Source: Candidatus Micrarchaeota archaeon (GTDB lineage: Archaea; Micrarchaeota; Micrarchaeia; Micrarchaeales; CABMGC01). From it: a stretch of DNA of 64,000 nt. Below are positions 1 through 64,000 of this stretch, in pieces. Below the pieces are notes generated by a model. It saw only the letters and a list, made by a program, of their open reading frames with translations, did no database searches and had not been told where the DNA came from. How positions within the stretch are numbered: position 1 is the stretch's first letter; each line of letters begins with the position of its first letter. The stretch spans positions 17,993-81,992 of the forward strand of contig JAJZKQ010000001.1 of the NCBI GenBank assembly GCA_021804095.1. Direction: 5' to 3'. The position numbers were made by a program, and so were the translations under genes.

Positions 1-783
1 TGTTCCCGGAGTCTGTAGATTATGTTTGCTCTGAACGAAATCGCCGACTGCGATGAAATCATATCTGTTAGTTATAGTGCCGAGAACTCCGGAGACGACC
101 CTTACGCTTACATTTTGGCATGCGAAGTTGATTATTGGCATGGTGGCATTTACAAAAACGCTCTGTTGTCTGTTCCCAGAGGTTGAATTGAGAGTATTAT
201 AATGATTTATTCTGAAGGGCTTTCCATTGTATAGAAGTTCAACATATAAGAGCGCGTCCTTTGGTGATGTTATCCTAAAATTCAGGTATGGCTCCACCAC
301 CTTGAATGTTGGGGATGTGAGATTTCCAGGGCTGAGTGATAGACCGCCGTGGTAGGTTGTTGCAAAATAGGTACCGGAATAATTGCTCCAAGGCTGCCCA
401 TAGTAGCTTCCTTTGGCGTTTGCAGCAATTATATTTGTAGGCAAGGCAGAGCCAGTCTCATTCAGAAAGCCTTGCCCGGTTATATTCCAGTATTCATATG
501 TTCCTGTGCTGAAATTGCCATTCGGTATTGGGACTACAGGTTTTGTTGATATGCAGTTTTCATACTGCGAAGGAATACTGCTGTTGTTCTGGGATGAAGG
601 CGTGGAATTTGTTATTTTAGTGATTGTATTTGTAGTAGCTGGGGTCGTATTGGCTGTTTTTGAGGGTTTTGTTGTTACTGTCCTTATTGGAGAGGTAGAT
701 TGGCTTGGCTTCAATACTATGAATGCCAAGATTACAAGAAGTAAAAGAATCACTATGAATGCGATTATTGGTTTTTTGTTCAT
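1..783 (-). CDS. Secreted/membrane-anchored protein, N-terminal part (start at 783, runs off left edge); concanavalin/LamG-like beta-sandwich suspected
   Basis: Absent from the ORF track because there is no stop in the window. The reverse complement from 783 reads MNKKPIIAFIVILLLLVILAFIVL (TM anchor). A Thr/Ser/Asn-rich linker follows (TTKPSKTANTTPATTNTITKITNSTPSS), then GNFSTGTYEYWNITGQGF...YYGQPWSNYSGTYFATTYHGG...LTSPTFKVVEPYLNFRI. The frame stays open to base 1 and carries many N-x-S/T sequons. Confidence 0.6.
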   Translation of the reverse strand, partial: MNKKPIIAFIVILLLLVILAFIVLKPSQSTSPIRTVTTKPSKTANTTPATTNTITKITNSTPSSQNNSSIPSQYENCISTKPVVPIPNGNFSTGTYEYWNITGQGFLNETGSALPTNIIAANAKGSYYGQPWSNYSGTYFATTYHGGLSLSPGNLTSPTFKVVEPYLNFRITSPKDALLYVELLYNGKPFRINHYNTLNSTSGNRQQSVFVNATMPIINFACQNVSVRVVSGVLGTITNRYDFIAVGDFVQSKHNLQTPGT

Positions 784-1007
784 TGTATCCCGTGGTTATG
801 TATTGTATCTTCAGCTTAATGGAATATAAATCTATTCGTACTTATAGAATATGATATAATATTGGTGTTAATTTGGGAAGCATACCTAGAAAATGGAAGA
901 AGAAAGGAAGAATGAGATGGAAATGGGTAAAGAAAAGGAGGAAGAGGGTAAAGAGAACGCAGAAGAGAAGGATAGGAGATCTCTGATTTGTATTGAAGTT
1001 GAAGTAG

Positions 1008-2249
1008 ATGAATTACAAGATACATGACTTGAGGCTGGCAGAAGAAGGGAGGAGGCAACTCGAATGGTCAGAGATGCATATGCCGGCTTTGATGGAGATG
1101 AGAAAGGAATTCTCTTCGAAGTTGCCTTTGAAAGGGCTTAGGATAGCTGCAGTCTTGCATGTGACTAAAGAGACAGGAGTTCTTGCGAGAGCCTTGAAGG
1201 ATGCCGGTGCGGAAGTATGGCTGGCCGCATCTAATCCGCTCTCCACTCAGGATGACGTTGCGGCTGCGCTTGTGGAAGACGGCATAGCAGTATTTGCATG
1301 GAGAGGGCAGAGCGAAAAAGATTATTATGACAGTGTTGAGAGTATTCTTGCTGCGAAGCCCGATATCCTTATGGACGATGGGGCTGACCTTCATGCTGCA
1401 GTACATAGCAGGTATCCTGATCTTAGGATAATAGGAGGTACGGAAGAGACAACGACTGGAGTTACAAGGCTCAAGGCATTGGAAAGAAGCGGAAAGCTCA
1501 GATATCCCATAGTGGCGGTAAACAATGCCAAGACCAAATACCTCTTTGACAACAGATATGGAACAGGCCAGAGTACAATAGACGGCATACTTCGTGCTAC
1601 TAACATATTGATTGCGGGTAAATGTGCGGTTGTCGTAGGCTATGGATGGGTAGGAAGAGGCATAGCGATGAGGCTTAAAGGACATGGGGCTTCGGTGATA
1701 GTGACAGAGGTTGACCCATTCAAGGCTCTGGAGGCTGTTATGGACGGGTTTGAGGTAATGCCAATGGCAGAGGCTTCTTCAAAAGGAGATCTTTTTGTCA
1801 CAGCGACAGGAAATAGATCAGTTATAACTAAGGAAGATATTTCTAGAATGAAGAATGGCGCCATACTATGCAATTCTGGCCACTTCGATGTAGAAATAGA
1901 TGTACGGGATCTTGAAAAAGAATCCAAGGGAAAGCGGGAGATAAGGAAGAATACGACAGAGTATGAGATTTATGGCAAGAAGATATATCTGCTTGCAGAA
2001 GGAAGACTGGTCAATCTGGGTGCAGCGGAAGGCCATCCAAGTGAAGTAATGGATATGAGTTTCTGCAACCAGGCCCTCTCTGCGATATATATAGCTGGAA
2101 AGAGGTCTATGCCGGCGAAGGTGTATGATGTTTTTGAAGAGATAGATGAGAAGGTTGCCAAACAGAAGCTTCTTTCGATGGGCATCAAGATAGATAATCT
2201 TACAGAAGCGCAGAAGAGATACATGAATGACTGGGAATCTGGGACATGA
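1008..2249 (+). CDS. ahcY: S-adenosyl-L-homocysteine hydrolase
   Basis: 413 aa. Typical N-terminus [29 protein letters not shown]-binding GYGWVGRG, and conserved [10 protein letters not shown] near the C-terminus. Confidence 0.95.
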
Positions 2250-2349
2250 AGTTCGTGTTCGGAATTTCCGCGTGCCTTTATTTACACTTATGGACTCATT
2301 TATAGCTAAGGGTTAAATTAACCCTTGGATATGTATTATAGGGATATTC

Positions 2350-2832
2350 ATGGAGAAAGATGGAAATTTATACCTGGAAAAGGCAGAGGGCATTTTTTCG
2401 AATAATAAGTATATGTGCATCGGTACAAGCACAAAAAAGGGCAGACCATGGGTTACTCCAGTGCTTTACGTTTACGATGAAGAGTATAGAGTCTACTTTC
2501 TCTCAGCTATAGATTCGCTTCATGCTGAGAATATAAAGGAGAATCCAGAAGTTTCCATAGCCATCTTTGATTCTGAACAGAAAATAGGCATGTCAGACGG
2601 AGTCCAGGCAAGAGGAAAGTGTAGTATGGTCGAAGAGGAAGAGATTGAAAAGGCTATAACCATGTATTGTGATAAGGTGTTTTCTGGTTCAGACGTGAAA
2701 CCTACTGACAGATATGAAACAAGCGAGTATCTTGGCGCTTCTGAATTTAGGTTCTTCAGAATAGATCTTTCTGAGATATATGTGACAGGTGCTGAGAGGA
2801 GGGTAAGGGTAGACCTTAGAGAGGAATCGTAA
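2350..2832 (+). CDS. Pyridoxamine 5'-phosphate oxidase-like FMN-binding split-barrel protein
   Basis: 160 aa. The pattern YMCIGTSTKKGRPWVTPVLYVYDEEYRVYFLSAIDSLHAENIKENPEVSIAIF matches the PNPOx-like family layout. Confidence 0.6.
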   Translation: MEKDGNLYLEKAEGIFSNNKYMCIGTSTKKGRPWVTPVLYVYDEEYRVYFLSAIDSLHAENIKENPEVSIAIFDSEQKIGMSDGVQARGKCSMVEEEEIEKAITMYCDKVFSGSDVKPTDRYETSEYLGASEFRFFRIDLSEIYVTGAERRVRVDLREES

Positions 2833-2884
2833 TACGCTCCTGCTTTGGCTTTTATGCTCTTGAATCCGGAATAGCTTTTGCTCT

Positions 2885-3829
2885 TTATTTTTTAGTATAG
2901 CCTAACTTTATTGCTTTCTTTATTGAATGCTTATAAGAGACTATCCCTATTATTATAACAGCGAATATTACAAGAAAGAAGCCTATGCCCAGATTATCGA
3001 GATTGTGTATTTTTATTCCTGTGTTTATGCCGATGTTGATGAGGTTTGGATAGAGAAGAATGGCTATTCCGCCTATTACGAATGCCAGACCCCCGTATTC
3101 AAGAACATCGCTGCTTATTGTTCTTGAAACAAAACTTATTCCTTTCTTTGTTAATTTCTTTACGCTTGTAAGCCATTTGCCGAATGCTGCTCCGAAGGCT
3201 ACCTGCATAGTCATGGTTCCGAGTCCGAAAAGCAATCCTGGAAGAAAACCCAGATATGGACTTGGCATTGCAGGTGCCAATACAGTATAGATTATCAGTG
3301 CGAATGCGCCAAATCCGAAGCCGGCTATGAGCCCGTGAAGGAAAGCCGCTTTGGGGGGAACTGGACGCAGTTCTTCATCTATATCTTCGGAAGGGTTTCT
3401 CTTGTGCTCGAGCTCTTCGTGCATTTCCTTTTTCGAGTGCTTATGTATGAAGTAGGATCCGAGCTTTTCTTCGATAAAATGCCAGTGGGGATATATGCTC
3501 TTTCTTTTGATATACAATCCTGCAATAAACATGGCAAGCCCTACCAAGAGATAGGTTATTCCGAATACAGTCGCTGTCATGAAGATTCCTGCAAGGGCAA
3601 AATATGCTATCTCTGAGAGTATTGCTCTTTGGATTGTGAATCCGCTTGAGAATATGAGGCCTGATTTCATTCCGCCTTTTGTCGTTCCGCTGCCTACAGC
3701 ATATGAAAAAGTTATGGGCCATGTATGCTCGTCTGGAGTAGCCCCGTGAACAATTCCTAGAAGGTATGAAAGAATAAGCGCAGTGAAAACACTGACATTT
3801 TCAGGATTCCATAGATTTATTCCGGACAT
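2885..3829 (-). CDS. Polytopic membrane protein, probable divalent-metal transporter (NicO/RcnA-like assignment tentative)
   Basis: 314 aa with multiple hydrophobic segments and an N-terminal HGATPDEH motif. A central His/Glu-rich loop reads HKHSKKEMHEELEHKRNPSEDIDEE. It starts 4 nt downstream of a DtxR-type regulator on the same strand. Confidence 0.5.
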   Translation of the reverse strand: MSGINLWNPENVSVFTALILSYLLGIVHGATPDEHTWPITFSYAVGSGTTKGGMKSGLIFSSGFTIQRAILSEIAYFALAGIFMTATVFGITYLLVGLAMFIAGLYIKRKSIYPHWHFIEEKLGSYFIHKHSKKEMHEELEHKRNPSEDIDEELRPVPPKAAFLHGLIAGFGFGAFALIIYTVLAPAMPSPYLGFLPGLLFGLGTMTMQVAFGAAFGKWLTSVKKLTKKGISFVSRTISSDVLEYGGLAFVIGGIAILLYPNLINIGINTGIKIHNLDNLGIGFFLVIFAVIIIGIVSYKHSIKKAIKLGYTKK

Positions 3830-3833
3830 ACGC

Positions 3834-4226
3834 TCACCTTATCGGTTTTCCGTGTGGGCAGTTAGTTGATCTTATTGTATTGATAAGCATCCTGCCTGTG
3901 CTGCCATCTATCTTGTAATCGAATCTTTTTATTTCCTCGCAGGCCTTATCTGGATCTATTCCTGCATTGCTGAATATTGATTCAAGACTCCTGTGGGTTG
4001 ATAGGATAAAATGATAACTTCGCATGCCTTTTTTTGTGATAGATATGGAACCATGTTTATTTTTTATAAGGCCTTTTGTCTCAAGTCTCCTGATTATTTC
4101 GTGTGTTGTCGGACTGGAAACCTCTATCTTCTTTGAAATTTCGTATAGTCTTGCTACTACTTCGTCTTTAGTTATTTCAGCTACACTGAAAAGGCAGTCC
4201 CGTTCTCTTTTTGTAAGCCGGTTCAT
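3834..4226 (-). CDS. DtxR/MntR-family metal-dependent transcriptional repressor
   Basis: 130 aa. N-terminal wHTH (LYEISKKIEVSSPTTHEIIRRLETKGLI), then a dimerisation/metal-site segment (STHRSLESIF...NCPHGKPI). Confidence 0.8.
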   Translation of the reverse strand: MNRLTKRERDCLFSVAEITKDEVVARLYEISKKIEVSSPTTHEIIRRLETKGLIKNKHGSISITKKGMRSYHFILSTHRSLESIFSNAGIDPDKACEEIKRFDYKIDGSTGRMLINTIRSTNCPHGKPIR

Positions 4227-4316
4227 GCTAATATATTGAAATTAATATTTAAATATCTATGCTAATTTTATTAGTACCATACTAATTTGATGCATAAATA
4301 GCAAAAAATTGGAGAT

Positions 4317-4889
4317 ATGGAGGATTTAATTTTGGAATATTCGGAAAGCATTATAAATATGATTGTCCATTCATATACTATGCGAAAAGAAAATCAGGCA
4401 ATAAATGCAATTCGTTTGGTGTTAGGTTCTAAAAAGTATTTTATTGCGTTTTTTGCTATAGCTGCATTTGCATTTCTTGCTTATTCTTATCTGCTTTTTG
4501 GCTCTACGCTGAATTTAGCTCTGCCCAAGGTTTTTGGATTTAGCATTTATCTGATATTTGTTTCAATGATGATAGGCGTTTTGCTCTCATTGACAATAGT
4601 AATGAATGTGTTTGCCTTTGCAAATGGGGCTGTGAAGGGTGGAAAGACAGGTTTGGGAGCTGCATTAATTGCGTTGGTTCCGGGAAGCCTATGCTGCACA
4701 TCTGTAATACCCGCATTGTTGGCCGCTTTTGGTGCTTCTACAGCTACAATAATAAGGATAACTGGAACAATTCAAGGACCTTTTGCAGCTTATGAAACAG
4801 GATTTATTGCTTTATCAATAGGGCTTCTTTTTTTGAGCGTTTATCTTGCTTCTAAGAGTATTCTCAGATGTAATGGGAGGAGGAAATGA
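4317..4889 (+). CDS. Membrane protein with TM-embedded vicinal cysteines (candidate thiophilic-metal transporter)
   Basis: 190 aa with about 4-5 hydrophobic helices. The motif ALVPGSLCCTSVIPALLAAFG lies in a helix. Its stop overlaps the start of the next gene (ATGA at 4886-4889). It is the first gene of the ArsR-MerA cluster. Confidence 0.6.
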   Translation: MEDLILEYSESIINMIVHSYTMRKENQAINAIRLVLGSKKYFIAFFAIAAFAFLAYSYLLFGSTLNLALPKVFGFSIYLIFVSMMIGVLLSLTIVMNVFAFANGAVKGGKTGLGAALIALVPGSLCCTSVIPALLAAFGASTATIIRITGTIQGPFAAYETGFIALSIGLLFLSVYLASKSILRCNGRRK

Positions 4890-5443
4890 AAAAAAATATA
4901 AAAATAATTGGAATTGTCGTTGCGTTAGTGATAGTAGCATCAGTATATTTCCTGTGGCCTAGATCGACAGGCGAAAGTTCAGCAATTCAAAATATTACTA
5001 TAGGTTCGAAAGCTCCAGAAAATAACTTTCTTTTAGATAACGGCACGTATGTAAATATTTCCAAGTATAGAGGGCACCCCGTCGTACTCTGGTTTGTTGC
5101 TACTTGGTGTTCCACCTGCGCGCAGGGAAATCAGGTTTTGAATGGAAATTACCAATTTTTTAAGAAGCATGGTATAGATATCGTAGAATTAGAACTTTAT
5201 AAGGATCTTGGGTACCAAGGACCTACCATAACGAATTTCATTAGTTCGTATGCTCCTGAAGCCTATGCTAATGGTACAATAATACCCGCACTTTCAGGAA
5301 ATAATATGACATTGAAGTATGACCCGAAAGGTTATCTCGATATTTATTACCTTGTTTCAGGAAATGGTACAGTGGAGTATATAAGTGGGGAGCCTGCTTT
5401 GACTTTAGGTCAATTGAAAAATGCAATAAACAATTCATTATAG
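4886..5443 (+). CDS. N-terminally anchored thioredoxin-fold protein (TlpA/ResA-like redoxin, CxxC)
   Basis: 185 aa. Signal anchor MKKNIKIIGIVVALVIVASVYFLW, followed by the redoxin pattern GSKAPENNFLLDNGTYVNISKYRGHPVVLWFVATWCSTCAQ. Confidence 0.8.
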   Translation: MKKNIKIIGIVVALVIVASVYFLWPRSTGESSAIQNITIGSKAPENNFLLDNGTYVNISKYRGHPVVLWFVATWCSTCAQGNQVLNGNYQFFKKHGIDIVELELYKDLGYQGPTITNFISSYAPEAYANGTIIPALSGNNMTLKYDPKGYLDIYYLVSGNGTVEYISGEPALTLGQLKNAINNSL

Positions 5444-5447
5444 GGAT

Positions 5448-5780
5448 ATGATGGAAAAACTTGAATTCAAAGCTTTTTTTCATGCACTAGGAGATTACAG
5501 CCGGTTTGTTATATTGCATTCGCTTGCCAAACAAGATATGAGCGTGGGGGAGATAGTATCTGCAACAGGCATTGAACAGAGTAATGTTTCACATCATATG
5601 TATTGCTTGTTGAATTGTGGATTTGTAAATGTAAGGAAGGATGGGAATAAGCGCATTTATAGAATTAATGAGGAAGTGAAAGAAACAGTAGAAAAGATAA
5701 CCGAACACATAGATACCTATAAGAAAGAGATAATATCTTGTGGCATAGCAAACGGTGAATATATCTCTGGGGTAATTTAA
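5448..5780 (+). CDS. ArsR/SmtB-family metalloregulator
   Basis: 110 aa. Reads ALGDYSRFVILHSLAKQDMSVGEIVSATGIEQSNVSHHMYCLLNCGFVNVRKDGNKRIYRIN. Its stop overlaps the merA start (TAATG). Confidence 0.85.
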   Translation: MMEKLEFKAFFHALGDYSRFVILHSLAKQDMSVGEIVSATGIEQSNVSHHMYCLLNCGFVNVRKDGNKRIYRINEEVKETVEKITEHIDTYKKEIISCGIANGEYISGVI

Positions 5781-7195
5781 TGGAAAAGTTCGATTATGCA
5801 ATATTGGGCCAAGGATCTGCTGCGTTTGCCGCAGCAATAAAAGCAAATGAGATCGGAATAAAGACAGTTATGATAGGAGGAAATGCTACAGAAGGCACGA
5901 TACTCGGAGGCACATGTATAAATGTAGGATGTGTCCCTAGCAAAAGGCTCATAACTGTAGGTACTTTTGCCGAAGAGCTTAGGAAGAGGAGGTATGCTGG
6001 ATTTGATTATAATGTTGGAAAGTTGGATTATGCGGAAATAGTAAACGAAAAGAACAAAATTGTAGAAGAACTTAGAAGTGAAAAGTATGACAGGGTTTTG
6101 GAAAGCTTGGAAAATGTCAGTTTCATAAATGGAATAGGAAGATTCATAGGTAAGGATATAATCAGAGCAGGTAAAAAGGAGATAAAGGCAGGAAATATAC
6201 TAATAGCTACAGGGGCAAGGGCCTCTGTGCCGAGGATGAAGGGAATAGAGAAGGTGAAATATTTGACAAATGAGGAAGCATTGTCAGCGAAGAAGCTTCC
6301 CGATTCAATTATTGTTGTTGGAGGCAGGGTTCTTGGTCTTGAGTTCGCGCAGATGTTCTCCAGATTTGGAGTTAAAGTCACTCTGTTACAGAGAAGTGAG
6401 AGGATAATACCCAATTGGGAGCCTGAAATAAGCAATTATCTTACAGAATATATGAGAGAAAACGGAATAAGGATAGTTACAGGAGTAAAGTTATCTGAGA
6501 TACATTCTCGAAAAGGGTTGAAGGAGATAATTGGAGAAGTTAATGGGAAGGAGGTTAGCTTTGAGGCTGAGGAAATTCTTTTTGCTACAGGCAGAAGAGC
6601 TAATATAGAGAGACTTGGTCTTGACAAGGCAGAAGTACAATTAAATGAAAGGAATTTCATAAAGATTGATAGAAGGTTAAAGACAACTGCAGATAACATA
6701 TATGCAGCAGGAGATGTTACAGGAGAGCCTATGCTTGAAACCCTGGCTGCTAAAGAAGGCAATGTGGCAACTTCGAATATCTTCCAGAACTCCAAGAAGG
6801 AGATAAATTTGAATGAAGTGCCTAGTGCTATATTTACTTATCCTGAAGCTGCGATGGTAGGCATGACGGAAGCGCAGATAATAAATAATGGGATAAAATG
6901 CAGCTGCAGCCCTTTAGAGTTTAAGTTTGTTGCCAAGTCCAGAATAATTGGGGATACGAGAGGGATTATTAAGATAGTGATAGACAGGAACACGAGGAAG
7001 ATGCTTGGAGTACATATCCTAGCTCCGCATGCGGCTGAACTTATACATGAAGGGGTACTCGCAGTGAAGTTAGGATTGACTATAGATGACATAATTGATA
7101 CGGTGCACGTCTTTCCTACGCTCAGTGAGGGCTTAAAACTGGCAGCCATGGCTTTTTATCAAGATATCTCTAAAATTAGTTGCTGCAGCGTATGA
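5780..7195 (+). CDS. merA: Mercuric reductase core (no N-terminal HMA domain)
   Basis: 471 aa. FAD motif ILGQGSAAFAAAIKA and redox-active GGTCINVGCVPSK. The C-terminal LKLAAMAFYQDISKISCCSV carries the MerA-diagnostic terminal Cys pair. Confidence 0.85.
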   Translation: MEKFDYAILGQGSAAFAAAIKANEIGIKTVMIGGNATEGTILGGTCINVGCVPSKRLITVGTFAEELRKRRYAGFDYNVGKLDYAEIVNEKNKIVEELRSEKYDRVLESLENVSFINGIGRFIGKDIIRAGKKEIKAGNILIATGARASVPRMKGIEKVKYLTNEEALSAKKLPDSIIVVGGRVLGLEFAQMFSRFGVKVTLLQRSERIIPNWEPEISNYLTEYMRENGIRIVTGVKLSEIHSRKGLKEIIGEVNGKEVSFEAEEILFATGRRANIERLGLDKAEVQLNERNFIKIDRRLKTTADNIYAAGDVTGEPMLETLAAKEGNVATSNIFQNSKKEINLNEVPSAIFTYPEAAMVGMTEAQIINNGIKCSCSPLEFKFVAKSRIIGDTRGIIKIVIDRNTRKMLGVHILAPHAAELIHEGVLAVKLGLTIDDIIDTVHVFPTLSEGLKLAAMAFYQDISKISCCSV

Positions 7196-7287
7196 TATGA
7201 AATTTTAGTGATCTGAATATAACCTTTTACATAAAATTAGTTGTATATATAGCTGTAATTAGTGGATAAAGGCAGTTAGTGTTTTTT

Positions 7288-7440
7288 ATGGATGAAGAGC
7301 AAATGAAAACTGAGATATCAAAACTCACCGAGAAGTATAATCGTGAGAAAGGAAAAAGATACAATGAGTAGGCTACGGAAAACGACTTTATACTGTCTTT
7401 ATTCAAGACACTGGACTAGAATACAGAAGATTCCGATGAG
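7288..7440 (+). pseudogene. Possible remnant of a restriction-modification enzyme N-terminus, interrupted by in-frame stops
   Basis: The frame from ATG 7288 reads MDEEQMKTEISKLTEKYNREKGKRYNE*ATENDFILSLFKTLD*NTEDSDEV. It resembles the NEA-TR--FI-PLF-ALGW motif at the N-termini of type I/IIG enzymes. TAG codons sit at 7369 and about 7417, and no downstream body exists. Confidence 0.25.
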
Positions 7441-7483
7441 GTATCAAAAAAGAAGAGAACGTACCAGTTAGAACTTAATGAAA

Positions 7484-7756
7484 TCAACAAACCTTTTTAT
7501 CAGAATCTTGAGTTACTGATTGTTCACTGGCTTTGCTTGATAGTTCCAAGTCGTGTACAGTGGGGAGCCTGCCAGTTGCCTTTTTTGAATATATGGTTAT
7601 GCCGTCTTTCATCACTTCGAATGATCCCGATTGGCCCGGAATAAGCTTTAAAGAAAATTCTTCATTGTGTGCATTGCTTTCCAAAACCTTTTGGGCCAGT
7701 TCTATAGCAACTGGTAGGTAGCAGCCAACACAGAATCGCATTTCGTATTTCATCAA
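7484..7756 (-). CDS. Rdx-family (SelW/SelT-like) thioredoxin-fold CxxC protein
   Basis: 90 aa. Contains MRFCVGCYLP...LIPGQSGSFEVMKDGITIYSKKATGRLPTVHDL, the classic Rdx pattern (CxxC, PG--G-FEV, SK---GRFP). Confidence 0.7.
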   Translation of the reverse strand: MMKYEMRFCVGCYLPVAIELAQKVLESNAHNEEFSLKLIPGQSGSFEVMKDGITIYSKKATGRLPTVHDLELSSKASEQSVTQDSDKKVC

Positions 7757-7825
7757 TTCACCTTTATATAAATACTACAAAAGATAAAGTATTTATACTA
7801 CAATGTTCAAACTATTGTAGATGCT

Positions 7826-8215
7826 ATGAAGAATCAAAGTAGTGAATCTAAAACTTATTGTTTTTGTGCTCTCGATGGTACCATGAATCTTTTAGGAAAG
7901 AAGTGGGTCCTTTTCACGATAAATGTGATTGGAAATCATGGAACTGTTAGATTTACTGATCTTTCTAGAGAATTGCAAGGCATTTCGCAGTCAACGCTCG
8001 CTTGGATACTTAAAAACCTAGAGCATACAGACATTATTGAGAGGAAATCGTTTGCAGAGATACCTCCGAGAGTCGAGTATTCGCTAACAAGGAAGGGCAG
8101 CGAGCTAAGAAAAGCGTTAGTACCCCTGCTTTTCTGGGCTGCAAAGCAAGATGATTACTCAAAGAAGGTTGAGAAGTGTGATCAAAACCAGTACGTCAGA
8201 GTCAATATAATTTAA
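7826..8215 (+). CDS. HxlR-family transcriptional regulator
   Basis: 129 aa. Reads CALDGTMNLLGKKWVLFTINVIGNHGTVRFTDLSRELQGISQSTLAWILKNLEHTDIIERKSFAEIPPRVEYSLTRKG. It is divergent from the Rdx gene. Confidence 0.85.
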   Translation: MKNQSSESKTYCFCALDGTMNLLGKKWVLFTINVIGNHGTVRFTDLSRELQGISQSTLAWILKNLEHTDIIERKSFAEIPPRVEYSLTRKGSELRKALVPLLFWAAKQDDYSKKVEKCDQNQYVRVNII

Positions 8216-8273
8216 GATTAGCTACTACTTTAGAGTAGATAGATTTATATATTATATATGTATATATAATACC

Positions 8274-8537
8274 ATGCAGAAACAACGGATGATGCACTAC
8301 CCGAGACTTGATACTGTGCTTATGGTAGAAGATGCAATTAGAGATGCAAAGGAATATCCATCAAAGAGGCAGCTTTGGCTATCTTTGAAGAGAAAGGTGA
8401 TGTACCAAACCTTCAATGTAATAATATCGTATCTTGAAGATTCAGGCAAGATTTTGCAGAAGAACGGTAAGATAATCTGGATATGGAACCCCGAACTGGT
8501 TAAGAAGTACGGCAATAGCAACTTGGTGTTGAAATAA
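8274..8537 (+). CDS. Small wHTH-like protein, possible antitoxin partner of the downstream RelE-like gene
   Basis: 87 aa, ending 41 nt upstream of the RelE/ParE-like ORF on the same strand. I recognise no family; the role is inferred from position only. Confidence 0.4.
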   Translation: MQKQRMMHYPRLDTVLMVEDAIRDAKEYPSKRQLWLSLKRKVMYQTFNVIISYLEDSGKILQKNGKIIWIWNPELVKKYGNSNLVLK

Positions 8538-8578
8538 ACGGCAACAGGAAGATTAGCGTAGTCTTTGCAGATGAAAAA

Positions 8579-8866
8579 TTGCAAAAGGCGTACTTTAAGG
8601 TAAAGGTAGAAAATCCAATTCTTTACAAGTTCCTTGACAGGGCAACAGATGATTTGAAGGCCGACCCAAAATGCGGCATAGAGATACCTAAACGTTTGAT
8701 TCCAAAAGAGTATAAGCAAAAATACGGAATAAACAACTTATGGAAGTACAACCTTCCTAATGCTTGGAGGCTTGTTTATTCTATAACTGGCAATGAAGTC
8801 GAGATAATTGCCATATTGCTTGAGTGGTTTGACCATAAAGACTATGAACGACGCTTTAAGTACTGA
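8579..8866 (+). CDS. RelE/ParE-superfamily toxin
   Basis: 95 aa with a TTG start, the only canonical start after the in-frame stop at 8516. The pattern ...LKADPKCGIEIPKRLIP...NLWKYNLPNAWRLVYSITGNEVEIIAILLEWFDHKDYERRF fits the RelE/YoeB fold. Confidence 0.6.
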   Translation: MQKAYFKVKVENPILYKFLDRATDDLKADPKCGIEIPKRLIPKEYKQKYGINNLWKYNLPNAWRLVYSITGNEVEIIAILLEWFDHKDYERRFKY

Positions 8867-8875
8867 TTTTTCTCT

Positions 8876-9631
8876 TCAGAAGTTCTGTTGTCGTAATGAA
8901 AACGATTTGTCTATCTCATTGTATAACTCTTGCTTGGTAGTGCTTATGTAGGTCAGCGTTACAGCTGTTGCTCTATGGCGAGCAAACTTGGCTGTAAGAA
9001 TGATATTGCCGTTTGTCTGCTTAGAAAAGCTAGTTATTGCATAATGTCTGAGGCTATGAGTAGTAAGCCTGTGTAGGCTTCTAGGAACATTATCATAATT
9101 GGTTTCATCGCTGCTATCATATATTCTGTCTAGCCCTGCTTTCTGAACGTAATGCCTGAACCTGTTTCTAAGATAGTCCTTGCTTAGATACTGCTCATTT
9201 CTTTCGCTGTAATAGCCATCTTCTTTGAAGAACAGATAGCCCATAGATGTTTCTCTCCGCTTCTTGTTTTGCTTTAGGAATTCAAGCGTCAGCCTGAAGA
9301 GAGGTATTGGTAGGATTAAAGTGTCCAATGTGTTTGACTTTTCACTTTTTATAGTAAGTTCTCTTGTTTGGAAGTCAATATTCTTGATATTGAGTCTTAC
9401 TGCTTCTCCTACTCTTATGCCAAGCTGCGCTTGATAGGAAAAGAGCAGTTGAAGTTTCGGGTTGTCTATAATCCTGAAGAACAGCTGCACCTCCTGTTCG
9501 GTAAAACCTTTGTTGAGGCTTCCGTATTTAGGAGGTTGATTCTTTGCAAACTTCTTTAGAAATTGTTTGTGTACAATTTTCTTTATGAACTTCATCTGAT
9601 GATAGGTAAGCTTTGGAAGCACTGAATACAA
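8876..9631 (-). CDS. Tyrosine recombinase / phage-type integrase (XerC/D-like)
   Basis: 251 aa. Catalytic-region motifs LGIRVGEAVRL (Arg), HSLRHYAITS (H-x-x-R), and ARHRATAVTLTYI (His...Tyr). Confidence 0.85.
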   Translation of the reverse strand: MYSVLPKLTYHQMKFIKKIVHKQFLKKFAKNQPPKYGSLNKGFTEQEVQLFFRIIDNPKLQLLFSYQAQLGIRVGEAVRLNIKNIDFQTRELTIKSEKSNTLDTLILPIPLFRLTLEFLKQNKKRRETSMGYLFFKEDGYYSERNEQYLSKDYLRNRFRHYVQKAGLDRIYDSSDETNYDNVPRSLHRLTTHSLRHYAITSFSKQTNGNIILTAKFARHRATAVTLTYISTTKQELYNEIDKSFSLRQQNF

Positions 9632-9669
9632 GTCGTTTATAACGACTTTCGTATTCGGATTCCTTTTTC

Positions 9670-9726
9670 GGATTTGAACACGCCTTTTCTTTCTGATTTT
9701 GCTTGATTATCTAGGATTTGAACCCG
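9670..9726. repeat. Two degenerate copies of the tRNA T-arm core (GGATTTGAAC)
   Basis: GGATTTGAACACG lies at 9670-9682 and GGATTTGAACCCG at 9714-9726. The genuine tRNA-Glu T-arm GGATTTGAACCCG is at 9761-9773. Spacing is 44 and 47 nt. The copy at 9714 also shares an ATTTTG flank with the tRNA 3' flank. Confidence 0.5.
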
Positions 9727-9749
9727 CGACTTACGTCGTGAATTTTGAG

Positions 9750-9824
9750 TGCTCCCGCCGGGATTTGAACCCGGGTTGCGGGGTTGAAAGCCCCACGTCC
9801 TTGGCCGAGCTAGACGACAGGAGC
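9750..9824 (-). tRNA. tRNA-Glu (anticodon UUC)
   Basis: Hand-folded cloverleaf. Acceptor GCUCCUG/CGGGAGC, D stem GUCU/GGAC, anticodon arm UGGGG-CUUUCAA-CCCCG, T arm CCGGG-UUCAAAU-CCCGG. No encoded CCA and no intron. Confidence 0.9.
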
Positions 9825-9981
9825 AAGTGGTTCAGATATGGATTCTCATGTAAGATATAAATAATAATTTTTTGCCTGGCCTGTCCGGAAGATTGCACAT
9901 GAAAAATTATGAATGGTAATACGCCTATATAAAGATGCGAATATGGTATAAATAACTAGTAGTCATGATAAGTATCTGGTT

Positions 9982-10617
9982 GTGGGTGTCTGTCTGGAAG
10001 GAGCTTTGATATGTATTGAAGGAGTAGACGGAGCTGGTAAGAGTACTCAGACAGAGATGCTTGCTAAAAGGCTGAAAGATTCCAGATCTAAAGTAATAGT
10101 TTACAACTATCCAGATTATTCATCAAGGTATGGGAAGATAATAAAGGATTATCTCTATGGAAAAATAGATATGGAAAACGATGAATTCTTCTTCTTGCAG
10201 ATGCTCGACAAGCAGAAGGACAGAACTAGGATAAGAAACGATATGAATGAAGGAAGCACAGTAATTATGAACAGATATATACACTCGCAGATAGCTTACC
10301 AGTGTGCTTCTGGATTCGATTATGAAAGTGCAAAGAGGATCATCAATCTCTCCAAGATGCCTCTTCCAGACATAGTCGTATACATAGACGTTGATATAGG
10401 AACAGCTTTGAAAAGAAAGAAGATACAGAAGTCAGGCAACCTTGATAGGAATGAAAAATCCGAGGAGTATCTTGAAAAAGTTAGAAATATTTACAAAAAA
10501 CTTGAATCGGAGAAATTTGGATGTGGGAAGTGGCTCAGAGTAGATGGTAACAGAGAGTACTCAGTCATACATGAGGAAATATATATGGAAGTCTGCAACA
10601 TATTAAAAGTATGGTGA
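9982..10617 (+). CDS. tmk: Thymidylate kinase
   Basis: 211 aa (GTG start in the track). P-loop IEGVDGAGKSTQ and a typical dTMP kinase layout. Confidence 0.9.
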   Translation: MGVCLEGALICIEGVDGAGKSTQTEMLAKRLKDSRSKVIVYNYPDYSSRYGKIIKDYLYGKIDMENDEFFFLQMLDKQKDRTRIRNDMNEGSTVIMNRYIHSQIAYQCASGFDYESAKRIINLSKMPLPDIVVYIDVDIGTALKRKKIQKSGNLDRNEKSEEYLEKVRNIYKKLESEKFGCGKWLRVDGNREYSVIHEEIYMEVCNILKVW

Positions 10618-10621
10618 ACGT

Positions 10622-11068
10622 ATGGCGGATAATAGGCCAACTATAGATGAAGTGATGGTTGATATTTCAAGAATGATGGCTAAACGGAGCTCATGCCCTA
10701 AGAGACAGGTTGGGGCAGTTATTACTAAGGGAGGGAGGGTAATAAGCAGCGGTTATGTTGGAGCGCCTGCAGGCATGCCTCATTGTATTGACGAAGGAGT
10801 CGGCTGCCTATTGGATTCTGATGGCAGATGCATAAGGACAGTGCATGCGGAGCAGAATGCCATAGCCGTTGCTGCCAAGAATGGAATATCAACTGATGGG
10901 GGAACACTTTATTCTACAGTCCAGCCTTGTTTCCTATGTGCTAAGAGCATTATTGCAGCAGGAGTCAGGAGGGTAGTATATGTAGAAGAATATAGAAAGG
11001 AAAATCCAGGATCTCTTGACCTCTTCGCTAGCGCAGGTGTTGAAGTTCTGCACTGGAAGGGGAAATAA
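10622..11068 (+). CDS. dCMP deaminase (cytidine/deoxycytidylate deaminase family)
   Basis: 148 aa with zinc motifs HAEQNAI and PCFLCAK. Confidence 0.9.
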   Translation: MADNRPTIDEVMVDISRMMAKRSSCPKRQVGAVITKGGRVISSGYVGAPAGMPHCIDEGVGCLLDSDGRCIRTVHAEQNAIAVAAKNGISTDGGTLYSTVQPCFLCAKSIIAAGVRRVVYVEEYRKENPGSLDLFASAGVEVLHWKGK

Positions 11069-11118
11069 AGGGCATGTGACTTAAGAAGGCTTATTTCTTC
11101 TTAATTTTGCAGAGTTTG

Positions 11119-11703
11119 CTAGATCTGTTTCTCCACTCCTCCGGTTGATACTCTACCTCCTTTCCATTGGCCTTCATAAGCGCGATGTATATCTCCGGCT
11201 ACCTGCATGAAGACTATATTTGCAAATCTTGCGCCAAGCTCAAGCCTGAATGGTTTTCCGCCTAGATTTGCAATGGCGAATGTCAGCTCACCGCTATAGC
11301 CAGGATCAGTCTTTGTAGCCATTAGATATATGCCGCAGCGCTGCAGCGTGCTTCGTGGATATACATGCAGAGAAAGATACATCGGTTTCTCTCCTTCTTC
11401 AATTGTTATCTTTTCTCCTGGAATATTGAATTTCTCAATTGTTTTTACAAGGAGGTATTCGCCTGGAGCCATGATTATATCCTTGTCTCCTTTATCTATG
11501 TCTGCTATTTTTTCCGTGTCTGAGCTCTTGCGGTCTTCAACTCCGAGAAAGCCTTCTCCTATCAGCTTGTATATCTTGCCGGCTCGGATGTCAATGCCTA
11601 CGCCCTCTGGATTTGTAAGCTCTCGCTCATCCATATTCTCTATCAGGTTATACTTTTGATTTAATTCCAATACTTTTAATGTGGATATTATCATTTTATT
11701 CAC
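11119..11703 (-). CDS. dcd: dCTP deaminase / dUTPase-family protein
   Basis: 194 aa. Contains TDPGYSGELTFAIANLGGKPFRLELGARFANIVF, typical of the dCTP deaminase/dUTPase fold. Confidence 0.85.
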   Translation of the reverse strand: MNKMIISTLKVLELNQKYNLIENMDERELTNPEGVGIDIRAGKIYKLIGEGFLGVEDRKSSDTEKIADIDKGDKDIIMAPGEYLLVKTIEKFNIPGEKITIEEGEKPMYLSLHVYPRSTLQRCGIYLMATKTDPGYSGELTFAIANLGGKPFRLELGARFANIVFMQVAGDIHRAYEGQWKGGRVSTGGVEKQI

Positions 11704-13306
11704 TTTTTTTCATGTCGAGCTCTTCCAGTTTTCTGTCTATTCGCTTTTCGCTCTCTATCCTTGGAAGCGCATAGTCATTCATGTCTACCTGCATATACTC
11801 TGCGATTAGAGGATGTTTCTCGAATATTATGTTCCTTAGCCGCTGCGCTACTTTTCTGTAGTCTGGATGTCCTTGTTTGGAAGACCTGAGTTCGGTTATA
11901 TGGAAGGCTTCCCTAAGATTCATTTTTATGTACCATTTCATCCTGAAGCCGCGTGGGACAATATATTGTGCTTCGTTAGGAAGATCGGCATATATGACAT
12001 CATATGCCTCTTTCGCCTTGTCCATGACTTCTTTGAATTCTTTTTCTAAGCCTATCTCAGCAAGCTCGGCAGGCGTGTCAAATCCCATATCCGCAGTCAG
12101 TTCCTGTCTTTCCTGGCTTAGCTGCCTGTGCCTGTGGAGGTCTCTGAAGACTCCGTAGTTTGCACATAGTTCGAATGTATAATATATGTTCTCAAGCGCC
12201 CTGCCCGGCTTATCCCGCCTGTTTCTCCTCTTGGAAAGATAGTCTGAAGCTAGCCGCTTCTTTTCATCAGGAGACATTGCCTTTACTTTGGATAGGAGGG
12301 CATCAAGAGTATCGTCAGAATAGGGATAGAGCATTGCCGCTAGAATCTTATTTTCTCCGTCCGGATCATAATCTACCAATTTTATTGGTTCTGTCTTAGA
12401 TTCTTTGTTTCTTGCTTTATTTCTATGTTTGCTCATCTCTGCCCTTGTATCTATTATATATTCGGAGGGTTTTGACCGTTTTACGAATGCAGGTATTACC
12501 TTTGATAATTCTTCGTGTATATCTTCGGCAAGAAGCTGGGCCTCTTCAAGATTGCTTGAATGGAGCTTTGTAAGAAGATACTCGAATGCCCTTCCATTTC
12601 CATACAGGCCTACATTGGTAAGCCTTCCTGCAGGAAGCAGGTTCTTCAGTATGTCGCATGCCTTGGCTCTTGTCGCGCTCTCATATGCTCGATCTGTGGC
12701 AGCAGGATCTTTAGGCGTTACTGACTTTACATGTGCCTGGACTATGGGAAGCCATTTGGAGTATGAAGAAAAGAGGAGGTCCATTGTTTCTTCGTAGATC
12801 TGCCTGTGTTTTGATGACATTATGGCTTTATTTCTGTACCAGAGATATTTTCCGTCTATTTTTTTATCGAAAAGTATGTACCTTGCAGACTTTTCAAGCG
12901 GTGAAATTCCTATCCTTGAATCGGTAAGAAGGTCTGCTGCAAGGCTGGAGATATTCTCGCATGCAAGATGCACTCCTGCAAGTTCAGCTACTGAATCGTC
13001 CCCATATCCTACAAGAACTCGCTGGTAGAAATCCTCGGCCTTCTTTATCGCCAGTGCGGTGTTGGAGTAATCGGATTGGGATCCTGCGCCTATTACCTCG
13101 GCTATATCTTTGTTCTGAATGAATTCGTCTAGAAGAAGCCTTCTTGCGCCTTTGTCTGATCTGCTATACCTTGAGAATAATGTTCCTTTTATAACTTCAG
13201 GCAGGTTTGTAAGCACGAAAGTGTTCTTCTCCAGGCTTGAAAAATAAGGCTTTATTATCTCCTTCTCATTTTCACTAAGTCTCTCTTTAAAAACAGGCTC
13301 TTCCAC
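11696..13306 (-). CDS. thyX: FAD-dependent thymidylate synthase ThyX, double-length form
   Basis: 536 aa. The ThyX signature RHRxxS appears as DLHRHRQLSQERQ in the C-terminal half. The N-terminal half has a degenerate counterpart (TLFSRYSRSDKG). Overlaps dcd by 8 nt. Confidence 0.85.
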   Translation of the reverse strand: MEEPVFKERLSENEKEIIKPYFSSLEKNTFVLTNLPEVIKGTLFSRYSRSDKGARRLLLDEFIQNKDIAEVIGAGSQSDYSNTALAIKKAEDFYQRVLVGYGDDSVAELAGVHLACENISSLAADLLTDSRIGISPLEKSARYILFDKKIDGKYLWYRNKAIMSSKHRQIYEETMDLLFSSYSKWLPIVQAHVKSVTPKDPAATDRAYESATRAKACDILKNLLPAGRLTNVGLYGNGRAFEYLLTKLHSSNLEEAQLLAEDIHEELSKVIPAFVKRSKPSEYIIDTRAEMSKHRNKARNKESKTEPIKLVDYDPDGENKILAAMLYPYSDDTLDALLSKVKAMSPDEKKRLASDYLSKRRNRRDKPGRALENIYYTFELCANYGVFRDLHRHRQLSQERQELTADMGFDTPAELAEIGLEKEFKEVMDKAKEAYDVIYADLPNEAQYIVPRGFRMKWYIKMNLREAFHITELRSSKQGHPDYRKVAQRLRNIIFEKHPLIAEYMQVDMNDYALPRIESEKRIDRKLEELDMKKSE

Positions 13307-13375
13307 GATAGCACAAGAATTCTTTAAGAGTAAAAAGATTATAAACTATCTGTGGAAGAGCATGAAATTTATTAC

Positions 13376-13657
13376 TCATCTGGATAGGTCGTTTATCTCT
13401 TCCCTTGTTGCTGTTTCCTCCTTCAAGCCCGAAGGGTTTGAAACGAGAACAACGTCACCTACATTCTTTACGCTCTTGTATAGTATGCTCTTCTTCTTTA
13501 GAAGAGAGGCCGCATCGCTCTTAACTCCTTTCCATGGAGTCATGAGAAGCCTGCTTATCTCACCTTTTTCGAGATCTATTACTACATCCTGCACGTCCCC
13601 AAGGTATTGCCCTGAATCGCTATATACATCCATCCTGTATATTTCTGATATCTTCAT
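13376..13657 (-). CDS. PRC-barrel domain protein
   Basis: I moved the start to the internal ATG at 13657, preceded by GGTGA. MKISEIYRMDVYSDSGQYLGDVQDVVIDLEKGEISRLLM is a typical PRC-barrel N-terminus. The track ORF starts at 13723. Confidence 0.6.
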   Translation of the reverse strand: MKISEIYRMDVYSDSGQYLGDVQDVVIDLEKGEISRLLMTPWKGVKSDAASLLKKKSILYKSVKNVGDVVLVSNPSGLKEETATREEINDLSR

Positions 13658-13846
13658 TTTTTCACCAGTTCGCCTTAACCTATATAGGAAGCAGGTATTA
13701 AAAACTTTTCCAGTTGCGGACATTTAGAGGAAGTCTTGGTCTTCCGTAAAGAAATTTGCAGAAACTGGGTTTTGCATTGAGATGCTCATGCCCGCATAGG
13801 CTTGAATTTAGCTAATTCTATAAATGTTGAATAGTCAATATTAGAT

Positions 13847-14953
13847 ATGGCTGATCTTGAAACAACCCTTAATGAGCTTAGGGAAGAGTATGCCAAGACT
13901 AAGCATAATAAAGCTACAAACAAGCATCTGGGCATACTCAGGAAGAAGATAGCTAATGTAAAAAAAGAGATGTCGAGCAGCAAGAAGAGCAGGGGGATCG
14001 GGTTTGCCGTTAAGAAATCGGGCGATGCTACTGTAGTATTGGTTGGTTTCCCTAATGCAGGAAAGAGCTCACTTTTGAGTGCCATCACAAATGCGGAATC
14101 GAGAATCGCAGCTTATGAGTTTACTACACTTGATGTCATACCTGGCACTATGAGGTACATGGGCGCAAACATACAGATCCTTGATATACCTGGGTTGATA
14201 GAGGGCGCAGGGCAGGGAAAAGGAGGCGGAGCCAAGATAGCGAGCGTAATACGCGTTTCAGACCTTCTCTTGATAGTGCTCGATATAACAAAACCGGAGG
14301 GCCTGTACACACTTCTGGATGAACTTTATGACCTGGACATAAGGATCAACAAGCCGAGACCGAGAATAAATGTTGAAAGACGGCTTACTGGAGGTCTTGA
14401 ATTGGAGGGTCTTGGGCATAAGATTCCGTCAAAAAAGGAGGTTCAGGAAATCCTTAACGGCTATGGAATCTATAATGGAAAGGTGATCTTCCACCAAGAC
14501 GCGGATTTGTTTGACTTGATGGAAATAATGGACAATAGCATAGTAAACATAAGGGCATTGATAATACTAAACAAGATAGATAGCGTCACTCCCGGATTTA
14601 CAAACGCTATAAGCAGGGAGATAGAGGAAAAAACAGGAGTTAGGACAGTTCCAATAAGCGCGGCCGAGAAGACCAATCTTGAGGCACTTAGGAGAATTAT
14701 ATTCTCGGAATTGGAGCTTGTGAGAATATACCTTAAACCGAAAGACGGCAAGGCAGATATGGAAAAGCCCATGGTGCTTAGAGGCAATTCTACAGTGATG
14801 GATCTTGCCAGAAGACTGCATTCAAAAACAGCAAACAACCTTAGATATGCATATATAAATGGGAAAAGCGCAAAGTTTCCTAACCAGAGGCAGGGAAGGG
14901 AGCATATTCTTGCAGATGAAGATATAGTGACTCTTGTTTATGAAAAGGTATGA
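13847..14953 (+). CDS. OBG/DRG-family GTPase with C-terminal TGS domain
   Basis: 368 aa. G1 GFPNAGKSS, G3 DIPGLIEGA, G4 LNKID, and C-terminal YINGKSAKFPNQRQGREHILADEDIVTL (TGS-like). Confidence 0.9.
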   Translation: MADLETTLNELREEYAKTKHNKATNKHLGILRKKIANVKKEMSSSKKSRGIGFAVKKSGDATVVLVGFPNAGKSSLLSAITNAESRIAAYEFTTLDVIPGTMRYMGANIQILDIPGLIEGAGQGKGGGAKIASVIRVSDLLLIVLDITKPEGLYTLLDELYDLDIRINKPRPRINVERRLTGGLELEGLGHKIPSKKEVQEILNGYGIYNGKVIFHQDADLFDLMEIMDNSIVNIRALIILNKIDSVTPGFTNAISREIEEKTGVRTVPISAAEKTNLEALRRIIFSELELVRIYLKPKDGKADMEKPMVLRGNSTVMDLARRLHSKTANNLRYAYINGKSAKFPNQRQGREHILADEDIVTLVYEKV

Positions 14954-15452
14954 GTATATGGTAAGAGGTTTTGATATTGTAGATATGGATTCTGTCAACA
15001 TTAGGCTTGCTGAGGTTATAGGTTACAAGAAGGTATATGCTAGAAATGAGATAATAGTTACTGAAGATCAGGCATATGAGGGAAAGTGCATATTTTTGGG
15101 AAGGGAGCATGGAGCATTGGGAAAGGCTCTCAGGAGGAACAATGTGGAAGGCATAATGATCTTTGACAATGAACTTATAAGACAGACGTTAGAAGAGTGC
15201 CGTGATAACGAGAAAATTCTTTTCGTAGATATTTCAAACCTAACAGTACAGGAGCAGAGGCTGAGGCTTAGGAATATACATAGGGCAAGATTCCTGATAA
15301 GATCCGCCTTGAGGAGCAGGACTAAGATAGCGTTGGTCTCGCTTGCGAAGGATGAGGCAGGGATGCTTTCAGCTATGCAGATGCTTGCATTTGCCAAGTT
15401 TCTTGGTATAAATGAGAAAGATGCTGACAGTATATTCTACAACAAAGGATGA
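14934..15452 (+). CDS. rnp3: RNase P protein component 3 (Rpp30-like), tentative
   Basis: 172 aa. The C-terminal KIALVSLAKDEAGMLSAMQMLAFAKFLGINEKDA resembles the Rpp30 TIM-barrel end. It sits directly upstream of a clear Pop5 homolog, as in other archaea. Confidence 0.55.
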   Translation: MFMKRYEYMVRGFDIVDMDSVNIRLAEVIGYKKVYARNEIIVTEDQAYEGKCIFLGREHGALGKALRRNNVEGIMIFDNELIRQTLEECRDNEKILFVDISNLTVQEQRLRLRNIHRARFLIRSALRSRTKIALVSLAKDEAGMLSAMQMLAFAKFLGINEKDADSIFYNKG

Positions 15453-15777
15453 TGCGTTGATACTGAGATACAAATATAGATACATATTATTCATGTCTTC
15501 TTCTGAGCTTGATTTTGGGATTGAGGAAAGAGGTTTATTAAACGAGATAATGAGATACATTGGTGAGATTTCTTACTCTAAAGCAAATCCTAAGATAGCT
15601 GCTCAGTACTCGCGGAAGTTGTTTGTCATAAAAACCGAGAGAAGCTACGAAGATTTGATAATACTTGCACTTTCTTTCATTAAAGAGCTTCATGGCAGGA
15701 GGATCGGGTTTTTTTCTCTGAAGAGCTCCGGAACAATAAAAAGCCTGCGTGTATACTCTAAAAAGATAACCGCTTAG
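15412..15777 (+). CDS. rnp2: RNase P protein component 2 (Pop5/Rpp14)
   Basis: Contains LRYKYRYILF...FVIKTERSYEDLIILALSFIKELHGRRIGFFSLKSSGTIKSL, which matches the archaeal Pop5 pattern (LR-K-RYI-F ... SGTIK-L). The start is uncertain; an alternative TTG at 15457 lies just after the rnp3 stop. Confidence 0.7.
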   Translation: MRKMLTVYSTTKDDALILRYKYRYILFMSSSELDFGIEERGLLNEIMRYIGEISYSKANPKIAAQYSRKLFVIKTERSYEDLIILALSFIKELHGRRIGFFSLKSSGTIKSLRVYSKKITA

Positions 15778-16094
15778 AATATCTCCCCAACCAGCGAGGT
15801 AATTCCGCCTTTCATGCTTATTGAGTTTATTCCGAACTTGTCCTTTAGCAAGGTAGCAAGGTATCGTGAGGAATTCCCATGGTAACATACAAATACATGA
15901 TCAGAGAACTTCTCGGCTTCGGCTCTGTCTGCATACGCGAGGTTGTTAGGTTCTGCCTTTATTAGCTGGCTTTCTTCTAGTCCTGTAAGTTCACGTATAT
16001 ACTCTATCGGTTCCCTGCCTATCCATACCAGCTTGGTATTCTTTTCCTTTGTAAATCTTATTGCTTCTTCAAAATTCATTTCAGTTATTGCCAT
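15774..16094 (-). CDS. Single-domain rhodanese (sulfurtransferase)
   Basis: 106 aa with the active-site loop CYHGNSSR (Cys-x5-Arg). Confidence 0.8.
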   Translation of the reverse strand: MAITEMNFEEAIRFTKEKNTKLVWIGREPIEYIRELTGLEESQLIKAEPNNLAYADRAEAEKFSDHVFVCYHGNSSRYLATLLKDKFGINSISMKGGITSLVGEIF

Positions 16095-16783
16095 GGTTAT
16101 GCCTTTGTTATTGTGGCGTTATTGTAACGCTGATAGTTTGAACTTTCATTGATTTTTGGTTTTCGGTTTTTTAGTTGATCTTATCAATGATCTGAGAATT
16201 AAAATAGTTGTTGCTGTTATTAGCAGTATCCCTATAGAAGATGTGGGCCTGGCTAGTTTTTTTAGTTCGGCAGATACAGTGGAATCAGATTTTGATTTCA
16301 CATCTGCTAGTTTAGTAGATCCCATATGCATCAATGTGTGAAGTAGATTTTTGATAATTAATAAATGCTCTTATGTATTACTTTCTATTTGAAGGCATTA
16401 CTTCAGGTATTATGCTCTTGCCTTTCTTTATTAGTCTGGTTTGGTTTGGAACTTGATTGGTTTTTGGTTGGTTTTGGTTGGATTTTTGGATTGTTGGTCT
16501 TGCTGCTTCTTTTAAGCGGAGGAGGTGGGGAGGCAGTCCATGCCCATAATGTGGCACTGGCGTCTGTGTTGCTGCCATAATTAAATAGCCTTTCAGAATT
16601 CCCATAATGATTATTATGGAATTTAGATATTTAATTGTATTCTTGCTGTGTCTGTCTCTGTTTTGATTGTTTTGATTATAATTATTTAGTTGATGCGGAA
16701 TTTTGTATATTGCATGGTAAACATAGGGATTATTATAACTTTTCTGGCTTAGCTTAATCACTATTTATCACTCTGGTGAATAA

Positions 16784-17146
16784 ATGAATATAAGCGATTT
16801 GAAGGCAGGAGCATCGAATGTTGATGTTGAAGCGGTAGTAGCAGAAAAGGATGAACCTAGAGAGGTCGTGACAAAATATGGGAAGAAGCTTAGTGTAGCA
16901 AATGCTATACTTAAGGATGATACCGGAAGCATAGCGATTTCACTCTGGGGAGACACGATAGGCCAGATAAATGTTGGCGACAAAGTAAAGGTTACCAATG
17001 GTTATGTAAATGAATTCAGGGGTACGCCTCAGCTTTCAACTGGTAAATTCGGGAAGATAGAAGTTATCGAGAAAGGAAGTGGAAACTCGGATAGCCCATC
17101 TGAAGAGAATTATGATCCTGAAGAAACGGATGCAGAAGAGATGTAA
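16784..17146 (+). CDS. ssb: Single OB-fold ssDNA-binding protein with acidic C-terminal tail
   Basis: 120 aa. OB pattern VDVEAVVAEKDEPREVVTKYGKKLSVANAILKDDTGSIAISLWGD...VTNGYVNEFRGTPQLS, with tail EENYDPEETDAEEM. Confidence 0.75.
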   Translation: MNISDLKAGASNVDVEAVVAEKDEPREVVTKYGKKLSVANAILKDDTGSIAISLWGDTIGQINVGDKVKVTNGYVNEFRGTPQLSTGKFGKIEVIEKGSGNSDSPSEENYDPEETDAEEM

Positions 17147-17198
17147 TTTTACATCTTTTCTTCTTTTTGATTAGATAAAACAGGCAAAGGTTCTTTTT

Positions 17199-17876
17199 TT
17201 ATTTTTTTGAATTGGGGCCGTTGCTGTTTATTAGGCGCTTTACCGCCTCAAATGCTGTTGCTGTATCCATCTCCGATATTATAAAGATCTCTTCGGTAAG
17301 AGTTGAGACTACTTCATAGATATTGATGTTTTCCCAGCCGAGCGCTTTTGTTAGAAGATAAAGAAGACCTACCGACTCCGCTGTTTTTTCTGGAATCCGC
17401 ACTATTACAGATGAAAGGCCTGTGCTCTTCTTCTTTATCTCTTTTTTTTCGAATAAGGCCAGTATTTCATTCATATATTTTACATTTGAAAGTACAGTTA
17501 TCTCATAAAGCCCCTGTGTTACAGTTAAAAAATCTCCTGCGCCGAAATTTATCAAGTCGTATAGTTTTGGGATTATCTTTAAGGTATTTGCAGATTTCAC
17601 AGCGGTTATCTCGAATATTCCTGAAGTTATGGTAATGTCTGCATGACTTAGGTCTGGCTGGGGCTGCCCCACAAAGCTCTCTTTAAGCTCCTCTGAGAAT
17701 CTTCGTATTGCCATTATTATGGCATAACGATTGACTTCTCTGCGCATGGCATGTTCTACTTCAGGCTTTATCATATCTGCAAGATATGCATAATTTATTA
17801 TGTCATTTACTAGGGCTTCTTCTAGGAAGGGGCGTTTTTGTATTATTCCAGACACTACATGTGCAACAGTTACCAT
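17199..17876 (-). CDS. Conserved-looking cytoplasmic protein with ACT-like C-terminal repeats (function unknown)
   Basis: 225 aa, a clean ORF with no competing frame. The beta-alpha-beta-like repeats (ITITSGIFEITAV..., SSVIVRIPEKTAESVGLLYLLTKALGWENINIYEVVS) suggest ACT domains. The family is not firmly recognised. Confidence 0.4.
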   Translation of the reverse strand: MVTVAHVVSGIIQKRPFLEEALVNDIINYAYLADMIKPEVEHAMRREVNRYAIIMAIRRFSEELKESFVGQPQPDLSHADITITSGIFEITAVKSANTLKIIPKLYDLINFGAGDFLTVTQGLYEITVLSNVKYMNEILALFEKKEIKKKSTGLSSVIVRIPEKTAESVGLLYLLTKALGWENINIYEVVSTLTEEIFIISEMDTATAFEAVKRLINSNGPNSKK

Positions 17877-18032
17877 GATAAAACCATAACTTCTGAAAGG
17901 TTTATATAATATCCAAGAATATAATAATATTCTGTTATTCCTATAACACTAATTATATATAGTTGTTATGAGAAGACATATATGCAGATTAGAGGATGGG
18001 GAAGCATACTCTATTACATTTAGGTAAAAGTA

Positions 18033-19103
18033 ATGGAAACTCTGGCTATAAGGAAAAGGCCGTCAGGTATACGCCAGGAGAATAGTTTTAGAGGATATCA
18101 GGCTTCCGCGATTTTTGGCCCGGTAGGCTATATCGGACATGCTTCTGCGGATAGAGTAAAGGGATTCTTGCCTTTTAGGATTAATTCTGAGGAGAAGGTC
18201 TCGGAAATTTATTCGATAGTAGAATATAGTTGTGATTCTATTGATAGGCAATCCTTTTCTTCTGGAGATGGCTTATTTTTGGGTAAGAGTAGATTTAGCC
18301 TGAGATTTGTTTTAGACAATGAGTATAAATGGAATCTCAATGAACGCCTTAACCAGATCGGGGCAGACGTAGAGGCATTGTTAAGGTTAGATGAACGTAG
18401 TTCAGTTGCATATGTGGGATATAATAGAAGGGAGAGAGAAGGATATGACTGCAGAACTCAGATACGGTTGCGGAATATGTTAGAACAGATATATGGTGGA
18501 GATTTCAGAATTGGGAAGTTTTACGATAAGGAGAGGCTTGTAGATGTCAGCAATAACTATGGGATGCCAGTTGTTTTTAGAGGCTCTGAATCGGAGTCTA
18601 GATTGGGCAGGGAAGGGCTTAATGAACTTGCTCAGTTGATTTGCAGGACATATGATTATGATCTAGGATCAGTTCATGACATATTGATAAACAAGGAAAA
18701 TATAATTTCAGTTATACCATACACATACCCGAGACGTGGGAAGATAGCTGCAGCAGGAGTTGTTGAATGTGTGAGAGTAAATCTCGAAGGAAGGGAGATA
18801 GGATTTGCGGAGTTGACAGATACAATTGTAAGACGGAAGGACAGAGAAGAGGGAATGGCATTATCCTTGGGCTTTGCGCTTAGCTCTGAAGTGGTAAGAT
18901 ATCTTAGTTCTATGCAGAGGAAGCCTGATGTTATATTCTCCGAATCCAGTTTGGAAGACCCCTCAATATTGATATCCTCATATATGCAGAGACGAATCCC
19001 TTCAGGATATCTCCATAGCCATACTAAGATTGAAGAAACTTTTACAGACTTGGTGGTAATGCAGATATCTGAAGATTCGTTTAGGTCTATTGCAAGAAAA
19101 TAA
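18033..19103 (+). CDS. Hypothetical protein (no recognisable family)
   Basis: 356 aa ORF with AT-rich promoter-like DNA upstream (TTTATATAAT at about 17903). No motif recognised. Confidence 0.65.
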   Translation: METLAIRKRPSGIRQENSFRGYQASAIFGPVGYIGHASADRVKGFLPFRINSEEKVSEIYSIVEYSCDSIDRQSFSSGDGLFLGKSRFSLRFVLDNEYKWNLNERLNQIGADVEALLRLDERSSVAYVGYNRREREGYDCRTQIRLRNMLEQIYGGDFRIGKFYDKERLVDVSNNYGMPVVFRGSESESRLGREGLNELAQLICRTYDYDLGSVHDILINKENIISVIPYTYPRRGKIAAAGVVECVRVNLEGREIGFAELTDTIVRRKDREEGMALSLGFALSSEVVRYLSSMQRKPDVIFSESSLEDPSILISSYMQRRIPSGYLHSHTKIEETFTDLVVMQISEDSFRSIARK

Positions 19104-19179
19104 ATTATCCTGCAAATGCCGAATATCTTGTAGTACTTTTATTCGGCTCTAATTCAAAGCGATAAATCCCAGAAGGTTT

Positions 19180-20430
19180 TCAGAAATCTATCTTTATTCT
19201 TTCCCCTATTTCAGGGGCGTAGGCTTCGAAACCTTCCATTTCCAACCGGTCCTTTAATGCTAATGTGCTGGTTTTATCTCCGTGAACACATACTACAGTT
19301 TCAGGGGAAGATCTTTTTACATAGTCGTATAGGTCTGCTTGGCCTGCGTGGGCGGAAAGATCATAAAAGGAGAATGGGGTCTTTATGAATACCTTTCTGT
19401 TGTCTATATCGAGGGGATTGTTGTCCAGAAGTTTTCTTCCGTTTGTACCTTCTGCCTGATATCCTGTAAGGAATATCATCGATTTGTCATTAAGTTTTGT
19501 AAGATAGTTCAAGACAGGACCTCCAGTAAGCATACCGGATGTTGTTACAATTATGCTGCCTCCGGATAGGGCCTCCTCCCTTTCCGCATCTTTTTTAAGA
19601 GTAGTTACCTTTGACATAGCTCCACTGAGAAGTTCAGGGTTATGTATGTATCCCTGATGCTCGAGGGCAATCCTCGTGGCGGCTTTGGCCATCCCATCAA
19701 GATAAGTATAGTTTGTAAGTTTGTGCTTTTCTAGAATTGCGAGGACCTCTTGACTGCGTCCTACGGCAAAGACAGGTATTAGTGCTATGCCATTATTTTC
19801 TACAACTTCCTTAATGTTTTCTACAAACAGTTTTATCAGGTTATTACGATCCGGGTGTTCTTTTATTGCATATGTTGATTCTATGACTAATACATCGCTT
19901 TCGACTACTTCTGCTCCATTTTGCAGAAACTGGGGTGAGAGCTTAAAATCCCCTGTATATACAATTTTTTTCCCGTTTCTGTTATTCTCTATCTTGGTTA
20001 TTGAGCTTCCGGAGATATGGCCTGCGTTGTGGAGTGAGATAGTGTAGTCGTGGAAATCTATCTTGCTACCATAGTTATAAGTTACGAAGGAATTTAGAAA
20101 GGACCTTAATTCGGTCTTTTTGTATTTAGATGGGTTATGTTTCATTTTTTGTACTCTGATTGCGTCCTCTATCAATAACTCCGCGAGGGCTCTGGTAGGA
20201 TCTGTACCGAAGGCCGGAGGCATTCCATTATGATACAATGCTGGAGAGAATCCGCTGTGGTCCAGATGTGCGTGGCTTAGTACAAAAGCGTCAACCCTGC
20301 CAGCAGGTAGAGGATATTCCACCTTTTCTTCTACTTTTATTCCGTAGTCGAGTAATATATTCTTGTTTCCTTCAAGGAGTATTCCTGATCTGCCTACTTC
20401 CTGGCCTCCTCCTAAAATCTTTATGTTCAA
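19180..20430 (-). CDS. Beta-CASP metallo-beta-lactamase RNase (aCPSF2 type, no KH domains)
   Basis: 416 aa. MNIKILGGGQEVGRSGILLE, HAHLDHSG motif 2, and a beta-CASP region ending in VHGD. Confidence 0.85.
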   Translation of the reverse strand: MNIKILGGGQEVGRSGILLEGNKNILLDYGIKVEEKVEYPLPAGRVDAFVLSHAHLDHSGFSPALYHNGMPPAFGTDPTRALAELLIEDAIRVQKMKHNPSKYKKTELRSFLNSFVTYNYGSKIDFHDYTISLHNAGHISGSSITKIENNRNGKKIVYTGDFKLSPQFLQNGAEVVESDVLVIESTYAIKEHPDRNNLIKLFVENIKEVVENNGIALIPVFAVGRSQEVLAILEKHKLTNYTYLDGMAKAATRIALEHQGYIHNPELLSGAMSKVTTLKKDAEREEALSGGSIIVTTSGMLTGGPVLNYLTKLNDKSMIFLTGYQAEGTNGRKLLDNNPLDIDNRKVFIKTPFSFYDLSAHAGQADLYDYVKRSSPETVVCVHGDKTSTLALKDRLEMEGFEAYAPEIGERIKIDF

Positions 20431-20535
20431 AAAATCACTATTATTGAGATATTGTTTAGAAAAGTTTATAATGATAGATAAATAGATGTATTAAGAAACC
20501 TTTTATTGTTTCCCATCCTAGGGAGTATTGATTAT

Positions 20536-21342
20536 ATGATGGACGATATAACATTTGTGGATCTTGTTGTACTTCTTAAGGTAACACCAAATACACCGAT
20601 GGAAAAATTGGGAGCCGTGCTAAACGCAACGATATTTGATGCTTCCAATATAGCCGGTACTTTAAAACAGAAGGACCTTATTAACTTCACTGCGAATTAT
20701 CCTGGTCCTAATTTTATAACTATAACAGATACAGGAAAGGCATTAATTGCTGAGGCTGAAAGCAAGAGCGATTCGCCTTTAGATCAGCTTGATCATTCCC
20801 TCTTATCCCAGATGGCTGGCGGAAGAAGGCTCCTCTCAGACTTGCAGAGCACACTTGGAATAAGGGCAAAAGACCTGGCAATGAGGCTTTATAAGTTGAA
20901 TAAACAGAATTTGATAATTTATGAATTAAGGAATGGTAGTATTGAACTGTTACTTACAGAACAGGGTTTTCTGCAGGCTAAAAGTTCAGGAAACCAGAAT
21001 ATGAATAATCAGGCTCCGCAGAGCGCATATCAGTCGTCTCAGGCGCAGCAAAAACCTGTTCAGATCAATGTGCATTCCCCTCAACAAGCTCCTGAAGTTC
21101 AGCCGCAGAGATCTGAACCTAAGAAAACGCCTCTGATTGAAAGACCTATGCAGATTAATTCGCATACGGAGGAAGCGGGAAATAATGAAGTGGAAGTTCA
21201 GAATGTTGGTCAGGCTGGGAGAGATCCGGAAACAGGGAAGGCGGCGGATATGAAAGAAGGATCAAAGACACTTCCGTATTTGCTAATGTTGATAATCATC
21301 CTTGTAGCCGCATTCATCTTATATTACGTGAATTTTCATTAA
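20536..21342 (+). CDS. Tail-anchored membrane protein with wHTH-like N-terminal region and Gln-rich linker
   Basis: ATG at 20536; the track uses TTG at 20506. C-terminal TM LPYLLMLIIILVAAFILYYV. The low-complexity stretch QNMNNQAPQSAYQSSQAQQKPVQ is present. No family recognised. Confidence 0.55.
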   Translation: MMDDITFVDLVVLLKVTPNTPMEKLGAVLNATIFDASNIAGTLKQKDLINFTANYPGPNFITITDTGKALIAEAESKSDSPLDQLDHSLLSQMAGGRRLLSDLQSTLGIRAKDLAMRLYKLNKQNLIIYELRNGSIELLLTEQGFLQAKSSGNQNMNNQAPQSAYQSSQAQQKPVQINVHSPQQAPEVQPQRSEPKKTPLIERPMQINSHTEEAGNNEVEVQNVGQAGRDPETGKAADMKEGSKTLPYLLMLIIILVAAFILYYVNFH

Positions 21343-21367
21343 GGCAATAGAGTAATAGGCGGTATTA

Positions 21368-21985
21368 ATGTTATGGGATTATTTCAAGGCAAAAGAGATT
21401 TTAGACAAATATGGAATACGGAGCATTGACAGCAGATATATAGAAAGTGCCGAGGATGCTGTAAGGTTTTCTAAAAACAGACCTATAGTATTGAAACTTA
21501 TATCTGAAAAAGAGCTCCACAAATCAAAGGCAGGGCTTGTCAAGCTGGAACTCTCTGATGAAAAGGCCATAAAGGCAGCTTATGAAGAACTCGTCTCTAA
21601 GGGAAAGAGCCTGAAGCCGTATAGGATAATAGCCCAGGCAATGGCGAGTGGAGGAGGAGTCGAGGCCATAATAGGCGGCAGGGAAGACCCTCAATTCGGA
21701 AAGCTTATCCTGATAGGGCTTGGAGGAATATACGTTGAAGCATTCAAAGACTTTGCACTTAGGGTATGCCCGATAAGCGAGTATGATGCTGGAGAGATGC
21801 TCGAACAGCTCGTTTCCAGAAGTGTGATAACTTACAAGGGGAAATCAAGGAAGATGCTGGTAAAGCTTCTTATGGATGTTTCCAAGCTTTTGGTGGAGAA
21901 TCCACAGATAAAGGAGCTAGACCTGAATCCAGTCATATTGAGGGAAAAGAGCTACGATATAGTAGACATCAGGGTGTTGGAATGA
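21368..21985 (+). CDS. acdB: ADP-forming acetyl-CoA synthetase, beta (ATP-grasp) subunit
   Basis: 205 aa. An ATP-grasp-like sequence ending in ELDLNPVIL. Overlaps the alpha subunit gene by 4 nt. Confidence 0.8.
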   Translation: MLWDYFKAKEILDKYGIRSIDSRYIESAEDAVRFSKNRPIVLKLISEKELHKSKAGLVKLELSDEKAIKAAYEELVSKGKSLKPYRIIAQAMASGGGVEAIIGGREDPQFGKLILIGLGGIYVEAFKDFALRVCPISEYDAGEMLEQLVSRSVITYKGKSRKMLVKLLMDVSKLLVENPQIKELDLNPVILREKSYDIVDIRVLE

Positions 21986-23364
21986 AAGAATTGAAGTATA
22001 TTTTGAAACCGAAAAGCGTAGTCATAGTTGGAGCATCTAGGATACCCGGGAAGGTAGGCCATATAATATTACAAAATTACATAAATGACGGATATTCGGG
22101 AAAGATATATCTGGTAAATAGGAACGAAGAAGAGATTTTGGGGATGAGGTCCTACAGCAGAGTTACAGATATCAAGGCAGACGGCATAGATCTTGCGGTG
22201 ATTGCTGTGCCTGCGGAAGCTGTGCCTGGTGTTCTTGAAGACTGCGGTAAGGCTGAAGTAAAAAGTGCAGTGGTTGTAAGTGGAGGATTTGCGGAGATAG
22301 GGAAACAGGAATTGCAAGATGAGATAGTTAGAATAGCAAAAAAGTACAAAATAGCGATGATTGGGCCTAACTGCCTGGGAGTTATGGATCCTAGGTCAAG
22401 AGTCAACACGCTCTTTCTTCCTTCGTACAAGCTTGCAAAACCGGAGATAGGTGGAATAAGCTTCGTCGCACAGAGCGGTGCTGTTGGAAGTACTGTCCTG
22501 GATCTGATGGCAGGGGAGGGATTTGGAATCTCGAAATTTATCTCTTATGGAAATGCGGCGGACATAGACGAAGTGGATATACTCGAATACCTTATGGAAG
22601 ATGAGGAGACAAAAGTAATAGCAATGTATATAGAAGGGATAAAGAGAGGCAAGGACTTCATTGAGCTTGGAAAAAGAATAACCAAAAAGAAACCAGTTAT
22701 AATATTGAAGGCTGGTAGAACCGAGGCTGGAGCTACAGCCGCACATTCGCATACTGCTGCGCTTGCAGGAAGCTATGAAGCACATGAAGCCGTTTTCAGG
22801 CAGTTTGGATTTACCATTGCAAATGATATAAGCGAGCTCCTATATTACTCTAAGATTTTTGCTTCTGAAGCCGCACCGGCAGGAAGCAGAATAGGAATAA
22901 TAACCAATGGAGGAGGAGCAGGAGTTCTTACTACTGATGCGATAGCTTCTTCCAGGCATATGTTGCTCGGGGAACTGAGTGAGAAGTCCAAATCGGAGCT
23001 CAAGAAGGTAATGCCCCCTCTTGTGAATATAGCAAACCCTTTGGATCTGGCCGGAGACGCGGATGACAGAAGATATAGAGATGCACTTACATCCATGGCT
23101 TCTGATCAGGGAATAGATATGATAATAGTAATAATTCTGTTTCAGACCCCAGGTGCAGATTCGAGGCTTGCCGCTGAAGTGGTAGCCATGAAGGAAAAAA
23201 CATCTAAACCGATGGTTGTTTTAAGCATCGGCTCTGAGTACACAGAGATGCATAAGATGATGATGGAGCGATCAGGACTTCCTGTTTATGACTCGCCTAG
23301 AGCAGTAGCGCTTTCTCTTGAGGCACTTTATTCTTACTACAAATATAAGGCCAGATTTGGGTAG
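21982..23364 (+). CDS. acdA: ADP-forming acetyl-CoA synthetase, alpha subunit (CoA-binding/ligase-CoA domains)
   Basis: 460 aa. CoA-binding VVIVGASRIPGKVG and the phosphohistidine loop AAHSHTAALAGS. Confidence 0.85.
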   Translation: MKELKYILKPKSVVIVGASRIPGKVGHIILQNYINDGYSGKIYLVNRNEEEILGMRSYSRVTDIKADGIDLAVIAVPAEAVPGVLEDCGKAEVKSAVVVSGGFAEIGKQELQDEIVRIAKKYKIAMIGPNCLGVMDPRSRVNTLFLPSYKLAKPEIGGISFVAQSGAVGSTVLDLMAGEGFGISKFISYGNAADIDEVDILEYLMEDEETKVIAMYIEGIKRGKDFIELGKRITKKKPVIILKAGRTEAGATAAHSHTAALAGSYEAHEAVFRQFGFTIANDISELLYYSKIFASEAAPAGSRIGIITNGGGAGVLTTDAIASSRHMLLGELSEKSKSELKKVMPPLVNIANPLDLAGDADDRRYRDALTSMASDQGIDMIIVIILFQTPGADSRLAAEVVAMKEKTSKPMVVLSIGSEYTEMHKMMMERSGLPVYDSPRAVALSLEALYSYYKYKARFG

Positions 23365-23431
23365 TGAATCGGTCTTTTAATAGGAGTTATCCGCACGGAT
23401 TAAAAAGTCGTAGTGCAAACACATTTATATC

Positions 23432-24136
23432 ATGTTAAATATCATTAACGGAGTAACCCAGAGAGAGTTACAGGTTTTAGATATGGAAATTTTAATTAGA
23501 AGGCCTGAAGTAGAAAAATTTAGGTTAGGAGTAGACATAGACAACGTTACTGCGAATTCTTCGCAATTATTAGTAGATATACTAAGAAGGAGAGGATTCT
23601 GGGATATTGAAAGGGACCATATAACAAGGAGGCCTTTCCACGAGTCGCCGAGATTTATGGAGCTTGGAATAAGCAGAGAGGTAGTATCAAAGGTATTGGA
23701 TGGTTTATGGGAATATGAATTCGGCCGTATTGAGTTGATGGATAAAAGAATAGGAAGAATAATCGATGGTCTGCGTGCGAAAAATATAAGCATAGATATA
23801 ATAACTACAATGGGTGCAAGAAACCCTTTAATGCGACCGAATCTTGAAGTATGGCTCCAAGGAAAAGGGATAATTTATGATACAGTAAGCTTTGTCAGTG
23901 GCAATTCCGAGAAAGCAGAAGCGGGGCTACACACTATAGTAGATGATGAAGAAGGACTTGCCAAACTTCTGTCAGCAAAGGGAAAGCCTGGAATAATATA
24001 TGATGCTCCATGGAATAGAAAATTTGTTGAAGATCTCAGGCTTGAAGGTCGTCGAAACCCTTTGATTTACACCGTAAGGAACTGGGAAGAGCTTGGGACG
24101 GTAGTGGAAGAATTGAATAAGGCTTTTAGAAGCTAA
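23432..24136 (+). CDS. HAD-like hydrolase, possibly 5'(3')-deoxyribonucleotidase (NT5C-like)
   Basis: 234 aa. The Asp motif LGVDIDNV fits HAD motif I. Neighbouring genes act in nucleotide metabolism. An alternative start lies at 23483. Confidence 0.45.
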   Translation: MLNIINGVTQRELQVLDMEILIRRPEVEKFRLGVDIDNVTANSSQLLVDILRRRGFWDIERDHITRRPFHESPRFMELGISREVVSKVLDGLWEYEFGRIELMDKRIGRIIDGLRAKNISIDIITTMGARNPLMRPNLEVWLQGKGIIYDTVSFVSGNSEKAEAGLHTIVDDEEGLAKLLSAKGKPGIIYDAPWNRKFVEDLRLEGRRNPLIYTVRNWEELGTVVEELNKAFRS

Positions 24137-24151
24137 TTGTGATATACATAC

Positions 24152-25072
24152 ATGGTGCAGTTGGAGATCCTCTGTTGTGGAGAACTGACAATTGATGAGA
24201 TATCTGAAGCCGGTTCGATATCAGGAGAGGGTTCATTAAAGCTTAGTTCTACAGGGCGGTTTTTTGGAGGCAGGGGGGGAAATGCCTCAGTATATGCCAG
24301 CATGTTCGGAGTCAGTGTAGGGATTATGGGTGCTGTGGGAGAAGAAATCGGGGGACAGGAGTATGTAAAACACCTGATTTCTGAAATGGTTGATGTTGAG
24401 AACCTTTATTATAATAAGAAAGCCCATACAAACAAATGCTTTATTTTTAATGGGCAGGAAGGCTCCAAGATTTTCTTTTATGGCGGAGCACTCCTGGAAG
24501 AGAGAGAGCCTTATCTAGAGCATCTTAGTAGCAGGATAGCCAAAATAGAACATAGGATGCTTTATTCCACCTCTCCTGATCCTGAAGTGAATTATATCTT
24601 ATTGAAGAATTCGGAAGCCGGGATAAAGTGCTTCGGTCCTTCAAGCAATATTTATTCATATTTAAAAAAGGAAGCGGAGGCATGCCTGGGAAATTCGGAT
24701 ATTTTATTCTTGAATGAAGATGAAGGCGAGTTTCTTGAAAGACTGCTCCAGAAAAAGATGCAGGAGATCATAAAAGAGTTTAATCTGAAGTTCATTGTGA
24801 AGACTTTGGGAAACCGGGGTGGCGAGATAATTGCCGAAGATTCGGTATTGAAAATACCACCGTATGAAGCTTCAGGTGTTATCGACACTAGTGGTGCGGG
24901 AGATGCGTTTGCAGGAGCATTTATGGCCAATTATTATAAGACAGAAGATCTTCCTTATTCGGGTAATATAGCTTCAGCTACAGCTTCTTTCGTTGTAGAA
25001 CAGGCTGGTTGCCAGAGCAGAATGCCAACTAGGGAGGAGATATTTGAAAGGATGAAAAAGAGGATTATTTGA
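24152..25072 (+). CDS. PfkB-family carbohydrate/nucleoside kinase
   Basis: 306 aa with the C-terminal signature DTSGAGDAFAGAF. Confidence 0.8.
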   Translation: MVQLEILCCGELTIDEISEAGSISGEGSLKLSSTGRFFGGRGGNASVYASMFGVSVGIMGAVGEEIGGQEYVKHLISEMVDVENLYYNKKAHTNKCFIFNGQEGSKIFFYGGALLEEREPYLEHLSSRIAKIEHRMLYSTSPDPEVNYILLKNSEAGIKCFGPSSNIYSYLKKEAEACLGNSDILFLNEDEGEFLERLLQKKMQEIIKEFNLKFIVKTLGNRGGEIIAEDSVLKIPPYEASGVIDTSGAGDAFAGAFMANYYKTEDLPYSGNIASATASFVVEQAGCQSRMPTREEIFERMKKRII

Positions 25073-25893
25073 TGGATAGGATTGGATTGAGTTATGAAGA
25101 AAGGATAGGAAATTCTTCAAATTCTGCCTCTGCAAGATTATTTTCTATCATGTCAGAGAAAGAGACAAATTTGGCATTTAGTTGTGATGTCGCAGACTAT
25201 ACAGAGCTACTCGGTCTTGCTGAACTTTTGGGGCCCGAGATTGCAGTCCTAAAGACGCATGCAGACATAGTTGAAGGATTTACATCCGAGGTTGGGCTTA
25301 GGCTAATGGCTATCGCGAGAAAGCACGGCTTCCTTATTTTCGAAGATAGAAAGTTTGCCGATATAGGCAATACATCAGTAATGCAGTATGCTCAAGGCAG
25401 CCTTAGAATATCGAGCTGGTCTAATTTTGTCAGTATGAATGTTCTTTCAGGTCCTGGGCAGCTTGAAGGAATTGGCAGCGTGATGCGCAGGGCTGATGAC
25501 GGAAATCCCAGGGGAATATTGATACTTGCACAGATGTCCTCTGAAAAAAACCTTGCCAGTGGAGAGTATACAAGGAAGGCGGTGGAATTCGGGCATGCTA
25601 ATCAGGATGTAGTTTCAGGATACATAGGGAATGGCAGCAACCCTTTGGAGCTGAATATGCTTTCAAAGATGTCTTTACCTGGAGATGTGATAATGGCTCC
25701 GGGAGTTAAGATGGGTGGCAGAGCAGATGCAATGGGACAGAATTACAGTAGCCCCGATGGAGCAATATTGGCTGGAGCTGACTGCATTATAGTGGGGCGG
25801 GGCATTTATGAAGCGGAGAAGCCCGAACTTGCTGCTGTTTCTTATAGAAAAGCGGCATGGAAGGCTTATCTTAAAAGAATTGGTAGTGGATGA
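25069..25893 (+). CDS. pyrF: Orotidine 5'-phosphate decarboxylase
   Basis: 274 aa. Catalytic motif FEDRKFADIGNT and C-terminal IIVGRGI. Confidence 0.9.
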   Translation: MMDRIGLSYEERIGNSSNSASARLFSIMSEKETNLAFSCDVADYTELLGLAELLGPEIAVLKTHADIVEGFTSEVGLRLMAIARKHGFLIFEDRKFADIGNTSVMQYAQGSLRISSWSNFVSMNVLSGPGQLEGIGSVMRRADDGNPRGILILAQMSSEKNLASGEYTRKAVEFGHANQDVVSGYIGNGSNPLELNMLSKMSLPGDVIMAPGVKMGGRADAMGQNYSSPDGAILAGADCIIVGRGIYEAEKPELAAVSYRKAAWKAYLKRIGSG

Positions 25894-25894
25894 A

Positions 25895-26683
25895 ATGGTC
25901 AATTTTCCAGATATAGATGTAGAGGACGATTTGAAGAAAGAGATAATTAAGGAGATGTATAATACAGGACAGATACTTACATGGTATAGGGATAGACCTG
26001 AAGGATGGAAGCTTGCTGGCGGACTCTGGAGCCCGTTATACATAAATCAGAGGTCGATGCCTTCAAATCCTAGAACTTTCAAGAAAGCTGTCGAAGCTCT
26101 CGGCTCAATTCTCATTAGCCTGGGATATAAACCTTACGGGAATGATAAAGTAGTAGGGCTTGCCATGGCAGGGGTGCCTTTTGCAAGTGCGCTTTCTGTA
26201 ATGTTCGGCTTCCCTGCTCTTTATACTAGAAAGCTTCCTGAAGGCGTTAAGACTGAAGAAGACGTTCAGGCATATATCAAAAGTCATGGCCAGCATGCGC
26301 TTGTGGAAGGTGAACTTAATGATGGGGACAGGCTTGTTATGATAGATGATCTGGTCACAGGATTCGATAGCAAGCTGCTCGCTATTGGCCAGATTAATGG
26401 GGAACTTCTGAGAAGGAGTGTTTCAGGCACTTCGATGAAAGACATAGTAGTTCTGATTGATAGAGAACAGGGTGGAGCGGATAAGGCAAAAAAGCTGGGA
26501 TACCGTCTGCATTCAGTGATACGCTTTAAATCTGAAGGATTAGAGCTCCTCAAGGATTCCATATCAGATATTGAGTATTCCATTATCACAAGGTATCTTT
26601 CAAATGACAGCAGATTCCAAGACAGGGTGATTCAGGAGGAATTGAAGGAAGCCGCTATGGAGAAGAAAAGAGAAGGCCCATGA
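25895..26683 (+). CDS. pyrE: Orotate phosphoribosyltransferase
   Basis: I moved the start to ATG 25895, one nt after the pyrF stop. The track start at 25808 would overlap pyrF by 86 nt. PRPP-binding loop LVMIDDLVTGFDS. Confidence 0.85.
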   Translation: MVNFPDIDVEDDLKKEIIKEMYNTGQILTWYRDRPEGWKLAGGLWSPLYINQRSMPSNPRTFKKAVEALGSILISLGYKPYGNDKVVGLAMAGVPFASALSVMFGFPALYTRKLPEGVKTEEDVQAYIKSHGQHALVEGELNDGDRLVMIDDLVTGFDSKLLAIGQINGELLRRSVSGTSMKDIVVLIDREQGGADKAKKLGYRLHSVIRFKSEGLELLKDSISDIEYSIITRYLSNDSRFQDRVIQEELKEAAMEKKREGP

Positions 26684-27890
26684 TACGATTTATTGTCGCC
26701 TCTTTTTTTTCTTCCGATGCAAGAAGGTCAAACAACAGTGATGGATTCACATTCAGGTCATATTTGTTCTCTGCTAGCTTTTTTAAAAAGAGGCCTACGC
26801 CATAGTCACGTATGGATACGCTTTCAAGCATACCGTTTCTGAGCTCTTCGGCTTCTTTCGAATCTTGAGATTCTATTCCGGATTTTGTTATCTCTATTAT
26901 AGCATTTGCAGAATGCGAATCGGAGATCCCTTTTAATCCGATATCTATGTTTTTGAAGCCTTCTTTGAGTCTTCCTTCTAGAACTACCCGTATTATGGGT
27001 TTTTCTTTATTTTCAGTAGGTATTTTTAATATCTGCTCTTCGACCTTGCTTTTTATCTCTGCGGGAGCAAGATTAGCTATGTCTATCTTTAACATGACAA
27101 ACTTTCGCGAATTTATCTTTCTGAAGAAGTAGGTGTTTGTTTTTGTATCGTATATGAAGAAGCCCTTTTCCTCCTGCTCGCCCTCTTTTAGCTGTGTAAG
27201 TACAGTGCTTCCTGGTATTAAGAAATTCTTCCCGTGGCACTTCGATTCGACCTTGCTATGTATATGCCCATCTACATAAAGGTCAAAGCCTTTTGGAAGT
27301 TCCTCAAGTTTTATTATGTTCTCTCCGAAAGGAAGAAATTCATATACAGATTGATGGAAGAGGAAGAGATTGAAGGCTCCTTCAGAAGGCTGGGGCTTTA
27401 CCTGATTTATTGTTTCTTTGAATCTCTCTTCAGCGACTCCGCCTATTCCATATACAGATACAAGTTCTCCGTTCTTTTCTACTGTCACTCTTGCCTGATT
27501 GGCATTTACAAGATATCCTGCAAGATTCAATAGGTCTATAGAATCGGTCTCATCTGCAGTCCTCCTTTCATGGGTTCCGGGTATTGCGATTATAGGTACT
27601 TCAGTATAACACTTTCCCCTTCCTTCAAAACCAACTACCTTGGCCGTGAATTTCTGGGATGATATTTTTTTGAACAAGCTTACAGCCTCTACTATTACTT
27701 CGGGCTTCGGATGTCTGTAGTCGAAGATATCACCAGCTATTACTATAATGTCGGCTTCCCTGCTTGCTATTTCCATTGCTTCAGAAGCCTGCCTGAAAGC
27801 ATCTTCCCTGAATCTCTCGTAGCCTATATGAAAGTCTGAAAGTATTGCTATATTCAAATAAAGACCTTGTGAATGGCTCCTTTTCATCAA
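26655..27890 (-). CDS. mre11: Mre11/SbcD-type metallophosphoesterase nuclease
   Basis: 411 aa. Phosphoesterase motifs LSDFHIG, IAGDIFD, GTHE, LFLFHQS and DGHIHS. No rad50 is adjacent. Confidence 0.75.
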   Translation of the reverse strand: MMKRSHSQGLYLNIAILSDFHIGYERFREDAFRQASEAMEIASREADIIVIAGDIFDYRHPKPEVIVEAVSLFKKISSQKFTAKVVGFEGRGKCYTEVPIIAIPGTHERRTADETDSIDLLNLAGYLVNANQARVTVEKNGELVSVYGIGGVAEERFKETINQVKPQPSEGAFNLFLFHQSVYEFLPFGENIIKLEELPKGFDLYVDGHIHSKVESKCHGKNFLIPGSTVLTQLKEGEQEEKGFFIYDTKTNTYFFRKINSRKFVMLKIDIANLAPAEIKSKVEEQILKIPTENKEKPIIRVVLEGRLKEGFKNIDIGLKGISDSHSANAIIEITKSGIESQDSKEAEELRNGMLESVSIRDYGVGLFLKKLAENKYDLNVNPSLLFDLLASEEKKEATINRIMGLLFSSP

Positions 27891-28754
27891 TTAGATGATG
27901 AAATATATAAGGAGATTGCCGAATAGCAGTGATATTATTATGCCTATAAGCGCAAAAAATGCGAGGGGTATTCCGCTGGTATAGACGGGTATTTTCTTTT
28001 TTATAGCCTTGGTCTCATTAAGCGTTTCCTTGGTCACAAGCCTTCCGAAATGCTTTGACTTTGATGAGAAATATTTAAGATCTGCGGTTGGCATGAGGTT
28101 TGTGGCTATCATGTCTTCTTTTGATAGGTCTTTTGGATATACGTAAGAGACCATCTGCATATTGATCTCCTTTTCAAATATGACAGCTAATGAAGAAGCT
28201 GCGCCCATTGTTATGATTATGACTGCCGTAAACGCCTTAAAGCCTGCCAGATAGGAAATTAGAAATAGAAGAATAAGATACGATATAAAAAGCCCTAATC
28301 CGTGGTATATCTTTCTCCTTTTTGGCGAAGCCGATCTGAATCCTCCTTTTATAAACGATCTTCCCAGATAGTATATAGTTGTAAGGACTATTGCAGAATA
28401 CCCGGTAGATATAAGCACAGATAATATGAATGGAAGGCCGAATTGAGGGAGCTGGGAGAGAATAGGGTTAGGCTGTATTGGTAGAAGCATGCTTATAGTT
28501 GCAAATTCCATGAAGTCTCCTGCGCCCATTATCCCTTTCCTGTATATTAGATAGCCTAGGGCTATTATTAAAGTTGAGATGGTCAGACTTATCTCTATTG
28601 TCCTTAATCCATAGGTGAAGGTTATAGCCAAGCCCAATATGAAGACTCCATATACAAAAATGTCAGGTACATTTCTTTTGTTAAGTAGATCATATGCAGC
28701 ATATGCAAGTCCCACTATAAGCAATAAAGCTATCCTGTATATGAACGGAATCAT
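27891..28754 (-). CDS. A24-family prepilin/preflagellin peptidase (PibD/FlaK-like)
   Basis: 287 aa polytopic membrane protein. The two Asp motifs are AAYDLLNKR and GIMGAGDFME (GxGD type). Confidence 0.75.
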   Translation of the reverse strand: MIPFIYRIALLLIVGLAYAAYDLLNKRNVPDIFVYGVFILGLAITFTYGLRTIEISLTISTLIIALGYLIYRKGIMGAGDFMEFATISMLLPIQPNPILSQLPQFGLPFILSVLISTGYSAIVLTTIYYLGRSFIKGGFRSASPKRRKIYHGLGLFISYLILLFLISYLAGFKAFTAVIIITMGAASSLAVIFEKEINMQMVSYVYPKDLSKEDMIATNLMPTADLKYFSSKSKHFGRLVTKETLNETKAIKKKIPVYTSGIPLAFFALIGIIISLLFGNLLIYFII

Positions 28755-28996
28755 CTGATCAGGTCAGAATACTTATAGTAAATATTTATAGATATCTTTG
28801 AGTTCCTTTAAAGTTATTTTGAATAAGCAGTGAAAGTATAGACAGGGCATTCTGCAGTGATGTTGTGCATACGTTTCTGGAGATATTTTGCCCGGTGGTG
28901 GAGAATGGGATTTGTAAATTGAAAAAGTTAAACTGATTAGTTTCTATATCCAACAGAACTTTTTTAAACTTTTGTGTGGTATTCTGTCCAGATTGG

Positions 28997-30112
28997 ATGG
29001 AAAGACAGACATATGCTTATAAAAGTAGTCATGGGAATTCCATACTCGCCATATTTCTCGGAATCATAATATCATTGGTCTTCTTTCTTTTAGACTATTA
29101 TCTTACTTCTAGCTTAATCGGCAGCGCTGCGGTTTCACTTGTCGTTTTTGTCATATACTTTATGCTTGGCGTAAAGGTTTTGAAAGAATGGGACAGGGCA
29201 CCTATACTCACTTTGGGAAAGTACAAGGGGACTTATGGTCCTGGACTCTTCTTCATAATACCCATAATACAAAAAATGCCATACAGATTTGATCTTAGGA
29301 CCTTCTCGACAACATTTTCAGCTGAGAAGACCCTGACGCAGGATAATGTTGGCGTAGATGTTGAAGCTATAATGTTCGCGAAGATAGAAAACCCCGAGAA
29401 TACTGTGCTACAGGTAAATGATGTTTACCAGTCAGTTTCGCTTGCGGCGCAGACAGCGCTTAGAGATGTTATAGGAAAAGTAAGCCTGAGCCAGATGATT
29501 GTCGGGAGGAGTGAGATAGCAGATAGTGTAAAGACTCTTATCGACCAGCGAGTTACACCGTGGGGAATGAATGTCATATCGGTTGAGATAAGGGATGTGA
29601 AGATACCGGATGAATTACAGGATGCTATGGCAAAGGTAGCTATAGCTTCAAGGGAACGTGATGCCAGGGTTATTCTTGCGGAGTCGGAAAAACTTGCAGC
29701 TACCAATATGGTTGCGGCTGCGCAGACCTATCAATCCAATATTTATGCAATGCAGCTGCGTGCATTGAATATGCTTTATGAGATAGGGATAAGCGGCAAG
29801 AATCATCTTATATTCATACCCACAGAATCAAGAGGGCTCGGGATACCTACGCCGATAGGTGTGCTAGGTATAGAGAAGATGGTAGGCATAGGCAATGAAA
29901 AGGACTCGGGGTCAGAAAATCCGCATGGCGGATCTTCTTCAGGAAAAGGCAGATCTCAGACTATGCGTAATTTCCCACCTTCTATTAATAAGAATACACC
30001 CCAGGAAGTAAACAAACCAGATAAACAGGATGTAGGTGTGGCTTCGGGAGGAGGAATCAAGCTTGTGCCTGATCAGGAAGAAGAGAGAGGAAATGATACA
30101 TTTAAGATATAG
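28997..30112 (+). CDS. SPFH/band-7 (stomatin/prohibitin-like) membrane protein
   Basis: I prefer ATG 28997 to the track's GTG 28976. N-terminal TM hairpin, then an SPFH core (EWDRAPILTLGKYKGTYGPGLFFIIP...EIRDVKIP). Gly/Ser-rich tail. Confidence 0.85.
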   Translation: MERQTYAYKSSHGNSILAIFLGIIISLVFFLLDYYLTSSLIGSAAVSLVVFVIYFMLGVKVLKEWDRAPILTLGKYKGTYGPGLFFIIPIIQKMPYRFDLRTFSTTFSAEKTLTQDNVGVDVEAIMFAKIENPENTVLQVNDVYQSVSLAAQTALRDVIGKVSLSQMIVGRSEIADSVKTLIDQRVTPWGMNVISVEIRDVKIPDELQDAMAKVAIASRERDARVILAESEKLAATNMVAAAQTYQSNIYAMQLRALNMLYEIGISGKNHLIFIPTESRGLGIPTPIGVLGIEKMVGIGNEKDSGSENPHGGSSSGKGRSQTMRNFPPSINKNTPQEVNKPDKQDVGVASGGGIKLVPDQEEERGNDTFKI

Positions 30113-30130
30113 AAAATTTGATGTGATTTT

Positions 30131-30913
30131 ATGGAATACGAAGCTGTAGGAAGCTCGATGCAGATGTTGAATGTTAAGCTTGCTGGAGGAGAAAAGATAT
30201 ATGTGGATGGAAGCAAACTCGCAAGCAAGAGCGATAATGTAAAGATAGAGTCGAAACTTGGAGGAGGTACAGGATTCTTAAAAGGAGTAAGCATGATGTT
30301 TGCCGGATCTACTGCTTTTTTGCTAGAATGCAGCGCACAGGAAGATGGAATGGTATCACTTGCAGGAGTTATGCCAGGAAAGATAAAGGTAGTGGAACTT
30401 AAAGAGGGAGAATCCATCTTAGTGGAACATATGGCATTCCTTGCTACAAATGACCCTTCCAAGATAGACGTTAAAGGCTCATGGAAAGGCTTCTTTTCAG
30501 GTACGGGAGTGTTTCTAGAGAAGTTTACAGGCCCATGCACTGTGTTCCTGCATGTCTGCGGAGACATAGTAGAGTATGATCTTGCAGATGGCTCTGCTGT
30601 AGAGATTGATCCGGGACATATAGCTGCTTTTGGTGGCGATATGAGGATAGACTTCAGTGCTGTAGGAGGTTTAAAAACCGAGTTGACAGGAGGAGAAGGA
30701 TTTTGGATGGGAAAGATAACGGGTCCTGGCAATGTAATACTCCACAGTGTTTCTAGAACCAGGCTTAGGCAGAGCATAGCCCCAAGTTCAGGTAATAATT
30801 CAGGAGGAGGCGGAGCTCTTGCCGGAGGCTTGGCTGGAGCTGCTGCTGGAGGATTGATTGGAGCGCTTGGTGAAGCAGGAAAGAAAGGAGGCTTCGGAGG
30901 ATTTAAACTTTAA
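30131..30913 (+). CDS. AIM24/DUF124 (TIGR00266) family protein
   Basis: 260 aa. Characteristic segments LNVKLAGGEKIYVDGSKLASKSDNVKIE...GESILVEHMAFLA...GPGNVILHS, with a Gly-rich tail. Confidence 0.8.
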   Translation: MEYEAVGSSMQMLNVKLAGGEKIYVDGSKLASKSDNVKIESKLGGGTGFLKGVSMMFAGSTAFLLECSAQEDGMVSLAGVMPGKIKVVELKEGESILVEHMAFLATNDPSKIDVKGSWKGFFSGTGVFLEKFTGPCTVFLHVCGDIVEYDLADGSAVEIDPGHIAAFGGDMRIDFSAVGGLKTELTGGEGFWMGKITGPGNVILHSVSRTRLRQSIAPSSGNNSGGGGALAGGLAGAAAGGLIGALGEAGKKGGFGGFKL

Positions 30914-30924
30914 ACTGTTTTGAG

Positions 30925-30968
30925 CCTGTGTCTAATTATTGCCACAGGTTTATTTTTTTCTTTTTTAC
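30925..30968 (+). terminator. Hairpin plus T-tract downstream of the AIM24-like gene
   Basis: CCTGTG(30925-30930)...CACAGG(30943-30948) is followed by TTTATTTTTTTCTTTTTT. Confidence 0.4.
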
Positions 30969-31307
30969 ATGCATAGACATATTTAGAGGTCTAAAGTGCA
31001 TGGGCCTGGGTGTTGGTATATTTATGCGTAATCTCATCAGATTCCTTGAAAGATGTGAGGCATCTCTGCAGGCTGGCTGGTTTTTTTGAAGCATTAGGTA
31101 GATCCCTAACATGCAAAATTGTAGAAAAGATTTAAATATTAATCTTTTTAGATATAAGATTAGCGTGTAGAAATGCAGATGGCAACAATGCTGGGAATGT
31201 CCAAGTTTACCTATTTGCCAGTTATAGCCATAGCAATAATAAATAATACATGCAATCCTCATTCTTCTGCTGCTTGCATCGAATAAATTTCCTCGGGTGT
31301 TTTTTGA

Positions 31308-31679
31308 ATGCAAGTGGCTAAAACAATAGTTAGAACTGTTTCCGTTTCCCATCAGGATATCGAGGTAAAGGAGAAGGAGTCCGTAATACTTTATGAGATA
31401 GGACTGCAGGATATACCTACAGCGACCAGCTTTGTTGAATATCTTGCTGATCTTTATGGATGTTCTCAGAGCGGGATTTGGTATACACTCAAAAAACTCA
31501 AGGAAAAGGGATATGTTGATTTTACTGAAAGAGGGCGGGGGGAGGAATACAAACCCCTCTCATTAACTATGCGTGGGAGGGAATTTATTAGGAGGAATGT
31601 CAGTGAGCCCTATGTGAGGGCTCCTGACTTTCACCGGACAGTAGAGAGAACAGTAAGATATGAACAATCTTTCGTCTAA
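31308..31679 (+). CDS. Winged-helix transcriptional regulator (MarR/TrmB-like)
   Basis: 123 aa. Contains YLADLYGCSQSGIWYTLKKLKEKGYVDFTERGRGEEYKPLSLTMRGREF. Confidence 0.6.
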   Translation: MQVAKTIVRTVSVSHQDIEVKEKESVILYEIGLQDIPTATSFVEYLADLYGCSQSGIWYTLKKLKEKGYVDFTERGRGEEYKPLSLTMRGREFIRRNVSEPYVRAPDFHRTVERTVRYEQSFV

Positions 31680-32272
31680 GATTTCCAGTCTTTGTCTATT
31701 TTTGAAAGCACTTTATCAAGCTTAAGCTTGAGTTCCTCTTTGGTTCCTGAATTGTCTATTACATAGTCGGCCTGTTTCATTATTACCAGCACGCCGTGCT
31801 TCTCTTCCTTTTTGTCAGGCATGAAACCGCGCTTTTCGCGTGTTTCAAGCCATCTGAAATCGTCTATGGTCTTCGGGTCTTCTGGCTTAGCGCGCTTCTT
31901 GAGCCTATTGAATCTGGTCTCGAATGGGGAGCGGACTGAGATTATGTCTACCTTGTCAACCTTCTTTTTTATATAATCCAGTTCGTATGTGCTCCTTAGG
32001 CCCATCAGGACTATGTGTTTCATGCTCTTCTTAATCTTTTTGACTGCATATTTTGAGTAGATGTCTTTTCCGTATTTTTCTCTAAGCCTTGCTGTGAATT
32101 CCCTTGTGGCTTTTGGGTCATTTAGCGGTATTTTGGCTTTTTTAAGCAGTTCCCTCCATATATCCCCATATTCTATGACGTCGAATTTTTCCTCCCTGAG
32201 CATCTCCGCTATTGTGCTTTTACCTGATCCGGGAAGGCCAACTACTATCAATATCATCCTATCACTCAACAA
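31676..32272 (-). CDS. P-loop nucleotide/nucleoside kinase (UPF0200 / dephospho-CoA-kinase-like)
   Basis: 198 aa. P-loop VVGLPGSGKST, with an adenylate-kinase-like size and layout. Exact substrate unknown. Confidence 0.6.
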   Translation of the reverse strand: MLSDRMILIVVGLPGSGKSTIAEMLREEKFDVIEYGDIWRELLKKAKIPLNDPKATREFTARLREKYGKDIYSKYAVKKIKKSMKHIVLMGLRSTYELDYIKKKVDKVDIISVRSPFETRFNRLKKRAKPEDPKTIDDFRWLETREKRGFMPDKKEEKHGVLVIMKQADYVIDNSGTKEELKLKLDKVLSKIDKDWKS

Positions 32273-32293
32273 TCTGTTTTAATGTTTCATACC

Positions 32294-32623
32294 TTACCTT
32301 ACAGCACTTCCCTCTTTCAATTCCTTGTCAGGAGTCAGTAGTGCTATTCCGTTTTCATCTTCTGCTGCCAATACCATCCCGTTTGACTCCACTCCTGCTA
32401 TTGTCTTGGGTTCAAGGTTTGTTATGCATATCACTTCCTTGTTCAAAAGCTGTTCTTTGGAGTAATGTGACTTTATTCCTGCAAGAATTATGCGCATGCC
32501 GATTTCAGGACCCATGTCAACTAAGAATTTATATATGGGCTTTCGGGCTTTGTCGACGTCCTCTACCATGAGAATCCTTCCGACTCTGAATTCAAGCTTT
32601 GCGAAGTCTTCAATTTTTGCCAT
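32294..32623 (-). CDS. tRNA-binding domain protein (CsaA/Trbp111/EMAP-like)
   Basis: 109 aa. Contains FAKLEFRVGRILMVEDVDKARKPIYKFLVDMG...ICITNLEPKTIAGVESNGMVLAAED. Confidence 0.8.
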   Translation of the reverse strand: MAKIEDFAKLEFRVGRILMVEDVDKARKPIYKFLVDMGPEIGMRIILAGIKSHYSKEQLLNKEVICITNLEPKTIAGVESNGMVLAAEDENGIALLTPDKELKEGSAVR

Positions 32624-32778
32624 TATTAGAATATTGAGTAGAACTATTTATAAATGGGTTTACTTGGGTCGGATTTGGAGTATACAGATCAACAGTGTTT
32701 TTGCCTGTATGCAGAATAATCGGATTGGTTGAGAAGAGATATGTCCTCAGGCTGGTCTGCTCTTCCTTCTGCGTTCGT

Positions 32779-33396
32779 TTAAGAGTTATTTGGAGTTATC
32801 GGTACCTGTGGTTTTTGGATGGGAGAGCCTGACTGGAGTGGTGAGCCTGGAGGAGCCTGTGTTGCTATCAATTCTCCTGGACGGTATATCCTATTTTCAA
32901 GAAGCAGATTGTATACGCGGCCTGTATAAAGATCCATTATTATATGGCGCTTTTGATTTCCGAAAAGGTCTGTTTCTGCCAGCTTTCCTGGATGCATCGC
33001 CTTTGCAAGTGTCTCTAAAACAGTCAAGGATCCGGTCTGGGAGTTCTGGAGCCCTATGGCTCTTATCTCTATGTTGGGGTTTTTTATTTTTTTCCTCATT
33101 TTATATACGCTTTCCAGGTATTTTTCTGGCTGTGAAGAGGTTCTTATTGCAAGAACAGTTCTTGTGTTGACGTCGTAGAAAGATAGGAATATATCTGAGA
33201 TTATGTTTTTTGCTATTATATGGCTTCGGTCAAGGTTCCATTCTGCAATAATGGAGCTCTCCTCCTGAAGTTCATCTGAGAATTCCTTATAGCGCAGTAT
33301 TGAGGTATTCCACCGTTCGCCTGTCTTAAGCCAGAGTTGGCTGGAGCCGAATGATTTCGCGCCTTTTTTTCCAGTGTATGTCTTCCAGAAATCCAT
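32779..33396 (-). CDS. Hypothetical protein (Cys-free; weak CheD-like C-terminal pattern, see findings)
   Basis: 205 aa ORF with a Pro/Gln/Ser-rich tail. No firm family. Confidence 0.6.
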   Translation of the reverse strand: MDFWKTYTGKKGAKSFGSSQLWLKTGERWNTSILRYKEFSDELQEESSIIAEWNLDRSHIIAKNIISDIFLSFYDVNTRTVLAIRTSSQPEKYLESVYKMRKKIKNPNIEIRAIGLQNSQTGSLTVLETLAKAMHPGKLAETDLFGNQKRHIIMDLYTGRVYNLLLENRIYRPGELIATQAPPGSPLQSGSPIQKPQVPITPNNS

Positions 33397-33470
33397 ATGT
33401 CTTTCAAGAGTCGCAAATATTTATATATATTGTCAGGTAAAGTATATTCTACCCTTATTCCGGTTTTTGA

Positions 33471-34037
33471 ATGAAATTGACCATATTAGATGATTCACCA
33501 GGCGTGTTGAGGTTCAGGATAGATGAAACCAGTGTTAATTTTGTAAATGCGATAAGGAGAATAGCAACCAACAGCATAAAATCCATTGCAATAGACTCGA
33601 TAACGTTCTATGAAAATTCCAGTGCCATATTTGATGAATATATAGCGCACAGGATTGGGCTTGTTCCAATACTTACACCTGAAGGCTTTGGTGAGAAGGA
33701 TGAGGTAATTTTCAAGCTTGATGCTGAAGGCCCCGGCACAATCTATTCTGAAAAGCTTGAAAGCAATGACAAATCAGTCAAAGTTGCAAATGGAAAGATA
33801 CCGATAATTAAGCTTGCTGGAGGGCAGAAATTAAGATTGGAAGGAAAGGCCATAATGGGCTCGGGATCTTCTAGCGCAAAGTTCCAGCCTGGCCTCGTAA
33901 CATACAAGCAGCTGACCGATAGCTCCTTTGAGTTTTATATTGAATCTTTCGGGCAGATGCCTGCTCTGGAGATAATAGAGAAGACGCTAAGTATAATAAC
34001 CAACAATATCAAAGAGGTACACAAAGAACTTAAGTGA
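33471..34037 (+). CDS. rpoD: DNA-directed RNA polymerase subunit D (short form)
   Basis: 188 aa. FVNAIRRIATNSIKSIAIDSITFYENSSAIFDEYIAHRIGLVPI. It heads the conserved rpoD-L18e-L13-S9-rpoN cluster. Confidence 0.8.
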   Translation: MKLTILDDSPGVLRFRIDETSVNFVNAIRRIATNSIKSIAIDSITFYENSSAIFDEYIAHRIGLVPILTPEGFGEKDEVIFKLDAEGPGTIYSEKLESNDKSVKVANGKIPIIKLAGGQKLRLEGKAIMGSGSSSAKFQPGLVTYKQLTDSSFEFYIESFGQMPALEIIEKTLSIITNNIKEVHKELK

Positions 34038-34041
34038 AGAC

Positions 34042-34128
34042 GCGGGGGTGGCAGAGCCTGGTCAAATGCGCTGGCTTGAGGGGTCAGTAGCTTTAGTGCT
34101 TGCGCGAGTTCGAATCTCGTCCCCCGCA
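34042..34128 (+). tRNA. tRNA-Leu (anticodon GAG), long variable arm
   Basis: Acceptor GCGGGGG/CCCCCGC, anticodon arm CUGGC-UUGAGGG-GUCAG, T arm GCGAG-UUCGAAU-CUCGU, with about a 17-nt variable arm. No intron. Confidence 0.85.
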
Positions 34129-34158
34129 TAGAAAGAGATATTTATTTCAGATGAGAAA

Positions 34159-34497
34159 ATGGAAAAGAACAGTATAAAGAGATTGATAGAGAATCTTGAA
34201 AAGATAGACAAGAAGGCGAAGAACGCCAAGCTTGCCTTGAAGGTAATTAAGATAGCTGGGCTTCCTAGGAGAAGGCGGATATCGATAAACCTGGAGGAGC
34301 TTAATGAGCTGGCAAAGCCTGGAGAGAATATAATAGTTCCTGGAAAAGTTTTAGGCACAGGGAATGTAGATAAAGCATTTGGTATAGCAGCTATTGAGCT
34401 TTCTGGAAGCTCTGAGAAAAAGCTCAAGGAGGCAGGGTGTACCCTTATAAGCATAGAAGAAATGCTTAAGAAGGAGAATGCTAGACTTTTAGTCTGA
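34159..34497 (+). CDS. rpl18e: Ribosomal protein L18e
   Basis: 112 aa. Its position between rpoD and rpl13 fits, and it contains PRRRRISINLEELNELAKPGENIIVPGKVLGTG. Confidence 0.85.
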   Translation: MEKNSIKRLIENLEKIDKKAKNAKLALKVIKIAGLPRRRRISINLEELNELAKPGENIIVPGKVLGTGNVDKAFGIAAIELSGSSEKKLKEAGCTLISIEEMLKKENARLLV

Positions 34498-34508
34498 AAG
34501 GTGAAGAA

Positions 34509-34946
34509 ATGAAATACTTGATAGATGGAGAAGATGCAATACTTGGGAGAGTAGGAAGTAAGGTAGCCAAGCTCCTGATAGAGGGTAATGAAGTGGCTCT
34601 TATAAATGCGGAAAGGATAAGGATAACAGGACATATACCTGACCTTGCCATGAAATATAAGAGATTGATAGAGTTGAAAGACAGAGCCAATCCTGAACAT
34701 TCCCCTTTTTACTCTAGAAGGCCTGACCTCTTTGTAAAGAGAAGCATAAGAGGGATGCTGCCATACAAGCAGCCTAAGGGAAAGGAAGCATACAAGCTTC
34801 TTAAAGTCTATATGGGAGATGCGAAAGATATAAAAGAGGCAAAAACATATACTATAAAGGATGTCAAAGCCAAGAAAGCCGGAGACGCTTTTGAGAACTC
34901 GGTTTCAGTTCTTGAGCTGGTTGAGAAATTAGGATATAAGAAATGA
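34509..34946 (+). CDS. rpl13: Ribosomal protein L13
   Basis: 145 aa. IDGEDAILGRVGSKVAKLL...RSIRGMLP. Confidence 0.9.
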   Translation: MKYLIDGEDAILGRVGSKVAKLLIEGNEVALINAERIRITGHIPDLAMKYKRLIELKDRANPEHSPFYSRRPDLFVKRSIRGMLPYKQPKGKEAYKLLKVYMGDAKDIKEAKTYTIKDVKAKKAGDAFENSVSVLELVEKLGYKK

Positions 34947-35515
34947 TTAATATGGCAGAGCAGACGCAAAATAAGAAAGGGACTGCAGATTTGGAAAAGG
35001 AGATAAGTGAGTTCAACGAGAGCTATGCCAAATCATCCAAAAAGGCAAAGCCTGCGCAGAGGAGAACAGCTCCGGCAGCGCAGAAGAAGACACAGAGAAA
35101 GTCCAAGAAGGAAACCATAGTATCGAGAGGAAAGAGGAAGAGGGCGATTGCCAGGGCAAGCATGAGTAGCGGCAGTGGCAGAATCACAGTCAACGGAGTA
35201 AGTGCTGAGCTCATAAAACCAAAGGAGATAAGAGACCTTATACTTGAGCCTATAATCATTTCGAAGAAAGTGAGCAGCCTTATGAAGAATTATGACGTAA
35301 AAATTAATGTTTATGGTGGAGGAATTATGGGACAGGCGCAGGCTTCAAGGACCGCTCTCGCAAACGCAATAGTAGAGACAACCCATGATGAAGGACTAAG
35401 CAAAGCCTACATGATATACGACAGAAGCATACTTGTGGAAGACCATAGAAGAGTTGAGCCTAAGAAATTTGGAGGACCTAAGGCTCGTGCAAGAAACCAG
35501 ACCTCATACAGATGA
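34943..35515 (+). CDS. rps9: Ribosomal protein S9 with Lys-rich N-terminal extension
   Basis: 190 aa. The core begins at IVSRGKRKRAIARAS and ends KFGGPKARARNQTSYR. About 55 extra N-terminal residues. Confidence 0.9.
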   Translation: MINMAEQTQNKKGTADLEKEISEFNESYAKSSKKAKPAQRRTAPAAQKKTQRKSKKETIVSRGKRKRAIARASMSSGSGRITVNGVSAELIKPKEIRDLILEPIIISKKVSSLMKNYDVKINVYGGGIMGQAQASRTALANAIVETTHDEGLSKAYMIYDRSILVEDHRRVEPKKFGGPKARARNQTSYR

Positions 35516-35524
35516 TGTGATAGA

Positions 35525-35725
35525 ATGATGATACCAGTAAGATGTTTCTCATGCGGTCAGGTAATAGCTGACAAGTGGGAGGAGTACGACAGAAGAGTGA
35601 ATAAAGGAAAGGAAGATCCCAAAAAAGTCATCGCAGACCTTGGCATAAAGAGATACTGCTGCAGCAGAATGCTCATAGGAAACATCGAGCTTATTGATGA
35701 GATAATAAACTACGGAAGGAAGTAA
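35525..35725 (+). CDS. rpoN: DNA-directed RNA polymerase subunit N (RPB10)
   Basis: 66 aa. [13 protein letters not shown]...YCCSRML zinc motif. Confidence 0.9.
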
Positions 35726-35821
35726 TGCTTTGGATAATGCTGTGCCAGGTTATAATTTTAGGCGGTATGGAGCGGCATATAGGAAAGTATATATAAGGAT
35801 AAAGACAAATGTTTTAAGCGC

Positions 35822-35913
35822 GGGGTCGTCTGCTAGTCTGGTCAGGCTCTGTGCTTAGGGAGCACATGACCCGAGTTCAAATGGCATGATGCCTGAAAGT
35901 CTCGGCGACCCCG
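35822..35913 (+). tRNA. tRNA with 18-nt insertion in the T-loop; anticodon loop UUAGGGA (formal anticodon AGG, Pro family; isotype provisional)
   Basis: Acceptor GGGGUCG/CGACCCC, anticodon arm UGUGC-UUAGGGA-GCACA. The T stem CCGAG (35871-75) + UUCAAAU is followed by GGCATGATGCCTGAAAGT (35883-35900) before the pairing strand CUCGG (35901-05). D stem is only 3 bp (U10-U25 mismatch). Confidence 0.65.
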
Positions 35914-35930
35914 AATTAAGGAATGGTTTT

Positions 35931-36557
35931 ATGGCAACACAAGAGGAACAGAATTCGTTAATAGATCAATCAACATATCTGGATGTAGGAATACATATAG
36001 GCACAAAGGTAAAGACTCCGGGAATGAAGAGATTCATATATAAAGTAAGGGAAGACAGCCTCTACCTTCTTGATCTTAATACCATAGACAATAGGATAAG
36101 GATAGCCGCAAAGATGCTTGCAAGATATGAGCCAAAGGACATAGTAGTAACAGCATCGAGGATATATTCGGTTTCTGCAGCTACAAAATTTGCAGAGATA
36201 GTAGGTGCAAAGCTTATGACAGGCAGAGTAATGCCTGGCGTATTCACAAACCCTAACAGGAGCGACTTTTCCGAGCCTGAGATACTTTTGATAAGCGATA
36301 ATAGAAACGAGAGGCAGGCAGTTAAAGAAGCAAACAAGACAAATATACCGATCATAGCTTTGTGCGACACAGATAACTGGATGAAGTTTGTAGACCTCGT
36401 TATACCTTGCAACAACAAGGGAAGAAGGTCTCTTGCGCTTATCTACTATCTTCTTTCAAGGGAATTCATGAAGGAGAAAGGATTAATAAAGACCAATGAA
36501 GAATTCCAATATAAGATCTCGGATTTCGAAGCGAAAGTAGAGATGAAGGCAAAATAG
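35931..36557 (+). CDS. rps2: Ribosomal protein S2
   Basis: I moved the start to ATG 35931 (MATQEEQNSL...), because the track start at 35886 lies inside the tRNA. Contains YLDVGIHIGTK...PIIALCDTD. Confidence 0.9.
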   Translation: MATQEEQNSLIDQSTYLDVGIHIGTKVKTPGMKRFIYKVREDSLYLLDLNTIDNRIRIAAKMLARYEPKDIVVTASRIYSVSAATKFAEIVGAKLMTGRVMPGVFTNPNRSDFSEPEILLISDNRNERQAVKEANKTNIPIIALCDTDNWMKFVDLVIPCNNKGRRSLALIYYLLSREFMKEKGLIKTNEEFQYKISDFEAKVEMKAK

Positions 36558-36558
36558 A

Positions 36559-37104
36559 ATGTCGTTGATTGGAGGCACTAACAGGAAGCGTCTGCAGGTT
36601 GCAGTCGACTTTATGTCTTCTTATGGAGTTGCAATATTAATAATGGCAGTAGCGATAGGCATAGCCTACATACTAAGCTCTGGAGTGACGAATGCCTTTG
36701 CGCCTGAATGTATTCCTTCGCCTGGATTCTCATGTGGATACTTCAGCATGGCAGATAATGGCTCCCTGATAATACAGGTATCGCAAGCCACAGGATCTGC
36801 AATAACAGTCAACGGAATTGCATGTTCCACTCTTTCTGGGCTTAATGGCCTTCCTAAATATGGAAACCTGTATGTGAATTCAAATTCAATGTATTATCCT
36901 GAGGGATTCACACCTCCTGCAAATATACCAAGCGGAGGGAGCTTTACTTTCTTCCTGTACTGCTACGGGCCCAAAGGACTATCGAGATTTTCAAAAGCAG
37001 GAAGCACATTTGTAGGGTATATCTGGATGAATTATACACTATACAATACAAAAATAAATACAACACAGCAGATTGCCAGCATACAATTGCAGACAACAGG
37101 TTGA
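36559..37104 (+). CDS. Type IV pilin-like protein (class III signal peptide)
   Basis: 181 aa. N-terminus NRKRLQVAVDFMSSYGVAILIMAVAIGIAYIL is a charged stretch, Gln, an acidic residue at +5 and a hydrophobic helix. It parallels the RLQSAMEYLMTYGWAIFIIAVV N-terminus of ORF 40002..40964. Confidence 0.55.
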   Translation: MSLIGGTNRKRLQVAVDFMSSYGVAILIMAVAIGIAYILSSGVTNAFAPECIPSPGFSCGYFSMADNGSLIIQVSQATGSAITVNGIACSTLSGLNGLPKYGNLYVNSNSMYYPEGFTPPANIPSGGSFTFFLYCYGPKGLSRFSKAGSTFVGYIWMNYTLYNTKINTTQQIASIQLQTTG

Positions 37105-37188
37105 AAATTGTATAATCTCAGAGAGGAAAGTTTACCCCTCAGTATATAAATTTTTCCTCTGTTAATATAGCGACAGAATGGTGTATTT

Positions 37189-37422
37189 ATGGCTACGAAT
37201 CATGACAGACCTTTCGATCTTCTTAACAAATCGATAGGGCAGCAGGTACTTATAAGATTAAAGAACGGAACAGACTTGAGGGGGAAGGTCCAGTCTTTTG
37301 ATGTTCATATGAACATTGTTCTTGAGAATTGCGAAGAGCTTGATGAAAGCGGAAGTGCAAGGGCAAAACTCGGAGTCATACTTCTCAGAGGAGGAAACAT
37401 ACTATTCCTATCGCCGGCATGA
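37189..37422 (+). CDS. Sm-like archaeal protein (SmAP/LSm)
   Basis: 77 aa. Sm1/Sm2 motifs VLIRLKNGTDLRGKVQSFDVHMNIVLENCEE...ILLRGGNILFLSP. Confidence 0.9.
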   Translation: MATNHDRPFDLLNKSIGQQVLIRLKNGTDLRGKVQSFDVHMNIVLENCEELDESGSARAKLGVILLRGGNILFLSPA

Positions 37423-37462
37423 AAAGGTATTTCTGTCTTTGCGGTTAATACTACTTACAGAT

Positions 37463-37567
37463 GGGCTTGTAGCGCAACGGCAGCGCGCCTGCATGGCATG
37501 CAGGAGGTTGCGGGTTCAAAAAAAACCTTCCCGTATTGAGAGGTTTATGGAATTCCCGCCAAGTCCA
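37463..37567 (+). tRNA. tRNA-Ala (anticodon GGC) with 33-nt insertion in the T-loop
   Basis: Acceptor GGGCUUG/CAAGUCC with the G3:U70 Ala identity pair. D arm GCGC-AACGGCA-GCGC, anticodon arm CCUGC-AUGGCAU-GCAGG. T stem GCGGG (37510-14) + UUCAAA, then about 33 nt (37521-37553) before U-CCCGC (37554-59). Confidence 0.75.
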
Positions 37568-37568
37568 T

Positions 37569-38066
37569 CTATTTATCTGTTCTTTTCCGCGTATAGATTA
37601 TTCTTGTAAATTTTTTATGTATTTCAGGCTTTTCCGCAATCCAATCTTTTTTATTGAAATCGGGGAAGAATGTATCACCCATGTATCTGCCTTTTACATA
37701 TGATAGATACATTTTGTCTGCAATGCCGATGGCCTGGGAGAAGATCTCTCCGCCGCCTATTACGAATATCTCTTTATCTTTGGACTTCTCAGCCGCTTTT
37801 ATGGCCATATCTAGACTTTTGTATATTTCTATGCCTGGCCTTTTTTTGAGGCTTCGGCTTATTACAATATTTCTGCGATTTTTCAAGATCCCGGTATCAA
37901 GAAAGGTCCTCTTTCCCATTATTATTGTGTGTCCTAATGTGAGTTTCTTGAATAGCGCTGTTTCTTCTGGAATATTCCATGGTAACTTACCGTCTTTCCC
38001 TATTACCAGGTCTTTTGAGACTGCGGCAACCAGTGATATCATCAGATCATCGAGGAGCCTAGCCAT
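37569..38066 (-). CDS. folA: Dihydrofolate reductase
   Basis: 165 aa. ISLVAAVSKDLVIGKDGKLPWNIPEETALFKKLTLGHTIIMGKRTF...FVIGGGEIF. Confidence 0.85.
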   Translation of the reverse strand: MARLLDDLMISLVAAVSKDLVIGKDGKLPWNIPEETALFKKLTLGHTIIMGKRTFLDTGILKNRRNIVISRSLKKRPGIEIYKSLDMAIKAAEKSKDKEIFVIGGGEIFSQAIGIADKMYLSYVKGRYMGDTFFPDFNKKDWIAEKPEIHKKFTRIIYTRKRTDK

Positions 38067-38362
38067 GCCAGATATTCGGTGCTTGCCATTCCTATATTAA
38101 AAGAAATTATCTCGGGAAGCTCATACTTGTGTGTTTTCTTTAGCTCCTCTTCAATTTTTTTGTATTTGGAATTTTTTGTCTTTATGATACATATCCATTC
38201 TCTTGAGATGTGTGGTTTCCCTTTCCATGTATAATAGCTTTTTACAGGTCCCGTTACCTTTGTACATCCCGCAAGACGTTTTTCCATAATAAGCTTGGCC
38301 ATTCTTTCCGCTTCTTTTTTGCTGTCAACAGAAGTCATTATAATGATAAAGCCTTTTCCCAT
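38042..38362 (-). CDS. cutA: CutA1 divalent-cation tolerance protein
   Basis: 106 aa. VKSYYTWKGKPHISREWICIIKT...YELPEII is a CutA pattern. Overlaps folA by 25 nt. Confidence 0.8.
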   Translation of the reverse strand: MGKGFIIIMTSVDSKKEAERMAKLIMEKRLAGCTKVTGPVKSYYTWKGKPHISREWICIIKTKNSKYKKIEEELKKTHKYELPEIISFNIGMASTEYLAWLGSSMI

Positions 38363-38409
38363 GGTATCTAGTTATTTATTGCTTTAATTCCTATATTTGT
38401 TGCGGTAAG

Positions 38410-39384
38410 ATGATAGTTTTAGGGATGGAGAGCAGCGCACATACCTTCGGCGTTGGCATAGTAGATAACGGAAAGGTGCTTGCGAATGAAAAAGCCATGT
38501 ACAGGATAGGCACTGCAGGAATGATACCGGGAGAGGTGGCTAGATTCCATGCTGAAAATGCCGCAGAGGTATTAGGCATGGCTCTGGAGAAGGCAGGAAT
38601 AAGCAATAATGAAATAGAAGGGATAGGATATACAATGGGGCCTGGGCTTGGACCATGTCTTGAGGTTGCACAGCTATCCGCAAAGACAGTAGCTAAGAAG
38701 CTGGGGGTGCCTATAGTTCCTGTAAACCATTGCGCTGCACATGCGGAGATAGCCAGGCATTTCGGAAGGCTTGCCGATCCGATAATGCTATATGTAAGCG
38801 GAGGGAACTCGCAGATACTTGTTCTTGAGGAGAGGCCGTATTTGCATTATGTTGTGCTAGGCGAGACTTTCGATATAGGAGTAGGAAACATGCTTGACTC
38901 TTTTGCCAGGAAGCTCAAGCTTGAGCCGGCTTGGGGGTCAAGCATAGAAAAACATTCGCAGGGAGGTAGATATATTGAACTTCCATATACGGTAAAGGGA
39001 ATGGATTTTTCGTTTACAGGCCTGGCAACAAGAGCCACTGAGCTCATTGGAGAGGAAAGGCTTTCAGACCTCTGTTTTTCAATACAGGAAACTGCTTTTT
39101 CGGCATTATGTGAGGCTACTGAGAGGGCGATGCTTCTTAAGAATAAGAGAGAGATAGGAATTTGCGGAGGCGTTGCCCAGAATAGAAAATTAAGGGAGAT
39201 GCTCGAGGAAGTGGGAAGAGAACATGATGCAAAATTTGGATTTGCTCCTGACGAATTCAATGCGGATAATGGAGGGATGGTAGCATATCTTGCAGAGCGT
39301 ATGATAGGATCTGGGATAAAAAGCAGGCTTGAGGATTGCGGGATCAGGCAGAAATACAGGGTTGATACAGCAAGATTGGGATGA
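38410..39384 (+). CDS. kae1: tRNA N6-adenosine threonylcarbamoyltransferase Kae1
   Basis: 324 aa. LGMESSAHTFGVGIV, the metal-binding VNHCAAHAE, and ICGGVAQN. Confidence 0.9.
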   Translation: MIVLGMESSAHTFGVGIVDNGKVLANEKAMYRIGTAGMIPGEVARFHAENAAEVLGMALEKAGISNNEIEGIGYTMGPGLGPCLEVAQLSAKTVAKKLGVPIVPVNHCAAHAEIARHFGRLADPIMLYVSGGNSQILVLEERPYLHYVVLGETFDIGVGNMLDSFARKLKLEPAWGSSIEKHSQGGRYIELPYTVKGMDFSFTGLATRATELIGEERLSDLCFSIQETAFSALCEATERAMLLKNKREIGICGGVAQNRKLREMLEEVGREHDAKFGFAPDEFNADNGGMVAYLAERMIGSGIKSRLEDCGIRQKYRVDTARLG

Positions 39385-39387
39385 TGT

Positions 39388-39987
39388 ATGGACAATTCGA
39401 AAGTCATAGGGGTTGGCGCGGAAGCGAGGCTTTCCCTAATAAATTTGTTTGGAAGTGATATAGTAGTCAAAGAAAGGCTGCCTAAAAAATACAGAGCTAA
39501 AGAATTGGATCTCAGAATTCGGAAGGAGCGTACAAAGAATGAGGCAAGAATAATGTTCAGGATTTCGAGAGCAGGGATAAGATGCCCAAGAATAGTGGCG
39601 CTTGGGCGCTTTTCTATATATATGGAAAGATTGGAAGGGGTACTTTTGAAAGACAAAAAAATAAGCAACAAGGAAATTGCCGAATCTGGGCGCATACTTG
39701 GAAGCATGCATTCTTTAGATATAGTACATGGGGATTTTACTCCTGCGAATCTTATATCAGATAATTCAGGGAAGATCTATGTAATAGATTTTGGACTGGC
39801 TGAAATGACAAGGAGCGAGGAGGAGAAGGCAGTAGATCTTCTTCTTATGAAGAGATATCTGAAGAGGAATCTTTACCGTTTGTTTGAAGATTCTTATTCT
39901 AAAACCTACAATGATTCGGAGAAGATTCTCAGGAGGCTTGTCGAAGTAGAGAAAAGAGGAAGATACCAGACAAGGACTCTGGCATAG
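39388..39987 (+). CDS. bud32: Bud32/PRPK atypical kinase (KEOPS subunit)
   Basis: 199 aa. GAEARL, HGDFTPANLI, and IDFGLA. Directly follows kae1 as a separate gene. Confidence 0.8.
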   Translation: MDNSKVIGVGAEARLSLINLFGSDIVVKERLPKKYRAKELDLRIRKERTKNEARIMFRISRAGIRCPRIVALGRFSIYMERLEGVLLKDKKISNKEIAESGRILGSMHSLDIVHGDFTPANLISDNSGKIYVIDFGLAEMTRSEEEKAVDLLLMKRYLKRNLYRLFEDSYSKTYNDSEKILRRLVEVEKRGRYQTRTLA

Positions 39988-40001
39988 ATTGTTCTCTTAA
40001 T

Positions 40002-40964
40002 TTAGGTTGTGAAGTTTTGAGGCTGGGTGTATCCTGAAGACCAGGAGGTTGTATACTCTACATTTATGGCATTGCCATTATTATTTACTCCGCTGTAGTC
40101 GTTGGCGTTGCCGTTGAGCGGCCACCACCCGGCAAGGTTTTGAAGCGCTATTGGAGCTCCGCCTATTCCTTCATCGTAAAGCTGCATTATGTCTGACTGG
40201 GAAAGCGAGACGTTGTATAGCTGTAGGTTTGCAATCGAGCCGTTATATTGGTTGGTAAGTATTGGGCTGTTTGGAACGTTATAGCTTCCAATAAAGAGTC
40301 CATTGTCTGGGATATTGTTGCTCGTAATATAATTAGTTGTTGCGATTGGAACCCCATTTAAGTATAAGGTAAGGGTATTGCCGTCGTATGTTGTGGCTAC
40401 ATAATACCATTTGTTATTAAAAGTGGAAGAAGGGTAGACGGAAGAGTATGCAGAAGTTCCGGTGTAAGAAGTTCCTACTGTAGAAAATAATTGTGAAGCA
40501 ATAAGGCCATTTGGTTGTATAGCGACATTTATTGACATTCCCTCGTCTCCTTTAGAATAAGAAAATATTCTCGCAATGCAGAAAGGCGCATATATCATTA
40601 TGCAATTATCAGGTTTTATCCACATTGAGTAAGTTACCGGTTCCCAGTTTATATTGCTATAACGATATATTTTGATGATGCTGTTTTGTCCATTGAAATT
40701 TGCAACGTATTGGGGCTCTTCGTTGTTGCATTGGCCTTCAAGGTTTCTGTTTGTCCTGGATAATCCGAGATTGCTGTTTTGGTAAGACAGTTGTACAAAA
40801 CAATTTCCCGGAGATGCCTTGGGAGAGATCAGATTGGAGGCGTTTCCAGAGAAGAAGAGGTATGCCAGGCTTCCCATTACAACGGCTATTATGAATATTG
40901 CCCACCCGTAGGTCATGAGATATTCCATTGCCGATTGTAGACGCATGTTTCGCATGCTATTCAT
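40002..40964 (-). CDS. Type IV pilin-like protein with LamG/concanavalin-like domain
   Basis: 320 aa. Class III signal-peptide-like N-terminus MRNMRLQSAMEYLMTYGWAIFIIAVVMGSLAYLFF. LamG-like segment WYYVATTYDGNTLTLYLNGVPIA...GSIANLQLYNVSLSQSDIMQLY. Confidence 0.65.
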   Translation of the reverse strand: MNSMRNMRLQSAMEYLMTYGWAIFIIAVVMGSLAYLFFSGNASNLISPKASPGNCFVQLSYQNSNLGLSRTNRNLEGQCNNEEPQYVANFNGQNSIIKIYRYSNINWEPVTYSMWIKPDNCIMIYAPFCIARIFSYSKGDEGMSINVAIQPNGLIASQLFSTVGTSYTGTSAYSSVYPSSTFNNKWYYVATTYDGNTLTLYLNGVPIATTNYITSNNIPDNGLFIGSYNVPNSPILTNQYNGSIANLQLYNVSLSQSDIMQLYDEGIGGAPIALQNLAGWWPLNGNANDYSGVNNNGNAINVEYTTSWSSGYTQPQNFTT

Positions 40965-41009
40965 TATGTAAAAAAATTTAATAAGGTGTTGATTGTTGAG
41001 CTTTGAGGA

Positions 41010-42263
41010 TTAGCCGGCCTCGTTTTCCTCCTTTGTTGCTTCAACAGTGTGCTGTTCATCTTCCTTGAATATGGTCTTCTCTATGAGCTCCTTTATTTTC
41101 TGGGGAGGATATGCGAGTTTTATAAGTTTTGTATGCCCTCTTATTCCTTTTCCTGATTCGTAGGAGATTATTATGCCTTGCATGTTTAGATCTGCTATGT
41201 ATCTCCTGTAGAGCCTTGTGCTTTTTGCTTCTTTGTTTAACGAGCTTGCAATGGAATGATATCTGTTGTATATCTCCCCGCTAAGAACAAAAGAATCGTC
41301 GCCTTCATTAAGTTTTTTGTACCTGCTCCCGTTTATTGTCATTAAGGCTATGGCGTATACTATAAGCCGCTGATGCTCAGGCAGCGTGTTTATTATCTCG
41401 TAGGCAATCTCCTCCTCTGCCGATTTTGCAGCCTCGGATATTTCTTTTGTAGTTACATTCTGGAGGTTTCTTTCCTCCGAGAGCTCGCCTGCTTTCGTTA
41501 TTATCTTAAGTGCAAGGCGTGCGTCTCCGCTCTCTTTAGCTGAAATTGCAGCAGTTAAACTTACGCATGCAGGGTCTACAACTCCTGCTTTGAAGCCTTT
41601 TTCTACCCTGTCTTTTATTATTGCTGAAAGTTCCTGCGAATTGTATGGAGGGAATGCAAGTTCCTTTTCATAAAGGGTAGAGAGGCTTCTTGGATCTAGA
41701 TCTTCCTTGAATGAAACCCTGTTGGATATGCCTACCATTGTTATCCCTCCGGACTTCATATCGCTGTTTGCCCTGGATAGCGTGTATATGAGATCGTCCA
41801 GATCTTTTATCATATCTATTTCATCTAGAATTACTATTAGCATGCGGTTGTCTTCCTCTACCCAGTTTATTACCTTTTCATATATGTCTATGACTCCATA
41901 GCCTCGTTTTGCATACATTGGGATATGATCAGTAGCTATCTTGCTGAGCACCCTGTATCTTGAGTTGTATACCCTGCAGTTTATGTAGGATATCTCGGCT
42001 TTTATCATAGGAAGCTTTCTTATCTGTTCTATTATGTATTTCATGCATGAGGTCTTTCCCGTACCTGTTTTTCCGTAAATGAAGACATTTCTTCCCCTTT
42101 CGCCGCGCAGTGATGGCGTTATGGCGTTCTCTATTTCGGATATCTGTTTGTCTCTGAAGAGTAGATTATGAGGTATATAATGAGGGGAGAGAACCTCTCG
42201 GTTGGCAAATATAATTGATTCCTTGAATAAAGACTCGAATCCTTTTCCCAAGCTATCTACCAA
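41010..42263 (-). CDS. cdc6: Orc1/Cdc6 replication initiator
   Basis: 417 aa. Walker A GKTGTGKTS, Walker B VILDEID, sensor region, and a C-terminal winged helix. Confidence 0.9.
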   Translation of the reverse strand: MVDSLGKGFESLFKESIIFANREVLSPHYIPHNLLFRDKQISEIENAITPSLRGERGRNVFIYGKTGTGKTSCMKYIIEQIRKLPMIKAEISYINCRVYNSRYRVLSKIATDHIPMYAKRGYGVIDIYEKVINWVEEDNRMLIVILDEIDMIKDLDDLIYTLSRANSDMKSGGITMVGISNRVSFKEDLDPRSLSTLYEKELAFPPYNSQELSAIIKDRVEKGFKAGVVDPACVSLTAAISAKESGDARLALKIITKAGELSEERNLQNVTTKEISEAAKSAEEEIAYEIINTLPEHQRLIVYAIALMTINGSRYKKLNEGDDSFVLSGEIYNRYHSIASSLNKEAKSTRLYRRYIADLNMQGIIISYESGKGIRGHTKLIKLAYPPQKIKELIEKTIFKEDEQHTVEATKEENEAG

Positions 42264-43050
42264 CTATCTTTTTTGCTATTTCGGAATATTCGTTTTTTAT
42301 TTCTTTGTCTTCCTGTGCTGGAATCTTGCCCGAGTCGCTTAGCCTGCCGAATTTTGGATCTGAGCTTATGCTACCTAGGAAATCACATTGGAGTTTTTCG
42401 GCAACCTCCCTGCCTCCTGTGCCGCTCCCGTCAGACATGTTTTCAATAACCCCCAATATTGATACGTTCAGCCTTCTTGCCATGCCTCCGGATCTTATCG
42501 TGTTTACTGCAGATATGTGCTGTGGCGTTGTAACAAGGATGAAGCCGTCTAAGTCGAGAAGCTGGATTAGGGAGAGAGGAGCATCTGATGTGCCTGGAGG
42601 AAGATCTATTATAAGATAATCGAGGGTTCCCCATTCTGTATTTTCGAAGAATTCTGATATCATCTTGCCTATCATTGGGCCTCTCCATATTATTGGCGCT
42701 TTCAAGTCATCAACAAGCATAGCTGTTGATAGGATTTTTATTCCGTCTTTTTCAACAGGCATAAGCGGATACTCACCTGACAAGGTATCATTTATACCCA
42801 AGAATAGTGTGAGATTTGGGCAGTCCACATCCGCATCGAGAAGACCTACTTTGTAACCCATCTCTTTTAGCAAATATGCCAGATTGACTGAAGTTGTGGT
42901 CTTTCCAACGCCTCCTTTAGCGCTGTATATGCCTATTTTGTGCTTTATTCCTGATAGCTTTTCCCTGAGCCTCTTCTTCTGTTCTATCACTTTTAGGATT
43001 GACGGATGAGGCTTTGGAAGGCTATCTGGGTTTCTTTTTTCATCTTCCAA
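42253..43050 (-). CDS. Mrp/NBP35/ApbC-family Fe-S cluster carrier ATPase
   Basis: 265 aa with the deviant Walker A YSAKGGVGKTT. Overlaps the cdc6 start by 11 nt. Confidence 0.85.
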   Translation of the reverse strand: MEDEKRNPDSLPKPHPSILKVIEQKKRLREKLSGIKHKIGIYSAKGGVGKTTTSVNLAYLLKEMGYKVGLLDADVDCPNLTLFLGINDTLSGEYPLMPVEKDGIKILSTAMLVDDLKAPIIWRGPMIGKMISEFFENTEWGTLDYLIIDLPPGTSDAPLSLIQLLDLDGFILVTTPQHISAVNTIRSGGMARRLNVSILGVIENMSDGSGTGGREVAEKLQCDFLGSISSDPKFGRLSDSGKIPAQEDKEIKNEYSEIAKKIVGR

Positions 43051-43155
43051 TAAACCACGAATATATTTGCCATAAAAAGCATATAGTTATTTGTATTTCC
43101 ATAATTTCAGTTGGTAGTAATCGGTTTCTTAAATATTTACAGCCAATTCTAGGAT

Positions 43156-43611
43156 GTGGAAACCAAAATAATATACATAGGGAGTGATCATGCCGGCCTT
43201 AATCTGAAAAAAGCAGTTTCGTTGTTTCTTGAAAAGGAAGGTTATGAGATAAGGGATCTTGGGCCTTCTGTGCTTAACGCAGAAGACGATTATCCGGACT
43301 ACGCAAAAGAGGTCTGTAGGGAGGTAGTATCCAGGAAAGGCAGGGGCATACTTATATGTGGTTCTGGACAGGGAATGGACAGGGCCGCAAATAAAATTCC
43401 GGGAATACGGGCTTCGGTCTGCTGGGATGAGAAGTCGGCGATTTCTGCGAAGAAAGATGGTAATATCAATGTACTATGCCTTGGAGAGAGAATGGTCAGC
43501 CCTGCTGCTGCCAGGAAGATAGTTAAAATATGGCTGGAAGTGCCATTTGAAGGAGAAGAAAGGCACCTTAGGAGAATTATGAAAAGTGAAAGGATAAATA
43601 AAAATAGATGA
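43156..43611 (+). CDS. rpiB: Ribose-5-phosphate isomerase B (RpiB/LacAB family)
   Basis: 151 aa with a GTG start. IYIGSDHAGLNLKK...ILICGSGQGM. Confidence 0.8.
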   Translation: METKIIYIGSDHAGLNLKKAVSLFLEKEGYEIRDLGPSVLNAEDDYPDYAKEVCREVVSRKGRGILICGSGQGMDRAANKIPGIRASVCWDEKSAISAKKDGNINVLCLGERMVSPAAARKIVKIWLEVPFEGEERHLRRIMKSERINKNR

Positions 43612-43615
43612 GATT

Positions 43616-44491
43616 ATGATGGTTCTTGAAGGCCCTGCCGCAAATGGAATGGGAAAGAGCATTGCCGGAAGGCTTTCGTGTGATTTTGGAAAGATTGAAC
43701 ATAAGCTATTTCCTGATGGTGAGTCGTACATAAGGATGCCTCCGGTTATTGGCGATAGCTTTGCAGTGGTGCAGTCCACATATGCGCCTTCTGAAAAACA
43801 CCTGGTAGAGCTATTATTCATGATAGATGCGCTAAGAGACATGAACAAAAAAGAAATAACTGCAGTTGTTCCGTATTTGGCATATTCCAGGCAGGATAGA
43901 AGATTTAGAGAAGGGGAGGCAATTAGCATAAATACGGTATTGCGACTTCTTGCTGATTCGGGCATTGGAAGGCTCATAACAGTAGAACCACACAGAAAAG
44001 AGCCGTTTTCTTCGTTTTCCGGAAAATACACGGTGATAGACCCTGTTGAAAAATTTGCAGAGGTTCTTTCTGAAAGGATTAAAAGTCCTTTTATAATAGC
44101 AACTGACGAAGGAGATATGGAAAGGGCGAAGAGGCTCGCTGACCTTATGGAATGCGATTATGATTTTATAGAGAAGGAGAGAGATCCGGATAGCAATCAG
44201 GTAAGTGCTGTTTCTTCCATAAACTCAGATCTTAGTGGAAAAGAAGCGGTGATATACGATGATGTCATAAGCACCGGGGGGACCATAGAGCTTGCAGCGA
44301 AGATTGCCATTTCTAATGGAGCGGCGAAAGCCGTAGCTGTTGCTTCACATCTTGTGATGGCAGGGAATGCTTATGAAAGGATGATCTCTGCCGGAATTTC
44401 TGAAATTTATGGAAGCAATACTGTGCCATTTAGCAGGTGTCATGTTATTGATGTCTCAGGATTGATTGCTGAGACATTGGTTTCAGAATAA
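43616..44491 (+). CDS. prs: Ribose-phosphate pyrophosphokinase
   Basis: 291 aa. FPDGESYIRM, YLAYSRQDR, and the PRPP loop VIYDDVISTGGT. Confidence 0.9.
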   Translation: MMVLEGPAANGMGKSIAGRLSCDFGKIEHKLFPDGESYIRMPPVIGDSFAVVQSTYAPSEKHLVELLFMIDALRDMNKKEITAVVPYLAYSRQDRRFREGEAISINTVLRLLADSGIGRLITVEPHRKEPFSSFSGKYTVIDPVEKFAEVLSERIKSPFIIATDEGDMERAKRLADLMECDYDFIEKERDPDSNQVSAVSSINSDLSGKEAVIYDDVISTGGTIELAAKIAISNGAAKAVAVASHLVMAGNAYERMISAGISEIYGSNTVPFSRCHVIDVSGLIAETLVSE

Positions 44492-45148
44492 CGAAGATGG
44501 AATTGGAGGCAGGGGGGGCTTGTGGCTCTTCACATTTGTGACTATTTTAGAATATTTGGCCCTTTTTAACAGATATCTTTTGTTGGAGCTATATCGCATT
44601 TTTATCATCCGTCTCAGTGCATTTATCTCTCCTTTTCTTAAAAAGCGAAGGGGGCCTTTCGATTTCCTTTCTAATTCGGCGATTAGTTCGTCTATGGTCT
44701 TGTTCTCTTTTAAGGCTCTCGTTTCAAAGTAGTTGGCCTTTGTCTCCATTCTGGTAAGGAAATTATTCAGATATTTGGATAGGGATCTTGTGTCCCTTGC
44801 CTTTAGAGTCAAACCTGCAAGGTAGATGTTGGCAAAATCGCTTCCAAACCAGTGGGTATACCCTATACCCAAAGACTCTACAAGGGATAAATATGAAATA
44901 AGCTCTCTGTGGCTCATTTTTTTTGAGTTTGAAATTATATTTGGCATACATATAGCACCATAATCAAAGCTTTTTAGAAGTTCTTCCATTCTTGATGCGT
45001 GTTCGTTTAGGATCTGCGAGAATTTTTGGTCTGTTGACATTTTTTGCCATTCTTCACTGACTACCCTTCTTAGAGCCTTGCTTATAAAATCGTTGTTTGG
45101 GAATTTCAGTACTGTTTTTTCAGGTTCGTTTTTTATTGCCGCATCCAT
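44483..45148 (-). CDS. Hypothetical protein
   Basis: 221 aa ORF with a basic C-terminal third (RFLRKGEINALRRMIKMRYSSNKRYLLKRAKY). No family recognised. Confidence 0.55.
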   Translation of the reverse strand: MDAAIKNEPEKTVLKFPNNDFISKALRRVVSEEWQKMSTDQKFSQILNEHASRMEELLKSFDYGAICMPNIISNSKKMSHRELISYLSLVESLGIGYTHWFGSDFANIYLAGLTLKARDTRSLSKYLNNFLTRMETKANYFETRALKENKTIDELIAELERKSKGPLRFLRKGEINALRRMIKMRYSSNKRYLLKRAKYSKIVTNVKSHKPPLPPIPSSLF

Positions 45149-45170
45149 TTAATATCCCAATATCCACGTT

Positions 45171-46892
45171 TCATATGCCTACGAATGCCATTTTTTCTTT
45201 ATTGTCCAGTTTAAAGAAGCCTGTGCGCTCCAATTGGACTGTCCCGCCTTCCTCTATTCCGCTTACATAACTTTCGATGAATCCCTTCGTCGAAAGCATG
45301 CTTTTTTCATTGAATATTTCATTCTCTAATAGATCCCCTATCTCAAGGAGGTTAGCCTCAAGATAGTTATCCTTGTTCACCCATGGAATTCTCGCGGCAC
45401 TATCCGCAGTTTCTGAAAGATAGCTTGCTTCTATGTTATCTTTTTCAATACTGTGAATTTTTATGCCGAAGGCATCCTTGAGCTTTATGGTGTCGCCATT
45501 TCTAAGATTCAATGCGTCATATGAATTTATAAAGAATATGTCAGAGAGATTATACCTGCGGTGCTTTAAACTTTCGGAAGGATGCGCTTTCATTTCTATC
45601 TTTCTTTTGGAATCCGGTATTTCCGTTACGGTTATTTTTATAGGATCTTTGATAAAAAACAGCCTGGGGGATTTGTTATCAATTATCTTTCTATTTTCTG
45701 CAAGAAGCATTTCTATTCCTACTTTGCTGTCTGTCTTGCTCATTCCGAACCTTAAGACAAATTCCATTATTGCGCTGGGTTGTATTCCTCTTCTTCTCAA
45801 GCCAGCTATGGTAACAAGCCTTGGGTCGTCGAAACCCCAAAGTAGGTTCTTCTTGATAAGCTCCTTGAGCTTTCTTTTCGAGGTTATATTATTGTTTATT
45901 TCAAGTCTTGCAAAACTGTGTAGTCTCGGAAGCCTGAGCTCTAATCCGATGAGTATTTCATAATAAAGACGGTCTCTGAGTTCGTATTCTTTGCTTCGGA
46001 GAACATCCGTAACTCCCATTATGGAATCCATTATAGGAGTATTAAAATCATAGGTAGGCCATAGCCAGTATTTTGATCCTTGGCGATAATGAACGTTTTG
46101 CTTTACGCGGAATAGGGTCGGGTCCCTTAATGCAGTATTCTGATCTTTTATATTTCCCTTGTAGCGAAGTATTGAATGGGAGTTTTTATCGCTAAGCATT
46201 TTTTCCCATTCCGAGAGGTTCTCTTCAGGTGGCTTTTCTTTATGTGTGCAGTCTATTCCGTTGGTTCTCTTTTCTGAAATTTCTTCAGGTGGACAATCGC
46301 ATACATAGGCCTTTCCTTTTTTTATCAGGGCGGAAGCAAACGAGTACATTTTTTCAATATTGTCGCTTGCGTAGTATTCGGTATCAAAACCGATGTTTAG
46401 CCATTCAAGGTCTTTTTTAAAAGATTCTACATATTCCTGGCTGTCTGTCTCGGGATTTGTATCATCGAAGTATAAATTTATATGCCCATTATATATTCTG
46501 GAAAATTCCTTTTCCATGAATACTGCTTTTGCATGGCCTATATGCATGTATCCGTTTGGAGCAGGCGGAAATCTAGTGACAAACGCTCCGTTTTCTGCAC
46601 CTTCCAGAACCATTTTAGGCTTTGCTGTCTTTTCTATTTTTTCCTTTCTTTCCGAGGCGAATTCTTCGTTGTACTTTAGTGCTTCTGAATTTATCTCTTC
46701 TGGATTTAGTCTGTTTATTCTGGCAACCTCTACACTTATTTTTTTTGATAGTTCTTTTATTTCAGATCGCATTTCAGGGAACTCGGAAAGAACGCCATTT
46801 AGTACTGTCGATTCCCTTGCCTTCCCGTAATTCAAGGCGTTTTTTACTGCGGCTTTTACGATCTCTTCGCTTATTTCTTCATCGGATGCCAT
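45171..46892 (-). CDS. gltX: Glutamyl-tRNA synthetase (archaeal/eukaryal type)
   Basis: 573 aa. HIGH-region PNGYMHIGHAKA and a class I GlxRS layout. Confidence 0.9.
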   Translation of the reverse strand: MASDEEISEEIVKAAVKNALNYGKARESTVLNGVLSEFPEMRSEIKELSKKISVEVARINRLNPEEINSEALKYNEEFASERKEKIEKTAKPKMVLEGAENGAFVTRFPPAPNGYMHIGHAKAVFMEKEFSRIYNGHINLYFDDTNPETDSQEYVESFKKDLEWLNIGFDTEYYASDNIEKMYSFASALIKKGKAYVCDCPPEEISEKRTNGIDCTHKEKPPEENLSEWEKMLSDKNSHSILRYKGNIKDQNTALRDPTLFRVKQNVHYRQGSKYWLWPTYDFNTPIMDSIMGVTDVLRSKEYELRDRLYYEILIGLELRLPRLHSFARLEINNNITSKRKLKELIKKNLLWGFDDPRLVTIAGLRRRGIQPSAIMEFVLRFGMSKTDSKVGIEMLLAENRKIIDNKSPRLFFIKDPIKITVTEIPDSKRKIEMKAHPSESLKHRRYNLSDIFFINSYDALNLRNGDTIKLKDAFGIKIHSIEKDNIEASYLSETADSAARIPWVNKDNYLEANLLEIGDLLENEIFNEKSMLSTKGFIESYVSGIEEGGTVQLERTGFFKLDNKEKMAFVGI

Positions 46893-46896
46893 GTGT

Positions 46897-47565
46897 TCAC
46901 TTTATTTTTGATGAGCTGAGGCTGTATATGGTCCCGTTGTTGGTTATCAATGCTGAAACCTTGACCTGTACTGTTTTTACTGCGTTGTTTGTTAGGTCTT
47001 CGGTTATTTGAGAATGGCGCTGACTTGGAAACAGCGGAATTGTGTATGTCTTTCCGGAGATGTAGAAGTTGAGGGCTGATGGAAGAAGTATTTCAGCAGG
47101 AGCTGAAAAGGAAATGCACGAAAGGGTGCTTGAATTAAAGTTTCTGTTTATAAAATTGAATAGCTCTGAAGTGTTCATTGTTCCAGCAAGTATTAGCGTT
47201 TGGTTCGGCAGGGAATAGAAGTTATATATGGAATTGTTGTTTTCAAGCTTGTTTAAAGTGTTCTGTAATTTTGTGTTTACTGCTGTTGTAAAAGAAGAAT
47301 TGGAACAGGATATACTTAGGTTTAAGGTGTTGTTGTATCCTATAATCGAAGCGTTTGTAGTGGCGATCCCATATGTTGTAGGTGGGGGTGTTGATGAGGA
47401 TGATGTTGGTGAGGAAGGAGTGACGCCTACAGAACCCGGTGAAAGATAAAATCCAGTAATGAAGAATAAAGCTACGAGTATTGCTGCTAGCACAGGAAGG
47501 ATGCGCTTTATTCTTGATTTTAGGTCTGGTTTCTTTTCTGCGGTGTTTTTTTGTTGATTTTCCAT
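46897..47565 (-). CDS. Membrane-anchored secreted protein, Ser/Thr/Pro-rich stalk, N-glycosylation sequon-rich
   Basis: I prefer ATG 47565 (MENQQKNTAEKKPDLKSRIKRILPVLAAILVALFFITGFYL). Followed by SSPTSSSSTPPPTTYG and many N-x-S/T sequons. Confidence 0.55.
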   Translation of the reverse strand: MENQQKNTAEKKPDLKSRIKRILPVLAAILVALFFITGFYLSPGSVGVTPSSPTSSSSTPPPTTYGIATTNASIIGYNNTLNLSISCSNSSFTTAVNTKLQNTLNKLENNNSIYNFYSLPNQTLILAGTMNTSELFNFINRNFNSSTLSCISFSAPAEILLPSALNFYISGKTYTIPLFPSQRHSQITEDLTNNAVKTVQVKVSALITNNGTIYSLSSSKIK

Positions 47566-47902
47566 TTGATGCACTTCATTGAATGCGTTATAACACATAT
47601 TAATAGGATATTTGTTATTGTGACGTCCTCCCGCCCGTAAACGGTGTGGGCATAGATCCTGAATTTGTAGGCTCTTGCCAATTCAATGAAGTTTATATCG
47701 TTATTCATGTTTATACACTTTTCTGCGGTTCGCTCTCATCCTACCCTTGAAGAGTGTGGGATTTCAAGCTTACGGTGATGACTTTTGAATTTACTGGTCA
47801 AGACAGGCATAACTTGCTTTGTTATATCTGCCCGAGGTACTTTGTACTATTATATTATATGTTTTGGTGCATATGTATTAAAATAAAATTATAAGTGATA
47901 GC

Positions 47903-48610
47903 ATGGCTTTTAAGGATAATGACTTCCTAAAAATAGATTACAGTTTGTGGAGAGTTGCAGACAATCAGCTAGTCAGAACTACAGAAAAGAAACTTGCGGA
48001 GGGGAATGGGATATTTAGAGAGGATATTAGATACACGCCACAGCTTGTTGTGATAAGTAGAGATAATGCAATAAAGGCGCTTTGGGAAGCTTTGAAGACA
48101 ATGGATGTTGGAGAAAGCAAAACATTAGATCTTGAGCCTAAAGATGCTTTCGGAGAGAGAAATCAAAGCCTCGTAAGAATGATGCCAATAGCCGACTTCA
48201 GAAAGAGAGATATTGACCCAGTTCCAGGGATGCAGATAGACATAGATGGAGTTATTGCTACTGTGAAAAGCGTCAACTCCGGAAGAGTCATGGTAGATGC
48301 AAACAACCCTCTGGCAGGAGAAAAGGTGCGTTATGAGATAAAGGTTGTCTCGCAGTTGGTCAAGCCTGAAGAGAAGGTTAGGGCAGTGGCGGAGATGTAT
48401 GCTCTTGAGCCTCATGCCGTGAGTGTCAATCAGGCCGAAGCCCGTGTTGTTTTTGATAGCAAGACAAAGATGGATGCCGATTACTTCTTGAATAAGACAT
48501 ATTTCGTAGGTACTGTTTTTGAATACCTCGACGAGATGAAGAAGGTAATTGTAGAGGAAGAGCATCTTAAAGAGAGGCCTGCCGCTGTGGAAGAACACCA
48601 TCATTCTTGA
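47903..48610 (+). CDS. FKBP-type peptidyl-prolyl isomerase (long archaeal SlyD/FKBP26-like)
   Basis: 235 aa. DFLKIDYSLW...AIKALWEALKTMDVGESKTLDLEPKDAFGERN...NNPLAGEKVRYEIKVV. Confidence 0.85.
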   Translation: MAFKDNDFLKIDYSLWRVADNQLVRTTEKKLAEGNGIFREDIRYTPQLVVISRDNAIKALWEALKTMDVGESKTLDLEPKDAFGERNQSLVRMMPIADFRKRDIDPVPGMQIDIDGVIATVKSVNSGRVMVDANNPLAGEKVRYEIKVVSQLVKPEEKVRAVAEMYALEPHAVSVNQAEARVVFDSKTKMDADYFLNKTYFVGTVFEYLDEMKKVIVEEEHLKERPAAVEEHHHS

Positions 48611-48654
48611 CTTGAATCCGGCTTTGGATGCAGGTTTTTGGTAGGCTTTGGGAA

Positions 48655-49815
48655 TCAGGGTTGGATCCAGTCTATTTCATAATATTCGGCTTTGCTGTCT
48701 TTTAGTTTTATCTGCTTGATTTTATAGTAGGTTACTGCCGTTTCCCGATCGGCTATTGCAATAACTAGTTCTATTTTTAGGCGCTTGGCTTCCTTTATTG
48801 CACTTGCAAGTTCTGCGCCTCCTATAAATTCTTCTTCGCCGAAGGAGAGCATGGCATATCTTGGAGGATTGTCGTTTGGATTTTCTGAATCTCCAGATCT
48901 TCGATGGTAAAGTATGAAGTCTATTTCTGTCTTTCTGCTGTTTTTTTTGCCAGGAACTGCTAGGATAAACGTCTTCCTTACTGAATGGGCTACCCTTATT
49001 GCCCTCGCCCATTCAGATATTAGTAGGCGCGAGTTTCTTGGAAATACATGTACCACATGCCTTGAGTGCGCCCACTCCCCATTTTCTGCCTTGAATGGCT
49101 TTGCTCCTGGGAAATATATCCTAAAGTGTGTTCCAAACTTGAAGCCCGTCTTTACCACATAGCCATTCTTCCTCCAGTCTTTGTATACAGAATATAATAG
49201 ACCAAATTGGCCATGTCTGCTTTTTAGTTCTCCTATTAGCCTCTTTTTGTTTATATTGGTAAGTCTAAGCTGCCCGTTTTCAATTAAGAACAGTGTTTCA
49301 TATACGTCAAGCTTGTTTAGGTTTCCTCTGTCTGAGGCTTTGTAGGAACCGTATTGTCCGAACCAGAATGACTCGTAGATCTCTTTTGCCTTTTCTGTGC
49401 GGTTTATGACAGTCACAAGATCGGTAATAAAGAAGGTCCCTGAAAAGTGGTACCCGTGGAGGGAGAGTTTTTTTGAAGGATACTCCTTTATAGGATTGGA
49501 ATGGGGCCTTTTGTGCTTGGTCTCCGGTGTCTTTATTATAAGCCCCCTGTCTCTCCAGTCTTTATAAGTAAGGTATTTCGCCATGAACTTCTTTTCTTTC
49601 CAGAATTTTCCGGCAATCTCGTTGAATGATAATTTTGAACCTTTGTAATATATCTCCGCATTTCTCACATCTGCAAGATATAACGCTTCGAATATTGAGA
49701 GCTGTGTAGGATTTCCTTTCTTAGGTTTTCCTAGAAATCCTCTTTCCAGTATATCTTTTGTAGATTGGTCTTCTGCGGTTATTTTTTTCCTTGAATGGTA
49801 ATTTAGGACTATCAT
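48655..49815 (-). CDS. endA: tRNA-splicing endonuclease, multi-unit single polypeptide
   Basis: 386 aa. One complete catalytic unit (YSVYKDWRKNGYVVKTGFKFGTHFRIY...HSRHVVHV...RVAHSVRKTFILAV). There is also an N-terminal partial unit (LSIFEALYLA...YLTYKDWRDRGLIIKT) and a C-terminal extra segment (YAMLSFGEEEFIGGAELASAIKEAKRLKIELVIAIAD). Confidence 0.85.
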   Translation of the reverse strand: MIVLNYHSRKKITAEDQSTKDILERGFLGKPKKGNPTQLSIFEALYLADVRNAEIYYKGSKLSFNEIAGKFWKEKKFMAKYLTYKDWRDRGLIIKTPETKHKRPHSNPIKEYPSKKLSLHGYHFSGTFFITDLVTVINRTEKAKEIYESFWFGQYGSYKASDRGNLNKLDVYETLFLIENGQLRLTNINKKRLIGELKSRHGQFGLLYSVYKDWRKNGYVVKTGFKFGTHFRIYFPGAKPFKAENGEWAHSRHVVHVFPRNSRLLISEWARAIRVAHSVRKTFILAVPGKKNSRKTEIDFILYHRRSGDSENPNDNPPRYAMLSFGEEEFIGGAELASAIKEAKRLKIELVIAIADRETAVTYYKIKQIKLKDSKAEYYEIDWIQP

Positions 49816-49871
49816 CTAAACGTCTGTATTGGTTTTTTCTTGCTTTTATATTTATTGTGTGCAGGCCTGTT

Positions 49872-50567
49872 TGTCTGTTTTGAGATAAAGTGTTTTTTAA
49901 ATAGGCATGTGGTGTATGCCTGCTGCCTTGAATCAGATAGGAGATCGGATAGGTTGACTATCATAAATATAAATAATGTTTTTCCATATCTCCTTGTGCT
50001 TCTGCAATGGCAAGTAATAAAGAGGGCAAAAACCTCGATATCAGAAAAAACTCCGATTATGTCTTGAGGCTTAGGAAGGCAAGAAGAATAGTAGGCTTAG
50101 TTATGGGAGTGAGCCTCAGCATTTTTATAATAATAGCGGCGCTCGCAGTGCTGAATGAGGGTGTCATCAACTTCCTACACATAATATACTCAATAAACCT
50201 CTATTATTATGGCGCTGCGTGTCTGTTTTGAGATAAAGTGTTTTTTAAATAGGCATGTGGTGTATGCCTGCTGCCTTGAATCAGATAGGAGATCGGATAG
50301 GTTGACTATCATAAATATAAATAATGTTTTTCCATATCTCCTTGTGCTTCTGCAATGGCAAGTAATAAAGAGGGCAAAAACCTCGATATCAGAAAAAACT
50401 CCGATTATGTCTTGAGGCTTAGGAAGGCAAGAAGAATAGTAGGCTTAGTTATGGGAGTGAGCCTCAGCATTTTTATAATAATAGCGGCGCTCGCAGTGCT
50501 GAATGAGGGTGTCATCAACTTCCTACACATAATATACTCAATAAACCTCTATTATTATGGCGCTGCG
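49872..50567. repeat. Perfect tandem direct duplication, 2 x 348 bp
   Basis: 49872-50219 and 50220-50567 read identically by eye. The ORF track confirms this with identical peptides (49840/50209 frames; 50007/50355 frames share the first 71 aa). Confidence 0.9.
50007..50231 (+). pseudogene. Truncated duplicate of the 5' end of the downstream membrane-protein gene
   Basis: 74 aa. The first 71 aa are identical to the N-terminus of ORF 50355..51398. It then reads 3 codons into repeat copy 2 and stops. Confidence 0.6.
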
Positions 50568-51398
50568 TTTGTTGTCTTGTTTGCAGGTTATCTTCTACGT
50601 TTTCCTAAATGGGAAAGATATCTGAAATCTCTTAAAATCAAGATAAGAAGATGGGATAATTTCATAATATACCTTTCAATGTATTCGATGGACATAACCC
50701 CGGGAAGATGGGGAAGGGGAGTGGTTTCTTATACAATAAACAGGCTTACTGGGAGCAGGTTTGCAGTTACATTCCCCGCGGTAGTCGCAGACATATTTAC
50801 AGATTTTGTGGGCTTCGGGGCCGTTGCGATATTTTTTGCTTTTTTTGTGCATAGATATTTTGTGCTCTCTGTTGTGATAACAGGCATACTTCTCCTTCCT
50901 TTCCTCTTTTTGTATTACAAACGGCCATTCGACTATATGAGGAAGAAGCTTTCGAGATTTCGTTTTCTCAGAAGTTTCTGGAATGTCGGGGAACTCTATT
51001 TTAAGGAGAATAATAAACTAGGAAAGTTTGACTATCTGTATTCAATGATATTTACCATACCCTCGGTGATCCTGAACGGTATTGCTCTCTTTTTTGTCAT
51101 ACTTGCTTTTGGCATACACCTTCAGATTGGGGAACTTCCTGTTGTAATATTCATATTCTCCTCTTCGCTTCTCTTCGGCATAATAACCGGAGCCCCGGCT
51201 ACGCTTGGGGTCACTGACGCCCTTCTTATAGGATATCTTGTATTTTTCTTTCCAAACTTGGGAATTACCTTCGGGGTCGCAGCGGCTATAACAATATTCT
51301 TCAGAATAGTAAGTGTCTGGTTTGTACAAGGCTTCGGTTCTGCTGCGCTTTTTTACAGCATGAGGCATTGGAAATTACCTAAAGCTCAAAGTTCATGA
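50355..51398 (+). CDS. Flippase-like / lysylphosphatidylglycerol-synthase TM-region family (UPF0104) membrane protein
   Basis: 347 aa polytopic protein. The pattern YLLRFPKWERYL...YSMDITPGRWGRGVVSY fits the UPF0104 family. The assignment is tentative. Confidence 0.6.
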   Translation: MASNKEGKNLDIRKNSDYVLRLRKARRIVGLVMGVSLSIFIIIAALAVLNEGVINFLHIIYSINLYYYGAAFVVLFAGYLLRFPKWERYLKSLKIKIRRWDNFIIYLSMYSMDITPGRWGRGVVSYTINRLTGSRFAVTFPAVVADIFTDFVGFGAVAIFFAFFVHRYFVLSVVITGILLLPFLFLYYKRPFDYMRKKLSRFRFLRSFWNVGELYFKENNKLGKFDYLYSMIFTIPSVILNGIALFFVILAFGIHLQIGELPVVIFIFSSSLLFGIITGAPATLGVTDALLIGYLVFFFPNLGITFGVAAAITIFFRIVSVWFVQGFGSAALFYSMRHWKLPKAQSS

Positions 51399-52149
51399 CC
51401 AAGGCTTTCTCGGCGAAATTCATATCCGCGGGTATTATCAGGGCAGTTCTTTTGGAAGCTAGACGTTTTTCGAGACGTTGCAGTTTCAGATTTTCTGTTT
51501 CGGTATAGATGATGTTTTGGCTCTCTGTACCTATTTCACAGAGAATTATTATCTTTCTATTCCCTATAACTGTTGCGCCACGCTTCTCTTCTGCTTTTTT
51601 GATAAGGAGTATTGCATCAGCGTATGACATAGTCATGCCTGCGGAGGCGTCTACGTCAAGAAGCACAAGGGTGTGCTGGTTGTTTTCAAGGTTTCTTTTT
51701 ATCACATCGATAAATGAGACCGGTTTGTATTTGGAGCTCCAGAAGGGGACTGTTGTTGTTGGCCCGAACCGATATATGTCGAGTCCGCTCTCCCCGATGC
51801 CCGCAGTAAAGATAGAGGAGGAATGAATTGTCTGGGTTTCGGCCCCTAGCTTTCTTGCTGCCTCTATTATTATGTGGTGGGTTGTAGCTATAAGCGGGTC
51901 TCCGGGAACGAGGATGGCAAGGTTCGAATCCTTTGCAGGTTCTACTGTAATAGCAACATTGTCTTCCAGGCCTTTCCTGTCTATGGCGGTTATCTCCTTT
52001 CCTGATTCCTTTTCTAGAAAATCAAGATACCCGGATGGGAGAGGAAGAGTATAGCTCTCCATTAGTACAATGTTTGCGTCCCTTATGGCTTGGATGCCTT
52101 TGTAGGAGATATCCCCTATGTCTAAGCCAAGACCTATTATCGAAAGCAT
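51379..52149 (-). CDS. dph5: Diphthine synthase
   Basis: 256 aa. MLSIIGLGLDIGDISYKGIQAIRDANIVLMESYT...VPGDPLIATTH. Confidence 0.9.
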   Translation of the reverse strand: MLSIIGLGLDIGDISYKGIQAIRDANIVLMESYTLPLPSGYLDFLEKESGKEITAIDRKGLEDNVAITVEPAKDSNLAILVPGDPLIATTHHIIIEAARKLGAETQTIHSSSIFTAGIGESGLDIYRFGPTTTVPFWSSKYKPVSFIDVIKRNLENNQHTLVLLDVDASAGMTMSYADAILLIKKAEEKRGATVIGNRKIIILCEIGTESQNIIYTETENLKLQRLEKRLASKRTALIIPADMNFAEKALVMNFEL

Positions 52150-52197
52150 GTTTATTGCCTTTTGAGTTTTAAAGAAATTGGAAGGAAATGAGAGAAT

Positions 52198-53148
52198 TCA
52201 GTCCCTTATTCCTCCTGCGGTTATCTTTATTACAACTTCGCCTTCTGGCATGTTTGGTGAATCTACAAGCCTTATTATCCTTTTGTCCTCTTTGCTCTTT
52301 CGCATGTATAGCCTGGTGGTTGCTGCGTGTGCTACTATATTTCCACCTACAGGCGTGGTCGGGTCCCCAAAAAGAATGCCTGGATTGTCCATAACCTGGT
52401 TTGTTATGTATACTGCCAGGTTGTGGTTGTCCGCAAGCTGTTGTAGTCTATGGATGTGGCTGTTTAGCTTCTGTTGCCGCTCACCCAAGGCTCCACGGCC
52501 CGGATATTCGGATCTGAAGAGAGACATTAGAGAATCTACTACTATTAGTTTTATGTTATGCTCTTTTATGAGCTTGTCTGCCTTTTCTATTGAAAGTATT
52601 TGTTGTTCTGTTGTTGTTGCCCTCACAACAAAGATATTTGCGAGCACCTCTTTGGGATCCATTGAAGATGCGCTGGCTATCGCTTCTATTCTCTCCGGTC
52701 TGAATGTGCCTTCTGTGTCTATGAATAAGACTCCTCCACCAAGGCCGCCGCTTTCTACAGGAAGCTGGGCATTTACAGTAAGCTGGAATCCCAGCTGGGT
52801 CTTGCCGGAAGCGAATTTTCCATAGGCCTCGGTTATGCCTTTGGCTTCAACTCCGCCGCCCAAGAGCTCGTTGAGCTCCTTGCAGTTGGTGGTTATCCTC
52901 CCTATGGTTTTCCTTTCATCATATAATGCTGAGCCCGTGCTGAATTCTAGGGTTGTGGCCTGCTTTGCTGCATCTACCGCTTTTTTAGCAGCTTCTACAC
53001 TCATGCCTACAAGTTCTGAGAGCTCATGCGGCGAAGCCACCCCTATTTTATCAAGGGTATCGTAGCCTGAGCTGCGAAGTTTCTCTGCTATTGTTGGCCC
53101 TACTCCTGGAAGGTCTTCGATTTCCTTTATGCTCTTTTCCTTGGCCAT
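52198..53148 (-). CDS. radA: DNA repair and recombination protein RadA
   Basis: 316 aa. HhH LPGVGPTIAEKL, Walker A GKFASGKTQ, Walker B LIVVDS. Confidence 0.95.
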   Translation of the reverse strand: MAKEKSIKEIEDLPGVGPTIAEKLRSSGYDTLDKIGVASPHELSELVGMSVEAAKKAVDAAKQATTLEFSTGSALYDERKTIGRITTNCKELNELLGGGVEAKGITEAYGKFASGKTQLGFQLTVNAQLPVESGGLGGGVLFIDTEGTFRPERIEAIASASSMDPKEVLANIFVVRATTTEQQILSIEKADKLIKEHNIKLIVVDSLMSLFRSEYPGRGALGERQQKLNSHIHRLQQLADNHNLAVYITNQVMDNPGILFGDPTTPVGGNIVAHAATTRLYMRKSKEDKRIIRLVDSPNMPEGEVVIKITAGGIRD

Positions 53149-53335
53149 GAAATCACAATAGATGGTATTTATTATGTACCGAAAGTATAAATAAGGAATC
53201 AGTTATCATGTTTAAAAACAGGAAGAGGCCAGTACCACTTCGTGTACTGGCAAGGCGACCAGTTATACTCTTCCTCTGTAGAATTCGTAATATAATTAAG
53301 TAATACCAGGTTTATATAGCTTTTGGAATGTAAAT

Positions 53336-54022
53336 TTGAATTTTAGTGATCTCATGAAAACCCTTCTCACGCTTGATATGTTTGGGTTTTTTATTGCGTT
53401 GGTTATGGGTCTTCTTATCTTTGTTTTTGGAGGTGCCGTAGGTATCTGGTTTCTGCTCGTAATATTTTTGTTTTTGATTGTTTCCGCGCTTGTTACAAGG
53501 TTTAAGAAAAAGAGGAAGATAGCCATGAAGACATACGAACATTCACGCAACTGGAGAAATGTCCTTGCAAATGGTATGGTCCCTTTGATTATATCCTTTC
53601 TTTATTTCTTAAACGAGCATATGAGCTTCGTGGGGGCTGAGATGCTTGTGGTAGCTTATGTTGCAAGCGTAGCCGCAATAACTGCTGATAAATTTTCTAG
53701 CGAGGTGGGCATACTGGACAATCGGGTTTTTGATATCCTCACGCTGAAGAGGATCAGGCCGGGCAAATCTGGGGGCGTTTCGTTGCTGGGTCTTGCTGCC
53801 GGTGCGCTGGGATCTTTTATAATAAGCGTTGTGCTTTTTTCCTTCAGTAAGGGCATTTTGCTACTATCCATAGTCTTGGTGGCAGGGCTTGTGGGAGACA
53901 TAGGCGATTCTGTACTAGGATATTTTGAAGAGAGAGGCTTTGGAAATAAATATACCTCTAATTTTGTATGTGCGGCCGTTGGTGCAGCAGTAGGAATTGC
54001 CTTGGTTTCTCTTATTCTTTGA
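53336..54022 (+). CDS. DUF92/TMEM19-family integral membrane protein
   Basis: 228 aa (TTG start in the track). SGGVSLLGLAAGALGS and C-terminal GDIGDSVLGYFE resemble the DUF92 (TIGR00297) signature. Confidence 0.55.
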   Translation: MNFSDLMKTLLTLDMFGFFIALVMGLLIFVFGGAVGIWFLLVIFLFLIVSALVTRFKKKRKIAMKTYEHSRNWRNVLANGMVPLIISFLYFLNEHMSFVGAEMLVVAYVASVAAITADKFSSEVGILDNRVFDILTLKRIRPGKSGGVSLLGLAAGALGSFIISVVLFSFSKGILLLSIVLVAGLVGDIGDSVLGYFEERGFGNKYTSNFVCAAVGAAVGIALVSLIL

Positions 54023-54036
54023 GCCTCGCTTTCTCT

Positions 54037-54810
54037 TTATCTTATATAGGTAAACATGTCGTTTGATGGCTTGCCTCCTGGCTGGCCTTCTTGTGAGGAT
54101 TTTGAAATGTTTTCTATATCGCCGATTATTTTTTCTGTCTCTGCCTTTATCTTTTCAAGGTTTTCAAGGTTTATATCTATGTTTATTATCTTTTTTACTA
54201 CTTCCAGCACTGCCTTTGCCGCGTTTGCGTCTATTTCCAGCATGCTTGATTCTCCCATTATGCATGCCGATTCAATCTCGTACTTTTTTGACATGGCTGG
54301 GATGAGGCCTGCCGAACCCCATATGGTACCACCCACTTCGCCAAAGGAGACACCCTGTTTTGAGAGGCTCTGGATCAGGGCTTTGCTGTTTGATACTCCG
54401 AAGACTCTGGGTTTTTGGACGTATTGTGCGCCCATGCTGTACCCTCCTATCGTATATGCCGTCTTTCCTCCCAAGGACTTGAAGAATTTTATTATTTTTT
54501 CGTTTACGGAATATTGTCCTCTTGGAGAGGTCGCCTGAACATCTCCCAGAAGGAGTATTATGCTTCTTCCGCTCTTGTTTTTGAAATGGTAGAATCTGTT
54601 GCTAACCATTCTCACGCCGCCTTTTCTGCCCATTATTACATGGTGTGGAAAGAATGGAGAGTATAGTGTTGCGACCTTTGTAGCGTCTGTTTCGTTCCGA
54701 ATGTGCTCTCCTACAAGGCTGCCTACGTTTCCGATTCCGGGAAGGCCTACAACGAGGATCGGGTTTTTGAATTTGAGATTCTTTTTATAATATATTGTTG
54801 TTTTGTTCAT
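54037..54810 (-). CDS. PAC2-family proteasome assembly chaperone-like protein
   Basis: 257 aa with N-terminal PILVVGLPGIGNVGSLVGEHI, typical of the family. Confidence 0.75.
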   Translation of the reverse strand: MNKTTIYYKKNLKFKNPILVVGLPGIGNVGSLVGEHIRNETDATKVATLYSPFFPHHVIMGRKGGVRMVSNRFYHFKNKSGRSIILLLGDVQATSPRGQYSVNEKIIKFFKSLGGKTAYTIGGYSMGAQYVQKPRVFGVSNSKALIQSLSKQGVSFGEVGGTIWGSAGLIPAMSKKYEIESACIMGESSMLEIDANAAKAVLEVVKKIINIDINLENLEKIKAETEKIIGDIENISKSSQEGQPGGKPSNDMFTYIR

Positions 54811-54814
54811 TTAG

Positions 54815-55570
54815 TCATGCCTTGTCGCTTTTTATGGTGTAGGAAAGGTTTTTCTGTTTCTCCAGCAGGCGCTGCGCTTCTTTTATTCTGCTTTCGGCTT
54901 TCGGGTAGTCGCTGTCCTCCGAGGTAAGCCTATACCTGGGAGCTCCGAGGTAGAGAACCCCTACCCCTTTGTTCTTTATTTCTTCGAGTGTTTTTTTTAT
55001 CTGGGTTATCCCTGTTTTTTCGTCAACAGATCTGAGCTCTATAGTGTATGAAACTTCGTAGCGTTTTGGTTTGATGTTTTTGCTTACTATTTCGGCGAGA
55101 GCGGTCTCGAGTGGCTTGTTCTTTATTACCGAAGACACGTCTCGCTTGTCTATGAACATTTGGATGATTTCGGTATAGGTGTTTACTTTTGAAGAGAGTT
55201 CCTTTATTATCTCTGCTTTTTTTGGGTTAAGTTTTGTGGCTATTATTGCCTGTTCGAAAAGCTTTTCGTATCTTTTTTCTAGATTGTATTCGTTCAATTT
55301 GTCGTTCTTTTCTTTTGTAGTTACTTTTTTGAAGGAGATATCCACGGCTCTTTTGTTCCTGTCTATTGTTATTACGCGTCCTACCTCTTTCTGGCCTTCT
55401 TTTATGAATTCGTGGATGTTTTTTATCCACCCGGAAGCTATCTCGGATATTGGAAGATATGCGTCTATGTCATATTCTAAGAGCTGACAGTAGGCCCCGT
55501 GTGGCATTATTTTGCTTATTTTTACTAAAACAAGCTCTCTTTCGTCTGGGAGTTCTTTTTTAATAAGCAT
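54815..55570 (-). CDS. eif2a: Translation initiation factor aIF2 alpha subunit
   Basis: 251 aa. N-terminal S1 domain (LPDERELVLVKISKIMPHGAYCQLLEYDIDAYLPISEIASGWIKNI). Confidence 0.9.
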   Translation of the reverse strand: MLIKKELPDERELVLVKISKIMPHGAYCQLLEYDIDAYLPISEIASGWIKNIHEFIKEGQKEVGRVITIDRNKRAVDISFKKVTTKEKNDKLNEYNLEKRYEKLFEQAIIATKLNPKKAEIIKELSSKVNTYTEIIQMFIDKRDVSSVIKNKPLETALAEIVSKNIKPKRYEVSYTIELRSVDEKTGITQIKKTLEEIKNKGVGVLYLGAPRYRLTSEDSDYPKAESRIKEAQRLLEKQKNLSYTIKSDKA

Positions 55571-55571
55571 T

Positions 55572-55856
55572 TTATCTTGCTTTTATTTCTATTTTCTTTT
55601 TTGTTCTTCCTCCAAAAACCCTTTCTACTGATTTTTTACATTTTGAGCATTCTAAGACAACTTTCTGCCTCTTGCCTAGCTTTTTAGGATGGATTTTAGG
55701 TTCTATGCTGCCGACATAGCCTTTTATTACCCTGTTGTGCCTTCTTGTGGCTTTGCCCAGGCCCCGCTGCTTGCCTTTAGATGCTATTTTTGCAGTATGG
55801 AGCGTGTGCTCGTTGCAGTATGGACAGTAGATGTTGATTTCTCTTCTTATTTTCAT
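55572..55856 (-). CDS. rpl44e: Ribosomal protein L44e
   Basis: 94 aa. YCPYCNEHTLH...LECSKCKKS zinc ribbon with a basic composition. Confidence 0.9.
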   Translation of the reverse strand: MKIRREINIYCPYCNEHTLHTAKIASKGKQRGLGKATRRHNRVIKGYVGSIEPKIHPKKLGKRQKVVLECSKCKKSVERVFGGRTKKKIEIKAR

Positions 55857-56329
55857 ACAATCACTTTTTCTCCTAGTTTGTTCTCTATTAAGAATTCTGT
55901 TTCTTTTTCACTTTCCGGGCTTATTATACTGTCTTTTACAAAAGGCCCTATCTTTTTGCCCTCCGGTGTTATCAGTTCGGGCATATCGGATGTTATTTTT
56001 ATCTTTGTCTTTTTATTTCCGGCTTTCTCTTCTTTAATTATATTGTTTATACGTATATATAACCTTTCTTCTTCTTCGGGTATCTGTGCGGGGAGGTTCC
56101 TGCCATAGGCGATGTATGTGAGTATTTTCTGCAGGCGTTTTGCTTTTAGAGATTCTATAAGCCTGTCGTGGTTTTCCTTCTGTTTTCCGGCAGTTCCTGT
56201 TTCGGATTCTTCAGTTTCGATCTGGTTTTTACTATAGAAGTCTCTGCCAAGGGGAAGGAGTTCCCCTGTTCTGCGCTCTCTTTCTAATACTGCAAATATT
56301 TCCTCAGTTGAAACAGAATCACCCAACAT
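55853..56329 (-). CDS. GINS subunit (Gins51/Gins15-like)
   Basis: 158 aa. A-domain pattern EIFAVLERERRTGELLPLGRDFY...LKAKRLQKILTYIA. B-domain pattern KIKITSDMPELITPEGKKIGPFVKDSIISPESEKETEFLIENKLGEKV. Confidence 0.65.
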   Translation of the reverse strand: MLGDSVSTEEIFAVLERERRTGELLPLGRDFYSKNQIETEESETGTAGKQKENHDRLIESLKAKRLQKILTYIAYGRNLPAQIPEEEERLYIRINNIIKEEKAGNKKTKIKITSDMPELITPEGKKIGPFVKDSIISPESEKETEFLIENKLGEKVIV

Positions 56330-56343
56330 ACCATATACCCTGT

Positions 56344-56442
56344 ATTTCCACTATTATTTAACAGGATCTTTTCTCAAATATAACTCTGTTATCAGAATAT
56401 ACTAATTACATATTATATAAAAAGAAAACAAATAGTGGAAAT
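56344..56442. other. Candidate replication-origin core: perfect 12-bp inverted ORB-like repeats flanking a 75-bp AT-rich spacer
   Basis: ATTTCCACTATT (56344-56355) and AATAGTGGAAAT (56431-56442) are exact reverse complements. Each is followed outward by a G-run (GTGGGGT on the right, ACAGGGT on the left reverse complement). A degenerate third copy TAGTGAAAT lies at 56481-56489. Confidence 0.35.
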
Positions 56443-56514
56443 GTGGGGTCCAGGTTGTCTTTTTTAATAATATTTTAATATAGTGAAATAGTCTCTTGAC
56501 AATGTAGGTCTGTA

Positions 56515-56589
56515 TAGCGGGGAGTGGATTTGAACCACCGTTCTCTGGGTTATGAGCCCAGCGGGCACTCCGAGCTACCCTACCCCGCT
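56515..56589 (-). tRNA. Initiator tRNA-Met (anticodon CAU)
   Basis: It has an A1:U72 acceptor end (AGCGGGG/CCCCGCU). The anticodon arm CUGGG-CUCAUAA-CCCAG carries three G:C pairs. Both are archaeal initiator hallmarks. T arm GGUGG-UUCAAAU-CCACU. Confidence 0.9.
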
Positions 56590-56601
56590 ACTGATTCAGT
56601 T

Positions 56602-57312
56602 TTAGGTTTTTATAAGTTCTTCTGCTGCTTTTCTTGTTATTGCTTCTAAATTCTTACCACAGTTGCATTTAAAACTCTTCTCATATGCAATATCAAAAGG
56701 ATAGACTAGGCTCTGTTGTTTAGAACAAACAACACAGACAAAAAAATCATTACAGCCTTCCGGAAGAGGACTACCCCTGCTTTCTGTTTTCTTGTTCAGC
56801 GTCTTATAAAAATCTGAGAAGGCCACATAATCGACATGCCACTCGAAGGTAAGCCATCCTGTGTTGTCTCTCTTAACATCATACCTTACAATTCCATGCC
56901 TATTTAGTAGATTTAACGACCTTCTAACCTCATTTAACTTAATTTCCGCCTTTTCTGCGAGGGCTTCGTCCTTCTGAGGTCCCTCCAAAAGCCTTTTAAG
57001 AAGGCCATTCGCCTGGCTCCCTATATTTTTAGATATATAATCTACAAAAACCTCATCGCACATGGCGTTTTCTACAATTGAAAGTATCTCTTGAGGAGGC
57101 ATCTTGAATTCGCTGGCCTTTCCTCCCGCCTGATCACTACCACGCTTTTCTTTATGTGATATATGAACTGATTTCGCTATTCTCGAAGCGCTCTCCGTTG
57201 TCTTTGTTTTTATGGGTTTTTTAATTTCGAGAGCCTTCTTCTTTCCCGCGCTAGTTTTTCCTGACGGTAATTTCTTGCCTTTTTTCCCCTTTAACTCTAT
57301 TTTTTTAGACAT
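56602..57312 (-). CDS. tfe: Transcription factor E (TFE, TFIIE-alpha homolog) with Lys-rich N-terminal extension
   Basis: I prefer ATG 57312 (MSKKIELKGKKGKK...). Winged helix (EIKLNEVRRSLNLLNRHGIVRYDVKRDNTGWLTFEW) and a zinc ribbon (CVVCSKQ...CNCGKNL). Confidence 0.75.
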   Translation of the reverse strand: MSKKIELKGKKGKKLPSGKTSAGKKKALEIKKPIKTKTTESASRIAKSVHISHKEKRGSDQAGGKASEFKMPPQEILSIVENAMCDEVFVDYISKNIGSQANGLLKRLLEGPQKDEALAEKAEIKLNEVRRSLNLLNRHGIVRYDVKRDNTGWLTFEWHVDYVAFSDFYKTLNKKTESRGSPLPEGCNDFFVCVVCSKQQSLVYPFDIAYEKSFKCNCGKNLEAITRKAAEELIKT

Positions 57313-57602
57313 ATTTATCGACCCAGAACAAAACGCAAACAGAGAAAACCTGTTTATAAACATATATTATGTTATTTAGGTATATATACCTTATCCAAAA
57401 CGCGTCCCTATAGTTAAGTCTATCAGCGTGAACACCAAACACCATACGCCTGTCGTTGGGTGCACGCCACACCCCGCAGTTTTCTTGGTGTTTGGAATGT
57501 TCTATAACACCACACCGCAGGGCAGCCAACCACAAGGAATTCCAAACCCACAAAACATGCGAAAAAGATATATCCATAAGCAACGTAGCATTCTATGTTG
57601 GT

Positions 57603-58064
57603 ATGTCAATAAAATACTGGGAATTCGAAGACGCTCCCCTCAGGGAAAAGCTAAAAAACCCAAGCGTCAAGGAGATAGCCAAAATATATTTTGACAACGA
57701 AACGAAGGCATACCGCTTTGCCCTAGCTCTTGACTCGGTAAAACACGCGAAAGAACTCAGGCTAAAGGACTGTTCCACCCAGCTTCCCATTCCAACCTGG
57801 AAGCGTTATCTCGATTATGGGGTATCTGTGGGTCTTTTAAAACACGAAAATAACACATACAGTTTTACAGACAGATACTCCCGTCCTCTAAAGAACATAT
57901 CTACCTATATAAAAGCCTGGGTAGAAACGGACACCAACGAGGACCTTAATATAATATTTGCAAACGCTAAAACTGAAAAACAGAAACCAAGAACAAGCAA
58001 AAAAACAGACGGACAAGCACAAAACGCAAATAGCGAAAGCACGGAACAAAACAGGCAGGCATAA
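57603..58064 (+). CDS. Hypothetical protein, wHTH-like, Lys/Gln/Asn-rich tail
   Basis: ATG 57603 (MSIKYWEFEDAPL...). The track begins at TTG 57456, adding a Cys/His-containing 49 aa (WCLEC...H...H...C). The start is unresolved. Confidence 0.5.
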   Translation: MSIKYWEFEDAPLREKLKNPSVKEIAKIYFDNETKAYRFALALDSVKHAKELRLKDCSTQLPIPTWKRYLDYGVSVGLLKHENNTYSFTDRYSRPLKNISTYIKAWVETDTNEDLNIIFANAKTEKQKPRTSKKTDGQAQNANSESTEQNRQA

Positions 58065-58258
58065 CGGTTATTAATAATTATCCTGCCAAACTCTAATATC
58101 GAAACAGTGATCTTCTGGGACTAAGTGAAGCTGAACTCATAGAAAAAGAACTTACAATAAGGAACCTAAGGCTCAGCCGTGAAGCGGTAGAAACCCGAAG
58201 GTCAGCAGTACGATGGCTCGCACTCTCTCTAGGGATCATAAACTCCGGCGAATCAAGA

Positions 58259-58585
58259 ATGGGATCTCTTGCGGTCTTGGACTCCATGGTATACTTCCAG
58301 TTTATCAGGAAACAAGATCCCACAGTAAAAGAGATGTCAGAATATATAGGCAAAAACTGGAAGCCGATAAATGAGAAAACACTTAGATATCATCTCTTAC
58401 GCATGAAAAAAATGGGCTTTCTTGAAAACGGGGAAGGAAAATTCAGTTTCAAACATCCAGCAGCCGGAGACCGGTTTGATGCATATAACTGGTCTTCCAG
58501 TATTTTTGATTCGTTTTACAAGGAAGTATCCGCAAAAATAGGGGAAGTTGTGAAAGAGATAAAAAACAAGAACGCAGTGATATGA
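58259..58585 (+). CDS. Small winged-helix DNA-binding protein
   Basis: 108 aa. VKEMSEYIGKNWKPINEKTLRYHLLRMKKMGFLENGEGKFSF. The frame is open a further 162 nt upstream without ATG/GTG/TTG. Confidence 0.55.
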   Translation: MGSLAVLDSMVYFQFIRKQDPTVKEMSEYIGKNWKPINEKTLRYHLLRMKKMGFLENGEGKFSFKHPAAGDRFDAYNWSSSIFDSFYKEVSAKIGEVVKEIKNKNAVI

Positions 58586-60210
58586 ATCTGTATGGTGCCA
58601 CAATGAAAAAAGAAATATACTACTGGATTGTACTTATTGTAATAATATTGGGAACAGCATTCTACGTTAGATTAAACTATAACCCCAAAACATCAGTATC
58701 GCTAAACTTCTCCTCCTCAGCTTCCAATACCACCATATACCAATACCAACAAGCCACGTTGGAACTACAAGTACTTAACAACGGCCCCACAGTGAAAGGA
58801 CTAACTGTAGGCCTATCGCTAAACGGAAATCTAACTGACATATATAACGTATCTTTGCCTACCGGAAAAGGAACAATGATAAAAATAACACACACGTTCG
58901 GAACCCCCGGCATATACAATTTTACTGCAGAAACAGACCCTACAAAACTATACAACAACATAAACCAAGCATCAACCAGCATTACTGTCTCTGTTCTTCC
59001 TCCAGAAAAAGCAGAGCCTCAGACGCTGCTTCCCGCAAACCAGACTGACTTCTACGCCTCAAACATGACAATTTTAGGCTATGGTATCTCTTCGTATCTA
59101 AATAAAAACTACAGCGTAAGCCAGACAAAACTTTCCAATATCCTTCCAGTCAATATATTCATGGATCGTCTATTCACAATCGGCGGAAGCTATATAGAAA
59201 ACATATCAACAGCAAGCGCGGAGTATAATAACGGGAGAGGCCTCTCCCTGTGGTTCGACGGATATCTTAAACCTTCAATAATCGGAGTATCAGCCCAAGC
59301 CGAAAATCTGACAGTTTCCAACCAGACAATAGGAACCCAACCTATCTCTCTGATAAGGGTTTCGCCAAACGTGACAACATGCAGCTGGTATTCTTCCGGA
59401 TGGATAAAGACCTTCTCCTGGGAAGGAAACTCAACCTGCGCCGAAATCCTGAAAGAGAATCCTACAGGAATTTCAGAAAACAACACACTTAAAAAACTTC
59501 TTACCTTCCAAAACAACACCATTTCCCTTGAAAACTTCTACGAAAAAAACAACACAAGTTCCAGATATGGAAATCTTATAGTCACAGGAAAAGACGCCCT
59601 TGCATATTATACTCTCTGGGACAATTATACTGAAAACCACACCTGCTATGGTCTCACAGACACTTTCAATTCAAGCTCCTTCTGCAGTGTCTACATGCTG
59701 CAAAATTCAGGCAGCTTGGGAAACGTCTCCCTCATACGCACAACGGAATATCTAGGCAAATACAACATAAGCGTATTTTCAATAACAAACTCTTCAACAA
59801 ACCCATTCAACCAGGTAAGCAACAACATAGGCATGATACAAAACCTAAAACTACAAGGAGACTCAATAAACTTCACTTCAGGCCTTTCAAATACATGTGA
59901 TTTCACAGGAGTAGTTTCGTGCGGCACACCGACATTCGCCAACAGCTCAATATCACTGAACCTAACAAACATCGCAAATCAGACAATCAGGCTAAATTCA
60001 ATCGGTTGTTTCATGTCAGGAATAGGCCCAGGATCGCTTATCAACAAGACACTTGCAGCAGGAGCATCTACACAAATAACAACAGAGTGCTACAACAACA
60101 GCAAGACCATAAATGCCATACCACTAAACCTGCAGCTCAGGATTCTATTAAACTATACTGAAAATAACGTTTCAGATACGATGCAGGGAGGCGCACTCAT
60201 AACAATATGA
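58582..60210 (+). CDS. Large secreted/surface protein, N-terminal TM anchor, heavily N-glycosylation-sequon-rich
   Basis: 542 aa. Anchor KKEIYYWIVLIVIILGTAFYV, with roughly 30 N-x-S/T sequons counted by eye and several Cys pairs. ATGA overlap with the upstream gene. Confidence 0.65.
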   Translation: MNLYGATMKKEIYYWIVLIVIILGTAFYVRLNYNPKTSVSLNFSSSASNTTIYQYQQATLELQVLNNGPTVKGLTVGLSLNGNLTDIYNVSLPTGKGTMIKITHTFGTPGIYNFTAETDPTKLYNNINQASTSITVSVLPPEKAEPQTLLPANQTDFYASNMTILGYGISSYLNKNYSVSQTKLSNILPVNIFMDRLFTIGGSYIENISTASAEYNNGRGLSLWFDGYLKPSIIGVSAQAENLTVSNQTIGTQPISLIRVSPNVTTCSWYSSGWIKTFSWEGNSTCAEILKENPTGISENNTLKKLLTFQNNTISLENFYEKNNTSSRYGNLIVTGKDALAYYTLWDNYTENHTCYGLTDTFNSSSFCSVYMLQNSGSLGNVSLIRTTEYLGKYNISVFSITNSSTNPFNQVSNNIGMIQNLKLQGDSINFTSGLSNTCDFTGVVSCGTPTFANSSISLNLTNIANQTIRLNSIGCFMSGIGPGSLINKTLAAGASTQITTECYNNSKTINAIPLNLQLRILLNYTENNVSDTMQGGALITI

Positions 60211-60303
60211 AGGTCTTCACGTATTTCACCAAAACAAAACATAAGAACTCAAGCCTTAATAAACGCCCCCAGATTTTCCAAACAGAACAAATGTGGTCTA
60301 TTC

Positions 60304-63066
60304 ATGCCAGACATATACCAATTATTCCTTGGAAAATTCACTACGTTTACAGAAATACAGAAGCTAGCAATTCCAATAATAAAAGAAGGGAAGAACTGCA
60401 TAATATCTGCCCCTACAGGCAACGGAAAAACCGAAGCCGCGCTTCTTCCCATCCTTGAAAACTTAGGGAACAGGAGAGAAGACCCAGGTATACGTGCAAT
60501 ATATGTTACACCGCTCAGAGCATTGAACAGAGACCTTGAGAAAAGACTAGTCTGGTTATGCGGAGAGATGGGAATAACCATGGCATCAAGGCATGGAGAC
60601 ACCCCAACATCAGAACGGTCAAAACAAGCTTCGTCTCCTCCAAGCCTTATGATAACCACACCAGAAACATTACAAAATCTTTTTTTCTCGCCCAGGCTGC
60701 GATCATCACTAAAGAACATAAAGACGGTTATAATAGATGAGATGCATGAACTATACTACAACAAACGCGGAGCGCAGCTGGCTGTTGCATTAGAACGCAT
60801 AGAAGAAATTTCAGGACCATTCCAACGCATAGGAATAAGTGCAACAATAGGGGATCCTGGAAAGGTATCCTCTTTCCTTTTCGGAAAGCGACAATTCGAA
60901 ATAATAAAAGTCAAGACACCAAAAAAACTCTCCATCAGAATAGAAATGCCTGGAATTCCACAGCGCCCCCATCCGGAATTTGTACAGGCATTCTCATTAG
61001 ATGACAAATCACTTGCCAGGATTGAGAGAATCTCAGACCTGATAAAGACATCAGGAGCCTCAATAGTCTTTGCGAATACGCGACAGGCAGTGGAATCTCT
61101 CGGCAGCAAGCTAATATACCTGAACAGGCTGGAAGGCACCAATTCGATAGGAATACATCACAGTTCTCTCGACAAGCAGGAACGAATTGAAATAGAAAAC
61201 ACATTCAAGGAAGGCAAATTAAACGCAATAATAGCAACGAGCTCACTAGAATTGGGGATAGATATAGGCCGTGTAGATCATGTAATACAATACGGTTCGC
61301 CAAAACAACCTGACAGGCTAATACAGAGAATGGGCAGGGGAGGACACCGGGAAGGAGAAACATCAAAAGGACACATAATTGTATCCAGTATCCTGGAGGC
61401 AGCAGAATCGGCTTCAGTCACGATTGCTGCAGAATCAGGAATCTTAGAGAACAAAAACATAGAAGTCTGCCCATACGATGTAATGATAAACCAGATAACC
61501 GCGATGGTGCTGGAGCATGGGAAGATAAAAACAGAAGACATCAAGCGAATACTTTTAAGGACATCAAACTTTTCCGATCTAAAAGATCAAAAATTCGAAG
61601 AAGCGCTGAAACTCGGAGAAGAACTCGGCCTGTTCAATTCAAAGGAGGGAGTGCTCTCGGTCTCATCAAGAACAAGAAAATATTTTTACGGCAACATAAG
61701 CGTAATTCCTGACTCACCGCGATTTTTTGTAAGAGAAGCCATAAAAAACCGCATAATTTCTACACTGGATGAAAAATTCGTACACAGCTATCTTGACCTA
61801 AACAGCACTTTTATAACAAAAGGAACTCCGTGGAAGGTTATAAACATAGAAGAAAATACGATCTTTGTAGAACAGTCACAGGATCTCGAATCGGCAATTC
61901 CTGACTGGGAGGGGGAGGACATTCCCGTTTCACAGGAGATAGCAAGAAAAACCATGGGCATTCTCAACGACCCTTCCGAAATTTCAAACAAACTGGACAA
62001 GAACACATTCAAGGATCTCCGTGACTTTTCAGAAAGACACAGAAAAGATTTCCTATACGAAGAAGAAAACATAACAATAGAAGAGCTTGAAGATTATGTC
62101 ATCATATACCTTCCTTTAGGAAAACTCGCCAACGAGTACCTTGCCAGAACAATATCTGGTCTAGTAGCAGCATCAGTACACGACAGAGCCTATGTAAAAT
62201 CTACACCGTATGTGATACTCATAGATTGCAGGCAACTTATGAAAATCCCAAACATGCAGAAAGTATTCAACACACTAATTAACATCGATTCGGAAACCAT
62301 GAAATCATTCATAGAAAAATCGGAACTTTTCAGATACAAATTCATACAAATTGCAAAACTTTCCGGAATCATAGACAAAAAAGCGGCAATAACAAAGAAT
62401 GTAGCCAACAGGATTTCCGAATTCTACAAAGACACTCTAATATACGAAGAAACAATGAGAGACCTTGAGAAAAATTACCTGGATTCGCATACTGTAGGAA
62501 TTTTTCTAGAAAAAATCCGAAAAGGCAAGATAACATTTAAGACAAGAACATCAGAATCCCCTCTTACAAGAGAGATACTCTCACAGGCGCTGAATTACAG
62601 GGAATTCCTATCTGCCATCACTCCTGGCACAGAGGAAATAAAAGCCTTCGAAGAAAAATTCAAGGCAAAAGAGGTAGTAATGTTATGTACTTTCTGTTCA
62701 CTCCAATTCAGCCACAAGATAGACCTTTCAAATAATACAAAACTAAAATGCAAGAGATGCGGAAGCCCCATGCTCTCCATATATGAAGAAGCATATGATG
62801 CGGTGTTGAAGAAAAAACAAGAAGGCAAAAAACTTTCATCGGCAGAACGCCAGGCATATTCTAACGCGATTGCTGAAACCGGCATGATAAGCGCATATGG
62901 CGACAGGGCCATCGTGGCTCTTCTGACATATGGTGTGGGCACAGTAACAGCTTCAAGGTTACTCAGAATGATAAGGCCAGACAAAGACAAATTCATAAAA
63001 GACCTTATAGAAGCCCAGAAGACCTTCATAAAGAACAGCAAATTCTGGAAAACTACCGGAAAATAA
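60304..63066 (+). CDS. lhr: Lhr-type large superfamily-2 helicase with C-terminal zinc-ribbon
   Basis: 920 aa. Motifs I APTGNGKTEAA, II IIDEMHE, III ISATIG and VI QRMGRGGHRE, with a C-terminal CTFCS...CKRCGSP. Confidence 0.8.
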   Translation: MPDIYQLFLGKFTTFTEIQKLAIPIIKEGKNCIISAPTGNGKTEAALLPILENLGNRREDPGIRAIYVTPLRALNRDLEKRLVWLCGEMGITMASRHGDTPTSERSKQASSPPSLMITTPETLQNLFFSPRLRSSLKNIKTVIIDEMHELYYNKRGAQLAVALERIEEISGPFQRIGISATIGDPGKVSSFLFGKRQFEIIKVKTPKKLSIRIEMPGIPQRPHPEFVQAFSLDDKSLARIERISDLIKTSGASIVFANTRQAVESLGSKLIYLNRLEGTNSIGIHHSSLDKQERIEIENTFKEGKLNAIIATSSLELGIDIGRVDHVIQYGSPKQPDRLIQRMGRGGHREGETSKGHIIVSSILEAAESASVTIAAESGILENKNIEVCPYDVMINQITAMVLEHGKIKTEDIKRILLRTSNFSDLKDQKFEEALKLGEELGLFNSKEGVLSVSSRTRKYFYGNISVIPDSPRFFVREAIKNRIISTLDEKFVHSYLDLNSTFITKGTPWKVINIEENTIFVEQSQDLESAIPDWEGEDIPVSQEIARKTMGILNDPSEISNKLDKNTFKDLRDFSERHRKDFLYEEENITIEELEDYVIIYLPLGKLANEYLARTISGLVAASVHDRAYVKSTPYVILIDCRQLMKIPNMQKVFNTLINIDSETMKSFIEKSELFRYKFIQIAKLSGIIDKKAAITKNVANRISEFYKDTLIYEETMRDLEKNYLDSHTVGIFLEKIRKGKITFKTRTSESPLTREILSQALNYREFLSAITPGTEEIKAFEEKFKAKEVVMLCTFCSLQFSHKIDLSNNTKLKCKRCGSPMLSIYEEAYDAVLKKKQEGKKLSSAERQAYSNAIAETGMISAYGDRAIVALLTYGVGTVTASRLLRMIRPDKDKFIKDLIEAQKTFIKNSKFWKTTGK

Positions 63067-63078
63067 GATAAGAAAATA

Positions 63079-64000
63079 TCAACCGCTTACCCCTTCTGAG
63101 TTGTCTATATGTTCATCATGTTCAGATTGGCTGGATCCATCCTCAGAACGCAGTTCATCAAAGAGCATCGCGTCAGACACTACTGCTCCTTCTGACATTC
63201 TCATAAGCCTCACTCCACTTGCGCTTCTGCCTGTGATCCTTATGGACGATATGGGTATGGTTATGCTCTTTCCTTTGGTGTTTATGAGCGCCAGGTGTTT
63301 CTCTCCTCTAAGGAACATGCATCTGGAAACGCTCCCGGTTTTTGAGTTTATTTTCATATTTCTTACTCCCTTCCCTCCTCTCGATTGAAGCCTATACTCT
63401 TCTACCGGTGTTATCTTCCCGAAACCGTTAATTGTTATTGCAAGTATGCTGCCTTCCTCATTAGCAGGAAGTATATTTACCGGTTCATCATTAACCATCC
63501 TGATTCCACGTACTCCCATTGACATCCTCCCTGTAAACCTTAACGATTCCTGATCGAATTTTATCGCCTTGCCATTTTTAGTAACTATTATCAGGTATTT
63601 TTCATTTTGATATACTACAGCATCTGCTATCTCGTCTCCTTCTCCGAGAGTAAGTGCTCTTATTCCAGAAGACCTTGGATGGGAAAAGAGCTCTCCACGC
63701 ATCTTCTTGACCATCCCTTTCTTGGTGAGGAAGACGATCTTAGAATCTGAAAACTGTTTTATGTTAAGAAGCCCTACTATCTTCTCATTCTCCAGGTTTA
63801 GCAGGTTAACTATTGCCCTCCCTTCCGAATATCTGCTGCTCTCAGGTATCAGATAGGCTTTAAGCCAATATACCCTTCCGGTGTTGGATATACATACTAC
63901 GTAATCCTTGTTATTGCAGTTAATCATCTGCCTTACGCTGTCCCCTTCCTTCAGATTTATGGATATCATGCCTTTTCCTCCACGGGACTGTTCTTTGTAG
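63079..64000 (-). CDS. gyrA: DNA gyrase subunit A, C-terminal domain (5' part beyond right edge)
   Basis: The frame is open to base 64000, reading ...YKEQSRGGKGMISINLKEGD. Repeated beta-pinwheel blades carry the GyrA-box-like QSRGGKG. Acidic tail SEDGSSQSEHDEHIDNSEG. Confidence 0.85.
   Translation of the reverse strand, partial: YKEQSRGGKGMISINLKEGDSVRQMINCNNKDYVVCISNTGRVYWLKAYLIPESSRYSEGRAIVNLLNLENEKIVGLLNIKQFSDSKIVFLTKKGMVKKMRGELFSHPRSSGIRALTLGEGDEIADAVVYQNEKYLIIVTKNGKAIKFDQESLRFTGRMSMGVRGIRMVNDEPVNILPANEEGSILAITINGFGKITPVEEYRLQSRGGKGVRNMKINSKTGSVSRCMFLRGEKHLALINTKGKSITIPISSIRITGRSASGVRLMRMSEGAVVSDAMLFDELRSEDGSSQSEHDEHIDNSEGVSG

Follow-up and report, generated by a model that had tools for sequence, protein, structure and literature searches.

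The window, as the whole 64-kb stretch of DNA analysed is called here, contains four tightly packed genes between positions 4380 and 7195, encoding in order a membrane protein, a thioredoxin-fold protein, an ArsR/SmtB-family repressor and the mercuric reductase MerA. The features of the locus are as follows.

4350..4359, + strand: TATA box ATTATAAATA of archaeal type in a block nearly invariant among 12 loci; putative promoter
4357..4376, no strand assigned: 9-2-9 imperfect palindrome ATATGATTG-TC-CATTCATAT, conserved in 12/12 loci; candidate ArsR operator, with binding predicted
4380..4889, + strand: four-helix membrane protein of 169 aa; proposed Hg(II) importer and distant relative of the MerT/MerF core
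4886..5443, + strand: N-terminally anchored extracytoplasmic thioredoxin-fold protein (TlpA/ResA-like) with W-C75-S-T-C78; proposed MerP-like partner
5448..5780, + strand: ArsR/SmtB-family repressor with Cys residues C53, C57 and C98; proposed Hg(II)-responsive repressor
5780..7195, + strand: mercuric reductase MerA, core without NmerA (TIGR02053, Pfam)

The stop codon of the membrane protein gene (TGA, 4887-4889) overlaps the ATG of the thioredoxin-fold gene (4886-4888), the latter gene ends at 5443 and is followed by the ATG of the ArsR gene at 5448 (homologs suggest the second Met, at 5451, as the start), and the ArsR stop codon (TAA, 5778-5780) overlaps the MerA start codon (5780-5782). 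A preliminary description of this DNA had reported four translationally coupled reading frames with these junctions and the motifs LCCTSVIP, WCSTC, HHMYCLLNCG, GGTCINVGCVPSK and C-terminal SCCSV, and the frames, junctions and motifs are all present in the sequence. It had also drawn the membrane protein as 190 aa beginning at 4317, which is over-extended; the gene is placed at 4380-4889 because the homologs begin at Met22 and because the upstream 'codons' are a stretch of DNA that is nearly invariant in 12 loci. The extra 21 codons of the 4317 reading frame correspond to the conserved TATA box and the candidate 9-2-9 operator palindrome. The same gene order is found in 11 of the 12 Micrarchaeota-type genome loci with enough sequence (48-85% identity), and since four genes keep their order across these related loci, the arrangement is far beyond chance. 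As part of the best overall explanation, a Micrarchaeota-type (DPANN) archaeon probably encodes here a compact mercury-resistance operon that regulates itself. No distal att repeat that would bound an island containing the operon was found, the search returning only local partial copies of a tRNA T-arm.

The promoter block is nearly invariant across 12 upstream regions that otherwise do not align. The TATA box lies ~25 nt upstream of the ATG at 4380, a spacing that implies a leaderless mRNA for the operon, and the palindrome sits between the TATA box and this start codon, where it may serve as the operator of the operon's own ArsR-type repressor. The operator core (ATATGA-N8-TCATAT) occurs exactly once in the 64-kb window, in which a second copy is represented only by a chance-level site with one mismatch at 15074.

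MerA passes the equivalog TIGR02053 (549.9 bits, cut-off 454.45) and matches Pyr_redox_2 and Pyr_redox_dim in Pfam with no HMA (NmerA) domain, in agreement with its earlier description as a core enzyme lacking HMA. It carries the redox-active C-INVG-C (GGTCINVGCVPSK) and the C-terminal vicinal pair (...KISCCSV), as well as the archaeal-type Phe in ...HVFPTLSEG... (CxxxxC, C-terminal vicinal Cys and Phe/Tyr criteria from PMC3466566). The regulator passes NF033788 (75.5 bits, cut-off 55) and HTH_5 (PF01022; 49.3 bits, cut-off 22), so that its initial assignment as an ArsR/SmtB repressor with a Cys pair in HHMYCLLNCG holds. Its residues C53, C57 and C98 are invariant in 15 orthologs. In an ungapped alignment of residues 11-73 with residues 15-77 of CmtR (2JSC), C53 and C57 fall on positions 57 and 61; Cys57, Cys61 and a C-terminal Cys are what we take to be the ligand residues of the alpha4C site of CmtR. 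The repressor thus has the CmtR-type alpha4C layout (C53, C57 and the C-terminal C98), with a score of 34.1 bits against a cut-off of 150 for the CmtR equivalog, and it shares a CxxxCG motif with the ArsR-type regulator of the pMM23 mer operon. It is proposed, from these sequence features, to be the Hg(II)-responsive regulator of the operon.

No member of the operon has a Pfam or NCBIfam match to MerT, MerP, MerC or MerF, and no tblastn match to MerT, MerP, MerC, MerF, MerH, MerB or MerR was found anywhere in the 64-kb window; the preliminary description had likewise recognized no MerT, MerP, MerC or MerF. The membrane protein and the thioredoxin-fold protein are the only candidate transporter in some operons, including that of the window. 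The membrane protein is predicted by the positive-inside rule to have four helices with both termini in the cytoplasm, and a vicinal Cys pair (TGC TGC at 4692-4697, motif LCCTSVIP) at a helix break in TM3. The proposal that this pair lies inside a helix, with the thioredoxin domain outside the membrane, agrees with the predicted topology, which fits a relay. An AlphaFold2 (AF2) model built from an 89-sequence alignment reached a pLDDT of 82.9 and was used in place of an earlier, poor model from a shallow alignment (pLDDT 60.7).

The family is rare, with 153 representatives among 1.84 billion sequences in a profile search. Conservation of the vicinal pair, on which the earlier reading depended, proved strong, as every one of the 89 diverse members in an alignment has it, and so do about 140 of 150 representatives. 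A cytoplasmic C-terminal Cys is conserved in 172 of 190 family members (ends with CC in 50, with a single Cys in 113). The protein in the window has one such Cys compared with CC in many homologs, a difference that speaks against an importer. When the membrane protein and sets of 24 and 89 homologs were compared with Pfam and NCBIfam, no family was assigned and only scattered sub-threshold matches were seen, and the databases annotate the pair as 'hypothetical' plus 'redoxin'. The family profile found nothing relevant among PDB sequences (MerF chains were not reached), and a Foldseek search against the PDB gave no match. For CcdA/DsbD (PF13386, PF02683), the protein in the window has no match and one of 89 members matches DsbD_2 (E 0.045).

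Profile comparisons suggest a distant relationship with MerT and MerF. The family aligns with the MerT alignment in hhalign at 86.3% probability (E 5.4e-7, score 37.3; reversed control 0.4%, score 8.7) and with MerF at 61% (score 30.2; reversed control 0.1%, score 5.0), in a register that superimposes the C-terminal half (the helix with CC, the helix after it and the cytoplasmic Cys) on the MerT/MerF core; single-sequence runs gave 40-49%. The family HMM scores 16.1 bits on Tn501 MerT, and two family members match PF02411 (MerT) at E 1e-3 to 1e-2, the best at 19.2 bits against a cut-off of 32.9. The relationship is sub-threshold in every curated library scanned: the protein in the window does not reach the Pfam gathering score for PF02411, and neither it nor its bacterial homologs match NF033565 (MerF) in NCBIfam. 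Nor does it match the MerT architecture of three helices with CC in the first and a Cys pair in the cytoplasmic loop between TM2 and TM3. Between hydrophobic helices, a probability of 86% suggests kinship but does not prove it. The membrane protein, so far unnamed, probably belongs to the MerT/MerF superfamily as a very distant member with four helices and is then more than a mere analog. Identity with MerC (PF03203; hhalign 4%) was rejected, as was identity with MerH, which is similar in size and position (pMM23 MerH, whose CC is at residues 38-39 in TM1, gets -7.4 bits from the family HMM).

The thioredoxin-fold partner passes the Pfam cut-offs for AhpC-TSA (PF00578; 35.4 bits, cut-off 26) and Redoxin (PF08534; 34.6, cut-off 26.6) and falls short of the named NCBIfam equivalogs ResA (49.4 of 170 bits), DsbE (28.9 of 359) and TlpA (23.0 of 230). 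It does not match the HMA fold with GMTCxxC of MerP (PF00403), and its resemblance to MerP is functional only. The Cys codons of its WCSTC motif lie at 5108-5110 and 5117-5119, and WCxxC is present in 78 of 79 partners. The same subfamily adjoins the membrane protein gene in bacteria and haloarchaea. Its export signals vary: the partner in the window is anchored by its N terminus, bacterial partners have signal peptides of Sec type, and those of haloarchaea show a Tat-like RRKLL motif. At the cis-Pro position facing CxxC, which was anchored on an alignment with 2YP6, the partner in the window and 15 of 15 Micrarchaeota-type orthologs have Leu, and at least 42 of 63 bacterial-branch partners keep Pro. 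The use of this residue to discriminate metal binding from reductase activity was rejected because its loss is lineage-specific. The nearest relatives of the partner are reductases (ResA/TlpA/DsbE) and most bacterial partners have the cis-Pro typical of oxidoreductases, which counts against import. Thioredoxin-fold proteins in metal tolerance have a precedent in the Scs copper-tolerance system.

Across genomes, the pair is closely linked to merA. For bacterial members with 22-38% identity, all 8 of the independent distant contexts proved to be mer operons with the order merA-Trx-TM (TM denoting the membrane protein gene) and genes overlapping by 4 nt. In a metagenome census of 80 loci, found with the bacterial-branch alignment of the family, 46 of the 54 evaluable loci (about 85%) have merA no more than 4 kb away; a locus was counted as lacking merA only if its sequence extended 3 kb or more upstream and 2 kb or more downstream (n=8), and of these eight, two contain a MerR-family regulator and another a heavy-metal P-type ATPase. 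Loci L054 and L082 have the pair with a MerR-type regulator and no merA, L006 has the pair with no adjacent merA, and L052 has purely housekeeping neighbors. That about 15% of evaluable loci, as well as L006, have no adjacent merA weighs against an importer. The redoxin partner adjoins the membrane protein gene in 62 of 72 evaluable metagenome loci; in L028, L074 and L100 this gene directly follows merA with no redoxin, which a core transporter role for the membrane protein would predict. Plasmids of Acidithiobacillus ferrooxidans YQ-N3 and Acidiphilium multivorum (pACMV1) carry merA-redoxin-TM (family-HMM E about 1e-55), with no MerT, MerP, MerC or MerF in these loci, and Halorussus and Halobacterium plasmids carry merA, ArsR, a redoxin-DUF3105 fusion and then the membrane protein gene. 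The family thus lies beside merA in Micrarchaeota, haloarchaea, Acidithiobacillia, Alphaproteobacteria and many uncultured bacteria, and although gene order varies between lineages, the linkage to merA persists. Occurrence of the pair away from merA, which would have told against a mercury-specific role, is not widespread, as indicated by the 8/8 contexts, the 46/54 loci and the plasmids of three cultured groups. Many bacterial operons with the pair (L017, L032, L034 and L046) also contain MerT, MerP and/or MerC, and the pair supplements these proteins as often as it replaces them. Where they are present, the pair is not needed as the sole importer and might have another task, an observation that also stands against an import role.

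Taken together, these features make it fairly likely that the pair is a so-far undescribed Hg(II) import system, composed of a MerT/MerF-like importer and a thioredoxin-fold partner in the role of MerP. In such a system, the operon would be transcribed as a leaderless mRNA from the TATA box at 4350-4359 and kept off by the ArsR/SmtB repressor bound to the palindrome at 4357-4376, until Hg(II) on the three conserved Cys of the repressor causes its release. The outward-facing, anchored thioredoxin-fold protein would bind Hg(II) with the dithiol of its WCxxC, the task that CxxC has in MerP, and ligand exchange between thiols would bring the metal to the vicinal Cys pair of the membrane protein, in helix 3; the metal may then move to the cytoplasmic C-terminal Cys of that protein and on to the C-terminal Cys pair of MerA, which would reduce Hg(II) to volatile Hg(0). 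For this operon, Hg binding, the direction of transport, the order of hand-off and the function of repressor and operator are what we infer from the sequence. With chances that appear evenly balanced, the pair may further represent a distinct uptake class beside MerT/P, MerC, MerF, MerE and MerH, in which capture by a thioredoxin fold rather than an HMA-fold MerP feeds a four-helix MerT-like channel; the pair would have spread horizontally across Bacteria and Archaea and would be the first dedicated Hg(II) importer assigned to archaeal mer operons.

An unlikely alternative is that the pair carries no Hg(II) and serves mercury defence as a reductive relay, the membrane protein sending reducing equivalents outward in the manner of CcdA/DsbD to a TlpA/ResA-like partner that maintains extracytoplasmic Hg-binding thiols (MerP, the Cys of MerT/MerC, surface proteins) in the reduced state or restores proteins that have become oxidised or mercurated. 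This would accommodate the best matches of the partner (ResA, DsbE and TlpA), the cis-Pro kept in most bacterial partners, the frequent occurrence of the pair alongside MerT/MerP/MerC and its translational coupling in both gene orders. However, the membrane protein has no detectable kinship with DsbD/CcdA beyond the single DsbD_2 match in 89 members and instead resembles MerT/MerF, and it follows merA with no redoxin in three loci (L028, L074 and L100). There is also no MerP, MerT or MerC to be reduced in the window or on the Acidithiobacillus and Acidiphilium plasmids, and Leu replaces the cis-Pro in all 15 Micrarchaeota-type partners. General chemistry argues in the same direction, as Cys-Cys in vicinal position is well known for binding Hg(II), and a redox disulfide formed by it is strained and unusual.

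Still less probable is that the pair binds or buffers Hg(II) at the surface or in the membrane, excluding it with no delivery to MerA. The Cys residues do face outward or lie in the membrane, and the loci with the pair and no merA (L054 and L082, with a MerR-type regulator, and L006) fit such a role; against it stand the tight and wide linkage to merA, mostly within a single operon whose genes overlap, and the cytoplasmic C-terminal Cys in 172 of 190 members, which suits inward hand-off, while a stoichiometric binder would presumably saturate fast. A generic housekeeping disulfide relay of the CcdA/ResA type (e.g., for cytochrome maturation) that lies beside merA by chance in this lineage could explain the Redoxin and AhpC-TSA matches of the partner and the housekeeping neighborhood of L052, but it is contradicted by the metagenome census and by the presence of so rare a family (153 among 1.84 billion) beside merA in several archaeal and bacterial lineages despite differing gene order, and is highly improbable.

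The mer operons are among the best-studied resistance systems. Surveys of these operons tabulate only merT/P/C/F/E/G/H, and archaeal mer operons have been reported as essentially transporter-less (PMC3466566). Such surveys would miss the pair because no curated model matches it and its annotation reads 'hypothetical' plus 'redoxin'. Full-text searches, whose coverage lay outside subscription journals, returned no description of the pair. The suggestion of an undescribed archaeal analog of the MerT/MerP relay stands in that the pair appears undescribed and has a relay-like topology, and needs correction in that the pair is common in bacteria too and the membrane protein is probably a distant homolog. 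If the pair is an importer, it would explain how Hg(II) is delivered to MerA in the transporter-less operons of Micrarchaeota and of haloarchaeal, Acidithiobacillus and Acidiphilium plasmids, bring a new fold into the set of extracytoplasmic proteins that hand off metals, and provide both a new marker for metagenomic studies of Hg cycling and an uptake part for bioremediation and biosensors. Because the pair sits on plasmids of culturable acidophiles, the import hypothesis is directly testable.

Among known systems, the repressor resembles the Sulfolobus and Streptomyces MerR, the pMM23 regulator and CmtR in its ArsR/SmtB winged helix, CxxxC in alpha4 and C-terminal Cys, and, like other ArsR-type mercury repressors, is encoded within the mer operon (PMC3466566). 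The pair as a whole resembles CcdA/DsbD with ResA/TlpA/DsbE, in which a membrane protein with essential Cys is encoded beside an anchored or periplasmic thioredoxin-fold CxxC protein, and ResA/TlpA/DsbE are the closest sequence relatives of the new partner. However, CcdA/DsbD has two separated Cys in a pseudo-symmetric six-helix core, whereas the new membrane protein has one vicinal pair and is unrelated in sequence, and the new pair is linked to merA and not to cytochrome-maturation genes.

Of the mercury transporters, MerC and MerH are similar in size to the new protein (about 140-170 aa), are likewise predicted to have four helices and are encoded directly behind merA, but have CC or CxxC in the first helix rather than CC in helix 3. 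MerF has the same succession of a vicinal-CC helix, a second helix and a C-terminal cytoplasmic Cys or CC; the new protein differs from this two-helix protein in two extra N-terminal helices with conserved motifs of their own, and MerF has no dedicated thioredoxin-fold partner. The comparison with MerT/MerP extends to both components: in each system an extracytoplasmic CxxC protein accompanies a membrane protein with an intramembrane CC followed by Pro, a second helix and a cytoplasmic Cys, and both systems are encoded in mer operons beside merA. TM1, TM2 and Cys76 of MerT (Tn501/Tn21) align with the C-terminal half of the new protein, which has four helices with CC in helix 3 and one or two C-terminal Cys, in contrast to three helices with CC in helix 1 in MerT. 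The spacing from CC to Pro also differs (CC-x2-P in MerT, CC-x4-P in the window and CC-S/T-P-x2-P in bacterial members). MerP has a ferredoxin-like HMA fold (PF00403), whereas the new partner has a TlpA/ResA-like thioredoxin fold, and the new pair is often present in addition to MerT/MerP.

The four co-directional genes of the preliminary description and their junctions (an ATGA overlap at 4886-4889, a 4-nt gap at 5443/5448, and a TAATG overlap at 5778-5782) were confirmed in an ORF listing and in the raw sequence, which also contains every motif quoted for them. In profile searches, the 471-aa product is MerA (NCBIfam equivalog TIGR02053, 549.9 bits versus a cut-off of 454.45) and lacks an HMA domain; the 185-aa thioredoxin-fold partner exceeds the cut-offs for Pfam AhpC-TSA and Redoxin and is like ResA, DsbE, and TlpA, but scores under their cut-offs; and the membrane protein has no family matches. 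Canonical mer transport or regulatory genes were not detectable anywhere in the 64-kb window. The start first given for the membrane ORF (4317) is too early, since homologues begin at the equivalent of Met22, and the upstream DNA of 12 loci is unalignable except for one nearly invariant block, TTATAAATATGAtTGnnCAtTCATATAtTATG, that ends in the start ATG. The membrane gene therefore spans 4380-4889 and encodes 169 aa.

Features upstream of the membrane gene in the window
4350-4359, TATA box, part of the conserved upstream block
4357-4376, 9-2-9 palindrome ATATGATTG-TC-CATTCATAT, overlapping the TATA box
4380, start codon of the membrane gene, at the end of the conserved block
ATATGATTGTCCATTCATAT, candidate operator DNA for the operon's ArsR protein

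With this spacing, the operon mRNA is probably leaderless, and the palindrome, whose core has no second copy in the window, appears to occupy the very site at which initiation would be blocked by an archaeal repressor. The 110-aa protein encoded by the third gene is an ArsR/SmtB metalloregulator (NF033788, 75.5 bits versus a cut-off of 55 in the profile search), with C53, C57, and C98 invariant across 15 orthologs. In an ungapped alignment, C53 and C57 fall on residues 57 and 61 of CmtR (2JSC). CmtR is a Cd/Pb sensor, and these two residues, together with a C-terminal Cys, constitute its alpha4C thiolate site. The CxxxCG motif of the window regulator recurs in Mycobacterium marinum, where the pMM23 mer operon likewise encodes a regulator of ArsR type. 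As ArsR-type mer regulators are already known from Sulfolobus, Streptomyces, and Bacteroidetes (PMC3466566), this part of the operon is ordinary.

Every copy of the membrane protein is called hypothetical in public sources. A word-indexed search recovered only 31 clusters, all unnamed and coming almost exclusively from MAGs of Micrarchaeota or 'Marsarchaeota'; a profile search of 1.84 billion representatives recovered 153 members at E < 1e-3. Conservation of the Cys pair among homologues, a point left for checking in the preliminary description, is borne out by a vicinal CC (C105 and C106 of the 169-aa window protein) in ~140 of the best 150 representatives. This CC is the sole invariant feature of an 89-sequence alignment (mean column identity 20%), which also has a nearly invariant Pro five residues beyond it. 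Of 190 members, 172 have Cys within the last 25 residues: 113 a single Cys, 50 a CC, and 9 a CxxC. The AF2 model built from a deep alignment is confident (pLDDT 82.9, pTM 0.74) and consists of four long helices with a break immediately past the CC. From the charge distribution, the predicted topology is N-in/C-in. Loops 1 and 3 would face outward, and loop 2, rich in Lys, would lie inside along with the Arg/Lys-rich C-terminal tail that carries the Cys.

Neither the window protein nor its family reaches the curated thresholds for MerT, MerF, MerC, or DsbD, although two members touch PF02411 (E 1e-3 to 1e-2) in matches that pair MerT positions 6-76 with the stretch from the CC helix to the C-terminus. 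Using hhalign, the family matched single sequences of MerF (49% probability) and MerT (40%), both checked against annotated plasmids, with the CC motifs in register. When the 190-sequence family alignment was compared with small MerT, MerF, and MerC alignments from fetched loci, MerT was matched at 86.3% probability (E 5.4e-7, score 37.3; reversed-sequence control 8.7) and MerF at 61% (score 30.2; control 5.0). The family HMM scores 16.1 bits on Tn501 MerT. MerC was rejected as a relative (just 4% by hhalign), as was identity with MerH: pMM23 MerH scores -7.4 bits with the family HMM, and its CC sits in helix 1. A PDB sequence search and Foldseek returned nothing for the family. From these comparisons, homology between the C-terminal hairpin and the MerT/MerF core is probable but not certain, and we conclude that the protein as a whole falls outside all named families.

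The contigs of distant members (22-38% identity) have merA immediately upstream in 8 of 8 independent contexts, three of which hold only the merA C-terminus; these contigs are bacterial, judging from an ECF sigma factor (related locus L015) and RND/OEP efflux genes (L021). Directly before the distant membrane genes, usually with a 4-nt overlap, lies a gene for a 176-195-aa protein carrying the window partner's motifs, LW(L/F)V(S/A)TWCxxC and YNPRxYxD(I/L)Y(F/Y)LI, and genes nearby include those for MerT, MerP, MerC, MerR, and MerB. A metagenome scan added 80 loci, 46 of which contain merA. Where at least 3 kb upstream and at least 2 kb downstream were available, merA was missing from only 8 loci: in two, the pair is preceded by a regulator of the MerR family, in one there is a heavy-metal P-type ATPase, and two lie beside transposases. 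The redoxin partner adjoins the membrane gene in 62 of 72 evaluable loci, and in three census loci the membrane gene directly follows merA. Plasmid operons of Acidithiobacillus ferrooxidans YQ-N3 (a MOBQ plasmid) and Acidiphilium multivorum AIU301 (pACMV1) contain a MerR-type HTH gene, merA, a 'redoxin family protein', and a 173-aa 'hypothetical protein' that belongs to the family (E ~1e-55); no other mer transporters are present in either. Plasmids of Halorussus and Halobacterium encode merA, ArsR, a redoxin-DUF3105 protein that has a Tat-like signal and the redoxin domain seen in the other partners, and then the membrane gene. The pair is thus a single, mer-specific module, present in both domains and not restricted to archaea as initially supposed.

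The haloarchaeal partner on the Halorussus vallis plasmid NZ_CP100003 (L027 2410-3861) is a 483-aa fusion that combines C2H2-type zinc fingers at the N-terminus with an RRKLL segment resembling a Tat signal, a FATWCPSC redoxin domain, and a C-terminal DUF3105. The redoxin-DUF3105 partner also occurs on Halobacterium zhouii and Halorussus aquaticus plasmids, and the fusion places DUF3105, an uncharacterised domain, in a mer setting. Bacterial mer operons have further unnamed genes that recur beside the pair. Their products are a membrane protein of 149-150 aa that contains FFVSACCLG and gives a weak MerC-like match, a putative lipoprotein of 180 aa, a 197-aa protein rich in Met (A. ferrooxidans plasmid), and, ahead of merA on pACMV1, a 170-aa Cys-rich membrane protein. 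In several bacterial mer operons, the C-terminus of a MerC-like transporter carries a fused metallophore domain of the bufferin type, BufA2 (NF050166, 73 bits). Modification genes (MbnB_TglH_ChrH and HvfC_N) come next, along with another gene for a pyridine-nucleotide disulfide oxidoreductase, an arrangement that looks like a MerC-bufferin fusion within mer operons.

Recurrent unnamed neighbours and MerC-like/BufA2 fusions in related loci
L015, 3968-4417 and 5666-6208, unnamed neighbours
L019, 3980-4432, unnamed neighbour
L021, 5683-6225, unnamed neighbour
L108, 6012-6605, unnamed neighbour
L109, 2651-3163, unnamed neighbour
L017, 5595-6305, MerC-like/BufA2 fusion
L019, 5592-6317, MerC-like/BufA2 fusion
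L025, 1573-2277, MerC-like/BufA2 fusion
L046, 4565-5257, MerC-like/BufA2 fusion

Among the Micrarchaeota-type genomes, the order TM-Trx-ArsR-MerA is kept in 14 loci wherever the contig permits, except in a Micrarchaeaceae MAG (L006 1387-2815), where the genes that follow TM-Trx-ArsR are one on the opposite strand and those for superoxide dismutase and cytochrome bd, and merA has either been lost or lies elsewhere in the genome. The closest relative of the window (L001, JAKBPE010000010.1; 81-95% protein identity over six genes) was deposited as 'MAG: bacterium', and is probably a mislabelled archaeal bin; every other relative is labelled Micrarchaeota or Marsarchaeota. Divergent genes upstream of the operon (2885-3829 and 3834-4226, both on the minus strand) encode a DtxR/MntR-like regulator beside a polytopic membrane protein of 314 aa that matches DsbD_2 weakly (E 0.002), and are placed outside the module because they are conserved only in L001. 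A tyrosine recombinase gene (Phage_integrase, E 7.5e-13; 8876-9631, minus strand) adjoins tRNA-Glu(TTC) (9749-9824, minus strand), with two partial tRNA T-arm copies (9670-9683 and 9714-9727) between them, and GC falls to 0.35-0.39 over about 3.5-10 kb versus 0.40-0.46 in the flanks. The same tRNA-Glu lies directly upstream of the mer operon in L013 (5910-5984) and L014 (5834-5908), as does tRNA-Leu in L011 (5889-5975). This suggests that the operon is carried on tRNA-targeting integrative elements; a distal att repeat delimiting the island was looked for and not found. Downstream of merA, at 7484-7756 (minus), 7826-8215 (plus), and 8274-8866 (plus), are genes for a small Rdx/SelW-like CxxC protein (CVGC), a regulator of the HxlR family, and what may be a toxin-antitoxin pair (a weak ParE match, E 0.004); they may be additional cargo of this island.

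Surveys of mer genes cover merT/P/C/F/E/G/H and TRASH proteins, and describe archaeal mer operons as lacking transporters with the exception of Ferroplasma merP (PMC3466566); a later survey reports MerA in 22 Micrarchaeota genomes and does not discuss transport (PMC8261052). No description of the pair was found in full-text literature searches, whose coverage leaves out most subscription journals. We rate the pair as a putative distant MerT/MerF-type importer of new architecture, with a partner of new fold. If it is an importer, it closes a recognised gap in the mercury field, and culturable hosts allow immediate testing.

The partner is predicted to be extracytoplasmic in all three lineages: the window protein has an N-terminal anchor, the bacterial partners carry Sec signal peptides, and those of haloarchaea a Tat-like motif. 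The main rival to an import role is a reductive relay resembling CcdA/ResA, which would keep mercury-binding thiols in the reduced state, a reading favored by the sequence affinities of the partner and by the frequent coexistence of the pair with MerT/MerP. However, the membrane protein shows no relation to DsbD/CcdA and resembles MerT/MerF, it is present without the redoxin at some loci, and some operons, including that of the window, encode no other thiol protein for such a relay to serve. The thioredoxin-fold cis-Pro position, which is Leu in all Micrarchaeota-type partners and Pro in most bacterial ones, varies between the two groups and so gives no verdict between hand-off and reduction. 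The model needing the fewest assumptions is a four-step ligand exchange of Hg(II), for which we infer all binding and transfer: Hg(II) would leave the WCxxC dithiol of the partner, pass to the intramembrane CC, move onward to the cytoplasmic C-terminal Cys, and finally reach the C-terminal CC of MerA. The proposed route from partner to membrane protein to MerA parallels that of MerP, MerT, and MerA.

Follow-up and report, generated by a model that had tools for sequence, protein, structure and literature searches.

An interrupted tRNA-like sequence lies directly upstream of the ribosomal protein S2 gene in the 64,000-nucleotide stretch of Micrarchaeota (DPANN) DNA analysed here, which we call the window. 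It raises two questions: whether a sequence with an insertion in its T-loop is a functional tRNA gene, and how its anticodon, which begins with an A at position 34, would read the proline codons. Judged by its own sequence and by comparison with its relatives, the region 35822-35913 (+) is very probably a functional, independently promoted tRNA-Pro gene, whose transcript would be spliced between tRNA positions 59 and 60.

The unspliced gene was missed by ARAGORN, both by default and with the intron (-i) and pseudogene (-ps) options; the intron model of this program covers anticodon-loop introns only. Rfam also missed it, at the gathering threshold and at E<=10 on 35700-36000, where not even a partial match appeared, and the 5' 60 nt of the gene gave no Rfam match even at E<=10. 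Once the 18 nt were deleted, ARAGORN called tRNA-Pro(agg), which matches the claim of an earlier note on this DNA that the cloverleaf closes only when the insertion is removed. Three other tRNAs were called by ARAGORN in the window.

The gene reads GGGGTCG TC TGCT AGTCTGGTCA GGCT C TGTGC TTAGGGA GCACA TGAC CCGAG TTCAAA, followed by the intron TGGCATGATGCCTGAAAG and then by T CTCGG CGACCCC G. The 5' exon (35822-35881, +) comprises tRNA positions 1-59, with the acceptor strand, the D arm, the anticodon arm and the variable loop, and its last part, up to 35881, is the T-stem 5' strand followed by UUCAAA. The 3' exon (35900-35913, +) carries U60, the T-stem 3' strand CUCGG, the acceptor 3' strand CGACCCC and the discriminator G73. 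On the spliced sequence ARAGORN placed the anticodon AGG (A34 G35 G36) at 35857-35859 (+), with A34 at 35857 and G37 at 35860, in agreement with the anticodon loop UUAGGGA and the formal proline anticodon read before. An NGG anticodon, G37 and a standard cloverleaf make the gene a tRNA-Pro, and AGG with G37 is invariant in the 76 orthologous genes described below.

The D-stem contains a U10.U25 mismatch, which had already been noticed together with the discriminator G at 35913, and in addition a U13.G22 pair. Position 10/25 is U.U in 38 and G.U in 2 of the 40 distinct ortholog sequences. The discriminator is G in 49 and A in 27 of the 76 orthologs, which is atypical for a single tRNA identity. 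Base -1 (window 35821) is complementary to discriminator 73 (35913) in 48 of the 76 orthologs (C-1/G73 in 37, U-1/A73 in 10 and U-1/G73 in 1), and because of this ARAGORN draws an acceptor stem of 8 bp. This complementarity may have to do with processing of the 5' end, or it may be due to common descent alone.

Upstream of the gene there is a TATA-box-like promoter element (AAAGTATATATAAGG) at 35785-35799 (+), roughly between -37 and -23 relative to the mature 5' end. Upstream of the 76 orthologs, an A/T-rich box (-33 to -25) is conserved together with an A (purine) at -36, and this box would represent an archaeal TATA/BRE promoter.

The strands of archaeal bulge-helix-bulge (BHB) motifs, as known from canonical 37/38 introns, consist from the 5' end of a 4-nt central helix, a 3-nt bulge that is cut after its second base, and an outer helix. 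A motif of this kind had been suspected around 35876-35905, and it could be read from the sequence at 35876-35900 (+), with the T-stem (35871-75 with 35901-05) as the outer helix. Its 5' side (35876-35886, +) is made of the H strand UUCA at 35876-79 (tRNA positions 54-57), the bulge AAU at 35880-82, in which the cut would fall between A and U, and the inner strand GGCA at 35883-86. Its 3' side (35890-35900, +) consists of UGCC at 35890-93, which follows a UGA loop, the H' strand UGAA at 35894-97 and the bulge AGU at 35898-35900, to be cut between G and U. There is thus a 4-bp helix UUCA/UGAA between two 3-nt bulges (AAU and AGU) on opposite strands. The strict form has h and h' helices of at least 2 bp; here h is the 5-bp T-stem and h' is GGCA/UGCC, with 4 bp flush with the bulges. 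With a perfect UUCA/UGAA helix between them, the motif is therefore a strict hBHBh'. The hairpin inside the intron had been described as GGCAT/ATGCC with 5 bp, and this has to be corrected to 4 bp, GGCA/UGCC with the UGA loop.

The motif also decides where the intron lies. Because a T flanks both ends, deleting 35883-35900, as first proposed, or 35882-35899 gives the identical mature sequence. The BHB cleavage rule selects the second placement, and we set the 18-nt intron at 35882-35899 (+) in the T-loop. A non-canonical intron at or near 59/60 had been anticipated, and the cleavage sites of the strict motif fall exactly between 59 and 60. With all the defining sequence-level features present, the predicted intron belongs to the archaeal BHB class.

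Folding energies did not help in this matter. With ViennaRNA, the precursor with cloverleaf and BHB had -31.6 kcal/mol against -40 kcal/mol for the minimum-energy fold, which is a rod, and the spliced tRNA had -26.3 kcal/mol as a cloverleaf against -33.6 kcal/mol as the minimum-energy rod. Thermodynamic folding recovered neither the cloverleaf nor the central BHB helix, and our case is therefore built on comparison with relatives.

A scan of genomes with an S2 alignment gave 80 Micrarchaeota loci, whose S2 proteins are 67-99% identical to that of the window; the nearest locus (L001) has 99% identity. The tRNA-Pro gene lies directly upstream of rps2 in 75 of the 80 loci, and fragments of it were seen at two contig ends. 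As for the remaining loci, rpoN abuts rps2 in L010 and L059, and one locus is rearranged. L010 and L059 belong to higher-GC Micrarchaeota genomes, with no tRNA between rpoN and rps2 (L010 3980-4001; L059 3975-4001). The 75 loci and the window form a set of 76 orthologous genes with 40 distinct sequences.

Introns are distributed unevenly over this set. Only the 59/60 intron is present in 54 genes, 18 genes carry introns at both 53/54 and 59/60, three have the 53/54 intron only and one (L021) has none, so that the 59/60 intron occurs in 72 and the 53/54 intron in 21 of the 76 genes. The intronless gene has 74 nt and the T-loop TTCAAAT and scores 52.7 bits with the Rfam tRNA model, and so displays the mature T-loop UUCAAAU that is predicted for the spliced product. 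The exon junction is the same in this gene and in L069, L072 and L074, which are without the 59/60 intron. The length of the 72 introns at 59/60 ranges from 11 to 33 nt, and their sequences are hypervariable and mutually unrelated. In every one of them the H' strand (-6 to -3) pairs with UUCA, as UGAA (62), UGAG (7) or UGGA (3), and is followed by two bulge bases and then by U60. The strict hBHBh' form is found in 42 of the 72 and the rest are relaxed, including a class of 19 introns with 13 nt; the inner helix occurs with 29 distinct end-pair combinations.

The exons behave quite differently, with a mean identity of 94% across the orthologs. Compensatory double changes were found at eight stem pairs, and in the acceptor, anticodon and T stems every cell across the orthologs is paired (100%). 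None of 500 shuffles reached the observed values of pairing and covariation, and no slid register came near them. The call of the spliced form as tRNA-Pro by ARAGORN, the intronless ortholog at 52.7 bits and the stem covariation all indicate that a canonical cloverleaf results once the 18 nt are excised at the bulges.

Such a locus might also be a decaying tRNA pseudogene, disabled by the 18-nt insertion and by a mutation to A34. This would agree with the rejection by standard detectors, with the weak D-stem and with reviews in which A34 is 'forbidden' in archaea. However, the exons are near-invariant over 76 species while the insertion varies freely, the stem changes are compensatory, the promoter box is conserved, and the BHB geometry is kept in 72 of 72 introns and A34 in 76 of 76 orthologs. 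We consider decay highly improbable; the pseudogene alternative, which had been raised before, is rejected by exon conservation, covariation and the conserved promoter element.

The gene rps2 (35931-36557, +; Pfam Ribosomal_S2) starts 17 nt after tRNA-Pro. As the earlier note had stated, a longer S2 ORF overlaps the tRNA: it begins at an ATG at 35886 inside the intron and runs in frame into rps2. The region could on this ground be read as an N-terminal coding extension of rps2 (peptide MMPESLGDPELRNGF) with no RNA gene at all, the more so as public models such as P0001 (222 aa) use an equivalent start. But most of the 120 S2 homologs among the matches listed, which are labelled Micrarchaeota or Micrarchaeia, are about 204 aa long and start at the downstream ATG, and the nucleotide conservation follows RNA pairing. 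The intron lengths of the orthologs are not multiples of three, so there is no conserved reading frame and a coding role is excluded. The probability of this explanation is practically negligible, and we keep to a tRNA-Pro gene followed by an rps2 of usual length.

The public S2 models P0001, P0037, P0041 and P0111 have 220-225 aa, compared with about 204 aa. P0001 ('MPESLCDPE...') and P0041 start inside tRNA-Pro and translate the tRNA 3' exon, and P0037 and P0111 have N-terminal extensions too. These extended models look mis-annotated because the split tRNA was undetected. Over the whole set, ARAGORN made 4 tRNA-Pro(agg) calls against 76 orthologous genes, and Rfam missed tRNA-Pro both in the window and in all five loci with an intron on which it was run. 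It means that standard tools miss this gene, and therefore some public MAG annotations are without tRNA-Pro at this place and have a false rps2 N-terminus.

The gene order around the locus is rpoD, tRNA-Leu(GAG), L18e, L13, S9, rpoN, tRNA-Pro, rps2, a hypothetical protein, an LSm protein and a second tRNA. The tRNA-Leu(GAG) gene starts 5 nt past the end of the rpoD ORF (34037; window 34037-34042). The second tRNA, 1.5 kb from tRNA-Pro, is a tRNA-Ala(GGC) with G3:U70 at 37463-37567 (+), and it has a 33-nt intron at 59/60 (37521-37553). ARAGORN missed this gene; it was recognised by a partial Rfam tRNA match at 37470-37534, corresponding to model positions 8-63, and by a custom scan for T-arms that close around an insertion compatible with a BHB. 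The scan gave the five tRNA genes of the window and two poor chance matches, and therefore two of five tRNA genes in the window are split at 59/60. The BHB of tRNA-Ala is relaxed, with an A.A mismatch beside the 5' bulge. A 59/60 intron of 20-41 nt was present in all 18 tRNA-Ala orthologs found. At the tRNA-Ala position of two other loci there are uninterrupted 75-nt tRNA genes with 51.3 bits (L074 5203-5277; L069 5210-5284); if these are tRNA-Ala, species differ in the presence of the tRNA-Ala intron as well. Beyond the H' requirement, the introns of tRNA-Pro and tRNA-Ala have no sequence in common, so we see no sign of intron transposition between both genes.

An enzyme for such introns is encoded 13 kb from tRNA-Pro. 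The ORF at 48658-49815 (-) encodes a three-unit (epsilon2-type) tRNA splicing endonuclease of 386 aa with Pfam domains tRNA_int_endo_N and tRNA_int_endo. It matches PDB 4FZ2, the epsilon2 EndA of Ca. Micrarchaeum acidiphilum ARMAN-2, with E=1e-143 and 58% identity (residues 3-386 collinear to 4-387), so the alphaN-alpha-betaC units of the ARMAN-2 enzyme lie collinear in a single chain of about 390 aa. The catalytic Y/H/K triad is kept in FRIYFPG, EWAHSRH and SVRKTF, and the ARMAN-specific loop reads GSYKASDR, compared with GTYKVSEH in ARMAN-2, with the lysine kept. In ARMAN-2 EndA numbering these residues are Y236/H251/K282 and loop Lys161 (PMC3488258), and the loop lysine confers broad substrate specificity (PMC3488258; PMC12397907). 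ARMAN-2 EndA cuts strict and relaxed BHB motifs in vitro, including the 59/60 intron of pre-tRNA-Cys (PMC3239211). By this analogy, the product of 48658-49815, a genome-encoded endonuclease of the kind that acts at non-canonical positions, is expected to be the enzyme that cuts both the Pro and the Ala introns.

It is conceivable in principle that the 18 nt are retained in a mature tRNA with an enlarged T-loop, where the extra hairpin sticks out from the elbow. This is hard to reconcile with the orthologs, which have 0-33 extra nt of unrelated sequence and all have exact splice-site geometry; moreover, if U54-A57 paired with the intron, the elbow between T-loop and D-loop would be lost. The window encodes the cognate endonuclease, and a 59/60 intron is cut in vitro by the ARMAN-2 enzyme (PMC3239211). 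We therefore give retention very little probability and prefer excision of the intron.

The free drift of the 59/60 intron and its patchy presence among close relatives fit introns that are gained and lost almost neutrally and are tolerated because the enzyme is permissive. In the literature it has also been proposed that introns protect tRNA genes from integrating elements. In the window, a phage-integrase-family ORF (8879-9631, -) directly adjoins tRNA-Glu(UUC) (9749-9824, -). It may mark an integrated mobile element at a tRNA gene, and its place beside tRNA-Glu bears on the idea that introns shield tRNA genes from integration.

The observed gene structure, conservation, BHB geometry and enzyme allow us to propose a processing pathway, in which cleavage, ligation and decoding follow by analogy with in vitro work on ARMAN-2. 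The primary transcript would contain the 18-nt intron between T-loop positions 59 and 60. In the precursor, U54-A57 would pair with UGAA near the 3' end of the intron and form the 4-bp central helix of the strict BHB, flanked by the T-stem and the intron hairpin. The homodimeric epsilon2 endonuclease (48658-49815) would cut after the second base of each 3-nt bulge, so that the cuts fall after A59 and before U60 and the 18-mer is released. An RNA ligase would then join the exons of 60 and 14 nt; in other archaea RtcB is the ligase. By Pfam, no RtcB-type ligase, ProRS or Trm5 was found among the window ORFs of at least 100 aa. The predicted product is a 74-nt tRNA with the normal T-loop UUCAAAU, to which CCA would be added afterwards. 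From the anticodon AGG with G37, charging with proline and best reading of CCU are predicted.

The reading of the other proline codons depends on A34. Reviews and a 2026 survey describe archaea as having neither ANN tRNAs nor A34 deaminases, and the survey reports three ANN cases among 10,517 archaeal tRNAs; the three archaeal ANN tRNAs in GtRNAdb are not named in the supplements of this 2026 preprint. ARMAN-4/-5 have tRNA-Pro(AGG) and tRNA-Leu(AAG), and the ARMAN-2 tRNA-Pro with both T-loop introns is GGG (Fujishima et al. 2011, PMC3239211). The A34 had thus been rightly called unusual for archaea, yet none of the 76 orthologs lacks it. The five bases UAGGG (positions 33-37) are the same in 76 of 76 orthologs with 40 distinct sequences, while the bases at 32 and 38 differ between orthologs and the adjoining stem covaries; therefore A34 is selected and is not an error. 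As encoded, A34 is fixed across the clade, in at least 76 species-level genomes, in a syntenic archaeal tRNA-Pro. It is encoded at 35857 in a four-fold box (Pro), a feature by which I34-tRNAs are recognised. The tRNA-Leu of this lineage keeps G34 (GAG), with 68 ARAGORN calls over the window and the 80 loci. Metagenomes were also scanned for the anticodon arm of the tRNA-Pro gene carrying G, C or T in place of A34; the 7 matches included no tRNA, which is a weak negative, as the scan had no A34 positive control.

In the genes of these loci, codon usage is in keeping with a functional A34. The ratio CCC/(CCC+CCU) has values of 0.28 (window) and 0.38 (loci), lower than for any other Y-ending pair. 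In 73 of 75 loci it falls short of the corresponding ratio pooled over Ser, Thr and Ala (means 0.36 vs 0.55), in a comparison that is not phylogenetically independent, as the loci share genes and ancestry. Many genomes also avoid CCC on other grounds, and the signal from codon usage is confounded. Of the Pro codons, 15-18% are still CCC. The two genomes without the syntenic tRNA-Pro (L010 and L059) show no Pro-specific CCC depression.

A scan of the window and the 80 loci, about 0.7 Mb of Micrarchaeota DNA in all, with the motif [HC]AE...PCxxC found no TadA-like ORF. It gave a single ORF with a CDA fold, at 10622-11068 in the window, which scores 124 bits as ComEB/dCMP-deaminase-like against 25 bits as TadA. 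We rejected it as a TadA candidate: it resembles dCMP deaminase/ComEB, and its neighbours are thymidylate kinase, a dCTP-deaminase-like gene and ThyX. These four genes form a dTTP-synthesis cluster at 9982-13306. Its ThyX is unusually long, with 536 aa; two stretches match Thy1, and the best-scoring one covers residues 309-499, which leaves the larger part of the N-terminal region without an assignment. Elsewhere in the window, Rfam gave a CRISPR-DR47 match at 23582-23613 (+) inside an ORF, which is probably due to chance (27.8 bits against the gathering threshold of 39, E=0.65).

The somewhat favoured explanation is that A34 stays adenosine, or is modified without deamination, and reads mainly CCU, with the other codons read by UGG and CGG tRNA-Pro or through a weak A:C pair. 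The sole CDA-fold ORF of ComEB/dCMP-deaminase type, with no TadA-like ORF in the window and the 80 loci, is consistent with it, as are the specific depletion of CCC and the reviews, which report no A34 deaminase in archaea. Against it, the search covered about 0.7 Mb of Micrarchaeota DNA, CCC remains at 15-18% of the Pro codons, and unmodified ANN tRNAs have been described as near-absent in prokaryotes (review), suggesting counter-selection.

Deamination of A34 to inosine by an unrecognised archaeal enzyme would instead give a eukaryote-like IGG that reads CCU, CCC and CCA. The strict conservation of A34 (76/76) and the continued use of CCC codons speak for this, and the G34 isoacceptor may be absent, by analogy with ARMAN-4/-5. 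A resemblance to eukaryotic decoding was noted by Fujishima et al. (PMC3239211). On the other side, the window and the 80 loci contain no candidate enzyme, inosine-34 has never been reported in archaea according to the reviews and the survey, and the preference for CCU fits plain A34 at least equally well. We regard inosine as rather unlikely and adenosine as the preferred state of position 34.

Both possibilities would be of consequence. If the inosine reading were true, it would be the first wobble inosine in Archaea, with eukaryote-like decoding of proline; if an unmodified ANN tRNA is stably kept, it would contradict the textbook view of archaea without ANN anticodons. With its clade-wide A34 and its bias of CCU over CCC, this lineage lends itself to the questions why A34 is usually avoided and whether archaea can make wobble inosine. 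As for the introns, one orthologous gene can be followed over 76 species through the gain, loss and drift of two T-arm introns, with BHB geometry as the sole visible constraint. The substrate genes and a broad-specificity endonuclease in one 64-kb window also make a clean data set for the co-evolution of intron and endonuclease.

When compared with known systems, the eukaryotic tRNA-Pro(AGG), which is converted to IGG by ADAT2/3, has the same encoded anticodon with G37, but no ADAT/TadA homolog was found here in the window and the 80 loci. To our knowledge, eukaryotic tRNA introns occur only at 37/38. The BHB introns of Crenarchaeota/Thermoproteales are similar to those described here in lying outside 37/38, including the T-arm, in having strict and relaxed motifs, and in being cut by a broad-specificity enzyme that uses a loop lysine. 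In contrast, their EndA is of the (alpha-beta)2 type, with a Crenarchaea-specific loop that was acquired independently (PMC3488258, PMC12397907).

ARMAN-4/-5 (Parvarchaeota) share an A34 in an archaeal tRNA-Pro of a four-fold box (PMC3239211). They differ in belonging to another phylum and in having a single-unit endonuclease of 177 aa, with few of their tRNA genes disrupted (PMC3239211), and their tRNA-Leu is AAG, whereas that of the present lineage is GAG.

The nearest relatives of this system are in ARMAN-2. Its pre-tRNA-Cys has an intron at the same 59/60 position and provides the experimental precedent for the enzyme family. It is a different tRNA with a relaxed (hBH) motif, unlike the strict one of the window intron, and 19 orthologs of the window gene carry 13-nt introns of the relaxed type. 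The ARMAN-2 pre-tRNA-Pro has introns at 53/54 and 59/60 (PMC3239211). It agrees with the window gene in phylum, amino-acid identity, the 59/60 T-loop site, the strict hBHBh' and the endonuclease type, and its 53/54 intron is also found in the 18 double-intron orthologs. The window gene differs in having the 59/60 intron only and, compared by published description, in the anticodon AGG versus GGG of ARMAN-2. Introns in the T-loop and a tRNA-Pro with A34 are therefore already known, both having been described in ARMAN archaea (PMC3239211), and what is less expected here is the invariance of A34 in all 76 orthologs together with the depletion of CCC.

Follow-up and report, generated by a model that had tools for sequence, protein, structure and literature searches.

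The window, a 64,000-nt stretch of contig JAJZKQ010000001.1, belongs to a tiny archaeon of the Micrarchaeota, and the genes surrounding the locus are archaeal housekeeping genes, encoding the ribosomal proteins L13, S9 and S2, LSm, Kae1, a RIO/Bud32-like kinase and Orc1/Cdc6. On the forward strand at 37463-37567 lies a tRNA-Ala(GGC) gene that is interrupted in its T loop, placed directly behind the gene of the Sm-like protein:

37189..37422, forward strand: LSm (Sm-like) gene, with its stop 40 nt upstream of tRNA-Ala
37463..37520, forward strand: 5' exon of tRNA-Ala(GGC), tRNA positions 1-59, with the same sequence (100% identity) in six related genomes
37521..37553, forward strand: predicted BHB intron of 33 nt at position 59/60; orthologues carry 13-44 nt at the same site
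37554..37567, forward strand: 3' exon, comprising U60, the 3' strand of the T stem, the 3' strand of the acceptor stem and the discriminator A

The attributes by which the sequence-only reading had recognised a tRNA-Ala, namely the G3:U70 pair, the GGC anticodon and perfect D and anticodon stems, are all found in the gene. The acceptor stem is of 7 bp (GGGCTTG/CAAGTCC) and includes G3:U70, the D stem (GCGC/GCGC) is perfect, and so is the anticodon stem (CCTGC/GCAGG), whose loop AUGGCAU presents the anticodon GGC. CCA is not encoded. The T stem is formed by GCGGG (37510-14) and CCCGC (37555-59), and the insert, AAAAACCTTCCCGTATTGAGAGGTTTATGGAAT (37521-37553), is flanked by TTCAAA (37515-20) on its 5' side and by T37554 on its 3' side, which places it between T-loop positions 59 and 60. 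The same reading had counted 33 extra nucleotides after UUCAAA; deletion of exactly these leaves 72 nt that ARAGORN calls as a clean tRNA-Ala(ggc) with a flawless cloverleaf. As it stands, the gene at 37463-37567 is called by ARAGORN in neither its standard nor its intron modes, the latter because the program models introns of the anticodon loop only. The Rfam tRNA model gives a partial match of 31 bits (37470-37534) to the unspliced gene, in which GCGGG is paired with CCCGU of the insert (37530-34). This pairing was rejected: it is not followed by the 3' strand of the acceptor stem, and L001, the nearest relative, reads CCCAU at that place.

The junctions were then drawn by a script using the canonical archaeal intron geometry (an arm stem, a 4-bp helix, and a 3-nt bulge cut after its second nucleotide), which found one fitting motif, with an outer helix h of 5 bp, a central helix H of 4 bp, two 3-nt bulges and an inner helix h' of 7 bp. 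In the canonical 37/38 intron, tRNA position 32 pairs with intron position -3; the topology taken from that intron agrees with the intron-less alleles described below. The elements of the motif are as follows, with a caret at each predicted cut:

37510-37514 : 37555-37559, forward strand: outer helix h, the T stem GCGGG:CCCGC, which pairs in all 15 aligned sequences
37515-37518 : 37548-37551, forward strand: central helix H, UUCA:UGGA (U-A, U·G, C-G, A-U), with its 5' strand at positions 54-57 and its 3' strand in the intron; covariation A57:U versus G57:C across 55 sequences
37519..37521, forward strand: 5' bulge B1, AA^A, predicted cut after 37520; AA^N in 55/55 intron-bearing sequences
37552..37554, forward strand: 3' bulge B2, AU^U, predicted cut after 37553; AA^U in 48/55 relatives
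37523-37529 : 37540-37546, forward strand: inner helix h', AAACCUU:GAGGUUU, with two-sided changes at all 7 pairs in relatives

The inner helix is the hairpin already noticed inside the insert, now seen to extend over 7 bp (AAACCUU/GAGGUUU, 37523-29/37540-46). It is set off from the 5' bulge by the adjoining mismatch A37522·A37547, which effectively widens that bulge, and the central helix holds one U·G pair. With h' offset by this one A·A mismatch, the motif is a near-canonical, slightly relaxed hBHBh'. The expectation that a proper BHB or a relaxed HBh' could be drawn at the junctions was borne out in so far as a near-canonical motif can be drawn; it departs from the strict form by the A37522·A37547 mismatch and the single U·G pair. 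Both departures are well within the demonstrated tolerance of ε2 EndA, and the strict hBHBh' form is present in the relatives L020 and L029 and in the tRNA-Pro of the window. The cloverleaf with the BHB is 0.9 kcal/mol less stable than the minimum free energy structure, and that thermodynamic minimum lacks the 4-bp central helix, which is a point against the BHB reading.

Orthologues of the gene were collected in two ways. A search with the adjacent S2 protein gave 80 loci from Micrarchaeota genomes, 14 of which contain a syntenic tRNA-Ala(GGC), and in all 14 an insertion of 20-41 nt occupies the same place. Among the 15 syntenic genes, that of the window included, the exons are near-invariant and the introns are very different in sequence. 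In the alignment of these 15 sequences, 94.5% of cells agree with the cloverleaf plus BHB pairing, against 34-50% when the partners are slid by 1-3 columns; the central helix H is paired in 95%, and the acceptor stem also shows compensatory changes. The closest relative (L001, with an S2 protein 99% identical) has exons identical to those of the window, and its intron differs by a compensatory change of CC/GG to CU/AG and by 2 nt in length. An invariant 38-mer of the tRNA-Ala gene, used to scan metagenomes, gave 65 more loci, and genome and metagenome loci, pooled and de-duplicated, amount to 58 distinct pre-tRNA-Ala(GGC) sequences, 55 of them with an intron of 13-44 nt at 59/60. Position 57 faces the first nucleotide of the intron strand of H, which is U in 31 of the 33 sequences with A57; of the 22 with G57, 16 have C there and 1 has U. 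These counts overstate the number of independent events, since the compared sequences are related. The short introns (13-16 nt) are without the inner helix h'. Many of the metagenome orthologues (L081, L085, L100 and others) carry U-rich introns of this length, for example UAUUUCUUUUCGAAAA, in a minimal hBH or loop form.

These comparisons bear on the idea that the gene is a dead tRNA (a pseudogene) or the scar of an insertion or integration event, as might be supposed from the failure of standard tRNA finders to call it and from the merely partial Rfam match. A dead gene would not be expected to keep near-invariant exons across genomes whose S2 proteins are ~75-99% identical and whose introns differ, nor an acceptor stem with compensatory changes; the insert is only 33 nt long, it is accompanied by neither a duplicated tRNA end nor an adjoining integrase, its neighbours being LSm and DHFR, and its site is occupied in 55 of the 58 distinct orthologous sequences. 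We consider this explanation extremely improbable. An att site in a tRNA gene would be marked by a mobile element with an integrase, bordered by a repeated copy of the tRNA 3' segment. The size of the insert, the LSm and DHFR neighbours and the filling of the site in 55/58 sequences led us to reject this as well.

Three of the 58 distinct sequences, from six metagenome loci, are intron-less, and their junction reads TTCAAA^T or TTCGAA^T (the caret here marking position 59/60), which is the predicted spliced product; against the Rfam tRNA model these alleles score 65-66 bits. The loci are taken as orthologous on account of the LSm gene, which lies immediately upstream in every one of them. The closest comparison is that of the intron-less L124 (12280-12352, reverse strand) with L136 (6835-6936, reverse strand), which carries a 30-nt intron: their LSm proteins are 98.6% identical, the exons of the two tRNA genes are identical, and nothing but a clean indel of 30 nt at 59/60 separates the genes. 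The alleles lacking the intron are spread over at least three lineages, an indication that it has been lost or gained repeatedly. The same alleles help to place the cuts. An intron cut at other phosphates (for instance at 58/59, giving a T loop UUCAAUU), or processed in a relaxed hBH mode, without regard to the inner hairpin, is suggested by the run of eight A and the AUU bulge, which leave the exact cut ambiguous from the window sequence alone, by the A·A mismatch that weakens h', and by the relatives of 13-16 nt without any h', which imply that the enzyme does not need this helix. The BHB geometry nevertheless puts each cut behind the second bulge nucleotide, at 59/60, and the intron-less alleles read UUCAAAU or UUCGAAU, not UUCAAUU, so that we regard such alternative processing as highly unlikely.

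The window also encodes a candidate for the cleaving enzyme, about 11 kb from the tRNA-Ala(GGC) gene:

48655..49815, reverse strand: ε2-type (three-unit) tRNA-splicing endonuclease EndA of 386 aa, by its Pfam domains and a full-length match to 4FZ2

The sequence-only reading had named an EndA at these coordinates, and the Pfam and 4FZ2 matches agree with it and place the protein in the broad-specificity ε2 type. Pfam recognises the tRNA-intron-endonuclease N-terminal and catalytic domains, together with a weak match to a second N-terminal domain, and residues 3-386 align to residues 4-387 of the ARMAN-2 EndA (PDB 4FZ2) with an E-value of 1e-143. The αN, α and βC units of the protein make up one polypeptide chain, collinear with that of ARMAN-2. 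Its specific loop, GSYKASDR with K159, corresponds to GTYKVSEH with K161 in ARMAN-2, and its catalytic triad Y234/H250/K281 to Y236/H251/K282. In the ARMAN-2 enzyme the loop lysine K161 and the catalytic triad matter by mutagenesis, and it is K161 in the specific loop that confers broad specificity (PMC3488258). The ARMAN-2 ε2 EndA cut the 13-nt 59/60 intron of pre-tRNA-Cys in vitro, and the ARMAN-2 pre-tRNA-Pro(GGG) also has a 59/60 intron (PMC3239211). The protein encoded at 48655-49815 is the predicted enzyme for both the tRNA-Ala and the tRNA-Pro introns of the window. No RtcB (RNA ligase) was found among the window ORFs of at least 380 aa; its gene could lie elsewhere in the genome.

We propose that in the precursor the T stem GCGGG:CCCGC would be extended by a 4-bp helix between T-loop positions 54-57 (UUCA) and UGGA of the intron, with a 3-nt bulge on either side of it (A58 A59^A and A U^U60), a geometry that would have the same relation to the T stem as that of the canonical 37/38 intron has to the anticodon stem. 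The ε2 endonuclease from 48655-49815, presumably acting as a homodimer, would cut each bulge behind its second nucleotide; A59 and U60 would then be joined by an RNA ligase whose gene would lie elsewhere in the genome, to give the T loop UUCAAAU, and CCA would be added after ligation. Very probably, then, the tRNA-Ala(GGC) gene is functional and the 33 nt at 37521-37553 are its archaeal BHB intron, situated at 59/60 and removed by the ε2 EndA with joining of the exons by a ligase. This assignment draws on the motif, on the tRNA that results from deletion of the insert, on the gene for an enzyme that keeps the key residues, on conservation and covariation, and on the intron-less alleles with the predicted junction. 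The comparative data strongly favour splicing at this junction; from these sequence data we infer that cleavage and ligation take place in the host organism.

Should the insert be retained instead, the mature tRNA-Ala would have an enlarged T loop with an extra hairpin. The insert does fold as a stable hairpin of its own, and the splicing of this gene is a prediction. The T-loop fold and the contact between T loop and D loop are established tRNA structure, and a T loop of 40 nt would disrupt both. The insert turns over freely in sequence and in length (13-44 nt), and what is kept are only the features recognised by EndA, that is, the covarying 4-bp helix and the two 3-nt A-rich bulges; moreover, intron-less alleles exist at the orthologous locus, and the organism encodes an enzyme of the type that cuts such motifs. 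Retention is, on this evidence, exceedingly improbable.

Several other kinds of element were considered as well. A self-splicing group I or group II intron was dismissed, as the insert has 33 nt and a catalytic core requires hundreds of nucleotides; a search of Rfam over 33000-40000 at E ≤ 10 gave no match other than tRNA. A C/D box guide RNA is recognised by a C box (RUGAUGA), a D box (CUGA) and a guide spacer. An intron-borne RNA of this kind, as in the Haloferax tRNA-Trp intron, was rejected, the 33 nt containing neither a C nor a D box and the relatives sharing no such motif. A split or permuted tRNA was considered and rejected.

The window contains four further tRNA genes, one of them also interrupted:

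35822..35913, forward strand: tRNA-Pro(AGG) gene with a strict hBHBh' intron of 18 nt at 59/60 (35882-35899)
9749-9824: tRNA-Glu, intron-free and full-length
34042-34128: tRNA-Leu-GAG, intron-free and full-length
56514-56590: tRNA-Met, intron-free and full-length

The motif of the tRNA-Pro gene reads CCGAG-UUCA-AA^U-GGCA..UGCC-UGAA-AG^U-CUCGG, and removal of 35882-35899 gives tRNA-Pro(agg). Two earlier claims are correct on this point: the tRNA at 35822 is interrupted at the same site as tRNA-Ala, by an 18-nt intron in a strict hBHBh' at 59/60, and the Glu, Leu-GAG and Met genes are full length and uninterrupted. When the putative intron was removed from each of 14,692 BHB-like candidates on both strands of the whole window and the products were passed to ARAGORN, the only genuine new tRNAs came from the tRNA-Ala and tRNA-Pro sites. 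A third match was discarded as a spurious alternative inside the intact tRNA-Met.

Beyond the window, a strict pattern search for the 59/60 architecture over 689 kb, comprising the window and the related loci, gave 62 matches against 0-1 in reversed or shuffled controls, indicating that the pattern is not due to chance. All 62 become ARAGORN tRNAs after removal of the insert (Pro-AGG 37, Ala-GGC 12, Pro-GGG 11 and Arg-TCG 2). The suggestion of a recurrent 59/60 intron class stands in that the tRNA-Pro of the window carries an intron at the same position; the class itself is not new, having been published for ARMAN-2 in 2011 (PMC3239211).

Two side observations concern these other isoacceptors. 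The tRNA-Pro next to S2 has a weak D stem and the anticodon AGG, in which the wobble base is A, an unusual choice in archaea. Among the S2-linked Pro genes, 48 have a 59/60 intron, 37 of them with AGG and 11 with GGG, which makes Pro(AGG) the common form beside S2 in Micrarchaeota (37/48 genes); Fujishima et al. 2011 recorded Pro(AGG) only in ARMAN-4 and ARMAN-5, not in the ε2-bearing ARMAN-2 (PMC3239211). The tRNA-Arg(TCG) genes with 59/60 introns lie in L072 (3645-3760, reverse strand) and L069 (2465-2570, reverse strand), and that of L072 shares its D arm, its T arm and much of its intron with the tRNA-Ala(GGC) of L006, a likeness that hints at a shared origin or at intron transfer between tRNA genes.

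Among known systems, the closest is that of the 59/60 introns of ARMAN-2, for which both the introns and their cleavage by the ε2 EndA were published in 2011 (PMC3239211). The phylum, the intron position, the T stem as outer helix, the participation of positions 54-57 in the central helix and the ε2 EndA are all the same (PMC3239211), and the tRNA-Ala orthologues with introns of 13-16 nt look like the hBH type of substrate that was tested in vitro with ARMAN-2. The intron of the window differs in its isoacceptor (Ala-GGC), in its greater length (33 nt) with an inner hairpin, and in a motif close to the full hBHBh' with one mismatch; the EndA of the window comes from a different organism and, despite the E-value of 1e-143, differs from that of ARMAN-2 at many positions. 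The tRNA-Ala(GGC) intron is of the same kind as the ARMAN-2 59/60 introns, in a different Micrarchaeota lineage and isoacceptor. With the canonical 37/38 intron (hBHBh') of archaea and eukaryotes it has in common the 5-bp arm stem, the 4-bp helix, the cut behind the second nucleotide of a 3-nt bulge, the enzyme family and the cleavage chemistry, whereas its motif is on the T arm and not on the anticodon arm. On a relaxed T-loop intron the α4 and α'2 enzymes, which are of narrow specificity, have hardly any activity (PMC3488258). The non-canonical and multiple introns of the Thermoproteales (Crenarchaeota), cut by an (αβ)2 EndA, offer a parallel in their many non-canonical sites, often with a relaxed BHB, and in their rapid turnover by gain and loss; their enzyme has a different architecture, and its broad specificity comes from a Crenarchaea-specific loop rather than the ARMAN-type loop, the two loops being regarded as convergent (PMC3488258).

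The tRNA-Ala intron leaves current understanding unchanged and is a solid but ordinary case, a well-documented addition to the examples that link broad-specificity ε2 endonucleases to disrupted tRNA genes in Micrarchaeota. What it contributes is incremental: it shows how deeply such an intron is conserved at one locus, how widely its form varies at a single site, and that close relatives differ in having or lacking it. The 55 intron variants (13-44 nt, from loop-only to full hBHBh'), together with the intron-less alleles, could serve as a natural data set on the substrate needs of the ε2 EndA and on the loss of tRNA introns. In practice, both the tRNA-Ala and the tRNA-Pro genes escape standard tRNA finders, so that the tRNA sets of such genomes would look incomplete.

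It is conceivable, if unlikely, that the intron is kept by selection rather than merely tolerated, whether because it protects the 3' half of the tRNA or because it acts as a binding or processing signal. Bearing on this are the presence of an intron in 55/58 alleles despite complete turnover of its sequence, the at least three separate intron-less lineages, the closeness of the tRNA to the LSm stop codon, and the U-rich nature of many of the short introns. If selection were at work, a T-loop intron might shield the 3' half of the tRNA from integrating elements, or the intron might be a signal directed, for instance, at the co-encoded Sm-like protein, by which tRNA maturation would be tied to the expression of LSm.

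The linkage of LSm and tRNA-Ala is kept in 55 of the 65 metagenome loci, with a spacer of 13-45 nt in the 15 genome loci and of about 100 nt in one metagenome locus. A spacer of 13-45 nt leaves little room for a promoter, and the two genes are therefore probably co-transcribed. A TTG-start ORF of 97 aa (37316-37609, forward strand) crosses the tRNA-Ala gene; it is almost certainly spurious, but automatic gene calling might annotate it where the tRNA is overlooked. Elsewhere in the window, a ThyX ORF (11696-13306, reverse strand) encodes 536 aa, of which the best-matching Thy1 stretch covers residues 309-499 only; Pfam reports two matching stretches, and the protein may be a duplicated or extended ThyX.

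Follow-up and report, generated by a model that had tools for sequence, protein, structure and literature searches.

The endA gene described here, from a Micrarchaeota archaeon, almost certainly codes for an archaeal RNA-splicing endonuclease (EndA, tRNA-intron lyase) of the epsilon2 type, namely for its epsilon protomer. The protein is orthologous over its full length to the EndA of the same type from Candidatus Micrarchaeum acidiphilum ARMAN-2 and is not a variant of it: compared with the ARMAN-2 enzyme, no unit has been gained, lost or reordered. This "fourth" type of EndA was discovered in 2011 (Fujishima et al. 2011, PMC3239211); its crystal structure followed in 2012 (Hirata et al. 2012, PMC3488258), and the structure of its complex with RNA in 2025 (Miyata et al. 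2025, PMC12397907). The enzyme type being already known and crystallised, and the gene a plain orthologue, the finding is not new.

Unit architecture and functional residues

The gene lies in the window, the whole 64-kb stretch of DNA that was analysed, as an ATG-to-stop ORF of 386 residues on the minus strand (Table 1), as the original prediction had it; the stop codon is the complement of 48655-48657. All sequence strings quoted in that prediction were found in the translation, with Y234 in FRIY, H250 in AHSRH and K281 in SVRK. Its estimate of about twice the length of a homotetramer subunit also agrees with the protein, which is ~2.2 times as long as the alpha4 enzyme 1a79 (a chain of 171 residues). 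A Pfam domain parse recovered both expected families: PF01974, the catalytic C-terminal domain (E=2.7e-29, three stretches, best 206-290), and PF02778, the N-terminal domain (E=4.2e-15, two stretches, best 10-67). Among NCBIfam models, TIGR00324 (endA) matched the protein over its cut-off (117 vs 59.6 bits), and beta-subunit models matched residues 319-372 weakly and below threshold. Within the 64-kb window, tblastn revealed no further sequence resembling EndA.

The outstanding match among solved structures was the ARMAN-2 EndA (4fz2 and 9w2k), aligned by phmmer with E=1e-143 over query residues 3-386 on chain residues 4-387. The two proteins are 58% identical (222/382), and all units and linkers map one to one. 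For the pairwise mapping, the ARMAN-2 sequence was rebuilt from the phmmer alignment, and the unit limits in ARMAN-2 (alphaN 2-97, linker 1 98-125, linker 2 289-300) were taken from its crystal structure (PMC3488258). The protein accordingly has the order alphaN-linker 1-alpha-linker 2-betaC within a single chain of the ~385-390 residues that characterise the epsilon2 type. The three parts that had been recognised by eye match the ARMAN-2 crystallographic units by alignment (residues 3-95, 124-287 and 300-386), and of the two options originally proposed, member or variant of the three-unit ARMAN EndA, the protein is a plain member on the strength of its E-value, its identity, the superposition of its predicted fold and the conservation of its functional residues.

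The alphaN unit contains the N-terminal-domain fold followed by the first helix and strand of the C-domain (YLTYKDWRDRGLIIKT) and is without the catalytic triad. Linker 1 is poorly conserved, with 7 of 28 residues identical to ARMAN-2. Profile-profile comparison with hhalign matched alphaN residues 81-95 to the start of the catalytic C-subdomain (probability 94%), where a YxxYKDWRxxG helix is clearly repeated. The matches of alphaN 15-50 to the alpha N-subdomain (probability 63%) and of betaC to the alpha C-subdomain (probability 28%) were weak. Since these internal comparisons are weak, the unit assignment rests on the crystal-structure mapping and not on internal repeats.

Table 1. Features of the endonuclease gene and of its predicted substrates (window coordinates)
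Feature	Coordinates	Strand	Evidence
endA gene, epsilon-type (alphaN-alpha-betaC) RNA-splicing endonuclease	48655..49815	-	ORF, Pfam, PDB match, model
alphaN unit, residues 3-95	49531..49809	-	mapped from ARMAN-2 2-97; best PF02778 stretch 10-67
Linker 1, residues 96-123	49447..49530	-	mapped from ARMAN-2 98-125
Catalytic alpha unit, residues 124-287	48955..49446	-	residue mapping to ARMAN-2
ARMAN-specific loop (ASL), residues 156-166	49318..49350	-	pairwise mapping to ARMAN-2
Linker 2, residues 288-299	48919..48954	-	mapped from ARMAN-2 289-300
betaC structural unit, residues 300-386	48658..48918	-	mapping to ARMAN-2; NCBIfam beta-subunit matches 319-372
Pre-tRNA-Pro(AGG), predicted substrate 1	35822..35913	+	anchored scan; ARAGORN after in-silico splicing
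Pre-tRNA-Ala(GGC), predicted substrate 2	37463..37567	+	Rfam partial match, anchored scan; ARAGORN after in-silico splicing

The residues on which function depends are well established in ARMAN-2. Mutagenesis identified Y236, H251 and K282 as the catalytic triad (PMC3239211, PMC3488258, PMC12397907), and R275 and W384 clamp the first bulged base (PMC3488258, PMC12397907). The ARMAN-specific loop (ASL, residues 158-168), in which K161 and later Y160 were found to be essential, is responsible for broad specificity (PMC3488258, PMC12397907). D357 and E359 of the L10 loop form salt bridges with K228 and R234 of a basic pocket (PMC3488258), and the K224E and D357A mutants are inactive (PMC3488258, PMC12397907). 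Ten counterparts examined individually in the pairwise mapping (K159, K226, R232, Y234, H250, R274, K281, D356, E358 and W383) were identical to ARMAN-2, and the same ten were invariant in an alignment of 30 homologues (56-84% identity, mean column identity 71%). Also invariant among the 30 were Y158, K222 and S251. Of these, Y158 and K222, which lay outside the individual check, likewise agree with the ARMAN-2 residues, and S251 is the counterpart of the RNA-contacting S252 of ARMAN-2.

All residues with a role demonstrated in ARMAN-2, by mutagenesis or in the RNA co-crystal, are thus conserved in the protein. The Tyr/His/Lys triad occurs once, in the middle unit (Y234, H250, K281), where PF01974 also has its best stretch. 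An ASL with the Tyr-Lys pair (Y158 and K159, equivalent to ARMAN-2 Y160/K161) lies in the alpha N-subdomain, the acidic L10 loop (D356/E358) is accompanied by the basic pocket (K222/K226/R232), and R274 and W383 supply the Arg and Trp of the bulge clamp. The ASL reads GSYKASDRGNL here and GTYKVSEHGNL in ARMAN-2 (7/11 identical), and the loop at 238-246 has one residue more than in ARMAN-2. With four of the 11 ASL positions different and this second loop longer, the two enzymes might not share exactly the same range of substrates.

T-loop introns in two tRNA genes

Five tRNA genes were found in the window, three without introns and two with T-loop introns. The latter lie 11-14 kb from endA, in keeping with the earlier claim that such tRNAs share the window with the endonuclease. 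ARAGORN at default settings called the three intron-less genes (Glu-UUC, Leu-GAG and Met-CAU) and missed both intron-bearing ones. Rfam returned a partial tRNA match at 37470-37534, within the tRNA-Ala gene, that spans model positions 8-63 and has a 9-nt T-loop insertion, and left the tRNA-Pro gene unmatched; apart from tRNAs, everything that an E-value scan with Rfam matched across the whole window fell below threshold and is probably due to chance. Both oversized-T-loop genes were found by a scan anchored on G53-TTC together with perfect T and acceptor stems. Because such a scan can miss other intron positions and imperfect stems, two intron-bearing tRNAs is a minimum.

A first scan of all stems gave 880 chance matches and was discarded for the anchored scan, and ARAGORN with introns allowed gave nothing new at its default threshold and 89 mostly absurd calls at -ps80, which were discarded. 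A BHB-aware scan of the window and 83 endA loci (600 kb), the loci spanning ~3 kb each side of endA and being uninformative on intron conservation in relatives, produced 29 raw candidates vs 50 in shuffled sequence. Among the 29, only the tRNA-Pro and tRNA-Ala genes of the window passed ARAGORN after splicing.

Both introns are located between tRNA positions 59 and 60. The intron of the ARMAN-2 pre-tRNA-Cys, which the ARMAN-2 enzyme cleaves in vitro (PMC3239211), occupies the same position, and the ARMAN-2 pre-tRNA-Pro(GGG) has two introns, one of them at 59/60. The tRNA-Pro(AGG) intron is 18 nt long (35882-35899). The 25 nt between its T-stem strands read UUCA-AAU-GGCA-UGA-UGCC-UGAA-AGU, in which U54-A57 and the intronic UGAA form a 4-bp central helix between the 3-nt bulges AAU and AGU, and the T-stem and GGCA/UGCC form the outer helices, giving a strict hBHBh' motif (3-4-3) with no mismatch. 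Removal of the intron by a cut after the second nucleotide of each bulge leaves the T-loop UUCAAAU. The tRNA-Ala(GGC) gene, which carries the G3:U70 identity pair, has an intron of 33 nt (37521-37553) within a near-strict BHB. Here the central helix is UUCA:UGGA (one G.U), the 3' bulge is AUU, and the 5' bulge AAA is followed by an A.A mismatch and then by the outer helix AAACCU:AGGUUU. Once exactly these introns are spliced in silico, ARAGORN calls tRNA-Pro(agg) and tRNA-Ala(ggc).

The BHB structures of both pre-tRNAs were built by hand, with standard pairs at all paired positions. In the isolated Pro T-arm, the BHB fold lies 0.3 kcal/mol from the MFE (-11.1 vs -11.4 kcal/mol), and in the isolated Ala T-arm it is 2.9 kcal/mol off the MFE. 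For the two full pre-tRNAs, the hand-built structures reached -31.6 and -33.6 kcal/mol vs unconstrained MFEs of -40.0 and -38.3 kcal/mol, respectively, and unconstrained MFE folding of the full pre-tRNAs did not return a cloverleaf with BHB. As tRNAs often misfold in silico, this mismatch was not counted against the BHB. The bulge topology and the cleavage rule were those of the canonical 37/38 case. In the co-crystal, the bond at the 3' splice site is cut between bulge nucleotides two and three (PMC12397907), consistent with the rule used.

The original prediction went further in holding that non-canonical intron positions require broad specificity, and in this it did not stand: what separates the enzyme types is relaxed-motif cleavage (PMC6379350). 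Canonical and relaxed motifs are both found at many tRNA positions, and among the types (alpha-beta)2 and epsilon2 alone remove relaxed motifs (hBH, HBh') efficiently (PMC6379350). Since both window introns are strict or near-strict BHB, broad specificity is not demanded by them alone. The enzyme could thus be a genuine epsilon2 EndA while any archaeal EndA could cut these two introns, the breadth conferred by the ASL not being their cause, and we give this reading an even chance. It draws on the mismatch-free 3-4-3 hBHBh' of the tRNA-Pro intron, on the tRNA-Ala intron having a single G.U pair and a single A.A mismatch at the 5' bulge as its only deviations, and on the enzyme types being distinguished by efficient relaxed-motif cleavage, not by intron position (PMC6379350). 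However, deletion of the ASL or mutation of Y160/K161 in ARMAN-2 also impairs cleavage of strict BHB (PMC3488258, PMC12397907), so the loop is important to the ARMAN-2 enzyme whatever the substrate; the A.A mismatch may render the motif of pre-tRNA-Ala effectively relaxed; and beyond the five tRNA genes seen in the window, relaxed motifs may be present elsewhere in the genome, as they are in that of ARMAN-2 (PMC3239211). Strict and near-strict introns in the window temper the usual argument from non-canonical position to broad specificity.

Predicted fold, other endonuclease types and distribution

An AlphaFold2 monomer model built on the 30-homologue alignment had a mean pLDDT of 84.9 and a pTM of 0.82, and its sole stretch of very low confidence was 159-163, the tip of the ASL. 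In a Foldseek comparison with the PDB, the model superposed on the epsilon2 (ARMAN-2) structures 4fz2_A and 9w2k_B with TM 0.93 (rmsd 2.4 and 2.3 A, respectively). The best non-epsilon structure was the fused M. kandleri enzyme 5x89 (TM 0.53), the A. fulgidus alpha'2 structures 2gjw, 1r11, 1rlv and 1r0v gave TM 0.41-0.53, and the alpha4 and alpha subunits 1a79 and 3p1z_B a TM (TMq) of about 0.35. Sequence alignment gave the same picture: in the phmmer search of the PDB, other solved EndAs matched the catalytic repeat only (roughly 130-300, E 1e-26 or worse), and the match to the three-unit ARMAN-2 enzyme alone ran end to end. The protein also differs from the alpha4 type, a single subunit of ~170-180 aa, in its 386 aa, of which 1a79 covers 162-288 only, and from (alpha-beta)2 enzymes, whose alpha and beta lie on separate genes, in having both units in one ORF.

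There is next to no chance that the protein is a homodimeric EndA of the ordinary two-repeat alpha'2 type, known from Archaeoglobus and Thermoplasma, with extra sequence added. Alpha'2 chains are broadly similar in length (289-313 aa), and like the protein studied here they are single chains with one catalytic and one structural C-domain; however, their significant phmmer alignment is confined to residues 158-287. The weak additional pieces are non-collinear, query 341-378 falling on A. fulgidus 108-146, upstream of the catalytic repeat, and their TM-scores reach only about half the scale against 0.93 for the epsilon structure. The two collinear tandem repeats of alpha'2, structural then catalytic, are thus absent from the protein. 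The non-collinear pieces agree with the published order of the epsilon units, which is permuted relative to alpha2 (PMC3239211). Alpha'2 identity, the outcome that would have spoken against the original prediction, was refuted on these grounds: alignment limited to 158-287, a non-collinear betaC match and a TM of ~0.5.

The epsilon2 enzyme is widespread over Micrarchaeota MAGs, in hundreds of species genomes. An identical 386-aa protein is already in databases (P0001; sources NCBI, ENA and Logan), and besides it a protein database contains more than 120 homologues of full length (380-406 aa, 56-84% identity); those that carry a name are "tRNA-intron lyase" from MAGs of Micrarchaeota, Micrarchaeia or Micrarchaeaceae. 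When one genome was scanned for each GTDB species, 578 stretches proved to encode a relative; the best 80 of the 578 cover approximately residues 1-386 at 54-73% identity and come nearly all from Candidatus Micrarchaeota MAGs. A few records are labelled Saccharimonadales, Acidiferrales or Marsarchaeota, labels that are probably binning or labelling errors. Contig DAHWVP010000085.1 (assembly GCA_027351965.1) is 98.9-99.3% identical to the window. That the ORF arose as an artefact of assembly or gene fusion, or as a pseudogene in decay, joining separate alpha and beta genes, is a negligible prospect: a 348-bp tandem duplication missing from two other assemblies adjoins endA, but it starts at 49872, outside the ORF, three assemblies independent of one another (NCBI, ENA and Logan) carry the identical 386-aa ORF, the more than 120 homologues are of equal length and fully covered, and the 30 aligned homologues keep all key residues invariant at 71% mean column identity.

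The neighbours of endA are housekeeping genes, encoding an FKBP-type isomerase, a membrane protein of the LPG_synthase_TM family, a TP_methylase-family protein, RadA, a class-I Glx-tRNA synthetase and a PRPP synthetase. There is no operon logic tying them to splicing.

Proposed mechanism and comparison with known systems

We infer the dimerisation, activity and substrate range of the enzyme from its 58%-identical ARMAN-2 orthologue, with the conserved interface residues as the basis for dimerisation. By this analogy, two epsilon protomers would homodimerise, the betaC L10 loop (D356/E358) of each entering the basic pocket (K222/K226/R232) in the alpha unit of its partner, and the homodimer would have the usual four-unit-like body and, within it, two active sites. 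Each of these would cut one 3-nt BHB bulge past nucleotide two and leave a 2',3'-cyclic phosphate behind, with Y234 as the likely general base, H250 as the likely general acid, and K281 and S251 stabilising the transition state. R274 and W383 of the partner protomer would clamp the first bulged base. Y158 and K159 of the ASL may hold the backbone at the scissile phosphate, an arrangement that allows the ARMAN-2 enzyme to cleave relaxed motifs as well. In the window, pre-tRNA-Pro(AGG) and pre-tRNA-Ala(GGC) with their 59/60 introns are the likely substrates; in each, T-loop nucleotides 54-57 are predicted to pair with the intron's 3' part as the central 4-bp helix. An RNA ligase would then join the exons.

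A broader reading combines several points and is, as a whole, tentative and rather doubtful. The epsilon2 type may be an ancestral, class-wide trait of Micrarchaeia and not a peculiarity of ARMAN-1 and ARMAN-2, passed on jointly with a fixed hot spot for introns at 59/60. There U54-U55-C56-A57, bases conserved universally in the T-loop, would serve as one strand of the central helix, paired with intronic UGAA or UGGA, such that any intron ending in UGRA-NN might be tolerable, and the lineage would decode Pro with an A34 tRNA, earlier noted only for ARMAN-4 and ARMAN-5. The EndA gene itself matters little beyond annotation, being a clear orthologue already in public databases. The tRNA genes have a practical consequence: standard tRNA finders miss genes with 59/60 introns, and the tRNA complements of such MAGs are therefore under-counted.

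Among known enzymes, the alpha'2 EndAs of A. fulgidus (1r0v/2gjw) and T. acidophilum (2ohc) resemble the protein in having a single-chain protomer, their homodimer having two active sites, and in the catalytic C-domain (E about 1e-20 over 158-287). Unlike it, they carry the structural repeat first, whereas the structural C-domain comes last here, and they are without an ASL, have an Arg/Arg clamp and show strict-BHB specificity only (PMC3488258). The (alpha-beta)2 EndAs of Crenarchaeota and Nanoarchaeum (A. pernix 3p1z, N. equitans 3iey) share a catalytic alpha and a structural beta with L10, a Trp replacing Arg in the clamp (PMC3488258), and a lineage-specific loop with an essential Lys near the active site, K44 of the CSL corresponding to K161 of the ASL in ARMAN-2. 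The CSL and ASL are unrelated in sequence and were acquired independently (PMC3488258), and broad specificity is common to the (alpha-beta)2 and ARMAN-2-type epsilon2 enzymes (PMC3488258, PMC6379350). In contrast to (alpha-beta)2, alpha and beta are fused in the protein described here, an extra alphaN unit is present, and the TMq is ~0.35.

The closest known systems are the ARMAN-2 epsilon2 EndA/VSEN (EET89679; 4fz2, 9w2k) and its ARMAN-1 homologue. The protein belongs to a different species and is 42% diverged from that of ARMAN-2, with linker 1 25% identical, and the tRNA-Pro with a T-loop intron here is AGG with one intron, whereas that of ARMAN-2 is GGG with two (53/54 and 59/60). Otherwise the two agree in length (386 aa here vs 387 aa), unit order, catalytic triad, the Tyr-Lys of the ASL, the Arg/Trp clamp, and L10 with its pocket, and both genomes contain tRNA genes with 59/60 T-loop introns.

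Surroundings of the endA start

The region directly upstream of endA carries a tandem direct duplication whose two copies are 99% identical to each other. Each copy comprises the 5′ end (~70 codons) of the neighbouring LPG_synthase_TM-family gene and the shared intergenic region, and the duplication creates a truncated additional ORF. In L001 and L002, two further assemblies of this population, the segment occurs as a single copy. The duplication could be a genuine recent event or an assembly artefact. A 50-aa ORF, found in public gene calls on near-identical contigs, overlaps the start codon of endA by 4 nt, has no Pfam match and covers an A/T-rich promoter-like stretch, AATAAATATAAAAG, ~20–35 nt upstream of the endA ATG; it may be a spurious gene call.

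Features of the window
Feature	Position	Strand	Remark
CRISPR-DR47 match (Rfam)	23582–23613	+	27.8 bits, gathering score 39, E=0.65
tRNA-Pro(AGG)	35822–35913	+	T-loop intron
Anticodon AGG	35856–35858	+	within tRNA-Pro(AGG)
tRNA-Ala(GGC)	37463–37567	+	T-loop intron
50-aa ORF	49812–49964	-	L001 4173–4325
Duplication, ~348 bp per copy	49872–50220, 50220–50568		directly upstream of endA
Truncated ORF	50007–50231

Epsilon-type EndA in MAGs labelled bacterial

EndA is an archaeal/eukaryotic enzyme. Full-length epsilon-type genes were found on contigs of MAGs labelled as bacterial (loci L005, DATJMH010000031.1, and L031, DATLRT010000004.1; also protein P0067), the labels being Candidatus Saccharimonadales bacterium, Candidatus Acidiferrales bacterium and Candidatus Aquilonibacter sp. 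Mis-binning of Micrarchaeota contigs into bacterial MAGs is the most likely explanation.

Intron-bearing tRNA genes

Neither intron-bearing tRNA gene was detected by ARAGORN in default mode, and Rfam at the gathering threshold recovered only part of one of the two. Standard annotation tools probably under-count the tRNA genes of Micrarchaeota MAGs. The Rfam scan of the window also returned one copy of a below-threshold CRISPR-DR47 match, probably a chance hit.

The D-stem of tRNA-Pro(AGG) has just three pairs, one of them G·U, and a U10·U25 mismatch. The wobble base of this tRNA is A34, which prompts the question whether inosine is formed, or decoding is unusual, in this lineage. In Fujishima et al. 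2011 (PMC3239211), A34 in tRNA-Pro/Leu is described for ARMAN-4/-5 alone, and the ARMAN-2 anticodon is GGG.
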